This document shows, in pieces, positions 1 through 64,000 of a stretch of DNA of 64,000 nt. Each line of letters begins with the position of its first letter. Position 1 is the first letter of the stretch. The stretch lies in the NCBI RefSeq assembly GCF_031769215.1, contig NW_026782573.1, positions 434,001 through 498,000 on the forward strand, given 5' to 3'. This DNA comes from Ylistrum balloti (Eukaryota). The translations under genes were made by a program, and so were the position numbers. Under the pieces are notes generated by a model that worked only from the letters and a program-made list of their open reading frames with translations, was not told where the DNA came from and did not search any database.

Positions 1-2268
1 TATAACCTGCCATTTCTTCAGGTGTTTAGAGTTGCAGAATGTGTTTCTTCAGTTTTCGTGTTATCACACTTGTATTTTGTCAGTGTTTTTGATAACATAT
101 AGTATGTTTACATATGTAAACAACAGTACCAGGTATAGCCCCCATATATCCTGTATGTAAATTTGATTATCATGTAGGACAAAGCATACGTACAACCTCA
201 CTTCTATCTAATATTGAATTCTGCAAAGGTTGTCATCCTAGAAACTATTTTCAATTAGTAGTGAAGTTTCATTAATATTCTTCATCCACTTTCTTCTTTT
301 CATTTCTTTTTTCATTGCTATGCTTCAATCAATTTTTAAACCAGTGAGGTTCCACTGAAGTCCCAGGCTGTGTTAAATTGTTAATCATAAAAACAAGTTA
401 TAATTCACAATGGATTGAGTTTAGTGTGATAATGAAATCTGTTATAACTGTAATGAGTTTTAATTTTTTTTTGTATCAGGAAGTGTTAACTTTAGTCACT
501 TACAATCTCAAGCCACCAACCATGTATATAAAGAATACAGAGAGCAATATTGATAGTTATACAGGAAAACAGTCTGGACCTTGTAGTGAAAAAATCCAAA
601 TACTTATTTCATTATCTAAATGCAGTACCTGGTAATTATTTTAGGTAAATTAATAAGTACAGGCATTTAAACTAATCTGGACTAAAACATAATACAGGTA
701 TATAAATCCTGGGTTTAAAGCAAAATTGGATTTCATAATCTTTTGATCGAGAATTGATCAAAATTACAAACACACTACAAATTTGAGTCCAGAAAGTTTG
801 TGAAGTAGAGTACACATGCATTACCAATATTAATATGCAGAAAACATTTCACCAATAAATACTATACACATTACAGAGACAAGTAAAACCATCCATTCTG
901 AAAGGTGTTACTTTGTGACATATATTATAATATATACATATATAATAATACCTGAATGTTTCTCCAGTCACAAAAATAATAAATTGTTGAAAAATTAACA
1001 CATTGAGAAAAAAAAAAATGAAATAAAAAAAATAAAAATAATGTAAATGGAATTTTGATTGTTCACATAACCACATTATCTGTAGTTGCTAATCTCACCT
1101 TAACCTTGTGGCTTAGATGTGTATAAAGTCATATGCAAAACATGAAATTCGTTAATAATCAAACTTGAAATCACAGTTACTGGGTGAAACTGAGAAATGT
1201 TACAATTTTGAACAACCCAAATGCACAACGAATTAGCAAAATTAGAAATTGTTTTGGTATTATCTCAGTACATTCAGTGAATGTAGAACTTGATGACGAC
1301 AACATACGCATTTTATTTGGACTCAAACTTAATAAATATTAAAAGTGGGAACTAGAAATAAATTGCTTGCCCCATCCCCCTCCACTAAAAAAAAAACAAC
1401 CAAATTCTTCAATTCCAGCAGGACGTATGTTCCTTTCAGTGCGAGAAATAAATTAAGTCTGAGTCAATAATAAAATGTGTGTTGCGGCGGAATCAATTTG
1501 TTTATACACGACCTTCCTCAACAACAAAACTAGCCTCCCATATTCAAACATTAATGATTTGTAAATGATCCTGAGCTAGGACTTGATTAAAATAGGTGAA
1601 ATGAATGTTTTCATATAAAATCATTAACGTGCCCTCAGATATCTTCAGATTTCTTGCTAACTTGCTTTAACCAATACCATAACTTTGCAGTAAATTATAA
1701 TGAATACATGATTTTTAACGGCACTGAAGGCAAATAACAGTCACTTATTTTTTTTCTATTCATTTACTCAAAATGTTTTTAAAATAAATGATTTTTAGTT
1801 TTCCTTTCTTTTTTCTCAGTGGATCTGAACACAGGTGTAGAAATAATGCTGAGGAGGTTCATGCCAACTGACCAATGTCCTAACACTCAGAAATTTACTC
1901 ACAATACAACAGTGTTAAACATTTTTCTTGGAAAGCTTTTCAAAAATGGAAATACATCAAGCATTTATAAACTTTTCATAAAAAGAAATTTAGAATATTA
2001 ATTTCATTTCAAAATAAATCTACAAATGTGAAGAACTTGTTACTACAAGTATAGAATTCTCTCTTCTGGCATTAAATTTGACATTTTTCAAATAAAATTT
2101 GAACTAGTTTTTAGTAAATTTTGTTTCCAGGTTGTATATATATAAAGACAAATTTTAGAAATACCTTAACATTGTAACAATATCTCAATCAATTATGAAT
2201 TCTATTAACACTGCTGTATCTTTATGAGTGATGGTCACTGGGATAAGAAGTAAAGACGTGCCCCACAC

Positions 2269-2453
2269 CTATCAATGTGTTTCTCTACATATTCCTGGTA
2301 CTGTGCTACGTTAGTGTTGGGAATGGCCCCTGGTGGAGGCTGTGATGACGGCTTTGTTGACCTTGCATACATATCCTCGCCCTCGTCAGGTCGCTCCACA
2401 GGTCTGAAACTCCGTCCGTCAGGTCGGGGGTACGGCATCATAATGTCATCAAC
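2269..2453 (-). CDS. EPS8: EPS8-family exon (last exon found in window; gene continues off the left edge)
   Basis: tag acceptor at 2454-2456 and gtgtgg donor after AG. Reads VDDIMMPYPRPDGRSFRPVERPDEGEDMYARSTKPSSQPPPGAIPNTNVAQYQEYVEKHIDR. Phase 0 start matches the previous exon. Confidence 0.8.
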
Positions 2454-2730
2454 CTATAACAACAAAGTAGGCATGATATTTCTCTTCCCAAGGGACATTT
2501 CATATAATCCAAGAATGATAATAGTTAACAAAATTATTAAATTTCTTAGCTGAGATAAAATTAGGTGGCACAGGTTGTAATTTTGTCTCCTTTTCCTGAA
2601 TTCCAGTTAAAGAATTGTGTTTTATGTTTCTGTTCAGTACATGACGTTACTATAAAATGTTGCTTTGTAAGACTTTGACTTCCTAAATTAACACATAACG
2701 TTATATCCTGTCAGGAGAGATATCATCCAA

Positions 2731-2779
2731 CCATAACTCACTCAACCACGGCATCGACCCATAACTCACTCAACCACGG
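2731..2779. repeat. 28-bp-period tandem duplication
   Basis: ccataactcactcaaccacgg at 2731 and 2759. Confidence 0.85.
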
Positions 2780-2925
2780 ACATTCTAGAATCAAGTCACA
2801 ATAAAGATACTGTTATTTGGACTTCAACAGAGATTTTAAGAATAAAGAGAGATAAAAACCAGAGTTAAAATAGATCAAAAATGATTTAAATCATAGAAAA
2901 ATTACAAAAGGCAAGTTGAACCTAC

Positions 2926-3085
2926 ATCAGGGGATTGGTAAGCCCTTGTCCGTCGTTCAATCTGATGACCCATATTGCTGACTGCAGCCTCCATCATCAT
3001 GCGTTCTGAAGACACTGGAGGAGCAGGTGTCCAACCATTGAAAAATCGAGGGTTGTACTGTTCCATAGGTCCATTGTACTCGTCC
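2926..3085 (-). CDS. EPS8: EPS8-family exon
   Basis: cag acceptor and gtaggt donor. DEYNGPMEQYNPRFFNGWTPAP resembles EPS8 'PPYVPRFRNGWEPP'. Phase matches neighbours. Confidence 0.85.
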
Positions 3086-3273
3086 CTGAAGTGAAAATAA
3101 CAGTCAATGGAAACAGCATAAAGCAACTGGTTATCACTAATGTTACCCTAACTTATACAGAATATCTAATGTATAGAGACCGCGAACTATTCCAATATCT
3201 TCTACACAACTGACCTGACAAATGTGAATTGCTAAAAGTAACAAAAACATGCTATACAAGGGAGATAACTCAC

Positions 3274-3512
3274 TTGTTTGTTGTCCAGTGAATCCCCAGG
3301 GCTTGCCACAATTCTAGTTCTTTAGAAGTCAAGCAGTTAAGGAGGAGTTGTTTTGCCTCAGGAGAAAGAAGAGGGAAACGGGCGTGGTTGGCTAAATCAG
3401 CTCCTCCATGTATCGGGTCACGGCTTGCCTCAAAGATCAGACTGAGGGGTGTAAACAGGAAGTGAACCAGCTCTGGTGCATTAGGGTCATGAATATGTGC
3501 CTTCAGTTTGGC
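3274..3512 (-). CDS. EPS8: EPS8-family exon (conserved central region)
   Basis: [30 protein letters not shown]...ELELWQALGIHW matches EPS8 '[23 protein letters not shown]...RQLWMSLGGTW'. cag acceptor and gtgag donor. Confidence 0.95.
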
Positions 3513-3674
3513 CTGTAATAAAAAAAATAAGAAGTATATCAGTTTGTTTTCTAGAACCAGAGCTATAAATACTTTTGAGTGACATCTCACATAAGCTTTA
3601 ACCTTTCTATCATTGGTCAAACGTCTAATGATAATATACCAAAGGACTATTATTCTGAGTTTGTAAAGACTTAC

Positions 3675-3763
3675 CAACAAATTGAAGGCATATTTAAATT
3701 TCTGGAAAATGTCAACAAAGTCTTCTGCTGGTGGTGGTCTTGCTTTCATATTCAATAATCCTT
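3675..3763 (-). CDS. EPS8: EPS8-family exon
   Basis: EGLLNMKARPPPAEDFVDIFQKFKYAFNLL matches EPS8 '[30 protein letters not shown]'. tag acceptor and gtaag donor. Confidence 0.95.
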
Positions 3764-4058
3764 CTAAAAACACAAAGATAATTTTAACTAGGTCAGTTTT
3801 CTGTAGCAATAAGATACAATCATATTTTGGTTCTGGAGAAGATAAATTTGCAATTTCAATAACAAAGACTACTAGAGCTATTTATCACAAAGGTATACCA
3901 GAAATGAGCAATTGTTGTTCTTAAGTTTGACAATTATAATCTGTAGAGTGAAGTATTTAATATCTACTGACAGAAACTGATTATTCTAATACATGTAGTT
4001 ATCATTTCTTCATTCATTATTAAGAAAATCAAAAAAGAAAGATATTCTATGTTTATAC

Positions 4059-4191
4059 CTCCTCCACGTGTTTTGTGTCTTCTGGCATTACGTTCACGCT
4101 TGCGTCTTTCAAGTTCTTTGTATGACTCAGCTGCTGCCTGAAGTCGAGAGACAAATCTCTCAATGTCATCGAAGCAGCAATTCAGTAATTG
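4059..4191 (-). CDS. EPS8: EPS8-family exon
   Basis: QLLNCCFDDIERFVSRLQAAAESYKELERRKRERNARRHKTRGG matches EPS8 '[32 protein letters not shown]'. Not in the ORF track. Confidence 0.95.
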
Positions 4192-4426
4192 CTACAAAAA
4201 GAAAAAAACAAGAACAGCAATGAGAGTTATTGGCGAGAAACAAATCTATAAACATAATGATAATTTTGCCATGAATCTTTCAATGTAATTCCAGTTATGA
4301 CTTAAACTCTCTAAATATTTAAATATTATTCACAAAGTTAAACAAATTCATAAGTTTCTTAATTTCACTAGCTCAAAAACCCAATGTATAATGTATTTAA
4401 AAAGGTTAGCTGAAGGTGATACATAC

Positions 4427-4530
4427 CACATCACGCTCCAGCACCTCATTTTGTCCGGAGTCATCCATGTTTGGCAAGTAAGATGCACGTGGGTTCATAG
4501 ACTGACTCAGGCCTTGTCTCTGACTCACAC
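4427..4530 (-). CDS. EPS8: EPS8-family exon
   Basis: cag acceptor and gtatgt donor. VSQRQGLSQSMNPRASYLPNMDDSGQNEVLERDV joins QLLN as in EPS8 'IDRDVQILN'. Confidence 0.9.
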
Positions 4531-4580
4531 CTGTAATAAGTACAGATAAGTACTGATAATCTGGTAACCATATTTAATAA

Positions 4581-4637
4581 AGGTGGATAGGTAATCACAT
4601 TCAGTACAGGTGGATAGGTAATCACATTCAGTACAGG
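4581..4637. repeat. 27-bp tandem duplication
   Basis: aggtggataggtaatcacattcagtac, 2 copies plus a partial. Confidence 0.85.
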
Positions 4638-6393
4638 TAAACTAGTAAACATGGTTAACTGTAAATACTACTTTCCTAGGTCTTCCTCTGTCAAGATTAA
4701 ATAGCAATTTAAAGACAAGTGATATCTATCATCTGAAAAGATACAGTGTCTAGTAATCTTAAATGACTGTGGAAATTCAAAAGTTATGTACATCAATCCA
4801 ACATTTTCCCTATCTTTTGTACATACATTATATACAGTACTTAAGCAAATACTTAGGCAAGGGAACTTTTTGTTTAAATCTATATTAGTAAAAAAAAAAC
4901 AAAAAAAAAAAACATGCAACATAACTCATTTTTCATTTGCATCTCAGACAGTTTGGATGTATTTAGATGACTGATTTTCCCTTCAATTCAGTTTTTACGC
5001 ATGCTGACAAGCTGGACATATGGACCAGAATTTTGAAGTGAGGGGTCAAATGAGTCTAGTTCAAATACAGAATGCCATAATGTACTTGCAGGTAAAAATC
5101 ATACACTGCTATATAAAAACATCATTCTATTATTTATATGAATTGGCAGTGAAAGAATAGCAAACAAGCTTGATCATCATTCTACTTCCAATACTGCATT
5201 CAATGATGGTTGCTGAATCTATACATGAAATGTCATTTTATGAACATTATGGTTATTCAGGAGCAAGAATACTTTAAAATATTGAAGCAATAGATTTCAT
5301 CTTCTTCATAAAATAGAAAGGTATTTTAATATTCTAAAAATCAGAGTTAAAATGTCATTAAGAACCTTGACCTCTCACAGGCAAACAAAGCAGTACTAGA
5401 CAACATTGATGTCTTGAACTTGTTTAGTCTATATTCTTGTAGTTATTAAAATATTTACCCTGAATTTAAGATTCCTTTTGTTTGTTGCAAAACCAATGTT
5501 ATTTTTGTATTATCTCATCGTGTTAGCTAGATACTATTTTGTTAAAATATACAATGTATTAAATATATAGTAACCATTATCAGTTTGCAATTGTCATATA
5601 CAATTAATGTCACATATGGTGAAATAGACATTCAATTTTGGTGACAGTGAACAAGTCTACAACATGCCAACATATCAACTACCAGAGGATTTATACCAAA
5701 TATTATGTCATTCCTCTAACACAACCAACACCCTATTACAATGGTTTAACAATGCTTGATGATACTGCCTTAGCAATGCAAACATCATTGTGATCTAGAC
5801 CAAACACAAACATCCAGCTGATCTAGAAAAAAGTAATACCTGTACAGGTTGGAGACAAACCTGTTTGTTACATTATATATCAATTGTACATGCAAAATAG
5901 TTGCGCCTAACACAGCTGTGTGCTATTAACAGTCATGATATAAACATGCATTCCAATTTCTCCAAACACAGCACAAGGAACATCTGTTGAACAATGCTGA
6001 TAACCCTTTACCCTCTATACTTAATACATTCTGCATTGAGCTCTTCAGCTTACATTGCTGACAGTTTCACAATCAAATTTCCGACAAAAAGCCAGCCAGA
6101 GACATTCATGGAAGCATTTAAGGCATTTACAAGCCTAAAAATGCTGGTAACATGCTGATCACACAAAACAAGACACTCAATGTACACGTTGAACAAATCT
6201 ACAAATATACCAGAATGTGTCGCCAAATCAACATCCAAATTCACGTACAGCAGGCACAAGAGACTCGAGACATTCATGAAACATGCTACTAATTAATGCT
6301 TCTGGCATCTTAGTCATGTCTTCCACCGATTACATCTGACACACCACACCTCTACAGATACATGCCCTTAGAAACGGCAATTTATGGACTCAC

Positions 6394-6525
6394 TGGAACT
6401 CGCATAGTTAGCCACAGTACTACCTCCACCATAATCTGGTAGGGAGGCATTCTGGAAATCTTGGTCAACCCAAGTCTTGGAGGAGGACTGATAGTTGTTC
6501 ATGACTTGTTGAGACTGAGGAGGGT
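6394..6525 (-). CDS. EPS8: EPS8 linker exon, symmetric phase 1-1 (possible cassette)
   Basis: ttttag acceptor and strong gtgagt donor. 132 nt open: DPPQSQQVMNNYQSSSKTWVDQDFQNASLPDYGGGSTVANYASS. Confidence 0.7.
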
Positions 6526-8052
6526 CTAAAACAAGCACTTCTTTATTAATAATCCACTTATCTACAGCATCAAAATACAACATGTAGATGTAGCCTGTCA
6601 GTCAAACTTCAATTTACAACTCAAATTAAAAAGGAAAACAACATGTACATTTATATTTAAACATTTACAGCATTAATGTGAACACATCATCAGGTGTGAA
6701 GAAAAATCTTCAATAACTTCCATCAACATGAAAATGATGAATAATTACATCTAATAATAGATAACCATCTACTAGCTGTCAAATTTATTTCACTTACTTT
6801 AATGAGATAACAAAATGATATAACAAAATAAGAGTATTATTAGGCTGACTGTAATGTTACCATGCTGTATATAGTATACCAGTACCATCAAACAGCTTAT
6901 ATGTCACGGTAGGTTAAATTGATGACGTAGGGGTACCGAGGATGGGAGGATTGCCATAATATGTACAGAAAAATATTGACATAATTCCAGCAATTAATCC
7001 ATTCCTAGAACAAATGATACATACTTTTCTAAATTGTACCATTTTAATTGAGAAATTAAACCTACTGTATGAAGGAAATTTCCTGTTATTTGTTGTGTTT
7101 TGGTGAAAAATTAATGATGCTTTAAAATGTTAATAATCATCGTAATTCCAACATTTTCAATCAAATAAATAATATAATTTTTTTAATGAAAAATCTTCCA
7201 CGTTCAAATTCATATCGTGCATGACTGACACTGGCTGATAAGCATTTTAAGTACAAAATATATAGGATTTTGAATTCTAAAATACCAAGCTTAAGATCAA
7301 CAACAGGAAAGCTTTGAAAAGGTCAAAGAAAATCACAAAGCTGTGATTTATATTATACTTAAGTTTTTTTTATATGGTTTAGAAGAGCAATACACATAGA
7401 AAAGATAGATATTGTGATCTATCTAAAAGAGGGTAAAGCAATATTATGAGTAGAAACACAAAAGATGTACCATTGACCCAGGAACAAGGTTATATGTAAG
7501 TTTATATGATTCTTAATGTTTTATAGTCAATAACTCATCTAATTTCGACCAACTTTTTTAAAAGTTGGGCCTTTTCTTATAAGTCTGTTGTTAACAGTGT
7601 TCCTGACAATATCAATGATTAACCAGGTCCATAAAGATTATAAAGCTTCGCGTTCTGGAAAAACTCTCTCCATTCTCACAGTAAGATTAACAGGTAAAAT
7701 GCTCATCGTAAATAATTTCAGGAATCTCTAAAATAAAAGACACAAAATATCTAGGAAAATATCCATAATAACTATTATGAAAAATGACTACAGAAATGGG
7801 TGGACCTTAAATAAATCTGCTTTTGCGAAAACGTAAACAAGACCTGATTGCATGCAGCAAAGAAAATTGTCCAGACTAAGGGAGGTAATGTGCATACTTT
7901 ACTGGTAACATCAACTTATGACATGTTACAAATATTATGAATATGGTATCAACTAATCAGGAAATTTCTGTAATATATGTCATCATGAAGAAAAATTTCT
8001 ATTATAAACCTTTCATACTGTCCAAACACTAGGTTCTAGCTGTTATCATTGT

Positions 8053-8110
8053 AATGCAATTCATAAACAGTTACATGTTTATCAATGCAATTCATAAACA
8101 GTTACATGTT
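8053..8110. repeat. 31-bp-period tandem duplication
   Basis: aatgcaattcataaacagttacatgtt present twice. Confidence 0.85.
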
Positions 8111-8697
8111 AATCAAAGTTTTAGAACAAATTAGGTTCGATATCATGATACTTTAAAGTTTACGTTAATAAGCTTGTGTTTTTATCAGAAATTAAATCAA
8201 TACATCGTTGTTTATGTGTACGAATATAAAAATTACAGTGGTTGACAAGTCAAGTGAAGGATAATATGCATATTAGCACTATTGAATATCTATTGTCAAA
8301 ATGAGCATAAATTATTACAAAATAGTTTTAGCAGTATTCAAATGCACTCTTCAATTAGTCTTTTATGAATAATATTATATTCATGAATATGATATATATA
8401 TGGATACAGGACCCTGTATACTCCCACACATGCTAATTAACTAGCTTATTCAGAAGGGTCATCACCACCTTCAGACTAACCATCCAAGACAGCAGAATAA
8501 CCATTGATCAACTCCAACAGGCAAATTCTTACCAGGAAACATATGAATCTTCAACACATTTCCAATTTTTGAAATTCTTAATGGAAATAGTAAAAACTAA
8601 AATGAAAAGTTCATCAAAATATTTTTCATTTGTTGTTTTTAAAGATAACGTTTCTAAAGCCAAGTTTGCAAAGGTTTTGAACGTTCAGATTTATACA

Positions 8698-8931
8698 TAC
8701 TGTATAGTTGGTAATATTCATGGGAAATTTAATTTTGCTACATCCACAATCATTAAATATAGCATAAAATTAAATACCCACCAAGCACTTGCCGGAGAAA
8801 CAGTATCTAATTATATGCCTGTACACTTGGATACCAATGTATAGACATGCATGAAATTTAAACCCAGTAAAGTAGCCCCAACCAGGACAGCTGCAAAATA
8901 TAACCCCATGAATTTTAACAACTATACAATA
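8698..8931. mobile_element. MITE with 27-bp terminal inverted repeats
   Basis: TACTGTATAGTTGGTAATATTCATGGG (8698-8724) versus the reverse complement of 8905-8931: 24/27 identical. No coding capacity. Confidence 0.75.
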
Positions 8932-9019
8932 TTAGAATTTGAAATTCAAATGTTTCCTGGACATCTGTGCTTGGCATCAGTCGAAGGGTGGGTCAGTGAC
9001 CTTTATCTGGAGCCCGTAC

Positions 9020-9090
9020 CTATGTAACTGCCACGGGCAGAAGAATACTGCTGACCACCGCCTGGGTAGGACCTACCCGCGGGGGAATAG
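9020..9090 (-). CDS. EPS8: EPS8 candidate alternative exon B (phase 2-1)
   Basis: tttag acceptor and g|gtacgg donor. GC-rich 71 nt reading YSPAGRSYPGGGQQYSSARGSYI. Confidence 0.6.
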
Positions 9091-9912
9091 CTAAAGTAAG
9101 ACTTGCCCATGTTTTTACCAATCCAACGACTCCCACCTTTAAAAAAGTTTTATAACAGGTGAGTAAAATCTATGTTAAAATGTCTATGAGAATCAGATCA
9201 GGTTTGAAATATGAACCGAACTCTTAAATACATTGCATATATTGCATGCAATATATTATATGTAATTAACAAAACAAACAAAAAATCTTACAAATTAAGA
9301 ATACCGAAATCTTCACAAACCAGAAAGAACTACTTTTAGTATTAAAGAACTCCTGTACTCCACATAAATTCCTGAAAAGTATTTTGAATTTTAATCACCA
9401 ACGACTCCTTGAATTTAAGAACTTCTGAGATATCCAGTTTGAATTGTGTTAAAAAAGTTTGGTCCATTTCACAATTCCTTAATGAAAATGCACAATGCAG
9501 GAAAAATTGAGCATATTAGTACCAACAATGTTTAATCAATCTAAACCATCTACAATGATAACAATTCAGCACTGAAAGGAAAGACTACTCTATGCTACAT
9601 ACTAGAAAAGATAAAGAAATTTGAAATGAATTGAGAAAAGTGATGCGTCAACGTCTCTTCAAATTCACATGCAATGAAAACACGTAAAGACTTGGATCCG
9701 GACAGTGGAAAATGCTATGAAAAGACACATGCTCAAATCATCAGACAATCAAATCAAGGAAAAAATAACGTGTAAAAATTAAGATTTGACAAAAATAGTT
9801 AACTATGGTAGTGTGACCATTACATTTTATCAAAGCTGTACAGGGTAAAGAAATCCAGGCAAAATTAGGCGATAAAAAAGTCTTCAGTAGATTGTCTTTA
9901 ATGAATACTCAC

Positions 9913-9965
9913 CATAAGGAGGATTAGGGGCTGGGCCTTGAGGTCTTGGAGGTACACCATTTGGA
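9913..9965 (-). CDS. EPS8: EPS8 candidate alternative exon A (phase 2-1), proline-rich
   Basis: ccag acceptor and gtgag donor. 53 nt reading PNGVPPRPQGPAPNPPY. Confidence 0.75.
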
Positions 9966-10851
9966 CTGGAATTTAAATATTGTAAACAATGATATATACC
10001 ATTTTCAGCGTTAAGTGAATCACTAACACTGCCAGATGAACTTCCCATCTTTACACATCAGACGATGGAAAATTTACAGGACGTTGGATATTTTTGATAA
10101 AAAATTCCAAACACACAGAAACGTTTAATTAAGATTTTTCCAAGCTATATGCTATTCATTAGAATATCCCATAAATTTTGTGTAGTTCGAATGAGAAACA
10201 GAAGTTTAATTCTGTCAAGTATGGTAAAATTTGGGTGTATTAGTCCACTAAGGACAATAGTCAAGAGGAAGTTAACAAAATTGTTTTCATGTTTAACTTC
10301 CTTTTTGGAGACGTTACAAAGAAGTCAAAATTCCAAAATACTTCAGTAATTGACAGTTTAGTCCCATCAATATTTTCTTCAAACAATTTTAGTTATTGTT
10401 CGAACAAGAATTGATTACATATATAAAAGAGGTGTAACTTTAGAGTCCCTATACAACTTCTAGCAAGAAACCATTTATTTTTTAGTTACATCTATATGTA
10501 CCCCAAAGTCCGTTTTGAACTTTTACAAAAAAAAATATATATATATTGACAACAATGCCAATACCTTTTAAGCCTTATATTTCTTACAAAGAGGAAAACT
10601 GTGCATCAACCAAGCACAATAAAACTTTTGTATTGGACTAACAAAATATCAGGCATTTTTTTCACTGTTGGCCCATTGCATACAATGTACTATGTACTAA
10701 TTGCTAGAACACCATTCTTCTTGTATCAACTTTTAAATACAGATTGATCTTAGTTGTGAAATGCATATAACATGAAAGATTGTTGATAGTTAATATCACA
10801 ACATCCTGGGAATATTGAGGACAGCTTGGTCCCATAAAATAACTATCTTAC

Positions 10852-10913
10852 CCGTAGTTTGGACGTCGACGACCTTCCTTGGCTGCCAATATTTCATCTA
10901 CAATATTTGGTGC
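10852..10913 (-). CDS. EPS8: EPS8 exon, end of PTB domain
   Basis: tag acceptor and gtaag donor. APNIVDEILAAKEGRRRPNY resembles EPS8 'ANLISEDIESAI'. Confidence 0.85.
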
Positions 10914-11342
10914 CTATAAAGGTATAAAGTCATTAAAATTAGATATCAAGAAATATAACAACTGAAGCTTATACTAGTGAGGAAAATTTTTAATCAATAA
11001 TTGAATGCACATCACCAATACTTAAATGAGTTGTGAAGTATATTACACAAATTAAATAAATGAAAACAAAATTTTAGAACTTTAAGATATATGTATCTCA
11101 ATATTTGACCTTTACACAAATTTTGATCAAAATCTACAAGAAAATGAAGGCTATGGAATAATGGAGAAGACACTGTAGAAAATAACAGAGCATTAATAGA
11201 GTATTCTAAACAACTTTTGTGGTAGCCATAATGGACAAAAACCGATTAATACTGGGATTACATACTCTTAGAAGCCATAATTTGAATGACATTTCTTCTA
11301 TATCTGAAAACTACAGCGAAAATGTGTATACCTCACACCTAC

Positions 11343-11510
11343 CATTTTGTCTGTGCTTTGGAAGATGTGCATGTCTGTGGGTGAGTATTTGTTTCTAGGG
11401 TCCTCCTTCACTGTGAACAGGATGAGATTGGAATAAACCTCATGGTTTTTATCATCCACTACAGCTGTTGGCTCCAGTACAGTTTGTAATGGGAATCTCT
11501 CTTGTTCTTC
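11343..11510 (-). CDS. EPS8: EPS8 exon, PTB domain
   Basis: EEQERFPLQTVLEPTAVVDDKNHEVYSNLILFTVKEDPRNKYSPTDMHIFQSTDKM fits the EPS8 PTB pattern (E.FPL...Y.S.L.L...HLFQ). cag acceptor and gtaggt donor. Confidence 0.92.
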
Positions 11511-13145
11511 CTGTAAAAACACAAGTTAGGAGGAGCTTTTACATACATGTGTTCACACAGTAGTGAAACATGTGTTCACAGATGTGAAACAATTATTCAA
11601 CTTATAACTAGTCTAGTTTCATCCCGACAATTACTTACATTAGTAACTAAACTACTGATGTTGGGCAACACATACATAAACCCCCTTTTTTTTGCAAAAA
11701 AGACATTCTTGAAGTTTGATTTGATGAATACCAGATAAAAAGATGATGATGAAATTATCACTACAAAAATTTCTTTCCAATTTCTACTGTGTATTAGTTT
11801 TGCAATTTTCATTATTGAAAAGGAAATAAGAAGTTTCAAAATTGCAAAAATTCTCAAGAGAGACAAATTTCAAGACAGAAAAAATATCTTGATAGTTTGA
11901 AAAAACTGAGTGATCTAATATTAGTATAATAGTTTCATGCAGATAAAGCAGAGAACTTTAAGCAATCCATAGTTTCCAAGCTCTGAATCAAATTTATGAG
12001 AAAAAAACCTAATTATAAATTTTATGTCTCAGTATAAAACACTCTAACCTGCCATCTTAAAAGGAACAGTGACAGAGAATATGAAATGTAATGTAAGTTG
12101 ACCCAAGGGCCGTAACTTTGCAACAGTGTGACAGTACAGTTGAGATTAATTAGCCACACTTCAACATCCCTTGTGCACTCGCACACACAAAATTTGACGA
12201 TTGCAGATAGGACAGAAGGTTTATGTTATGTCTCGGAGTTAGTGTAGGACACTCAGAGTCTAACAAATAGTTAAAGACCTACAAAATCCTTTACTGGGGA
12301 CAAATAAAACACCAGAGCAATACTAGTATGTTGAACGTAAATCTCAACAGTTTCGTGAAAACCTAGTCTGTCAATTTTGGTAAGTTTTTAGTATAATGCT
12401 TCATTTTCCCATAGCAAGAGAATACATCCATGATACTATTTTTGAAAAATGGCCGCATTGTTTACAGCATTCGACTGCCGCTAGATGTCACTGATAACCT
12501 GTTGGCATATTTCCACCGATCAGAAAGCCAGGATTGGTAGTAACAGCTTGTTCCAAAAGTTGTGACAATAGGCTGAAGCTGTACCTGTGTTACATTTAGC
12601 CTAACAAGTTGAGCTGCTTCAGTGTTATGGTGATTAACCCAGTCTGGTGTCCTATAGTCAGTGATAAAGACTTGATCAGTCTCACAGATGCTGTTAAAGC
12701 ATTCTACTTGCTATACATTACTAAGCAACACTACCCTCTCTGTATCAGCTTTACCATTATATCAATACTAACATGTTTTTTGAATTGCATAAAATTCAAG
12801 GACAGACCATCAAATCAGGACAAGTAGAAATAAAACTATGTTGAATCCTGTAAGTAAATTGGTGGAAGTATTCCTTATCAGAAGAATTCATCAAAATCTG
12901 GTGGAAAATATTAGAACATTTACGGACAGAAAATAAAAATGACTAAAGTGTAATTCATGCCAATTTTCTCCATGTTCCTTAAGTAATATTGCTACAACAA
13001 CAAAACCACCATTCTAGTTATCAAAGAACTCTTATAGCACCCATATTTGAAAAGGTGCTTACGATCATGCTAAAGATATCATCTGATACAGAAAGGATCA
13101 GGCAACACTGTGACATGAAACCCAGTGGAAAGCTCCAACTCTTAC

Positions 13146-13163
13146 CTCCTTTGCACTAGTGAG
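13146..13163 (-). CDS. EPS8: Candidate 18-nt micro-exon (LTSAKE) within the PTB domain
   Basis: ttatcag acceptor and gag|gtaaga donor. Phase 0-0, lying in a phase-0 intron. No transcript evidence available. Confidence 0.4.
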
Positions 13164-13479
13164 CTGATAACCAAATAGTACAGAAATATTTGTATATAAG
13201 AATTAGCATTCCAGTAGAAATAGATTTACGAACAGTCACACAAAAACAATTTTTTTTTTTAAATTTCATCTAAACAATTCGTAAACTCTGAAAGCACATT
13301 CAAGAAATTTTGTGTCTTTCTTCCAAATCAAATAGACTGGCCACCGTTACATGTTATCTATCTGACAATCTTGACTGCAGAATGAAATCTGTTGGCAGGT
13401 GAACTTTCGTGATTTGGTCATGTGACTGTTTACGTTTTTTCTATAATAATACTGACCTCCTTGGTTTCGTCTATGCCGG

Positions 13480-14015
13480 CACCTATCTCCGTGACTACCT
13501 ATGCTGATACTTGTCCCATTGCTATCGTCTGTGAAAATACCCTCCTGACTGCCCTTGTCTATGATGTTAAAACCCTACTGCGCTTGTCTCTAATGATACA
13601 ATCACTGTTGCCCTTGTATCCGACATTTACTGACCTTGTTGCCCTTTGTCTATGACATAACCCTGTTACCCTTGTATATGACAATGTTGACCCTGTTACC
13701 CATGTATATGACAATGTTTGTTGCCCTTTGTCTATGACATAACCCTGTTACCCTTGTATATGACAATGTTGACCCTGTTACCCATGTATATGACAATGTT
13801 GACTCTGTTGCCCTTTACCCATGACAATACCTACCCAGTTATCGCTGTCTGTGATGATACATACTCTGTTGCCCTTTGTCTATATGACATAACCCTGTTA
13901 CCCATGTATATGACAATGTTGACCCTGTTGCCCTTTGCCCATGACAATACCTACCCAGTTATCGCTGTCTGTGATGATACATACTCTGTTGCCCTTTATC
14001 TATAAAAATACATAC
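13480..14015. repeat. Compound 27/30-bp minisatellite with higher-order structure
   Basis: Units ccctgttacc(c/a)tgtatatgacaatgttga and ctctgttgccctttgtctatgacataa alternate. The array abuts the EPS8 exon at 14016. Confidence 0.85.
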
Positions 14016-14143
14016 CCCGTTACCCTTGTCTATGATGACAATGTCTCTGGACTCCACGACCATCTCACATCTCATGGTCCAGATGCCAGTTGTGTTCTCC
14101 ATGTGCTTCAGTTTTCTCAGGCCATCTTCCACACTCATGGGGC
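14016..14143 (-). CDS. EPS8: EPS8 exon, PTB domain
   Basis: PMSVEDGLRKLKHMENTTGIWTMRCEMVVESRDIVIIDKGNG matches EPS8 'MITVDDGIRKLKLLDAKGKVWTQDMILQV'. cag acceptor and gtatgt donor. Confidence 0.93.
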
Positions 14144-14551
14144 CTGACAGACAGAAACCATTAATTCACACATGTTCCTTAAACAACAGTGCAGTTTTAT
14201 GGCAGATAATGTTTCAACGACTTGATAAGCATTATCTTTTCTGTCAAACTGTCGTACCTAATTTACTTAACTCTATTCTAATCCTAATACATAGCATTCA
14301 TCCTAACTAAATATTATGTTCTACATCTGAAAATGGTGAATTATAAGGAAGACCAATGATAACTGACTGACCATTAAAATATGTATACATTAAAGGTAAA
14401 TTGTATAAACACAAATCAATATATTTCAAAAACTTACATTCAAATTCATTTTTTTCTGACATAAATGTATGACAATTGACAATAGTTAAAACAGTAGTCT
14501 ATTTACTGGAGAGTTACTTTTTCTTGTTTGTACAAAATCTTAAGTTTGTAG

Positions 14552-14804
14552 AAAAGCCTGTTACCTGTAGTTTGTAGCATGTTACCTGTAGTTTGTAGCA
14601 TGTTACCTGTAATTTGTAGCATGTTACCTGTAGTTTGTAGCATGTTACCTGTAGTTTGTAGCCTGTTACCTGTAGTTTGTAGCATGTTACCTGTAGTTTG
14701 TAGCATGTTACCTGTAGTTTGTAGCATGTTACCTGTAGTTTGTAGCCTGTTACCTGTAGTTTGTAGCCTGTTACCTGTAGTTTGTAGCATGTTACCTGTA
14801 GTTT
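14552..14804. repeat. 21-bp minisatellite, ~12 copies
   Basis: (gc[a/c]tgttacctgtagtttgta)n. Accounts for the spurious LQTTGNM and MLPVVCS ORFs. Confidence 0.95.
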
Positions 14805-14831
14805 TGGTTTATAAACCTGTCCAATTCTTAC

Positions 14832-14912
14832 CTGATCTTGAGGTATAGGTGGCCAGATGATCCACCTCGAAGCCTGGAATGTTATCCGGCCGACTGTCCA
14901 TACTGTGTTGCT
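14832..14912 (-). CDS. EPS8: EPS8 exon, start of PTB domain
   Basis: QHSMDSRPDNIPGFEVDHLATYTSRS carries the EPS8 'Y.VEHLTTF' motif. tag acceptor and gtaag donor. Confidence 0.9.
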
Positions 14913-15545
14913 CTAAAACATCCAAACATAATAAACATTTTAAACACTTTTTCTTGTAAAACTTCATGTGAGTTAGATAAAGTGAACATGTACTGTATAG
15001 CAGTAAAAACAGGCAATGTAAGTCTTCTGAGGTTAAAATCATAATAACCAGATACCACATTGCCAGCAGGAAAGATAACCTTAGGATATGGAAGCAACAA
15101 CAACACAAGATATTATGGAGATTATGGCCGAGGTATATTGTCCAGAAAGCAGACCTGAATGGTCATTATCTGCGACAACATCACCATTGACTTCTATCTA
15201 CGACAGGAAATAGTCTCTCTGACCTTACGACCTGTGAGGTCAGATGTCATTTAATCCAATCAACCCTGAATTTATCAATAGTGAAATCTGATTTGTTATT
15301 ACAAAATGACATCAACATACTCATCAATCTATCAATACAAAAACAAATTCCACTATACTGTGATGAATTTATTATAATTAGCTTCATGAGTAATGCACTC
15401 ACGGGTCTTACATTACATCAAAAACAGTTAAATAATGAAGATATATAGATGTACAGTGTAAAATATGTGATAGTTAATAATGTTTTAATAAATGTCACCG
15501 CTTCACAGAAAACAGCAAATTAAATCAAATTCAGTATAAACTGGT

Positions 15546-15711
15546 CAGGGCTCTCACACTCCATTTTGGGACTGGGGCCCGGGGCCCTTAGAATTGGGAA
15601 AAATAATGGTGTTTTCCTTAGAATTGGGAAAACCTCGGGTCTAAATTGGGAAAAAAAGATACTATTTTGTATTGGGTATTCAGCCCCAAATCTGGCAGAT
15701 CGAGAGCCCTG
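15546..15711. mobile_element. MITE with CAGGGCTCTC termini (hAT-like ends)
   Basis: Perfect 10-bp TIR CAGGGCTCTC...GAGAGCCCTG. A second, inverted copy lies at 45317-45492. No target-site duplication seen. Confidence 0.75.
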
Positions 15712-18700
15712 ATGGAAGTGTGGCAAATTATTATTATCATTATCGTTATTATATTCTTAACGGACTTTATCACATAAAAGGTTATAAGGGCCATCAACCG
15801 GTGTTGTTGATGTACAGCTCTCCTTTAGAAGGAAACTGAATTCAAAGCTTTCTAAAATATTCAGAGGTTGTGAAGTAAAATGCTACTGTGAAACAATCTG
15901 TGTACGCACTTAATATTTCTGATGAACGAAATGGAAAATAAGAATCCTGGATATACCAGATTTAGTAGTAAAACTTAATCATTGGGAGGTAGTTTAAGAT
16001 ACTGCTTTAAGAGAGGGAGATAAAAAAATTATAACATTCCTGATGATTTCTTATTCTGATCTGTCCTTTGTTACAGCCGTCATTGTGAAACCTGATTGTC
16101 AGATGTCCATTAAATATTCCCTTAGGAAATCCTACGACACACGCCCATCAGTCTTTATGTTTCAGTACAATATGGTTATAGACATATATTTAGTCTGACT
16201 GAAATACTGGCTAATACGGTATAACTTGACTATCATCAACTATCTGAAATGTACTAATGTAAACACTAAAACAGGATGGTAGTGGTATCACTTAATGAAA
16301 GGACTCAGAAAATGGCTGATGAAAGTAATTCCAATTTAAAACTCATGATAAGTTCAATTACACTCCTTTATGGCTTTTAAGACCACCTTGGAGATCAAGC
16401 CTGAAGCAGATTTTTCTACTGTTATATAATTATTTGTAGTTCTCTGATTAAAGTGCATGTACGAAAATCCAGTTTCGTTTTTATGTGAACAATCTACACT
16501 GTCTATTTGTACAGGAATGCCATATGTAGTTACTGGTGACAAATTATGATGAATATATGTATCCATGGTGACAAATTATGATTAATATATATATCAAGCC
16601 CTCTTGCAATATAATTCTACAGAACATTAATTCCAATCATGTTTGTCTTTTTTATTTTTCTCATGCATGAAAACAATCTCTGTGATTTGACATAATTTTA
16701 GAAAATCTATCACCCAGATGAAAATTTGATTTTCCTGTCACATATAATTAACCAAAAACCTAAATGTATATAAATATGGGCTGGAACTATGATGATTTAC
16801 AATATCATTATAAATTAGGGAGAAATAAAATTGACTTTGTTAGGAGATATTAACATCTCATGATGCTATGACTTAGCTTTTTTTTTTGCCATTTTCTTTC
16901 TTTGTCTATCCTGTATTTCAAAATTCATCAAATTCTGTATTAAGTCCAAATATTGTCTTTCATAAGGCCTTGATCAGTAAGATTATGTCAGCAGAATTCT
17001 GTGCTTTGCTTGCACTCTGTCATATACTTTATAAATTATGAGTGTTCAGTTGCATGACTTGTTTTTTTTTCTGTTCTCCAACATAATTAAGTATATCCTG
17101 GGTGTTCCATCAGCATACTCCAGGATATTGCGTTTTTTATGTCAGTGTAATGGTACATGGAACTTTCAGGTCCTCTGGCACTTGGTGTCAGATTCTCTGC
17201 CGTCAGACATGTCTAATTGTCTCCACTGCTGTTTACATAGTGACATGTACAATTATATTTGGGTAGAAGGTTGGGCATGCCAATATCTAATAGCAATGAC
17301 TCAAATCGTAAACGAAGAAAAAATAAAATGATATTAGAAGAAATTCAAAGTGAAATTTAAAATAAAACTGAGACAGTGAATTATTATATCATACTCAAGT
17401 TTTAAATCATACTACATACAGAAAAGTTCAGGAAGTTGACATAAAGAACTTTAAGATTATCGATAGATACCATTATGAAACGTTCAGAATAAGAATATTT
17501 AGGAGATTTATTACAAGGATCCTGTGACAACAGTCATAAAGTCTCTGATGTATACATTTGTGTATTATATAGGAGATGCAGTAATACGGGCATTAGAAAA
17601 CAAATGTCTACAAATACACATACAAGAGGAAAGCATCGGAAACATTGACAGTGTCAGAATCACTAATGACGGAAATTTGTAACAATGTAACAATTGTGTC
17701 TGTAATTAGTTATGTCATACACATAAAAAAACCACTCACTAACATCCATAAATACATCTACTAGACATACATGGTGTATTTCTCAATGATAACATATTCT
17801 TCTTTAGTCTATGAAGAATGTTATACATGTCCTCCTTAGATGTAGTTAGGTTTGTTTTCCAACATGTCTAAGGTGTGTAATTCATGCCTAATTAATATGA
17901 GGGACACTTGCGTCATTGCATAATTGCATAGCATTATGCTTTCCTATAAATATGTAAATAAAGGACAGGAATTAAAGGATTTCTATCATAACATGTACAT
18001 AAAATATTTTTAAACTTTTTTTTTTTAATTTTTTTCATCTATTTTTAAGTATTCCAGAATTGGCGATATGAATTCCTTCATCAATTTTTTAAGCATTCCA
18101 CGATCAGCTGTTTGAATTTGAATTTTAGAATTTCGTAACAATGAGTTTTAGAATAAATGTAATTTCCACCATCCCATTAAATATTTGTAACTCAAGTGAC
18201 ATTTTTATTACGTTAAATCTGGTTGCTAAACACAGTTTAAAAGGACATAACATACATATTTGTGATTTTTAAGGCTCTCATTTCAGTTACTAAGTTACCA
18301 TTAGCACAATGTACTTTCATTTATACTGACATTCTAGCTTTGTACACACATGGTATAAGGTGGGATTCCAACACAAGGATATGTGACCTGAATTAAATGC
18401 CTCTCCTGGACTAAACTCTACATGCATGAAAGAATTGACAGTGTTTCACTTCATAATATATAGATATATAGCCCATCTTTCAGTTGATACAGACACCTCA
18501 AGTATGATCAGATTACCCAGTTGCCTGGTCTATACCAAAATATATATATGGTGGCATTAGTTACAATTCAAAATCTTCATTTGTGCAAATTTATCTGAAA
18601 AAAAAATGAAGTTCTCTTTAGATTATTTTCATCTTTTTCGATTTTAACACCCAGATCAGACTGAGAAAAAATCTGAATTTAATATCCAGGAATATCTCAT

Positions 18701-21139
18701 TTACATATCTCTCAAATATATCTTGCGGGATTTCTTTCAAACTTAAAGGCAAATGAATAAGCTCACAGTAGAAAAACAAATGTTTGTGTCTGGTATTGTA
18801 AGGTTTGAGCTGACAAAGTTGAGAACTGAACTGTAAGTCTAAAACAAATAGTTATTGACTATGTGGTGTGCCTTCTGTGATCACACATAACCATTCTGTT
18901 TCATGCTTCAGTGATAATCTTAACAGGCAAACAAAGAAATAATGTGTATGTTAACATGCACCAAGCTATATCATATATCAACACATTCTTACCTGTTTAA
19001 ATTACAAGTTTGAAAGTAATATAGGTTTTTACAGAAATAAATGTTGTGCTAGAGTGATATAACTAAAGTAGCTCAATTGTATGGTGTATTTAAAAAAAAA
19101 ATCAAGTAAATGTTTATCATAATTTCAGGAGTGTTCAGTACAATATTTTTTCTTTCTTGATATCATAATCATATCACAGGAAGTTGTCCAATGTCTGTCT
19201 GTGTTTGTCCCAATGTCTGTCTATATGTCCTTATGTCTGTCTGTGTGATGACATTACACGATAGCTCACTGAACTTGCAGACAATTCAATTTCATACAGA
19301 TCTCTTTGAAGTCAAAATTGAATAAAACAATTTCAAAATCAAGGAGGGGAAAAAAGAAAATGAGCACAAAGTTCAAGAGTATCAATACAAACGATATCCT
19401 GATATACTTAATTCAATAAATGATATCTAAAAACAGGTCACTGACAAAATTCTGTATTTCATCTTCCCTACAGTCAATACACAGGGCTATTTTTACCTGT
19501 ACAAGTCACACACGATGCACATATTTTTCTGTAACTATGTAAATGTACCTGCAGCAGAATTAACGGCTGATGAATACACAGCTTTTCACCTCCCAAACAC
19601 TACCTTTTAATCCAAGCATTTAGCCCTCAAGGGCTGATAAAACAACTCCTTGTGAACAAAGTTGCTTCGCAACTACCCTTGGGACTCACCACATACCACT
19701 GTCTACATCATCTGTATATATATATAACTTCAGAACAACATATCTCACATCCACTTTCTCCAGCCTCATTAGCTTTGTACATACATGTAGTCTTATCCTT
19801 AATTTTGTTCTGACTGTTGATCAATTTCCCTGTTTCTGGTCATCTTCTCATATTTAGAAATCTTCAGCTCGTAATGAAGTTGAACATTCTGATGACCAAC
19901 TCGCATCTGTCTACAAGATTTAAAAACTAGATCTCGAACGGGATTTATCTTTCAGTACTAGTCCTCTTTCTTTTCTATCATTCCAAACTGAAGTCTCCAC
20001 TACACAGAGCAGCGTTAGTTAGATACAACTTCCTTCAGCAAATGCACGCACATGTACAACACTAATCTAATTGTACCTTGCAGGAAGAAATTCACTGGCT
20101 TACACACTCAATTACCTGCATATATACTGAAGAATGCAAGGCTTCCTGTGTATAATATCAGACTCTATTCCTGATCATGTATTCACACATATACAGGGTC
20201 TCCACACACCTTGTGGGTCTGTATTCCTCGATATGCAAAGGTGGCGATTTACAAATACCTTTTGTTTATATTTTTATGATACAAAATATGTCGACAGTGG
20301 CACTTCACTGAAAAAGATGAGTATGTACATGGAATATATTTGGGAATCAGCTCAAATACTTCAACTGTTGACCTTTTTGTGTATCACCATTGTTTTATGA
20401 ATTCTTTTTGGCAGTAACTATAGATATTAAGATGTTTCCTTCACTTCAGTAAATAAGGGTTCCAACAGATCAGCTCTACATCACCTCAGGTGTTGGTCCA
20501 AGGTGCATGGCTTGGTTTGTGTCTTACAAGAAGTCAGGCATGCGAAACAGACCTGTCTGTGTTAAGATGGTTGTGTCATTTTGCACAACACTGGAAGAGT
20601 CTCCCATATGTTGTTTAATGAGATAGGAACCAGCTATCACCAGAAGACAGCACCTCAAAACGGCCCTACAGCTGTTCTAGGAGTATTAACCCAGCAAACA
20701 AACTTAAGTTTATGAGATGACTATTATGAAATCATATGATATCAGGTCTTGAATTCCTGGAAGAAAACCCTTCTTGTGGCTTTCAAACTCAGGGATTTGT
20801 TAAGCTCTAAATGAAAGCAGAAAAGGTGGAATGAATCTTCCTTTTCAAAAATTGTCAATCCTGTAGAAAAGGAACTACAACGCTGACAGGTCTGCAAGGG
20901 TCCTGCTATCTAATGGCTGGAAATACCCCTCCCAACCCCCTACCCAACTTAGACATACCACCAAAAACAAAGCATAATTTTTGAATATAATCCAATTGAT
21001 AAGTGTGAATAACAGTAATTCCATACCACGAAAAAAATACTGAAGTTTCCGACCCATGAGATGAAAAACATGACATTTTATGAATGTTATTAATCAAGAA
21101 ATTAAAAATATTTAATTTATAATAATTTTTTACAGAAGA

Positions 21140-21545
21140 AAAGTGACAAAAAATTGCAAACTTGAATTATCATAGGGAAACTTAATTATCTATTTATAGT
21201 AACAGTGACCTTAACCTTTGACCTTCAAAACTGTAAAGCAATTTCTAAACAAACTCTTTCAGTAAGGAAGTACTGTATGAAGTTTGGGTTAGATTGGCCA
21301 AAGCAAACAATTTTTCACACAGAAACTGATATTCTATTTATAGAAATAGTGACCTTGACCTTTTTAAGCAATCCCATATAAGCACTTTCAATAAGGAAAC
21401 ACTGTATGAAGTTTGAGCTTGATCAACCCATGAAGACTCAAGTTATTACTGGGAAACAAAAATGCTGATGGACAGACGGACGGACGGACAGAGATTACCC
21501 TGATTACTATAGGGTACACCTGCACTTCCATGTGGGGCCCAACAT
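21140..21545. mobile_element. Pearl/HINE-like non-autonomous element
   Basis: Two ~145-bp degenerate internal repeats (gtgacctt..ccttt...actgtatgaagtttg) followed by a (GACG/GACA)n microsatellite at ~21471-21491. This architecture is typical of bivalve Helentron-associated elements. Confidence 0.6.
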
Positions 21546-22180
21546 ATAACTTTGAAAACATAAAATTTATAACATTACTCCAGACATGATGATTGCAGTT
21601 TTCAGGACAATTATTCAGATTTACTGATCTTAGTAAGCACTGTATAGCAATATGGTATATTTAATTATGCTAAATGGAAGAAGTGGGCTTAAGATATACA
21701 AAATTTACCTATTGAATGGTTCATAGGTTATAATCATTTAACACCGAGTGTGAAAGGCAGATTTCCAGATTTCTCAAACCTGTGTACTATTGACTATTAA
21801 CAAAATCATTTAACATGTGACAAACAAACACGATGAGTCAGTCTTTAAGTGAGATACCCTTCAATGTTATGGATTTACACAGTAATTTAATCAGTAAATA
21901 TCTGGTAGGTATATATTATGATGTTGAAGTCATGAACAGTCAATGCAATATCAAATTGAAAGACAACATGTAAATATCGATACATTTCGGAGTTTTTTGT
22001 TTGGAACGAGTCACAAAATAAAAAGTACAATCAAACTTACCTGAATAATCCTGCATAACCATAGTGAGCCAACATGTTAATTACCAAAAGCAATTAATAA
22101 AGTTGGTCCGACATCATGCCAGATAAATACCGTTATTTCTATTTACAAATTTACTGGAAAAGATAACAGAAAAAACTTAC

Positions 22181-22215
22181 CATAGCCATTGTTTATCCTG
22201 CCAAAGTCGTCATCT
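22181..22215 (-). CDS. EPS8: EPS8 N-terminal exon (35 nt)
   Basis: tttcag acceptor and gtaag donor. DDDFGRINNGY; phase 2-1 links 24657-24743 to 14832-14912 in frame. Confidence 0.7.
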
Positions 22216-22539
22216 CTGAAAAATGAAAAAAAAACAGATGCAATTTTCTTTTTATTGACGCTGTTTTTCACTAATAAATTTATCTAGAAAATGGCTAAGT
22301 TTAGGGTTTTGTTAAGTTCTATAATATGTATTGATTTCACATTCTGTAGCTCTTAATCAGACAGGCATTACATGAGTTAATCTATAAAAACCTGAATTTT
22401 ACATTTACTCGTTTTTTTCATTTGATGAAAATGATTAATATACACAAGTGATGAGACAGTATCTGTTAATGGAAGTTCCAAATCAGCATCATGACTTGAT
22501 GTTCATGATACAGTTATCTGTATATTACTTCATCTGTTT

Positions 22540-22990
22540 TTAAATGTCATACTATCACTTTTAATAAGAATATTTAGATGAAAACAACTATTCAAATGTC
22601 ATATTATCTCTTATAAAATTGAAAAGAAAATCACTTTTTCAATGCCATATCAACACTTACTGATAACATTGAGAAGAAATCCAATAATCGCTTATTAAAT
22701 GTCATATCATTGCTTATAACATTGAAAATAATCACTTTTAGTGTCATATTATCCCTTAAAACATTGAGAAAACATTAACTTTTTAAATGTCATATTATCC
22801 CTTAAAACATAGAGAAAATATTAACTTTTTAAATGTCATATTATCACTTAAAACATTGAGAAAACATTAACTTTTTAAATGTCATATTATCCCTTAAAAC
22901 ATTGAGAAAATATTAACTTTTTAAATGTCATATTATCCCTTAAAACATTGAGAAAATATTAACTTTTTAAATGTCATATTATCACTTAAC
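22540..22990. repeat. 46-bp AT-rich minisatellite
   Basis: atgtcatattatcccttaaaacattgagaaaatattaactttttaa, ~5 good copies (22742-22988) with degenerate copies to the left. Confidence 0.9.
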
Positions 22991-24656
22991 ATCAGTTTTC
23001 CATTTATGAATATTGTATTTAAATGTTTTAGATGAAAAATGAATTGGACAAAGGGCTGATGAAAGCCGTAGTCTCTCTAATTTGCCTCTGTTGTATAGAT
23101 TTAAAAGAACCTGGAACGGTAAAGGTTAAATTAACTGAATAATAGTCATTAATTGATATCATCCACTTGCAACCCTGTCAATAAATACATAAAATTACAA
23201 ATGGTTTTGTTGTTTAGAAAAAATAACAAAACATTTAACTGGCTTCTTTTAATTTTTGTGTTATAAAAGACAATGCAGCCTACAGACTGCACATCAAGTT
23301 CTTAATATTTTTCCCGTTCAAAGCTACTTTTTTTAAAAGCTTTCACTTTTTAAAGCATTGTTTTCAACATAAATTAATTTACCATATTTATCCTTAAATA
23401 AGTCCCTTTCCTTAGTGCTAAAATAACAGAGTACGAGGAGGGCTAATTAGAGCTCTTACTATGTTAAAACTGATAAGTCTGCAAAAAGGAAGAAGGGGGC
23501 TTTAATGTAGGAAAGGAATTATTAGCAGATAAATATGATAACAGATAAGTAATTATCAAATTTTCCATAAAGAAAATGACAAAATGTATAAAAAAAAACT
23601 CCAAACTATTCTATACACAATCAGGGTAACAAAAAGAATACGTTTCAGTATAAGAAAATAAGCTTGTGTCTCACAGAAACTATTTTTCATGTCTTTTTCT
23701 AATTGTTTCTTTTTTGATTTTGTAAGAAAATTGAGTCTCATTACATAAACAATATTCTAAATGTAATAAGTTATGATTTTAACATGTTGGCGGAGTGCAG
23801 TTTCTAAAGATAAAACTCAAAATTTTCACAATAGTTACAATCAACCAACTGATGTTTGATCTTGTATGTAAATAACCTAATCTCCATTTTAGAATTGAAA
23901 GTAATCAAATGTCTTAACTGCAAAACAATGGTGCAAGTGACATTGCAATTTAACCAGTAAAAACACTGTAACATTTTAATAGTTTTGTGCGAAATATAAA
24001 AAAAGATAAACTTCAAATAAAAGCATTCCAAACAAAGGGCCATAACTCTGTATAAGACTCAGTTTTAGTGTGCAATGTTTTAATGCTGGTAAAGAATTAC
24101 AAGTAACCATATCTGTTCTTAAAGAATGACCAGAGACTCTTAAATCTGCACTGTAGAACATGATTTAGACATGTCAAAATGTTAGGCCACAATATTGATA
24201 TTTCAGCATATAACAGAAATTCCAATATCATATTGTAAACCTTTTGGACAGTGACATGGTCTAATATATATAACGTCCATGATTTGATACTCTAGCAAGT
24301 ACAAAATAATACCAGATTTCTTTGGATTAGCACTAAATCTGTCGGACCCATAAGGCTAAACTAGTTCAGAATTAAAAGCAAAATCTAGAAAAAGTTTAAA
24401 ATTCAAACACAGACTATAAGTAATACTGGGGAAAAAAAGGTTAAAAAAACAAAGAATACATATTAGTTTCAGGATAGTATAAAATCAAAAACACACTTAT
24501 TGTTAAAGAAAAAGATACTACATGTATTAGAATACCCAAAACCTTGGTCCTTGTTATTTTCTAATTATCACACAACTGTACTACTTGTAGTGGTGCACTA
24601 GGTCAGAACTGACCACCTTGACCAGTGCAGCACTGAAAGTTGGACTGACCACTCAC

Positions 24657-24743
24657 CTGGCTGTATTCAATTCTAACCTGAACTCTGACCCCCTATAGGA
24701 GGAGGGAGGGGGCCTCCTTGGGGAGGAATATGAGTCCACGTAA
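24657..24743 (-). CDS. EPS8: EPS8 N-terminal exon
   Basis: tag acceptor and gtgagt donor. GC-rich, reading YVDSYSSPRRPPPSSYRGSEFRLELNTA. Confidence 0.75.
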
Positions 24744-27700
24744 CTATAACAACACATAAAGCATGAAGCTACACAATGTGCACATATAATTTAATGTGCT
24801 CAAAATCAACGTGTGTTAGCTAACAAATTACGTACATGATCACAAAAAGCACATCACCAGCATGTGTGTACTTCTCCTGTGTTTACATATTAATTAGAGA
24901 CACATTTGCAATATGCACCTAAAATCCAACCTGGTAAGACCAATCTAATACCTACTCAAAGCAAAAATCAACTTTGAAACATGTACCGCATCCAAGAACA
25001 TTAAGCAATGCATCATCAGTTATCTTCTGTAATTGTAGCACAATCCTAATTGTAATGGGTTGTTTAAAGCAATCAATGAAGAGAGAACATTTGTGAATGG
25101 TGAATTAGGTCTCATTTGTGCAGGAAAGACAGTACAATAAGGTAATGGTGTCTAACAGACAAACATGGACAATGCAACACAGGTAAATTAAAGGTGCAAA
25201 GCTTAGGACAATGACCACCGCAGGATTCCAACTAAAAAGACTGAGATTATTTAAAGTAAGGATCACTTTCACTTTACATATAAAAAGAATTATAGATCTC
25301 TTGATGCAAGAAGAAAAAATGTACAAATTTTTAGAGATGGTAACTGTATACAATAATTACTTTCAACTTCTACATTAAAAAAAAAAACAAATATTAAATT
25401 TAGTCTTGCCTCCAAAAATAATTCCTTTATGTACTTGTAATTTATGACTTGGTAATTCTGACCATTTGGTCTTGTGAGACAGGTCAGTTCAGGTCACTGC
25501 CCAACAGCTGCAGGCTTACCTAGCCAGACAACAGTCTGAGCTGACAGATGGTGTTAGAGACCATAAATAACTTTGACCCCTACTAATTACAAGAAATAAG
25601 GAAAAAAATGTATACACCATTTATATACTGGCTATAATAAAAACTAATTATTTCCAGGTTTAAGGATTTTGGTGATTAAAATATGGAACTCATGATTTTG
25701 CAGACATACTGTAAAAGAGTGTGAAGTCAATTAATGTACTAGGTAATATTATATCTACAGATTCTACAGGTTTACAATACAGAGAAGTGTGACAACACAA
25801 CAGTAAAGTAATTGATACCATAGATAGATTAATACATTTCTAGTTACGGTAAACCTCTGGTCAGTTAGAATAGGTGAGTAGTTTGAATACATGATTAATA
25901 ATCAATAATTATCAATCTAATGATAATTTGAACCCTTTCTATTTTTGTTTCATTTACAATTTGAATTATTTGGACACATCATGAGATCATACATTGCTCA
26001 ACTATTGCTAGGGATATTAGTGTCACAATCTAACTGATCGCTCCATGTGATCAATATTGTTCTTCTTTCTCGAGACCTTCTTAGTAAAGATTACCTCACA
26101 TAGACTGTTAATAATATGGTAACTAGATTGTAAATAAATATCGTAAGCAATTGATGTTGCCAAATTATAAATGTATGTATCTTAATAAGCACTGATTCAG
26201 TGTTATTTCTATCATGTCTTGCTGTCACATCGTCATGCTTGTGAGAAAGGACAAACCTTGAGGCCCCAACTCTGTACTACATGTGACTGGTATACAATGC
26301 ACCGAATGTTGGAATGTGTCATTTGTCATGGAGCCACGGTGTGTCAATACACATTCTGATTAAATAATCGTGATAAGCTATTCCTGTTTATTATGCTTCG
26401 TAAACATCCCATGAGATGCTTATAATTAATGTTAATGTAAGTCTGTATCCAAACACTGCTTACCGATATGTCAACACTATGTCAAGGTCCAAGCAGACAA
26501 TACTTTATTCCATTGTACATGGGTTTCCTCACCACAATATTCAATGTGATGAACAAAATGAAATCTTCCATTTTTAAAAGTCAATGAACATGAAGCGATT
26601 TACTGCCTTGCTGGAATGTTTTATCACTTTGTCATGACTTTGGGCAATGCTGACTCTGATAGTTCTAAATCTAATTTATTCACACAAGCATATTTTCATC
26701 ATATTCAAACAGGCTCATTAATATTGATGTAATTTTGTTTGGACAGACCGAAGGTTTACCGTAACTAATAGTATCATACTATCATATTGTTTAAATGTGT
26801 ATGTCCTTACAAGTAATCAAAAAACTTTGATTGTGCATGTTTTGAAAGGATCTCTTAATGTCAAAGTAACCTGGAGAATTTCAGTGTACACCAGCAATGT
26901 GCAGCCTAAGGTTGTTGATTAATTTTTATCCTCGCTAAACAGGTTTTCTGGGGGATGAACATTTAAAGTCTGCATTACATTTTTATATATAACAAAAATC
27001 AAAAGTGATATGAAGAAACACACACATATATATATATATATATATCTTCGTTGTAGACTTTTAATAACAAATTCACAAAAACATAACTGTTGAAAAATTT
27101 TTCGCTAAAATGTTATTTAATCAATCAATGGAGCCATAGAAAGTCTTTCTATAGAAAAAAAAATCAATTGTTGGGTCGTAAAGCGCTGTTGAAGCTGACA
27201 GAGGAGGAGAAGTGAGAGCAATGATTAAACTTACGTATCAAACTCAGTTTTGCGCAGCCATTTATGCATCTCTTCACTTTTTGAGATTTGTAAAAAAAAA
27301 AAATAAACAGCATTCTTTCTAAATATAGGTGCTTAATGTATATACAGAGAATCTCTTTTCTTTTCCTCAATCCAAGTTTTTTTTCTAAAATCTTATTACA
27401 GTAATTGAAAACTACCTACAAGAAAAAAGCTTTAGATTTTTGTCTTCTAGTCATAAAATTCACATACATTATTATTGCTTTCCCTGCTCATAATCATTCT
27501 ATTTACTTGCATTCCTATGAATATGTGCATAGGTATCACACACAAAAATATAGACGTTGGGTGCCATTTTACTTCTGGGTATGGCCTATTATTTGGATAA
27601 TGAAGAAACTTTAATTACAAATTCTGTGCCGAACAGCAAAGGTAGCAAGCTAATTATTATCCATACCTTTAATGAAGGATTGATAAGAGTTTAACAACAC

Positions 27701-28189
27701 GAACACATATATTTATAGATCTTCTTTTTTGCAGAACCACAATGATTTGATATTAGGTCTCTAAGTGTAGTTTGGCACACACTCGACTATATGTATGAAA
27801 GTAATGACAACACAATATAACTTGCAAATTAAACAAACTAAAAACCACAGGGCAACGAACATACCATCACCATCCACTGACTACTTGGTTTAATATGTGT
27901 ATTCTTGTTTGCATTTTTGAAATCAAGCATATATATATATAACCCTTTCTAAATTACCTATGTCCATATTCAAATCATTCCATTAGGTCATTTTCTTTTG
28001 GTGATATTTTGTGAGTAATTGAAATATTTTATACAACTTAATATGGTCATAAGGGCAATCACAAAGGTAAGATGTATGGTGCGAATAGGGGTCAACTTGA
28101 CATTGCATATACAACAGGTACAAAGTGCTGGTTTGTAATTCTGCAGTGATCCAGGAAACAGCCGAGCAGAATAAAGGCACACAACTTAC

Positions 28190-28213
28190 CTGCTTGGGTA
28201 GTGATCTCTTTCA
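28190..28213 (-). CDS. EPS8: Candidate 24-nt micro-exon (ERDHYPS), phase 2-2
   Basis: ttttcag acceptor and cag|gtaagt donor. Preserves frame in a phase-2 intron. Confidence 0.5.
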
Positions 28214-31200
28214 CTGAAAAACAGGTATGGTACACACAGGTAACAGACACATCTAGATCTCACCTGCTCACGCAGGAAAAATTTAAACAAGGCAATACAC
28301 AGATAAATAACTTCATCTTGACAGCTCTACTCCATACTGTGGACAATAAATTTACCTTTTCAAAAGAAGATTCAAAGTATTTTGTTCTAAATCCTAAAAT
28401 TTGTTTTGCAGGTACCGTATTTGACCTAAAAACAAGTGCTCCTTTCCCAGTAAGCATTTTCTGGTTTCTGTTTCTCATCCTTCTGACAGCGAACTGTACT
28501 ACCTTGTTAACTGTCACAAAGTATTTGATTTGTTGTGTCTATAATTTGAGATCTTTGAAAGAATTCTAAATTACTGAAGGAACACTTTATCTGAGCTATA
28601 AATTCAAATAAAACCTTTATTAGGTTTATCATTTCTGTTGCCTGTTAAATCATTAAGTAAAGCAGCCTTTATCTCAGTTTTATTCAGGTCTATTTAATCT
28701 TGTCAAACACAATACATTTCTGACATACCAGTGTTTATAGGCATATTTCAGAAGTACATAATACTTAAAATAAATGAATTTATCCAAGAATTATTCAGAT
28801 GCATATGAAAATAAACATGAAAATCTTAATTTTTCTTCATTATATTCATAAGCTATTTCAGTAAATATAAGATGGGGTATCTTACTACAAGGAAGTAGAT
28901 TTATTCATAAACTGGAAAGTAAATTTGAAGAAGGTATAAAACTGAAAGTTTTTGAATTTCATAAATTATCTCATTTGCACCTGGGACTGAAGCCCATTAA
29001 TTATGGAGTGCCCTTCAAAGTCCCTAGAAAAACTTGGTACTGACCCCTGCAATCTCCAAGATATTTAATCAATTATGACGTGCCTTCAAAGTTCCTAGAA
29101 AAACCCCAGACTGACCCCAAGTCTCTAAAATGTTTAAACTATAACTATATTGAGTCATACAATTCTGATCTCTGCAAGATATATCTGATTCTATTTTCAC
29201 AGAAAGGGGAGATAAGCAAGTAGAAAAATGCAGTGAATATTTCATAACAAAATTATAATTTGGGACTGGTAGACTGTCGAGAAAAAAAAAACCTGTATCC
29301 ACAGATCTCCTAAGTATGATGGATTTATGACACAACATAACAGCTTATCTATAGGCATATGAAAGGTGAGTTATATGAGTGTAATGGCTTGCTTATCATA
29401 ACCATGTTGATAAACTTTGTACTGCGTAGTGCCTCCCAGGACCCAATCTTATCTCTTAACAAGCATGAATTTTATCAAAAACAAATTATCACACATAGAT
29501 AAAACTTACTTTTTTAAATTTATTATCCTTAGACAAACTTAACTTCAATAAGAAATTTGCTCACTTATTTTTCAATGACATGGGTTATTTGTTTATTCAT
29601 TTTGATGTGGTTGAACTAACAAAACTCACAAGAACTATAAATCTTAATAGGGTTTTCAGGATTATCCTAGGGAAATTCAAACACAGAGGTTTAAGCATGG
29701 ATTAAGAACAATATGTGTGAAGGTTATTGACAGGTCAACATACCCTACAAACATTTGGGCTATGTCTTGTAGGTCCTCCTTGTGTGATTATTTCTAGGGG
29801 TTGTCTAGATCTGTACGGTATTACTGTGTATAACAATGACAGCTGTTATCTGATCCACAATGATATATGTTTTATCTGGTGTGAATGTGTTACAGGTATA
29901 TGTATTAAGTCCTTCTGTGTTATACATGTGCACCTGAACATAATTATTCCTTCCATAAAATCTGTTTTATTTATGCTTCTCGGAAGGAAAAGTAATTTTA
30001 TTGATTTCAAAATTCCCACATGACAATCTACAAACAAGCTATCTAAATTCATGAGAAACAGGTAAATCACAAGCAGCTTTGTCATGTACTTAATGTGATT
30101 TGTAAATTAAACTTAAACTAATGTGTTTGGAAGCTTTCAGCAGTAAACTGTAAAATTTGGAAGTCATGCTTAAAGTGTCTGATAAATTTGGGAACAGGCA
30201 ATAGCCCAATGTCATTTTCTAAAAGGTAACTAATGACTCGTTATTTTTTAGTTTCTTTATTTTTTCGAACTGATGTAGGCATTATAACTATTACAGATCA
30301 GTTATAAGATTCCAATGGAGTTTAATGATTAGGAAAAAATTTACTCAACTGCCCATACAAAATCAATACATGTAAAGTATGTGAGCTATTTTATAGGAGG
30401 CCAGTATAGATAGTGACCATTCGAATGTGCTGCTGAGTGTATACTGCCTAAATGGGTGGTATATTGACAGGTACAGGTGCCCTCACAGACAGGCACTTGA
30501 CAGGACCAGGTAAATACAGGTACACACCATACAGGTACTTCACTGATAACATTCACTACCAACACAAATATCTCAGGTAGCACCTTATTTCAACGTATTG
30601 AACTTCTGGTCTTCATTTGTTTGCATGGGTGTGGTCAAAATTGAACATTTTACTTGTCATATCAAAATATATCTCTTGAATATAGCAGGTTTCATTGAAA
30701 TTCTACACTTAAAGCTGCTTTTTTAACCTATGATTAATCATTTACCATAAGTGAAAGTAGAAGTTTTCTAAGAATAACGCCTATTTTACAGGTATGACTT
30801 TTCTATCTGGACATGTGTCATATCTATATTCCTTACTTCCTTGTTTAATGTATGTTCATATCCAATCCATTATTTGAGCTAGGTGCCTTATCTCAACATA
30901 CAATGTGCCATACTGATCGAATCTGTTTTAGGTCTTTATAGTCTTAAATTTGGTATATTACATATTGTACAGCAAGGTAACAAGTGCATGTAATAACAGG
31001 TAATTTCACCTGAATTGGAATAAGGGCTTTTAGTTTGAATTTATTTCAATGGGTTTTACATCTACTATTCAGCCTTTCAGCGGATGTGAAGAAGGGCTGA
31101 TCCCTGAATTGACTGCCTAGTAAAATGGTCAATTGTTCATCAAAACTTGGGACATGGCCTGGCCAATTACTACAAAATGGGAGACTAAAGAACATGAAAT

Positions 31201-32901
31201 TAATGTTTTCTGATAGAAATTTTTTCGCAACTATTTGATATCTGGGTCACAATGCCATTAATCGGTGGAGGTACAATATAATGAATGAGTTCTCCCTGTA
31301 GATCAAGTAGGTATTCTACTAACAAATTGAGCATCAGCGGAACTTCTATTTCTGACAAAAAATGATACTGTGGTTATACAGGTTATCTGAAAATGGGAGA
31401 GATGTGACCTATATAGTACGATGATAAGCGATGGGACTCCTTTATTCTGCTGACCATTTAAGGTCTGATCACCTCTGGTATACAGATACACGCACATCCA
31501 TATAGAATTTCATGACCCAAAATTTGTAAATCGTCTTTCTTCATGGTACATGTAATTGAGAAAGATGTCTCTGCTAGTGTAATCTTATATTCCCTACTTG
31601 TAGGTAACTTCCATTTACACTCCCACCTCCCTATCTATACACTGCGATATAGGTACTACTATCATAGGCTGGCCTACATACACATCCCTGTTACAGAAAC
31701 ACCGAGTCACGCTCCAGCTCCTCACTAAGTATACAACAATAGCTCTGTCCAATCATCCCAAACCTGGAACCTGTTGGACTACAATGCCTGCTTTAAGAGG
31801 TTCATGTGTCTGAGACTTGAGTTTGACCCATTAAATCTACATATATTTATCCCAGTTATTTCCTCGGGTTATTTTTCAGCATGTTTTGTTAGTTATCTAC
31901 TGTACTGTATCCATCACCAGAGTGTTTTTGTTACATATGGGATGGTTAAACCAAAACACATTTTGTAACACATCATTTCCTATACTAACTTATTTTTATT
32001 TATTTTTTTTTCGGTTGTAATGTTTTTTACATGTAATATAACCTCATATAACCTATATAAGAACAGCCTCTTACTATCAATACCATAAAAGATACCAACA
32101 ACCTTACATAATTCATCTCCAAACCCTAAACTTTAATTAAATCTGACCAAAACATTTCCAATTGCAAAATCACTACATCTGCATCAATGCTATTTTGGAT
32201 AAAAATTGAATCAAAATCACACTTTGATATGGAAATTTCACATTACTAGCAACCTTTACAATATCTATCAATCTCCTGATTAATTCTGATGTATATTAGT
32301 GTGAACACACTTGGGTAGGACTTTTAACGAATGCATTCGGACCAAGATGCTTTAGTTTTGAAGCTTACACATTTGACGGATGGTGCTACTTTGCGCAGCA
32401 ACAGTAAAATGTAGCGTTATATATCAACACAAAATGTGGTTATCAGGCAAGATAAAACAATGGAAGCGTATTATTAAAAAAGCAAAGCGATTTTATGTAT
32501 TATGATTGCATACAACATTATGATATTCTGTTAATAAAGCATCTGATCTTCTAATCATCTACACTTTCATTTCATTCAAATCAAGTTCATGGGCTGTTAT
32601 TTTTATCTACTACTACTTGACTCCAAGGCACAGATACTCAGCCATATTTCATTTACCTTAATGATACCTAGCTTATACCAACCCTGTAATGATATGCCCT
32701 CCCATTTTTTTTTTATCAAAATCAGAAATGTATATAAATTCTGTATCATTACTAACTCAAGTTCATATTAATAATCTTTGCCTCAAAACTATGCTTACAT
32801 ATCAAGTCTATTACTTCTGCTTAAGATTCTGAGCAATTAACAGGGAAACACTTTACCAGGTAATCAAATTTCAGCTAGGAGTTAAAGGGGAGACAACTTA
32901 C

Positions 32902-32966
32902 TTGTAGCGGCCATATCCATTGTAGTCGTTATAACCATTCATATTTCTTGGTGTTACACCTGGCAT
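32902..32966 (-). CDS. EPS8: EPS8 first coding exon (exon extends to 32986)
   Basis: tttttcag acceptor, ATG at 32966 and gtaag donor. MPGVTPRNMNGYNDYNGYGRY; phase 2 joins downstream exons in frame. Confidence 0.7.
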
Positions 32967-33929
32967 TGTCTGCCAGCCACCCTAACCTGAAAAACAAAAT
33001 ACGATTTATTAACTTACAACCTCTCCTGTATAATCAAACATCGACCATCAATATTTCGTTATATGTCAAAAACAATGAATCTTCTAAATTAATGAATCTA
33101 TGTGGCCACCATTGGTCTTACAAACTTCTCACAAAACATTCAAGTGCATATTGAAGCTGTATAAATTTATCCTAGTCCTTATTTGAATACAAGATTTTTA
33201 TTTTTACTTAAAATTTTGTCTGAATTGCTGCAAGTGATTAATAACTTTTTCGACTAATTTTTCATTTTCAATTTTTTTTTTCTCTCTACGTAATCAGCTG
33301 ATATAACGAATGACAGTTATATCAATATGTCAATGAATGTCAAATTAAATCTAAAAGTTCACCCTGGTTAACTATATCTTTATACCTGAAAAATAATATT
33401 AAACCTGTTTTCACAGCAATAAAATCCCAGTGTTTGAAATATATTACAATGTGTAAAAATCCAACAGAGAAAAAAGTTGTATTTTGTGATCATTCAGAGA
33501 TCTGAGCTGACAGCTAGTCTGGAGTAAAATGTCTACATTACTTGCTAGCCAACAAGATATCCAATACTGGGTGTAAGCAAAAAATCACATGACTGACATG
33601 TTAAGTACACAAGACGTTATTCACATTGGTACCTATATGAGAAATTTACATTACAGGTAGGTACATACACATGACAGGAATTGTTCATGTACTAGCGTAT
33701 AAATCGATAAAAACATGCTATGGATTAGATTCAGGAAGTTGAAATACCAGCATTACACATTTAAGACATGCACAACTCATTACAAAGATATCACTAGACC
33801 AATGCATAGTCAAGATCATGATATACAATAACATACAAAATCTACAATCACCTTGTTTATTTTACTGAAATTGTTTATTTTAAACTAAAGGAAAAGTAAT
33901 TAAACACTTGTATATTTCCCCTATTAGGC

Positions 33930-34585
33930 TTCATTCCTTCTCCCGTAGGGGTTAAATACTGATTTACATTTTGTACAAAACTAAGTCTTTTACCAAGAAT
34001 GCTTTAGATCAAATCTGGATCACTCTAACAGAATAAATGATTATAAAGAATTTGTTCTATTTCATCTATTAGGCAATGCCTCTCCCGCCCCTGGGTGTCG
34101 AAACACACTGTTCATATAAAATTTATACCCATATCCTGAACATGTTTTGGGCAAAACTGGAAAAGAAACCAAAGCAAGCAATCCTATATAAGATGGATGA
34201 TTTTAAAGAATTTGCCCTATTTTCCCTTTTTGACATTACCCCTCCCACATCAGGGCACTGATACCTACCATTCATACAAAACTGATTTTGCTTTACCCAA
34301 GGATGTTTCAGACCAAATTATGACAATACCGTGCCATTCCTAAAGAACAAGATAGAATTTAAAGAAATTGATATATTTATCTTTATATATATATTGATAT
34401 TTGATATATATGAATCTTGCCCCTCTGGCCTACAGAAACACAGTTTTTACAAAATTATTTCCCCTTCCTCCAAGGATGCTTCAGACCAAATTTGGTTAAA
34501 ATCCAACTTATTGGAAAAGTTGCCAGACGACAGATGGAGGAACGAAAGACACTGTAGTATTCCTATAGCTCACTTGTGAGCTTAT
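33930..34585. mobile_element. HINE-like element with degenerate satellite monomers
   Basis: Repeated ccaaggatg(c/t)ttcagaccaaatt motifs, a degenerate gacgacagatgg tract and a terminal atagctcacttgtgagc. Confidence 0.5.
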
Positions 34586-37500
34586 TTAATTGATATTAAC
34601 AAATGACAATGAGAGGTGATACAGGAAACAGAAGGATGATCCAGAATCTGTTTTATAAAGCACTTTCCGTCAAATACTATTATTCTACATACTTATATAT
34701 CAATTGTCGATAATTAATTTATTTCATTACTGGATATGTTTACTGGAAGGACCCAGAGAATATTTACTGCAGTTTAAAAACATTTACAAAAAATCTCAAT
34801 TATCTCATCTAAGAAAAGAAGATGAGAAGAGAAAATTTTAGAACTGTCCTAAAACAAATTTCACACTCAAATCAATGCTTTATAGGATGGCAGTCACATA
34901 CACATGCCTAATAGATTTGATTCTGCAATCAATGAATAAATAATTTCCATTTTAAAACAGGTTCAGATGATTGCTAGCCATTATTAGCTATACATATCTC
35001 CCTTATTGGTCCACCAGAATGCTCATTTCAACACAGATGAAATTTAAGAGGGAGCCACACCACTAGGCTGGTCTCAGACAAATCTGCCAAGTAACATTGA
35101 TTGCGTATACTGTGGACCCCCTCAGCCTCCTAACAAACCTAAGGCTGTAGGCCACAGGTGTGCTACTCTACACAGGTAAGAGACTGAACCAGGTAATTAA
35201 TGACATATACCATCACATAACAAGTGGCTGAAGGGCAGGGTTCATCACTTCTTGGTCACACTACTAAGGGAGTCACTTTGGCTGTTGACAGCTCTTTATA
35301 GGTTCATTTATACACAACTGAGGTTTGGGAGATCTAATGCCCATCAAGCAATCTTAATGTGACCATGGGTTAGCTGTACATCCCTAACATGTCAGGGCAA
35401 TCTGGAGCAATCACAAGTTCTTGCACTAAAATAGATTAGGATTATATGTATATCATATCATAATAATGTGCATCAGATTCATTATAAATCACCAACATTG
35501 ACTTCCTCAATTTGTAGTCTTTCCTTGTTCCATATAACAAAATTTATTAATTATTCAGTAAATAAAATGATCCCTTATACAGTATTAAATGTAAGGTTAC
35601 ATTAATATATATAGTAATTAGTACTCAGTGTGTCAGGTTACATTTATTCAGACTTAATATTTTTAGCAAATCTGTCTTCATCTTGCTTTAAGTTACAAAT
35701 TACATCTTACTGAAAGTTTTTTTATTGTAAGGAGAAGTGCCTATCATAAAAAAACCAACAAAAAATAGTAAAATCTCACGGTTTTATAATGTGAAAAGAG
35801 ACATACAAAACCAGATGAACATGTTATGACCTTTTTGGACATTTACTAATAGACACAGGATGGCCTTTACTATTTAAGATATATGACTGAAGAAACACTT
35901 GACTTTTAAGCTTCAATAAATTTGTATAATCAACAATATAAAGATCATAAGCACTGTCAACTTATCAATGCATGTGGTTGTTCTTATATATTGACTTTTG
36001 CACCCTGTAGACACGATCATGATCACATGACAAATTATCGAGCAGTTTAAACCTCTATATCTGGCCCGGTTATAGTTTGAATTTTACTTCCTAGTTACAT
36101 CAACACATGCAGGCATGCCATGTCTATAAATATAAACAATACATTATTGCTTTACTGCAAAAGTAGACGTCCTTTACTGTTTTATCCCTAAATTATGTAG
36201 AATCTATCTTTTAATAAAAAGTAAACATTCATAAATTAATAATAACAACTATATCTGAAAAAAATAACAGATAAAATTTGGGAATGGTTGTTTTAATAAA
36301 TTTTAAAGAAGAAACAGTCTAAATAAGAATACAGAAGGTGAAAACCACATCTATCTTTGTGCATCATCTCTGCTGAAATATTTACTCTGTTTAATTCAAG
36401 TTAAACCAGATGTACCCATGGTATGCAGGGATATTGAACATATAATGCATTTCCAAGTGTTAAACAGTCTAATGGTAATAATCTCAGTATTTTACACTCC
36501 TAATGTTTTAAAGAAAACTAGATTAATTTTATCGGCAATCTGTTAACCTAATTTGTTTAGGCAGAAATCAAAGTAGGTCAAAGCTAAAATATATCAAAGA
36601 TTCATATTTACTACTACGAACAGTACGTTAAAAAAACTTCATCACACACCCATGATGTATTAGGCAGATATCTTTCAAGTCTTTTAAACAGAATATTGTC
36701 GTGCTTGACTAAGCATGGAGTATGCTACTTTTTATTTACTATATCAACATACACGAACCTAGTTGAATTTAACACTATACATACACTTCCTTATTCATTT
36801 TCTTATCAAAGACAAATAGTGGAAGAAAAAAGCTTTATCACTACAGGCAAGATATTTAAGTTTACAACTATCATCAAAGGCATGCAAGCAATATTGTCCA
36901 AAAAAAACCCCACAAATTTACCCATTAACAGCACATATGCTGATTTCATTTACATATTTATTTACATAAAAAAAACATATACTACAATAAATATTTCTTA
37001 TAACAGCTTGACTATAACACTGATACTTTTGTATGTATATATACATACACACTAGGTATACATCCTTTTCATATGGAATTGTTAATCTAAGAATTTCAAA
37101 TGCTGTTCACTTCATGAATAAATTAGCATTAGATATTCATTGTATATTTGTGTATTCTGAACCTGAAGTAATTATCTACATACATTTTACTTAGTTAAGC
37201 ATAAACATCCAGGTAGAATAAAACAAAGTTAATACTTGATTAGTAATTACCTGTACGTTCCGTCCTACATACCTTTAACCACAGACTGATAAGTTAATAA
37301 GCTATTTTCAAAGTCTACAGGTTTTCATTAATATTTGCAGCAAATGTTCAGACTGTCCAAGTAAATTTCAAATAAGTTTTATCAGTGGCTAATGAGTATA
37401 TGAAATACAAAGCCTTGCAATTGTTTCAGTGTAACGAAGGTATTATACTTGTTATACAGTCTGAGTTGGCAATCACTAGAGAAATCTGACATTACAGGGC

Positions 37501-38092
37501 TTTTTCTAAGGACTCTATGGGGTCATGTTTTAGTATGGGCAAGACACTTTACCCCGAATAACATTGGCTGCAGCCAGCCTCTCACATGTTGTTCATTGAG
37601 GTATAGTCACCAGCTACTGGCAGATAGGATTCAACTTTGCCTGGCAGTTCTTGGAGCGACAAACCCAATATGTAACCCTTGTACATGTTAAATTTATCTT
37701 TAACATACTAATTACTACTTAATTTGAGGACTGCTATTGATATTCTGTACCTGCAATGAAATGTATGATTCAGTCATTTCCTATATAAAAAAAAAATTGA
37801 CACAGATTTTCATAAAACATGTAACCAAATAGGCTTATACTGCAGTAGTTGGTGTGGCGTATCTGAAAAAGGTTTGCTGATATACCTACATACAATGAAA
37901 AATAAAGACAAGACCACATTCTCTTGTGTAAGCCTTATTACTGTGTAACATGCATAATAACGACCCAAGTAAACACTGGTTTTCTTTAGTTTCAAATATA
38001 GACTTATAACAATGCAAGAAAAATATATAACCCTTTGTTATTGTTGGAACAACTTTTAAAATACCTAAAGTTGTAAATCAAGTACCAGTGTA

Positions 38093-38335
38093 AACTGCAC
38101 TAAATACATATGACATGACATCATTCATGGATACATAGGCATAATCCTGGAAGCTGTGACAGTAATGTGTGCATATTAGTGAATTTTAGTCGACATTGGA
38201 GTTAAGACAGGTCAATTGCACTGAATGCATATGACATGACAGGGCACATGGACACACAGGCAAAATCCTGGAAGCTGTGACGGTAATGTGTCCATGTTAT
38301 TTATTTTTGTCAACATCAGAGTTAAGATGGGTCAT
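38093..38335. repeat. ~121-bp tandem duplication
   Basis: Two copies of tgcact.aat.catatgacatgac...aatcctggaagctgtgac.gtaatgtgt...gagttaaga. Confidence 0.8.
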
Positions 38336-39949
38336 TCTATACATATGGGATTAATGTCATTTTTGAGGTAACATACAATGGCCCCTTGATACCTTCCTTA
38401 GATTATCTATGTTTTGTGTAGTCATGTCTGTATAAAATTTTCCATCAGAAACTCCTTACTTAAACTATCTTCTTAGCAAATGGTCTCAAATTATTGATAA
38501 ATTAAGATCAGTGACCTCAACAACTCATGACCACTGGGATAAAATAACTGATAGAGTTCTACGTAAATGCAGTAGGCTTACATTCATAGATTAAATACAT
38601 CAAAGGTGACCTGGTGTGCATGTGTTTGTTCATTGATACAACCAATCTAATTTGTTTTTAATATACTAGGACTGCTACTAAAATCAATTAGATTTATCAA
38701 ATGTAGTATACAGTAAGTATTTACTATCTGTACGCAAGGTTGTCATATCTGTGTGATATTTTATCATCATACATATTACATTCTTTTATCTCCGAATTGT
38801 AAATGTACATATTGGTAAATATATTCTAGCAATTTTTACACTAAAGAAATTATCACAAATGTGTGAATTTGTTATTTCATATAATTGTTTGTAGTTAGGA
38901 TCATGCATTACAATTTCATTGTGCCAAATTACTTGTGTTTACAGTATAATTTTGTTTCTAGACCGTATTCAATCCTCATCAGAATTTTAAAAAGTGGGTG
39001 GTTCAGACGAAATGCACTTAGGAGTTCAGGGGTTGATTCCCAGAATGGAAGAGAAAATATATGTCACCTGCCCTACTTCATTGGTTTTTCCCTCTGTATT
39101 TCAGTTTCCTCAAAAATTTAGACACTCCCCCACCTCTCTCCCTTACTACCATCCTGGCCAACAAGAATGATTAATATAGGTTAATGCTTGTTGTATTATT
39201 GTTGTAAACTAAATAATATTTATATTTATTTATAGACCTAAAGAAATGAACTAAGATTCAGGTGTTGTGCTGCCTGCACCTCCCACACAAATTGACATGT
39301 CATATTTCTCCATCTCATTAAAGAAGCTGGTTAACAACTGAATATCATCGGTTACAGGACAATCTGTATACAAACAGTACATTTTAATCAAGTGAGGTCA
39401 CATGTCTAAAACTCAGGTTTTCAATAAAAATAACACTACCCCTAACGCCCTTCCATCCGGTTAAGCAAATGTGATTAATAACTTATTTCGCAATTGTTGC
39501 TTAATAAGTAAAGCTTACAAGTTCCCAATATGAAAATAAGCAATCGTAATAATCTTGGTGTGAAATCTGTAATTTTGAGCCAATACATAGATCTATAAAT
39601 GTTTCAATGTTTGGTAATTTAAACAGGCCTAAAATATGTCTAAAGGTCAACACAACAGTTGGTTAGAAATAGTAGTGTTGAATGAATGGAATGTAAAACT
39701 CAGTAGAGCATGACTTTTTAGATGGTATATCATACACAATATGTCAGCTATGTGAGGGTAAAAACATGTGCATGTATTTCGGCAGGTACAATGGTAATTG
39801 TAAATTACATGTCAATTTGTAAACACATGAGACAAGCAAAGCCCTTGGGGTATAGAAACAGCTATATGTAACTGCCACTTAATCATGGTCCACACCCTAA
39901 TACTATAAACCGTTCATGACACACCTGTGTAAGTTGTTAAATTAAAGGA

Positions 39950-40630
39950 CACACGTGTGTGTTTTATGCATTACCAAACGAAAACGACAACGAGAATAAA
40001 CACATCATCTCATTACTTAGCTGGCAAATATAAAGCGTCTTTACTCGCGAGACAGATACATTTATCAACATCACTCTACCTGCTAAATTATAATAATAAA
40101 CTTGACGGGCCAGGTAAAACTTCACCAACATGGCGGAAAATGTCGGATTGCTTCCCAAAACATATGCACTTGACGGACCAAAATTGAATATTACGAGCTA
40201 CAATACAAAATACACACTTACCCAGAAGTTATTTATCCTGTCTGTAGGCAGAAATGATCCAGATATATGATTTTAGCGGTGTCAAGCAAGATAACACACG
40301 ATAAAACTAATCGTGTGCTCTGCACTTGGGAGTGGTTGTATACAGCTGTTACAATATACAACACCCCCTCGATATTGTCATAATAATTAAAATATTTGGC
40401 ATATGTTAGAATTATCTCTGACTGATACTACATGCATTATTTAAAGATAACTTAATTAACATTTCTGAGTTGTGCATATATCATTTAAGAGTCAATTATT
40501 GTGAAAATATACGACGGGGCAAAGGCACACCTATGTAAACTATATCAATAGAACAGCCAACTCGCTCTGCGTTTGGTCACATGACCTTAAAATGGCGGAT
40601 GATCCTAACAAAATGTAAACATTGCGTCAG
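39950..40630. promoter_or_regulatory. CpG-enriched promoter-like region, probably the EPS8 5' end
   Basis: Local CpG enrichment. YY1-type motifs AACATGGCGG (~40127) and AAAATGGCGG (~40590). E-box GGTCACATGACC at 40575-40586. Minus-strand donor cag|gtagag at 40080/40079. Confidence 0.4.
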
Positions 40631-41199
40631 ATATCACACGTGTTTCACATGGATAGCATTTGATAAAAAAAAAATCAAATTTGTATCACAGCTTACAAAC
40701 CAGATTTTTTGCTTTTATTTTTTCCATTTGAAAACAATTTTACCAGTTAGGACCTCGCCTCTAAACTATTCTTGAATCATGTTTAGTAATAACACGACTT
40801 TGACTTGGATAATTATTAATAATTGTTATTGTGGTAAAGTAAGCATATTACATGATATCATATCATTATTATTTAGATATTTTACACATGTGATGCCATA
40901 CACATTATATGCATTTGGATGTTTAAAAGATCACATAACAATATATTTTGCAATCTCCTTTATTATTTATTATTTAAAAAGAAGCTAACAACAGTATGAA
41001 AAAAGCAGGCGATGCCATAAAACGAGAGAGGTAACACAAGAAAGCAGATACATATATAAATCGCCCTTTTCCCAATATTATCCATAGAACCACAAAATGT
41101 GTATGATTTGTTGTCAGACTCTATATTTAGATAAAAATCAATTTGAATTTATTGTGACAAGAGTAATGAAAAGATCACACATCCGCAGAAAGTCATCCG

Positions 41200-42060
41200 A
41201 TTCGAATTTTGCTTGGAGCATAAAGTGTTCGTAACCTTGGTTTATCTAATCCGATAAAGTCGTTCCAATCTTTCGAAACCTAAAAAGGAAAAAGAAACAT
41301 TTCTTCCGTACCCTCTTCATCCGCAGTAGTAAAATATGAATTTCCATATCACGTGCCCTATTCGAGTGTCGTTATTATTTTTTGTTAGGAATTCATGTAC
41401 ATATCGGTGTCATTTGTACATAAGTGACATACAATAATTTTAGCAAATTTGACGAATTCTTCCTACTATTGAGTATGACAATGTTTTTGGAACCTAGAAT
41501 TCTTGTCCTATCAGTAAGGTTTAGAAAAAAGCGGACCACTCTTAGCTCATCTGCGACTTTGTTTTGTATAGTTTAGAAATACCGGCCCCCACACCAAGAA
41601 GAACAGGCATGGTCGAAATGACACTGTATGAGAGCTGAACATAGAGTTTTCTTGAATTTTGAAATAGACAGTTACTATTTCTGTCGAGGAATTTCACTCT
41701 TCGATTGATTTTCTACTCTGGAGACAATTTCTTCTCCATTTAAGAAATGGAAATTGTCTATCATCATCTTACTGTATTTTACAGCCGAACGGAAAAGAAT
41801 ATTTTGATCTTTGAACGAAATATGAATTTATCAACTGGTGTGTGACTTCATTTTCTTTTTGGGACCAAAAATCATACACAAGGTTTTGCATGAACTTTAG
41901 TCTGGCTTCAGGATCTCATACTCTAGTCGACGGACTCTTCTTGCAAAATGGCTGTCGTGGCGTTTTTTGACGGGGCCGTGAAATAGCAACACAATACCTC
42001 CGTCTTGGAACACATTCAAACGACCGTATCTTGAGCAAGTTGATACTTTTAGAAAATAAT
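41200..42060 (-). mobile_element. Decayed LINE (CR1/L2-like) reverse-transcriptase C-terminal fragment
   Basis: Colinear, frameshifted motifs on the minus strand: (FQDG~YADD)...KTLCMIFGPKKK...SAVKY...LNGEEIV/INRRVKFLDRNSNCL...KKTLCSALIQCHFDHACSSW...QNKV...VRFFLNL...KDWND. Confidence 0.65.
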
Positions 42061-42128
42061 TTTCAGTCTCTATCATACTGCAGCGTTTTTTTAATATCAA
42101 AACCTAACACTAACAAGCAACTATTACA

Positions 42129-42410
42129 TCTCTGACAAGTTCGAGTTTCAGGGATGTTTTTTCAATGTTTTTGTTCCTATTTTTAGTGAAAAGTATTGTA
42201 AGCACTCTATCGTCTCAACTCCCTGAGAGATTTTCATATACAACCCTTATGTTTGAACTTGCACAAGCCATGTTGATTCTTTATAAGTTGGTAAAGTTTG
42301 ACGAGATCCCCGCATGGAATGAAGCCTCTGGAGCGCTGACATTGATTTCTAAAAATAGTAAAAAAAAAACACCTTGACTCATCAACCCTGAAACGCAAAC
42401 TTGTCAGAGA
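42129..42410. mobile_element. Inverted-repeat-bounded element (MITE-like)
   Basis: TCTCTGACAAGTTCGAGTTTCAGGG at 42129-42153 versus the reverse complement of 42386-42410: 23/25 identical. Confidence 0.6.
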
Positions 42411-44237
42411 AAATTGATGCATTATAAGTGTGTGAATTTTGACGAGAATCCCTCAAGGGGTGAATCCGACATAGCACTGACAAACTTTGGTTTAACGTGC
42501 AAACTGGTTCAGACGTCTGTCAGTCCGTCTGTCCCCCGCCGCTTTCAGTCGTCGTGGGGTATTGATAAGGGGGTGTTTCACAAAGAAATCAGTACATTCT
42601 AATTATCGACCATTTACAATACTAATTTCTTTGCAAAGTTAAAAGCATGGATATCAGGAATAGACATATTAGAACTATTTCTTTTATCAGTAACTATTCA
42701 TACGTATGATGGGTAATTTGTTTCCGTTGTAGATACAGGATTTAATTGTGTGATTATCGTCTTCGATATCATATTTCTTTTTGAAAGGAATATGATAATT
42801 TCTCTATGGGTGTTTGGGAAATCCATTTGTGGAGTGTGAAACATATAATAATGTTGACATACCTGTTATTATTTATATATATATATTTACGAATTAATGA
42901 GTTATCTCATAATACATTGATAGGATTTTGCAAGGAGTGCTGGATGTTAATCATGATTGATATGTTTTTTAGTCAAGGAAAGATAAGAGAATACTGATAT
43001 TGTTTTTGATGAAAAATAAAACTGCAATTTTGAAAAAAAAAACCAATTACAAGCAAATATTTTCTTCGGTGGAGCACATGGGGACGTTTAAGACAACAAG
43101 AATAATTGAGGTGTTATGCGGATTTGATTTAATTTTAATCTTTAGTAGCCTTGACCTTTGACCTCCCAACCTCCCAGAAAGAAAGCTATCTTAATCAGAT
43201 TGCAGCCATTATCGTTGGAAGGATTGGGAAAGCAAACTGAGGCGATAATAGGTAAGGAAATTAAAATTCAGGTCATGTGTATATAACAAAAATTTAAAAA
43301 AAAAAAAAAAAGGTGTGATAAAACCGAGATTTTAAGATAAAATAACGGTTCATGTTCTGGTTTAATAGTGAAAAGCTTTGGAGATACCAGGGACGTATAA
43401 AAGAAGTACCTTTATATCGGGCTATGTGTATGATTTTATCACGATTGGATGGGCAACGTCATATCGCATTATAATATGTCCTTGCGGGAGTATAAAAAGC
43501 ATCACTTCGACCCAAATTTCTGGCTATGTCTCTTATTACACACACATTTCATCAATTTAACAACGCTCAATTAATTTCGCATACCGCGTGATAAAACATT
43601 ACTCTAACATCACTCATTTGCCATTTCGTATGGGAGTCATAGACGCTGTATTTTTTTAAGCATTTGAAGATATTATAACTAAGTATCAGAAACGGCCGTA
43701 TTAAAAACAGAAACAATATAAGTTCAACAGTAGAAATTCACTGACTTTCATGAATCTTGAACTTTAATTATAGCTTTTTGGGAGCAGTACATGATGTTAT
43801 AAATAAATATTTCATGTTTTAAAAGTGAGCGATTTCAGATATATCTCAACAGTTCATTAAAATATATCTCAAAGATATCTCATATCAGTTTTAAAATTGG
43901 CATTCAAACGTTTTATGGATGATTTTGAAATAATAAACTTTAAGTTACTAATTTTTTAAAATTTAGAAACGACTTGATAGGGGTAGCGATCATTTTCGAA
44001 TATGATCGTAACCTCTGGAGTATCGAGGATGAGACGAGTTATGCACCCTTAGTTGTGCGTAAAATGCTGGAAACATTCGTGTGACCATGATCTCTTGTAC
44101 ACGTGTTTCGATGACGCAAAGCACATCAGAGTCCAAAATAGTGACAGCTTGTAAGGAAAAAGTACGTGTTCAAAGAGAACCGACAATAATAAAGTCGGAT
44201 TTACAGCTGATATCGAGAGATCAGACAGAAAACCGAG

Positions 44238-44256
44238 ATGAGACGAGCACATATGG
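44238..44256 (+). CDS. BET1: BET1 exon 1
   Basis: ATG AGA CGA GCA CAT ATG G|gtaag gives MRRAHM(G), like BET1 'MRRAG'. Confidence 0.8.
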
Positions 44257-44784
44257 GTAAGAATCGGCATCATTGTTACACAAACGTATTATTCTGGAAG
44301 GCGTTTCCCTGGGATCGGCCAGCCGCGGTTGATATCAGAGGGATATGAAACTGTCTACACCGGCCTAGACACAGACACTTGCTTCTGGTCTAAACCAGTA
44401 GCGAATGCCTGTAGACTAGCGTTTATTGTAATACCAGCAAAAATCACTGAGCTGACATTCCTTGACTGTGTCTACATTTGATCTTTCCTCCCAAATTACA
44501 TACTATTTTTTCAAAATAAACCGTAGATTGTTGTGGAAATAATTTTCAAAATTAAACATGATCGACTTTTCAAAAGTTACTATCAACATTACATATTTTT
44601 CAAAATAAAGTGTCTGTTCAATTTATTTACAGCTTATACATTGTATTGTGTACCACTTTGGCATTTTCAGCCTTCAACACAAAGAACATCATTTTAAAAT
44701 CAATGGCATCACAAAACGAGTAATTGTTTATTTAACTCGCGTAATTTTAATGATAAATCATTTACAGTTACATTTTTGACTGGT

Positions 44785-44885
44785 CTAGTCAGTGACTTGT
44801 GTCAAACCTGTGCCTTGACAGGCATCAAATCTGGGTCTTTTGTGTGAAAGTTCATGACTCAACAACTGAGCCAAAGAAGCATTGA
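44785..44885 (-). mobile_element. Degenerate tRNA-derived SINE head
   Basis: Minus strand TTTGGCTCAGTTGTTGAG (A-box-like) and GATTTGATGCC (B-box-like) at tRNA spacing. No intact cloverleaf. Confidence 0.4.
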
Positions 44886-45316
44886 AATTTAAATGCCACA
44901 CCTACCTGTCCCCTTTTACACTAAATCAACACTAACTATAGTCTAGAAGTGAGTGGGGCTGAGGTAGACAAGGGTTGGATAACAACTTTGAGGAAGAGGG
45001 CTTAGATGACTTCACAGCTCCATATATAAACAAACCCAATAGCAAACACAATATCATGCCTCTACATGGACCCTGCTTTCATTCCCCGTGTTTTATGCCC
45101 CTGGGTTCTGCAGAGATCACAAGCAGATATGTGCTTGGATACATTTTGTTACTTGAAATATGTATTTGATTCATGTTTGCTTCTGATGTCATATCTGATA
45201 AAGTACCATGACTTAATTAAGACGTGTGTCTAAATTATCAGCAGTATCAAAACTATTGATTATGCAATTGCAAGTGCCTAGGGAAGTAACAAGAACAAAA
45301 TAGATGACTATACATC

Positions 45317-45492
45317 CAGGGCTCTAGATCTGCCAGATTTGGGGCCGATATTCAGCTCCATTCCCAATGCAAAATAGTATCTTTTTTCCTAATTTAGACC
45401 CCAAGTTTTCCAAATTCTAAGGAAAATGCTGCTATTTTTCCCAATTCTAAGGGCCCCAGGCCCCAGTCCCAAAATGGTGTTTGAGAGGTTTG
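45317..45492. mobile_element. Second, inverted copy of the CAGGGCTCTC MITE (BET1 intron 1)
   Basis: Reverse-complement similarity to 15546-15711 across its length (e.g. gatctgccagatttgggg, cccaattctaagggcccc, cccagtcccaaaatgg). Right TIR degenerate. Confidence 0.75.
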
Positions 45493-45892
45493 ACATCATT
45501 GTCAATATTCAATCTGTGTGACTGATATTGTTCCTTAGCAGCTATGATATCAAGAATGTGATCATTTATGAAGGTGAAAGATGAGGAAAGTTTTGAACTA
45601 AAGACATCATTATATGAATAAATGCATCTGCCTTATGAATAGATATGAGTATTTTCCATATACAATTACAGTATGTGAACTCAAATCCCAGATTCATTCC
45701 CTTACCACATGTAGGCCTGTCGTTTATCATCATTTCTTAACTCAAAAAATATTGTGTCTGACCCACTGACTTGATTAAACTTCCAATGATTTATCATGAG
45801 AATATTGGTCACTGGGGGCACAGATTATCAGATGTCATATTGTTTCTAGTAAATAACCAAAATTAGTGCTACATGTGTTGTCTGTCTGACAG

Positions 45893-45990
45893 GAAATGAG
45901 CAGCCCTACAAACCAACTGCCCAGATGTTGGAGGCAGAGAACCAGCATATGGAGGATCAGTTATCAAGTAAAGTGAAGGCTCTAAAGTCT
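45893..45990 (+). CDS. BET1: BET1 exon 2
   Basis: cag acceptor and gtaag donor. NEQPYKPTAQMLEAENQHMEDQLSSKVKALKS matches BET1 'EEENERLTESLRSKVTAIKS'. Confidence 0.93.
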
Positions 45991-47145
45991 GTAAGTATCC
46001 CACATCTAGACTTGACAACCTTCCCTTAACAAAATGTGTTGATTAAGGACAAGTCAATATTTTGCATATGTTTCCAATTGGAAGACTTCATTAACATTAA
46101 ATTGTTTTGACTATTCACAAAAATAGCAGCTTAGAAATGTCATAGGTAAATATATGCTGTAGATATGCTAGAACAGGGTTTTAGCACACCAGAAAAAAAT
46201 GCACTTATTATTGAATAAGGAAACATTGTGTTTTTCATTGGAATCTGTACTGTACATACTTTGCTAAAAGTGTAAAAAAAAAAGGCAAAACAAAACAAAA
46301 TCCCAAATTTGTACTTAGCAAGAAAATTGATTGAATTTGTATCACTATGATATGCACTAAAATACTAGTTTTCACCATAGAAATAGTTGGTGAGAAGTTG
46401 GTCTATAAATATCCTTACCTGAAGGATTAACAAATATATATCAACTTAGTATGTATCTTGATTTTTAGCTGTGGTTCATCTTAAGATGAAAAATGTGTTC
46501 AATTTTGTACTTGAGTTTTAGGCTAATTAAATTTAATCAGTCCTTTATCAGTAATTTTTGCTGGTGCTGGTAAGATGAGTTCAGAAGACTAATTCCAAAA
46601 TTTTGCTGAGTCCTAGTACTGAGAGATATAGCAGGGTCTCAAAATTTGAGCAAACCAAGGAAGTGGTTTAAGTCAACATTTAAGTCAAAGTTTAGAATAT
46701 AACTATTTTGCATCTGCAAGAAAGTTTATCATGTGTTAACAAAAATCTTTTTATTTCATTGTGAAAGTGGTTAATTCTTGAGTTAAAAATGACAAAGATT
46801 TATCAAGGGAAAATTACCTTTTTCGCTGGATTAATAAACTTAGTATTTTCTCCATTAACTTGCAGGTACTTGTTCAAACTCCTATTTACCAAGAGTCTCC
46901 ATCTGAAGATTTTAACATCTGTTATTTCTAATCGTAGTTATTTCTTAATAAAGTAGTCTTCTTAATCATGCAGAATATCAGTAAGAGCAGTTATTATCTG
47001 CCTTACATCTTCAGAAGCTTGTTATTTGTGGTAAGATGGTGTCTAGTGATAAGAAAAGTCATGGAATTAGAAATTGTGTAACAAGCCAACCAACTATAGC
47101 CTTAGTTACTTTGACATTACAATTTTATTTTTAAATGTATTTCAG

Positions 47146-47202
47146 ATGACAATAGACATAGGAACTGAAGTGCGAGAACAGAACAAGTTTTTAACAGAAA
47201 TG
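47146..47202 (+). CDS. BET1: BET1 exon 3 (SNARE motif with zero-layer Q)
   Basis: MTIDIGTEVREQNKFLTEM matches 'LSIEIGHEVKTQNKLLAEM'. cag acceptor and gtaag donor. Confidence 0.95.
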
Positions 47203-47628
47203 GTAAGAAATAAAAATGAAAGAATGCAAATTTTTTCCCCTTATTTAACAGATTTCAAATGTATCAAAATTTATTTAAGAAAGCAATGAAGCTATTCTGG
47301 TGGTTGGAAATAACAGTAGAACAAACAAAAGGCCCATTGTCCTTAATGATCATCTGACTATAAAGACCTATATATGAAAGAGGCAAAATAGGCCTGAAAT
47401 AAATTGCTCAATTACTCAACAGCTTACATAGAAGACATTTTTGGTTCATGAAGACATTTTCTGCAAACTTGAAATCATATCATTTATAAATGCACTACAT
47501 AATTGCCATTACTTCAGATATTCTGGTCTTTCAAATTGTGGGCAACAGCATAAGATTTATTTGAGAAATAAATAGAACCTTTTCCTGAAAACATTGTTTG
47601 TTTAATCTTGTTTTCATTTGTTGATTAG

Positions 47629-47784
47629 GATGATGACTTCAACAAAAGCAGTGGATTATTACAGTCAACCATGGGACGTTTAAAGGACATTGCCAGTAAA
47701 GGTGGCCCTAGGTTGTGGTGGTACATGTTTCTGTTTATATTGTTTGTGTTATTCATCTGTTGGGTCATTGTCAGGTTCCGATGA
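47629..47784 (+). CDS. BET1: BET1 exon 4 (SNARE end and C-terminal TM anchor); full protein 109 aa
   Basis: DDDFNKSSGLLQSTMGRLKDIASKGGPRLWWYMFLFILFVLFICWVIVRFR*, a tail-anchored Qc-SNARE ending. Confidence 0.95.
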   Translation, partial: DDDFNKSSGLLQSTMGRLKDIASKGGPRLWWYMFLFILFVLFICWVIVRFR

Positions 47785-48140
47785 CCTAGATCTTCAGTAG
47801 CAGCTCTGCAGTACAGAATTAACATTAACGACAAGACTTCTCTCTCAAATGTTTACCTAGGAATGATTGAAACACAGAAAAGATCCAGTTATTGGTGTTT
47901 AATATAATATTACTATTATATAGTAATGGGCATGAAGTGCTATATCAAAGGCTATCCAGTGTTCAGTCTTCAACTTTTTTTGTTGTTACCTCCCTTTAAG
48001 CAATCTTCCAAAATATTTTTGACTTGTTGGAATGTAAATAACCTGTGAATAGAAATTCTATCAATAATTACATTTGATAATCTAACTTTTTTGCTATCAT
48101 AGATTTCAAACCTCTTGGTAGCCTACAGACATAATGCTGT

Positions 48141-48146
48141 AATAAA
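48141..48146 (+). terminator. Candidate BET1 poly(A) signal AATAAA
   Basis: AATAAA ~360 nt after the stop, followed by T/GT-rich sequence. Confidence 0.45.
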
Positions 48147-48999
48147 AGTATTTACAATTTGTTATGATATGGTTATACTTACATATGACTATGTTAGAAT
48201 TGTTGAAAGTTCAGTAATTGAAGTGATCTTTCATAAACAAAGATCTTATTTTTGTCTTGGATACTGAATTTGCATGTATACTTTTAAGTGACAAAGATTC
48301 TTATCCATAATTTGTGCTTTTTAAATAAGATGCACATTAAAAATGTTATTGAAAATGTTCATCTGTTTTTTTTTTAACCATGAGTGTATCATAACAGTTA
48401 AATTGGTACTTAATGCTTTAATATTTAAGTGAAAAGAACGGAAGATTAAAAAAATTAATATTATTTTTTTTATATTTTTGTGTTCAATTGATGATATGAT
48501 TGAATTGAATACCAAGTATATAAAATTTGGAGTTATGAGGAAAAGATGCTGGATCAAAAAATAATAGAAAGTTTGACAATATTAATATTTCTCATTCTTC
48601 ATTGTTTAACTCTGAACGCCAAAACAGTGTGATACTGTAAGGATACACATACCAACTGCCAGATAAAACTGTATACATAAGTACTACCTTACTTGCATAT
48701 TAGTATTATTTGCAATGAAATGGTGATGTGCTTCACATTTTAGTGGTGCTATTTTATAAAACAAGTTCATGCTATTTGGGTTAGGCAAGGCGTATAATGT
48801 TAACAGTGAGACAAGACCATAGACTGTTAGGTGAAATAAGATTAATATTTTTAAAATAATTTTATATTATGATAATATTTTTTTGAGATAGATCATGCAG
48901 TGGCACATGCTGTTTGTCCTAAATGTCATAATTTGAGTTCATATGGATGTTGAATATGGGGTTTGTTTTAAAGAGATAACAGAATGGTCTGGAATATTT

Positions 49000-49830
49000 G
49001 GACTGCAGACCTACGAGAAGAGTGGAAGACAGGTCAATGTTATTTATAATGAAAAATGAAGACAGGATGCAATTCAGAGAAGAGAGGATGGCGATTGGGG
49101 TTGTAATTAGTATTAAAAATTATCTATCTAGAAGGATCAGATGTGTGATAACTGTTATAGAGAGTTTGTTGGGAGAAGAAGAATTGAGTGTGGGGTATCA
49201 GAGTTGGGGTGGGAGTTGGAACGGCTGTTAAAGGGTGTTTGTTGGGAGAAGAAGAATTGAGTGTGGGGTATCAGAGTTGGGGTGGGAGTTGGAACGGCTG
49301 TTATAGGATGTTTGTTGGGAGAAGAAGAATTGAGGGTGGGGTATCAGAGTTAGGGTGGGAGTTAAAATGGCTGTTATAGTGTGTTTGGCGGAAGGGGCTT
49401 ATATTGTATGACGGAATTAGAATGGAAGGTTGGAGGACTTTTTGTGGTTGATGAGCGAAGAGGGCTTGAGAGTAGGGTAAAGGTGTTTAGTATTATCTAT
49501 AGATAGGTGGTTGGGTTTTAGGATAGCCGTTATAGAGCATTAGGAGAAGAAAGGTTGAGAGCTGGTATAGGTAGTTTGTATTATATGTTGATATTAAGGT
49601 GGTAGTTGGGATGGCTGTTAGGAGGCTAGGAGAAGAGGGCTTGAGAGTGGCGTAGAGGTGGTCGGTAACACCTAAAGTTAGGAGAATGATAGTTGGAATG
49701 ACTGTTATAGGTGAAGTTAGGTCGAGGATGGGGTATATGTAGTTTGTGTTATCATAGGTAGTAGGATGGATGTTGGGATGTCTGTTATAGGTGTTGGGAG
49801 GAGAGAGCTTGTATGATGAGTGTCCTTTTT
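49000..49830. repeat. G-rich, C-poor 73-bp minisatellite with degenerate flanking copies
   Basis: Three near-identical units start at 49164, 49237 and 49310. The ctgttatag...ggagaag motif recurs to ~49800. Confidence 0.85.
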
Positions 49831-50559
49831 TGTGATGAATGATAGAATGCATCTTTAAACTTGTCTCCAACGTTGTGTCTTGTATAGAAATGTTAAGTTT
49901 TTGAATAAAAATATTACATCAATGCATGGTTTTTTTTGTTCTTAAAGATATTAAAAATGTTTAGTTATAACCATGTTCCACTTATCCACATGTTGGGGGC
50001 AGTGTCAAAACACAATACCATGAACCTAGTCAAATTCAATATAATGGTTTTAAATTAATTTTTAAAAAGTTATCTACTGTTTCCAAAATTACGCAAATTC
50101 CCTATATCAGATGATGGAGAATAATGCACAGATACTTTTATAGTTCAATCAGTTTGTTCAAACATCTATATTAAAATCAACTCTCTGTTTTGCTAATTTG
50201 TCTTGTACATGTATTATTTAAAATGAATTCAATAGGAACAATATGTGATTTTGATGGTCTTGTATCATAATCACTAATCATATTAATCCTGATTACGACT
50301 CAATAGAGCATCTATATCAATGGATATATCATACATAGATCATTGTTTGAACATTATATTACAGCTTTTGTAATGTGCCATGATCACCCAGCTCCTCAGT
50401 AAGTCATATTGTATTGTAACAATATGTAATAAGAATATTTTTTGTTAAATTTCATGTTCCTCATAAACATTCTACTTATTAACTATATACATGATTGTAG
50501 AAGAAATGATAAGTCAAGGACTCTTTGTTTTTAAGTTGCCTGAGATAAAGTCATCCATC

Positions 50560-51200
50560 ATAAACATGGGACATTTTCAACTTCTTCTGAATAACCAAAG
50601 GTCCCAGAGTGCTGATATTTGGCCTGTAGCATGCCGGGAAAAAGAGTGACTAAGTTTGTTAACCTGAGAGATCTTGACCCACTTTCAAGCTGGCAGGGGT
50701 CAAATGTGTTGAAATCTTAAACAACATCTTCTCGATAATCAAAAGGGCCAGAGTGCCTATATTGGGACTGTAGCATGCTGGGATAAAGGACTATTAAGTT
50801 TGTCTAAATGAATTACCTTGACCCACTTTCTAGGTCACAGGGGGAAATATGTTGAAAACCTTTAAACAACTTTTCAAAACGCCTCTGAACGAAAAGGCCC
50901 AGGATGCTGATATTAGACATGTATCATGTTGGGATGAAGGGCTACAAATGTTTGTATAAATGAATGACCTTGATACACTTTAAGGAACTTCTCAATAACT
51001 GGAAGGCCAAAGAGTCATGCTGGCATTAAAAAGCTATTATGTTTGTTCAAACGAATGACCTTTACTTCATTCAAGGTCACAGAGGTAAAAATGCTAACCT
51101 TCAACAAAGCCATTCATTTGAACAGACTTAGTAACCCTTCATCCCAGTATATTTACAAGCCATGATATATCAGGAACCTGGAGCTTTTGGTTATGGTCAT
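50560..51200. repeat. Array of ~145-bp degenerate monomers (HINE/satellite-like)
   Basis: 3-4 diverged copies of aa(a)gg(g/c)ccagagtgct.atatt...tgtagcatgc.ggga...aagtttgt...ccttgacccactttc. Confidence 0.6.
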
Positions 51201-51742
51201 TCAAATACTTAAACATGTATTGACCAATGTGATTTTGATCATGAAAGTGGGTCAAGGTAATTTATCTGAACTAACTAGAGCGCCATTCAAGCATGCTTCA
51301 TGTCCATTACCATAACCAAGGGTTACGTTTAATATAGAATTCATATAAAAATGTTCATTTAAATTATGGAAACAACGTTGATGTTATCAGTATATTTCTT
51401 AATGTAAAATTTGTACTCTATATTCAACACACAGAGTATAAAGCTATGTTGAATTTCTCAAGTTGCCATACGGTTAGATTTACGACAGTCGGCCACTACC
51501 TTGTAGTCTGTCAGAGCAATTATCTAAGTTAGAAATGTAACACAGAGACAAGCTAAACCTGCGATGCAGTGCGTTTTATTTCCGAACTAGTTCACTCCGT
51601 CTTAGTTTTGAATCCGCCAGTCTGTATCGGATGTCGAAGGAGGAAGGTAAACTGAAATATATAGAGACATTTTATTATAATAAAGCTGGAATGTTAATTA
51701 AAAGGAAAGAAATTGAGTTCTTCAAAAACTATTTCAAATAAG

Positions 51743-51748
51743 TTTATT
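51743..51748 (-). terminator. Candidate poly(A) signal of the PLAC-like precursor gene
   Basis: AATAAA on the minus strand ~155 nt after the stop at 51902. Confidence 0.45.
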
Positions 51749-51901
51749 AAAATCGTCAAGCTCTCTTTCTTCTTAACAAATATTCTATTAAACCATTGGT
51801 ATTTTTACACTGACAGAATACATTTTGTGCCAAAATATCTTTCATTCATGAATTACGGTATAGATTTTCCAATAGTTGCGTTTACTTACTTTGCCATCCT
51901 A

Positions 51902-52086
51902 TCATTTCAAGAATTTTCTGCATGTATCACAGCAGACGTTTCCGAAGTGAATCGAGGTACACATATCCTTTTTACTGCCTTTGAACATTGAGTAGACAAT
52001 TTGTCGACATCTGTTCGGAGATAATCTGTCTCCGTCACATGTCTCTTCTGTGCCCTCCTTGGGGTACTCACCTTTACCCAGGAACG
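51902..52086 (-). CDS. Orphan secreted precursor, exon 5 (PLAC-like domain 4)
   Basis: ccag acceptor, phase 1. FLGKGEYPKEGTEETCDGDRLSPNRCRQIVYSMFKGSKKDMCTSIHFGNVCCDTCRKFLK*. Confidence 0.85.
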
Positions 52087-52164
52087 CTGGTGACGTCAAA
52101 AATAGATATGAATAAAAATAACATTAACCAGTTAATTTTATATAAAACTTAACGTATTTTCATA

Positions 52165-52444
52165 ACTGTAAATCACTTATATTACCAATGGGATTTATTT
52201 TCGCGGAAAGAGTCGATCACTAATTCACGTCACTCGTAATCATTTCTTTGAAATTAACTCTAGCATCCATTTTGTTACCGTTACTGATATCGGCGTCTTT
52301 CACAATCCAGTTCTCTAATAGCTCATCATTCGCAAATGTAAAGCAATTTCTTTATCAGCGATCGCGAAATTGTGAATTCGCGAATATGTTTGATGAGGTA
52401 TGATCGCGAAATAAAGTTTTCGCGAAATATAAGTTATTGACACT
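52165..52444. mobile_element. MITE with ACTGTAAATCACTTATATT-like TIRs and TCGCGAA-rich body
   Basis: Termini are 16/19 identical as inverted repeats. Several CGCGAA/TCGCG motifs inside. Lies in the last intron of the PLAC-like gene. Confidence 0.6.
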
Positions 52445-53071
52445 AGCACATGATTTCACTAATAACCTGTGATGATGTAAGTAAAGAGTATGAATATTGT
52501 ACAAAAGATACACAAGTGAATAACACTTGTTTTATAATTCAGAGTGGGATGCAGTACAGCCAAACACTAAATCAAACTGCATCATACAGCTGTTTCGTCC
52601 TTCTAGGAGTCGTCAGTGATGCTAAGGGCCTACAGAAAGATATTTATATAAGCTTACAACAATCCCTCATTCATAATGTTTCAAATGAATATTTTTGAAA
52701 TAAAGAATATGACAACATAATATCTGTTTATAATGACGACAAAACCACACGTTACATCATACAAGCTATAATTCGACAGCCAAATTAAACACCTAAACGC
52801 GTAATGCATAAGTAATATGATGAGATATTTCCTGTTTTATAACAAATGACGCGGGAAAAAAATCAAGCCATTATCTATGGCAAATTATCAGAATATAAAA
52901 AATGGATAGACGGAAGATATGTTGAAGATATAAACACTGACTAAATGATTTAAAATATTAATTTCAGAGTAATATGGACAACTTTGTCCACCTAAACACG
53001 AGGAAACTAAGAAACGTCAACAATATCAGTGTTTTACTAATAGTTATCTATGGAAAATTCAACATATTTAC

Positions 53072-53524
53072 CAAGGTCTCTCCGTTTCCGATTGTCTACT
53101 CTGTTCGCTGAAGCAGAGGCACAGAACCGACAACAAGAAATCACATTATGTGGGTTAGAACAGAAAATGTGGGGCATTCCACCATGTTTGTAATATGGAC
53201 TCCTCATCATCATTCGTCGGCAATTGTCTGCGCCAATTCTGTCCTCACACATATTTTCACTTTCGGCGTCACGCCTCTTACGAAGGTGAGATTCGGCCAT
53301 GTTTCCAGCTTTCGTCAAACTGAATGGTGCAGATTTCATTCGAAGGTAATCGTTTTTATCTTTCTTATCTCCGTAACCATCGTTACCTTTTATAATATTG
53401 TTTATGAAATCGCCAAAATCACCGTCCTCTTTTCCTCGTTTTCCGTCGTTGTTATCAAAGCCATCCAGAAAATTGTATATAGAATCATAAAATTTGTCAT
53501 CATCTTGATCGCCTTGGCCGTAGC
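53072..53524 (-). CDS. Orphan secreted precursor, exon 4 (acidic spacer, GKR, RKRR, PLAC-like domain 3, RKRR)
   Basis: ttttcag acceptor and g|gtaaat donor. 453 nt fully open: YGQGDQDDDKFYDSIYNFLDGFDNNDGKRGKEDGDF...HLRKRRDAESENMCEDRIGADNC...CSNPHNVISCCRFC...RKRRDL. Confidence 0.88.
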
Positions 53525-54281
53525 CTGAAAATGGAGATGAATTTCTAACACAATTGTACTAACGCAAGAAATCATTGGGATGAATTATTTTTCGGGAGAG
53601 ATGACTTACAACAATACAATGAACTGATGAAACTGACTTGTTGCAGAGATTTTGAACTTACACATAATACAATGCCTTTCAGTGTATATATAAACAAGAT
53701 ACTGCAATTAATCTAAGACACTTCGTAAAATGCCATTTTCGTCAACATACTCACCCCCAAAGTTGTCAAGGATATTTTGCATTTTCTTGTAAGGATGTTT
53801 CACTGAAAGTGCATAGACAAAAGACTATGAACAATTATTACAGATATATCGTTTCTATGTGACACTTCTACTATCAGTATGTGTATATGTTTGTATTCGA
53901 CTTATTGTACTATCAATCTTTAACTAACACGTGTTTTGTGTATCTTTAGTAATTAAATTAGTGTTTCTTTAATTCGTATAAATCGCATGTCTCACATTCA
54001 TCAATATATATATGTATATCATTTCTACATTTTTAATCTATTTTAATCTTCAACATAAAAATAAAACACAGTTTCAAAATATCAATATAAAGTGCAACAA
54101 TAAAAGTCGGTGTGAAGTTTATAACCCATTTGGTTATGCTCAAGTCCAATTTTCCGTTGAACTGACATGGGTCCAATTCAGTAAAAGACTCGGCGAATGT
54201 TTACTTATCTCAATATTGCACAAACCGTAAGGTAAGAAAATGAATTTAAAGCAATCGTTCTTTCTGAGGCTATATACCCAC

Positions 54282-54482
54282 TCCATTCATCCATGACGAG
54301 ACTGCTCCAATCTTTTCCCATTCCATATTTGCAGAACCTGCAGCACATTCCCGCGTACTTTTCATCTTTACACATAGCCTTAGTGTTTTTGCCATATGCC
54401 TTATCACGAATATCCATACATTGCGAGTACTTCATTGTGTCCTTACAATCAACCGTCAAGTACATAAACTTTGTAGCCATAT
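54282..54482 (-). CDS. Orphan secreted precursor, exon 3 (PLAC-like domain 2)
   Basis: tttttcag acceptor. MATKFMYLTVDCKDTMKYSQCMDIRDKAYGKNTKAMCKDEKYAGMCCRFCKYG...DEW. The donor a|gtgggt was chosen for phase-1 compatibility and is less certain. Confidence 0.8.
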
Positions 54483-54873
54483 CTGAAAAATAAATACGTT
54501 CTGAACATAATACTCATCGGAGTTCTTGTTCTAAATGATAATATGAAATATCACAAGCTGTCATGGTACAGAAAAAAATAGACCACGCCAATTTCGGGCA
54601 ATGATAGAACAGCATGTGGCATTTGTTCTTTGACAATTTTCTTGCATCAATAACCATCAAACCATCTAATATGTACTGATCAATTCACGCAAAGACATGG
54701 CCAGTTTTCATCAAATTTTCACTTCTTCATTAGATGGATAAATGATTTTTTTATGCAAGTTTAAAAAAATGAAATGACTTCATTCAGTAGTAACATTGAT
54801 AGCTATTGTTTAAAACATGGACTTAACAACGTTAGGGTTTAAATTCAACGAAAAAAAACCCATTTATTCTTAC

Positions 54874-55137
54874 CTATGATATCGTTGTTGTAGGGGTTAC
54901 TATTGTCACAAGTGAGTTTGTTGAGGCAAAATGCGCAACATTCATCCACAGTCTTGTATCCGAAACACATGTCGTAAATATTATCTTTATATCTGTTTTT
55001 AAGAATTCTTGCGCATTTCTTTTCGCTGAAATTGTTCTTGCAGTCCTTCGGTTTTGGCATCAGATCAACACACATTGTATCTATAATAGCACATATATCA
55101 TTATCGTCATCAATAGAGCGAGGTTTAATATCAACAA
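54874..55137 (-). CDS. Orphan secreted precursor, exon 2 (PLAC-like domain 1)
   Basis: tag acceptor and g|gtaag donor. VDIKPRSIDDDNDICAIIDTMCVDLMPKPKDCKNNFSEKKCARILKNRYKDNIYDMCFGYKTVDECCAFCLNKLTCDNSNPYNNDII. Confidence 0.88.
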
Positions 55138-55394
55138 CTATACCACAGAGATAACAAAATACAATGGAGCAAAGAGTATTATTCTATTCAATTTGTAGTA
55201 TTTCAAAGCAGCAAATGTTTTGTAACTTCATAACAGGCATGGTAATATCTAATAACATTTTTAAAATAATTAATGCGAACATTATTGAAGCAATTTTCAC
55301 TAATTAATCCAGTTATCATTAAATAGTCAGATTAATGTATCAAAGTCAAAATAATGTTTCATTAGTCATAACCTATAAATGAACAAATCATATC

Positions 55395-55905
55395 TAATCC
55401 AGTCAATGCTTAATCGATAACCACTTATCCAGTCATCATTAGTGTGGTTACCAATAAACGGGTTATCAGTAACCGAGTTACCACCAATCCCGTTAATCCA
55501 GTCAATGCTTAATCGATAACCACTTATCCAGTCACCATTAGTGTGGTTACCAATAAACCGGTTATCAATAACCGAGTTACCACCAATCCCGTTAATCCAG
55601 TCAATGCTTAATCGATAACCACTTATCCAGTCACCATTAGTGTGGTTACCAATAAACCGGTTATCAATAACCGAGTTACCACCAAACCTGTTAATCCAGT
55701 CAACACTTAACAGCTACCACTTATCCAGTCACCATTAGTGTGGTTACCAATAAACGGGTTATCAGTAACCGAGTTACCACCAAACCCGTTAATCCAGTCA
55801 CCATTAGTGTGGTTACCAATAAACCGGTTATCAATAACCGATTCACCACCAAAACCGTTAATCCAGTCACCACTTAACAACTACCACTAATCCCGTTAAC
55901 CAATC
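55395..55905. repeat. 99-bp tandem repeat, ~5 copies, in intron 1 of the PLAC-like gene
   Basis: taatccagtc recurs at 55395, 55494, 55593, 55692 and 55790. The last unit is internally deleted. Confidence 0.95.
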
Positions 55906-56643
55906 CAAGTCAGGTCAAACTGTTCAGTTAGCGTTTAACTGGTTATTGTTAATAATCCAGTTTACACGAACCAATTACCACATACCAAAACATATTTTTA
56001 AAAAAATATACATTCAAACCGGTGACCTATTCTTCAGGCACAATTTCTCGGAAACTTTGTCCTCTTAACTAAACTAATTACTTCGTATCAAATCAGTTAT
56101 AGCGGTAAAAATGTATGCGGTCATACCCAAACCGAATATTTATCATCCTGTCACAATTTTGGTGGTAACTATTTATTTGGCTGCAAACCAAACTAATTAT
56201 TTATTATCCAGTATCAATTATATTGGGATCTATTTATGCGGCCAAACCCGTCAATCTTTTAACCTTAATCTTTTAGACCTTAATCATTATCGTTTTACAG
56301 TCGTACTGGTAAATATTGTTTTGATCTCAACTAACCCACTCACGCATGGGTAGAAGTCTTAGAGTATAAGCAATTTTGACTTGATTTTGAGAATCTCTTT
56401 TATAAGTGCTTCATTAATGCCCGATTCGATGCCCAACGAAACATTTGTTGATATATAATGCCAATGTTAGGATTTAAAACTAGTTGCGTGTATTGGAATA
56501 AACATGTAATTTTACTCGCTTAAATATGATCTATCATCAAAGATGTGATGAAACATTTAAAAACCATATGTACTTCATTCAAAACCACTCTAGATGTACA
56601 CCATAGACCATATTTGTTAAAAGTATGAAAATCTTATTTTTAC

Positions 56644-56719
56644 CTGTGATGTAACCAGATATCAGCAACAGCATAAAAACCCACACAGTTCCGGCCATTT
56701 CTTTGGTGTGTGGATCCAT
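56644..56719 (-). CDS. Orphan secreted precursor, exon 1 (signal peptide)
   Basis: Good Kozak context (acgccATGG). MDPHTKEMAGTVWVFMLLLISGYIT has a hydrophobic core. g|gtaaaa phase-1 donor. Confidence 0.82.
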
Positions 56720-56779
56720 GGCGTATTTCAAATTTACAATATTGGATAACTACTTCCTAAATCAATTAGACAATAAGTA

Positions 56780-56816
56780 TTGCAACTGCCTTAGGGTATC
56801 TGTGTCGTTATATAGA
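56780..56816 (-). promoter_or_regulatory. TATA box plus initiator-like core promoter of the PLAC-like precursor gene
   Basis: TATATAA at 56815-56809, with an Inr-like GCAGTT about 28 nt downstream (A at 56787), ~70 nt before the ATG. Confidence 0.55.
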
Positions 56817-58686
56817 AGCCAACAATGTTATTATCATTTGTTTCTCTGGTCACTTACTGGCCAGGCTGCGTCAGTTGGCTAGAAGACAATAACTGGGACG
56901 TGATAACAATTCCAGTGGTTTCTAGACAAAACTAAATGGAGTACGTCCAAAATTTAGCGAACAATGCTATGAAATGAACAACCTGAGCAATATGACTTTG
57001 CCTCATATAGAACAAATAGGAAATCAGTACTGGTTTCTATACTTTTTACAAAATTTTATAAACTATTTAATCTATGTATTTTTTTAAACATTAAAATAAT
57101 TTTTGTTTCCAAAAACTGACCAATATCGTCTCGAAGGTTAGATTGACTTCTGTACGAGCACCAGAATTGCTGACTGTTACACATTAAAATATTTCCTGAG
57201 GATGGATATCTCATTCTATTACATACTACATACTCTACTAATAACCTCATCAGTTCCTCCTGTTACATTCGATTATATTCTAAAATTGATCATGCGATCT
57301 TATTAAGGTATATTTCCAGTATTGTAAAGAGGTGACAGATAGTAACACGCACAATGGCTTATGATCGATTCTAGAGGCCTTTTCTCGACATGAATTCTCA
57401 TTAGAACATTTAACTTCTGCAGAAACAAAGAGTAATATAACGCAAAAAATTGGGGTAGTTAAGATATATTTTAAAATTTCAGAACTGAATAAATAATGCT
57501 GTTTTGTGATGAAGGAATATTGATCAAGAATATATATGAAACGAAATAAATGTGTTTTCAATAAGATTTATCTTTCAAAAGGTATTCTGAGAAATCCAAT
57601 TTGCCTTAGAATAAACATACAGTTAATTTTGATAAACAAAATGAGAATTTGCGAAAACAAAACTAATAAGTTTCTTAGCGGGTTTTTTTTAAAGTAGGCA
57701 TCCAAATGCAACATTGGTGTATTTCAAATAGTTCAGTACAAAAGAAAAACACTACCAATAACATCATGGGCAAGAATTTAATGAAAATTCTTAAACATGA
57801 TTAATAAATTAGTTAACACCACTACATGATCCATTTTCAAAACGAAAAGTGTGTAGTAATAAATTTTGTTCATACTAATCGATAGATTATTGTTTAACAC
57901 TGAAAATGTAGTTTTTCAGTACCAGGTACATTGTTCTTTTGGGAACATTAAGCTATTTTTATAGATATTAAAAATGATTTAATCTCATTCCTCGGATTCC
58001 GACGTTATAATTAAAAGGTGTCTAATGCATGTCGTTTGATATAGTATTTTCGATTAAACTTGTCATTTGAACTGAATATCCGGTGTACAAAATATATCTG
58101 GATAATAAAGATGATTTTTTTTCATCTGATAGTCTGTATCATTGGAAAAAAAGAAAAACCGTGGCATTCTCAAATCACTTTTGCATTGTCAGTATAACAT
58201 ACAATGTACATCTTCGCGTTAACGTAAGACTAAGTAAGGTATACATATAAACTAAACGATTCTGATTCTAGTGTCGATTGATATCCTGCAACAATTGTTT
58301 CATTCATTAATAAGTTACACAGTAAACATTGAAGACTTGACGTACAATACAGGTGGTGATTGTTTTCACGATGACCACAAAAATAACTGTCACGGATTCC
58401 ACTAAAAGCAATCAATATCGTATGGAGATTTTGCCTTGAGGCACGGCAAGAATACATACCGGAGGTAGTATGAAGGGAGTGACTGATATCAATGTCGTTT
58501 TCAGCGTGAACCAATAACTAAACTACTAACTGTCTTGTGTATTAGAGGTGTGGGACCGAATGTCAAAATAAACCACATTTATGTAAACATCCCCCCCTCC
58601 TCCCCCCAATCCTTACTACTATTTATACATTTACGTATATACCTAAACCTCCACATACTTATACGCTATAGTTAAAATATGTGGAA

Positions 58687-58689
<3 letters not shown>

Positions 58690-58764
<75 letters not shown>
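58690..58764. repeat. (GA)n microsatellite, ~37 units
   Basis: Uninterrupted GA dinucleotide run. Confidence 0.98.
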
Positions 58765-58766
<2 letters not shown>

Positions 58767-59825
58767 GAAAAAACATATGCTACCATAGTCTAAAGAATAA
58801 CACTTGCAATCTAAGTTCATGAGTGCATTGAACCATAAACGTAGATTTGAAAACGAATAAAACTATATTAATGCACTTTGATATAAAATAATTAGGTAAT
58901 GTTAACATATGATAATATATATCAACTAAATAATCAGTCAAATAATGGCTTAAAATAGATAGGTACAGAATAATTATATCTTTAGAATCAAACATTTATC
59001 AAAGGTACTCACTGCTAAGTAATGGATAAGTGATTAATTTGACTGAAGTGTTTTTATACAACTACATATAAGTACAGAAATAGGGCATGCCATTTATATA
59101 TACAGTAATTGGATAAACATATGTACACTGTTGCGTTATACTTTTTCGAAGGAAAGAATCAGACAGAAAAAAAGCACTGCCGCAAATTATGACAATATAG
59201 AAAAATTAAGAACGTATATCATAAAAAATAGGGTAAGAAGTGTAACTTGGAATAATTAGAGATTTAGACGACGATTCATCACTGTTACCTACTCAAACCT
59301 GGTCTCCTTGCTTCCTCGTAAGTTCAACAACACGGTGACAAAATTAAAGATGAAGATTTTGTTTTAGTATGAGCGATGATATGTTTTGATTTTATCTTAT
59401 CTATGTAACATTTGTAACAATTAATATCAGCCTAATGTACGTTCATTACAATGGTACTGATATACCTTAGACTAATAATAGTCATGGTTGAATGATTGGC
59501 ATAAGAGACGATATAATAATAGATACATATCAGTTTATTTTTCTTTCATCAAATAAATAATATAATCAACAACACGTGTATTTTAATATCTTCAGGTGGT
59601 TTAGTTCTAAACCATTATAATATCATAAATATAAGCTGATCAACGACTAATAATTATACGCAATCTGCACGGAAAGATATTAAATTACAAAGGTTGCTAC
59701 ACCTGTAAATGTTATATGATAATAAACATGCTGATTTTTATTAAAACAAATATCACATATGGAAGTAGCAAACTTTGTAATAAAATTTAGTCCAGAGAAA
59801 AGATTGCTAATATTCATGATCGGCT

Positions 59826-60301
59826 TCAATCACTAGAAAATCCTTTCATCCAACGACCTTCGAAATTGTTCAGCTTTGCTCTTGTCCTTGTCCTAATGAC
59901 GGCGTCTTTTATGCGAGCAGAAGGTTTCCTTGATTTTCCCGCAGTATTTCGAGACGGTTTTGAGGTGGTCTTTACTTTTCTTGGGATGACCTTTTTAGTT
60001 GGTTTGGCAACATGACATCGCTTTGATCGCTTAATTGAGCATTTATGACACCGTTTACCGCCTCTTAAAAGAACAATAGTGAGGTAACGACACGACTTAG
60101 GCGTGGCAACCGGACATTGTAACTTCAGACAGGAAGTGATACGCTTGGACGGAACAATTCTTGTTCGATGGATTGTACTAGTTTCCGTCGGTCGTTTGAC
60201 TTTGTGTGAAGAGGCGTTTCCTTTCGTGACAGGTTTGACACTGGAAATAACTTTTCGAATTCTGCTTTTTGAGGAAACAGAGGCTCTGCCGGGAGTTATA
60301 C
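59826..60301 (-). CDS. Orphan basic secreted protein, terminal exon (K/R/S/T-rich with a 6-Cys module)
   Basis: tttttgtag acceptor, phase 1. 158-codon open frame missing from the ORF track: ITPGRASVSSKSRIRKV...CLKLQCPVATPKSCRYLTIVLLRGGKRCHKCSIKRSKRC...RTRTRAKLNNFEGRWMKGFSSD*. Confidence 0.8.
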
Positions 60302-60930
60302 CTACAAAAACAAAAACAAAAACTGGTGAAGTTTTTTATGCATATTTAGACTTTTGATTGCATAATATAATATACACATTAAACAGAATTTTCCTTTTCA
60401 AGATGTTCTAAATATCAACATTAAATTTGATGTTTATGTCCAGGACTGGATCTAAAAAATTCAATACGGACTAAGATTGTATAACATTAAAATAGTAAAC
60501 AATTGTGGTTGTGATGATTGCATCATCGCTATTGATCAGATTTATTATTGTACTTTAATATTGATTCACTCACTGTCGATACACTCAATATACACAGCAT
60601 TTACAAATTTTCATGAAATTACATTTTCTGAGGACTTGTTCAAGGTCTTGACGACATGTAGGAACACAAGGTCTTACGTTTTTTTCAAATGATGGATTGG
60701 TGTGCGAACATTTTTACCTTCAATAAATCAGATAAATACGTTTCCGGCTTCACTGAATAATAACGAAAATCGATTATTTCACATTACCCGATATTATATC
60801 CATTCAATAATGAAAACATATATATATAGTCTTGTTTCTATGATGTTGACAGTTGACTTCTTATAGTCATTATAGAAATCATTTTTTACGTTTTATATAA
60901 CAGCTTTATAATGCAAAGCCAGTGTAATAC

Positions 60931-61047
60931 TGAGTATTGTTTTATGCATTTTTAACAACGCCATCTTATTTGTGTTCTTCGCATGAATGAAACTACTGTA
61001 TGATTTCTGTTTTTTCATTGCCCTGCTTCTAAGCTTGTCATCATCCG
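60931..61047 (-). CDS. Possible internal exon of the basic secreted protein
   Basis: aag acceptor after a pyrimidine tract. K-rich DDDKLRSRAMKKQKSYSSFIHAKNTNKMALLKMHKTIL, phase 1-1. The donor gtatta is weak. Confidence 0.3.
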
Positions 61048-63659
61048 CTTTCAGGACAAAAAGAAAATACACTATTGCGATACACATACAACGTCAAATA
61101 TTTGAAAGGCACATCATTGACAGGAAACACGAAACCACTGTCATATAGGTAATCAAAGTTGACATTAACAACGACTAAACATGGAAGTGACTGTGTTCTG
61201 CATGACGTGTCATCATGAGAATTAGTTTTAACCAATGAGCGGCGGTGTTACATTTCGCCTACAGACAACGTGTCCATGTAAGCTGTCAAGTTACAGTAAA
61301 GTCTTTAGTCAAGACAACATTAAAATTGTGTATTAGTTTGAACTGTGGAATTTGATATCTTTATAAACATGCCAATACAAATGAAACCAGGAATAAAATA
61401 AAATAAATAATTCTATCAAATATGTCATGACATGACATCATTAACTTTTTATTTCTGATTAAATAAAGTTCTATAATCAAAATATATTTTGAATCATGTT
61501 TATAATAGGTATTACTTGTGCAGATTATTTATATGAATAAAGACATAATTTTTATATTTGATTGTTTTTTTTCGATCACTTTTGATTTTCTTCATCGCCT
61601 ACTAGGCTTTAAAATTTAGGCATTTAGTATCACTGACGAGTCATCGAAGGATTGGTATAATGCAATTTAATTGTTTGTTTTGCTCTAAAGTATCTAACTC
61701 TAAAATATTAAAAGGTGCTGTACATTTGTGTGCTTTGGTGCAATCTCTATCATCATGGTATGTAAATATATACATATGTATATCGATGAACGAAGGACAG
61801 TTTTAATAAATCACTGTAGTGGTATATATATATATATCCTGTCTGATATTAAGCTGATGAGTGGGCTGTGCTGTATATTTGCTTCGGTTATCTATATTTT
61901 CGGACATTGATATACAACATAGGTCTCTCATAAATGTATTGCTTATCTATTATCCCGAGTGTTGTGTTTAACACATCCAACTTGTCGACAGCGACCAAGC
62001 TGACTGTCGCCATCTCGTCTATGTGTCGTATGGTATCAAAGCGAATAGTTGTCAATTTTACTCTCGAACAGGTCATAGACAATATATATATAGCAATCAC
62101 CCAGCAATACCGTAATCAAAAGATCTACATCTCACATCTATTCTCAACCAATGAGATGCAAGATACTTTAGGGCATGTAATAAATATTTGGCAACTGTCG
62201 AATTAGTGGACCATCGATTTCTTCTGTGAAGTTCAATTAAAAACCGAAAAGAAAAATAATATTAGTTTCATCTGTGACAAAAACAAACATTAATATGACA
62301 AGTAACTGATCACATATCTATATCTAAATTTGTGGTTGTATATCAATAATTTTTCCATAATACGTGTCGCTACTCATCACAATTATGGTATTGTTTGCCT
62401 ATTTGATGGGCACTTATTTCGTTAACTGGTCATGCGTTTCTCCTTGCTTCGCAGCGCTTAGACATCGTGATCTTTACATTGTTTTCTTCCCATAAAATGA
62501 TCATTACTGTTGCGTATATCACCGATAAAGGCTCATTGTTTTTTGTAGTAATTGTCATCTATCAGTATTATTATATTTTTCAAAACTTTCTGGATGTGGG
62601 TGCCCAGGCCCCAATTGCTAAAAGGTTGATTAGAGTTAATAAGTGTTGAGACATTTTACCTATCTCAACGAATCTAATACTGTAAAATGTTGAAAAATAT
62701 TTGTTTTCTACTAATCTGAATTTTTCACTAACCATCTATTCACTCTAACCATGTGTCGAGCATCTGGGTCCTGAATGACTGTTCTCTCGAATCAAATTAT
62801 ATAGTAATTATCCGGGTGGATATTTGAAGTTATATCAAATCAATAAAGATTGCGATATTTATTATTTTATTTTATGTCACAAGACAAATCAGAAACATGT
62901 TCAAATGACAATGTTTAATAGATGTTATCAAACCGCCCATGAACTGCCTCTTATAAAACAAATCTGTTAAAATACAGATTGAAAACTTACAATTACTTGG
63001 ATCAATTGTTTTGAAGACGAAGACCTTTAGTATCTACACTGTTTGCGCATTACTCTTTAGTCATTAATTATTTAATTAAACGAAGCTTAGTCATTCAATA
63101 ACATCACGGTGTAAAATTACTGCTGATATGAACTCCTTCCTCTTAAAACCATCTAAAAGACATAATCAAAACTGAAATAATAAATATGTATACAGAATAT
63201 TTAGACGCCTGACACTAAATTGTACTCAATTCAGATTTCATAAAAAAACAAGTAAAACTGAAAACAATTAAATTGACTAATAAACAAGGTGAAGGGAGAA
63301 TACGAAGGAGAACTTAAAGGAAACAATATAAGCGAGAGGCACTTGTTTATTACAGAAAATACTCAAAACATGCAAACTCCGACCTGAAGTCAATAAGACT
63401 ACAGTAGTAGGAACTGATGGTTCAATTATAGCAATAAAGCGAAAACATGCATCGAAAACAAGTCAATTTCTCTGTTACAAAAATCGTTCAAGCACCAAAA
63501 TATGATATCCGTCACGACACAGCTGACAGCGAAACCGGGAAAAAAAATTAAAATTTCAATGATTTCACAAAGAAGATAATTAAATCTTCATGTTTCTTAG
63601 AAATCTGGTTATTCAGACTGCCGGAATATTCTAGTTAAATTATTGTGGGGTTACCTTAC

Positions 63660-63747
63660 CTTGACAATACGGTTGGTACAATGTCAGCACAATAAACACT
63701 ATCACCATCAGTCGACATCCACCAGACACAACTCGGAAGTAATCCAT
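63660..63747 (-). CDS. Orphan basic secreted protein, signal-peptide exon
   Basis: MDYFRVVSGGCRLMVIVFIVLTLYQPYCQ with a strong caag|gtaagg phase-1 donor, compatible with the 60301 acceptor. The linkage is inferred. Confidence 0.68.
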
Positions 63748-64000
63748 GTTTATAGTTATCAATATATCAGTTTGTTCAAATTGAGATATTGAAATTACGG
63801 AATCCCGAATCTAGCTTTAGAAGTCACAATTTAGATCTGGAAAGAAATCGAGGTGATGTGGTGTTTTATTTGCTTGTCAACGTCATTCTGCGTCATAAGT
63901 GATGCTCCCTAGTTGGCGGTGTATCAAAGCGATGTTCATATTTCAACAGTCCACACTGAGACTATTCTTTCTCTATGGTCGGCTTATTAGTAGTAGGAGC

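Follow-up and report, generated by a model that had tools for sequence, protein, structure and literature searches.

The gene LOC132560201 of Ylistrum balloti probably encodes a secreted scallop precursor, in which cleavage at two R-x-x-R sites would release the last two of four cysteine-rich modules (modules 3 and 4). We hold this view, drawn from sequence comparison, with moderate confidence. In the proposed route, a furin/PC-type convertase of the secretory pathway would cut after the two invariant R-x-x-R motifs, and a carboxypeptidase would then trim the basic residues. The expected products would be an N-terminal fragment of ~27 kDa with modules 1 and 2 and a linker, a 60-aa peptide with module 3 and its invariant loop HxGMPHIFC-x-NPHN, and a 63-aa peptide with module 4 and its conserved arm. 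The gene lies on the minus strand (56719-51902) of the window, the 64-kb stretch of genomic DNA that was analysed. A preliminary description had called it an orphan; in the sense of unannotated this did not hold, as RefSeq already carries the gene under the name "uncharacterized protein" (XP_060080837.1).

Concerning the gene model, the strand, the start ATG at 56719 and the stop TGA at 51904-51902 proposed earlier were confirmed. Every intron is in phase 1, as had been described, but the coding exons number six rather than five, a 48-nt micro-exon (53802-53755) having been missed. This exon is present in XP_060080837.1, is conserved in Pecten and Argopecten, and is fused with the following exon in one further bivalve contig. 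The length of ~392 aa given previously was not obtained. The five-exon chain results in 373 aa, and the six-exon chain in 389 aa from the first ATG or 382 aa from the second (56698), which is the RefSeq start and also the start of the orthologue alignment. From the second Met onward, the six-exon chain corresponds exactly to the RefSeq protein. The six-exon layout is common to Pecten maximus and Argopecten irradians, and the exon structure, frames and modules are kept in three scallop genomes. The features are collected in Table 1.

Table 1. Features of LOC132560201 and its flanks, in coordinates of the window.
Feature	Position	Strand	Description
Exon 1	56644..56719	-	ATGs at 56719 and 56698; signal-peptide-like hydrophobic N-terminus; phase 1 end, GTAAAA donor
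Exon 2	54874..55080	-	Phase 1-1; module 1, six-Cys core 55042-54926
Exon 3	54282..54482	-	Phase 1-1; module 2, core 54447-54331
Micro-exon, 48 nt	53755..53802	-	Phase 1-1; CAG acceptor, GTGAGT donor; encodes (M)KHPYKKMQNILDNFG
Exon 4	53072..53524	-	Phase 1-1; linker, RKRR site 1, module 3 (core 53249-53121), RKRR site 2
Exon 5	51902..52086	-	Arm LAF-x-GKGEYP (conserved), module 4 (core 52039-51920), TGA stop
Putative furin-type site 1, RKRR then D	53271..53282	-	R at P4 and P1 invariant across copies
Putative furin-type site 2, RKRR then D	53079..53090	-	R at P4 and P1 invariant across copies
Candidate poly(A) signal AATAAA	51733..51738	-	~165 nt past the stop; sequence reading
Candidate TATA box TATATAA	56808..56814	-	~90 nt 5' of the first ATG; sequence reading

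Sequencing run X1 was considered as RNA evidence for the locus and rejected. Its depth is even through the introns and splice junctions are absent, which identifies it as genomic DNA, and about 1-2% of its letters differ, indicating another individual or haplotype. In DNA contigs of a second individual, all exons stay open. Among the differences listed between individuals (about half of them), the sole indel in the coding sequence is 3 bp long and in frame, both SNPs in module 3 are synonymous (2 of 2), and all five in the linker are non-synonymous. Taken together, the comparisons indicate that LOC132560201 is a real gene.

The protein begins with a hydrophobic, signal-like N-terminus, in line with the signal peptide expected earlier (best 11-residue Kyte-Doolittle mean 2.45). 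This is kept in three species (means of 2.45-3.38). Modules 1 and 2, the micro-exon segment, the linker and modules 3 and 4 follow in this order. The four in-frame modules show the spacing C-x8/9-C-x15/19-C-x8-CC-x2-C, one per exon, each at the position claimed in the preliminary description. The six-Cys cores were also as described, but module 1 of Ylistrum has eight Cys, with one extra on each side of its core. An extra Cys, possibly unpaired, is found in module 1 of the orthologues as well. When the pattern was loosened by widening the loops and searched in six frames, these four modules were the only matches in the window. A neighbouring 'six-Cys' gene (59826-63753) was rejected as a module carrier; the pattern is absent there. 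The linker is of low complexity, with Gly, Asp, Lys, Asn and Tyr making up most of its residues and with runs of GKGDYGNKN-type repeats. Across orthologues its composition is conserved, but sequence and length vary to the point of being unalignable, with 102 aa in Ylistrum and ~320-340 aa in Pecten and Argopecten. A repetitive stretch of the latter length is unusual as a prohormone spacer. In a distant copy (P0004) the linker is basic and quite different in composition. Argopecten harbours a duplicated 3' cassette, in which both putative cleavage sites are kept.

The kinship of the modules was then examined. PLAC is usually a silent C-terminal appendage on ADAMTS proteases, papilin and proprotein convertases (PACE4/PC5), and to our knowledge has no known function. 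The scallop modules resemble PLAC in their six Cys, in the ending C-x8-CC-x2-C and often in a C-x-D after the first Cys. The earlier assignment of the CC-x2-C ending to PLAC was borne out, the entire C-x8-CC-x2-C ending being identical in the PLAC exons of this genome. On the other hand, the first loop of the scallop modules is x8-9 and the second x15-19, compared to x6-8 and x8 in the nine canonical PLAC exons of this genome. PLAC usually occurs as a single C-terminal copy on a protease or matrix protein (ADAMTS or ADAMTS-like, papilin/lacunin, PACE4/PC5), whereas the scallop protein has four modules in tandem without a protease, TSP1 or other Pfam domain, and, unlike PLAC, copies are flanked by putative convertase sites. 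The PLAC profile (PF08686) gave no match on the Ylistrum protein or exons at E values up to 10, and a genome-wide scan detected nine other loci and none in LOC132560201. No Pfam family other than PLAC recurred among the isolated modules; it matched 6 of 18, always below threshold, with a best E of 3.9e-4. Membership was judged by the Pfam gathering score of 26.4 bits on the whole protein, and the best whole-protein match, in Argopecten module 4, was 16.6 bits, below this cut-off. An hhalign comparison with this genome's own PLAC exons gave a probability of 72%, over the last 20 columns only. In the ESM Atlas model (whole-protein mean pLDDT 0.51), the clusters nearest to module 4 (residues 320-382) were ADAMTS, ADAMTS-like and PLAC, with TM scores of 0.46-0.51.

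ShKT domains differ in ending C-x3-C-x2-C rather than CC-x2-C, but are small, helical, six-Cys secreted modules beginning C-x-D, as is predicted of the scallop modules. The ShK profile (PF01549) did not match the protein, its exons or the isolated modules at E values up to 10. The genome scan with this profile gave 25 loci, none in LOC132560201, and hhalign against ShK gave a probability below 1%. In language-model features, modules 3 and 4 were nearest to ShKT clusters (0.83-0.89). The AlphaFold2 models were helical, with a pLDDT of about 70. The ShKT peptides 7l2g and 6ckf gave weak full-length matches (36 residues, Z 2.3 and 2.1, respectively), which were equalled in Z by unrelated matches and were not reproduced with the module-1 model. 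Foldseek found no match in the PDB for either AlphaFold2 model, Atlas shape searches with the models of modules 1 and 3 returned only noise, and structure searches with these two models gave no PLAC match. The single match that VIA-align returned for the module-1 model was unrelated, and no PDB sequence was matched in a profile search. The label 'PLAC-like' thus stood as regards the ending and the sub-threshold profile matches, and not as regards the gathering cut-off, with language-model features leaning towards ShKT. The profile and structure checks suggested at the outset were mixed in the same way, with ShK unmatched and PLAC never at threshold, and with helical models of which module 4 came nearest to ADAMTS(L)/PLAC while those of modules 1 and 3 gave mostly noise. 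From their sequences, we consider the modules to be related, with longer loops, to small helical three-disulfide domains of the PLAC/ShKT kind. Stand-alone, multi-module secreted proteins as a lineage-specific innovation have a parallel in the vampire snail Cumia reticulata, with single- and multi-ShKT 'ShKL' secreted proteins (PMC6409789). A term search of the text of this source found neither furin nor dibasic processing.

We next consider the two putative convertase sites. RKRR followed by D was found at both positions put forward previously (53282-53271 and 53090-53079), and the lengths predicted for the free peptides, 60 aa (DAESENMC...NRVDN) and 63 aa (DLAFLGKG...KFLK), agree. An alignment of five species has few invariant columns, R252/R255 and R316/R319 being among them, and the adjoining linker cannot be aligned. 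Without exception, both sites carry Arg at P4 and P1 in each of the five species and again in the duplicated cassette of Argopecten. P2, P3 and the surrounding linker are variable. Site 1 reads RKRR, RKRR, RRRR (both Argopecten cassettes), RERR and RVWR, the last being a minimal R-V-W-R in one distant copy; site 2 reads RKRR, RKLR (Pecten), RKRR (both Argopecten cassettes), RERR and RKKR, and the residues directly after it are conserved. By sequence comparison, both sites thus have the conserved R-x-x-R motif of furin/PC substrates. Fixed Arg at P4 and P1 with variable P2 and P3 is what a convertase site, and not a charge patch, would be expected to show, which lends comparative support to the cleavage idea of the preliminary description. 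A GKR motif noted upstream is present, but was rejected as a conserved site because the orthologues do not retain it. The predicted peptides have pI values of 7.0 and 8.3 and are not strongly cationic, which makes a cationic antimicrobial peptide design unlikely. Neither amidation signals nor other classical hallmarks of neuropeptides were found in the precursor sequence. Convertase-processed precursors such as prohormones and toxin or defence polyproteins resemble the scallop protein, with its signal-like N-terminus, in having a signal peptide, R-x-K/R-R at module boundaries and several disulfide-rich peptides per gene, which in the scallop are predicted. The scallop protein, where cleavage is predicted, differs from these in that the sites flank only two of four modules, in lacking amidation signals and in its long repetitive spacer.

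Protein searches were carried out with the exon sequences and a database copy (P0001) as queries. Among 1.84 billion protein representatives there were six matches, all from scallops or from contigs of uncharacterised source. Named homologues occur only in Pecten, Argopecten and Mizuhopecten, and homologues are also present on two further DNA contigs, which come from other samples. The search for mollusc relatives proposed earlier thus yielded homologues that are scallop-restricted among named species, and by these searches the gene family is so far seen only in Pectinidae. That it belongs to no described family was also upheld, with no Pfam match at threshold and names limited to 'uncharacterized'; literature searches by accession, sequence motif and scallop, byssal or furin keywords found nothing on the gene. 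A paralogue search of the 648-Mb genome found no second gene copy. It did give one weak match (C411, E 0.075) and, on a different contig (C144), a single unannotated exon that carries this module. The latter was rejected as part of the adjacent LOC132545411, whose RefSeq protein is a single large exon (291 aa, 100% identity). For the trypsin gene located downstream in Pecten and Argopecten, no synteny was seen in the window. Pairwise dN values were 0.13-0.33 with dS saturated, and dN/dS, where computable, was 0.07-0.36 for all four modules, indicating that the modules are under purifying selection.

Taking the linker as the working part, the product may be mainly a matrix protein of byssus, shell, ligament or mucus, with the Cys modules serving at the ends for cross-linking or anchorage. 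Any cutting at the basic sites would then be a maturation step, comparable to the Kex2-like cleavage reported for Pif, a nacre protein of the pearl oyster. We regard this as possible but doubtful. The linker does maintain its composition and GKGDYGNKN-type repeats while diverging in sequence and length, and the extra Cys of orthologue module 1 could form intermolecular bonds. However, constraint resides in the modules and the R-x-x-R sites rather than in the linker, which counts against a role centred on the latter. The divergent linker of P0004 also speaks against it, and no shell or byssus paper citing the accessions or motifs was found in the literature searched.

Rather unlikely, in our judgement, is that the protein works uncleaved, in the manner of extracellular proteins that bear PLAC or several ShKT domains, and that the basic motifs are kept for another purpose such as glycosaminoglycan binding. 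Secreted proteins with several ShKT modules and no processing have been described in molluscs (PMC6409789), and the four scallop modules are about equally constrained. Against this reading, the fixed positions are precisely the Arg at P4 and P1, with P2 and P3 free to vary, and both motifs lie exactly at module boundaries. We find it very improbable that the gene model is an artefact made of chance ORFs, or the 3' portion of a larger upstream gene. The only public run covering the locus is genomic DNA rather than RNA, but the exons, frames and modules are kept under purifying selection in three scallop genomes, the ATG and signal-like N-terminus are the gene's own and are conserved in orthologues, and the upstream neighbour is annotated in Pecten as a separate 187-aa gene that is itself syntenic.

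Returning to the convertase-processed precursor, we can only speculate, by analogy, that the released peptides act extracellularly, as ligands or modulators like ShKT channel or receptor binders or as PLAC-like binders of proteases or matrix. A more specific proposal, which we make tentatively, is that scallops made a new class of signalling peptides, released by convertases, from a PLAC/ShKT-like extracellular module, serving as a hormone, pheromone, or channel or receptor ligand. The module-3 peptide would be the main active product, and in Argopecten the duplicated 3' cassette, through its use in different isoforms, would yield a more varied peptide pair from one gene. A gene consisting of PLAC/ShKT-like modules alone, with conserved convertase sites at two boundaries, provides a simple testable case, in which a PLAC-type module may act as a free peptide. 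If the repetitive linker is functional, the protein would be a candidate biomaterial whose linker length differs among scallop species. If the peptides exist, they would provide defined 60- and 63-aa candidates for studies of bivalve signalling and defence, and a handle on the binding partners of PLAC-type folds.

The minus strand of the window was read from 57000 to 51700 and the exons of LOC132560201 were spliced by script. The preliminary description had proposed five exons joined in frame through phase-1 introns. The exons and the phase of the introns were confirmed, but the count was not, as a micro-exon was missing from the chain. Five exons encode 373 aa, and the product comprises 389 aa once the micro-exon is included. 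The database copy of the Ylistrum protein (P0001, 382 aa) is identical to the six-exon translation, micro-exon included, from the second Met on, and orthologues also begin at this position. P0001 is XP_060080837.1, "uncharacterized protein LOC132560201" of the saucer scallop Ylistrum balloti, and the gene is therefore annotated, but without a name.

Features of LOC132560201 and its surroundings in the window
Feature	Position	Strand	Details
Exon 1	56719-56644	minus	open frame, AG/GT boundaries
Second ATG	56698	minus	start of orthologues
Tandem repeat, intron 1	55395-55872		99-bp unit, 4.1 copies, 95% matches; overlapping 69-bp-period row is the same array
Exon 2	55080-54874	minus	open frame, AG/GT boundaries
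Exon 3	54482-54282	minus	open frame, AG/GT boundaries
Micro-exon (sixth exon)	53802-53755	minus	48 nt, phase 1-1, TTTCAG acceptor, GTGAGT donor
Exon 4	53524-53072	minus	open frame, AG/GT boundaries
Site 1	53282-53271	minus	RKRR, then D; before module 3
Site 2	53090-53079	minus	RKRR, then D; before module 4
Very high-copy repeat, last intron	52385-52778		probably a short transposable element
Exon 5	52086-51902	minus	open frame, AG/GT boundaries
Upstream neighbour	59826-63753	minus	
G-rich tandem repeat	49152-49387		73-bp unit, 3.2 copies; within the 48-50 kb bin, GC skew up to 0.47
EPS8 spectrin-like domain exon	3270-3809	minus	PF22975, E 1.2e-34

All six exons were covered by the sequencing run X1. 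Coverage was even over introns and exons (~10x) and ~1-2% of the letters differed, and X1 therefore stems from genomic DNA, either of a different individual or of a different haplotype. Over the repeat in the last intron, the summed depth of X1 contigs rose from ~10 to 7,000-160,000, and joints and loose ends were numerous there. Among the differences listed, about half of the total, the only indel in the coding sequence was a 3-bp in-frame deletion at window position 53200 (exon 4). This polymorphism affects the long module-3 loop (MMMRSPYYK) at the point where Ylistrum exceeds the other scallops by one residue. As for the SNPs in this same half, module 3 had two, both synonymous, and the linker had five and exon 2 had two, all of them non-synonymous. 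Between species, dN was 0.13-0.33 with dS saturated, and dN/dS, where computable, was 0.07-0.36 in all four modules.

As originally described, the four modules all fit C-x8/9-C-x15/19-C-x8-CC-x2-C, and their alignment revealed six invariant Cys columns. Module 1 of Ylistrum contains two further Cys residues. A six-frame scan of the 64-kb window with a loosened form of the pattern returned four matches, corresponding only to modules 1-4. In an alignment of five species, the module-3 loop HxGMPHIFC-x-NPHN and the arm following site 2, LAF-x-GKGEYP, were conserved.

We examined what the module resembles. The Ylistrum protein displayed no match to any Pfam family. When the 18 modules from all species were scanned singly, six matched PLAC below threshold (best E 3.9e-4) and none matched ShK. 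The Ylistrum genome harbours nine canonical PLAC exons and 25 canonical ShK exons, none of them within LOC132560201. The canonical PLAC exons follow C-x6-8-C-x8-C-x8-CC-x2-C, with shorter first and second loops than the scallop modules, whereas the ShK exons end in C-x3-C-x2-C rather than CC-x2-C. Using hhalign, the modules matched the PLAC set with 72% probability over the last 20 columns only; a global alignment paired all six Cys residues with low probability, and the probability against the ShK set was <1%. AlphaFold2 models of modules 1 and 3 were helical (pLDDT ~70), and Foldseek found no match to them in the PDB. With VIA-align, module 3 matched the ShKT peptides 7l2g (Z 2.3, 36 of 39 residues covered) and 6ckf (Z 2.1, 36 of 36), scores equalled by unrelated chains, and the ShKT matches were absent with the module-1 model. 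The nearest structures to the ESM Atlas model of module 4 were ADAMTS, ADAMTS-like and PLAC clusters (TM 0.46-0.51). In language-model features, modules 3 and 4 resembled ShKT clusters at 0.83-0.89, under the level of 0.9 that counts as evidence. In our reading, the module is a long-looped one of the PLAC/ShKT kind, closest to PLAC by sequence and demonstrably a member of neither family.

A four-module profile was searched against 1.84 billion representative proteins (E up to 0.001). Only six matched: P0001, the best, Pecten maximus XP_033752652.1 (603 aa), a 173-aa fragment from Mizuhopecten yessoensis (OWF37326.1) and three products of DNA contigs. A word-indexed search identified the Argopecten irradians homolog (618 aa), and a profile of the full-length alignment added none. 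The six-exon layout including the micro-exon is common to the Pecten and Argopecten loci (tblastn). At the Argopecten locus (L062), the 3′ cassette, consisting of the linker-plus-module-3 exon and the module-4 exon, is tandemly duplicated (12688-14112 and 16519-18675). Two products are called, and their coordinates place the end of the 500-aa product at the proximal cassette and that of the 618-aa product at the distal one. The duplicate looks like alternative 3′ cassettes giving variant peptide pairs. In a more distant relative, represented by a genomic contig (L021:148-780, a Logan contig of SRR27895283), the micro-exon is fused to the linker-plus-module-3 exon, suggesting intron loss. The linker of this copy is basic, not acidic, and its two sites read RVWR (a reduced site 1) and RKKR (site 2). 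On another Ylistrum contig, an unannotated exon (G000:C144:724743-724883; L015:1501-1641; L061:8902-9093) encodes the same module type (C-x9-C-x14-C-x8-CC-x2-C, ending CCLTCTGLL-stop) and is trailed by partial tandem copies of its own 3′ end. It lies ~2.8 kb downstream of LOC132545411, is absent from the RefSeq protein of that gene, and could represent either a relic or the final exon of a gene missing from the annotation.

The upstream neighbour of LOC132560201 is an exon-by-exon ortholog of a separately annotated 187-aa upstream gene of Pecten. This orthology makes the gene pair syntenic and speaks against LOC132560201 forming the end of a larger gene. The module pattern is absent from this neighbour. 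A trypsin gene found downstream in the Pecten and Argopecten loci is absent from the window, and the PF22975 match confirms an EPS8 gene at the start of the window.

Both RKRR motifs, each followed by Asp, were present exactly where they had been placed, and the spliced protein gave the same predicted peptide lengths, 60 and 63 aa. A GKR site further upstream is also present in Ylistrum but is not conserved among orthologues. The linker (102 aa in Ylistrum, ~320-340 aa in Pecten and Argopecten) is essentially unalignable among the five species; despite this divergence, R252, R255, R316 and R319 are invariant. Site 1 occurs as RKRR, RKRR, RRRR, RERR and RVWR, and site 2 as RKRR, RKLR, RKRR, RERR and RKKR. 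The duplicated Argopecten cassette retains RRRR and RKRR, with both furin-type sites in both copies. The furin consensus is R-x-K/R-R, with a minimal form of R-x-x-R. Constant P4 and P1 with variable P2 and P3 is the pattern predicted by selection on a furin/PC site, and from these sequences we infer cleavage at sites 1 and 2.

LOC132560201 is a conserved, constrained gene whose product has a hydrophobic N-terminus. Its four modules are encoded by symmetric phase-1 exons, and R-x-x-R is invariant at two module boundaries. The precursor would be secreted and cut by a convertase to give a module-3 peptide, a module-4 peptide and an N-terminal piece comprising the first two modules with the linker, and the basic residues would then be trimmed. 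The released peptides might, speculatively, act as extracellular ligands or modulators. The main competing reading gives the protein a role in a matrix, based on the Gly/Asp/Lys/Tyr/Asn-rich repeats of the linker. Processing could then serve as a maturation step, as is reportedly the case for the nacre protein Pif, and both readings, peptide precursor and matrix protein, could hold at once.

Molluscs commonly carry Cys-rich secreted genes that are restricted to one lineage. The accessions and motifs of LOC132560201 are cited by no paper in the literature searched. The nearest described mollusc case is that of the vampire snail, whose stand-alone single- and multi-ShKT "ShKL" secreted proteins are described as a lineage-specific innovation (PMC6409789); in a term search, that text contained no reference to processing by furin or at dibasic sites. 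As far as our searches reach, no protein has been described that is built of tandem PLAC-like modules alone and carries conserved convertase sites. We class the gene among the cysteine-rich modular secreted precursors, and the predicted processing of its product has good comparative support and is directly testable.
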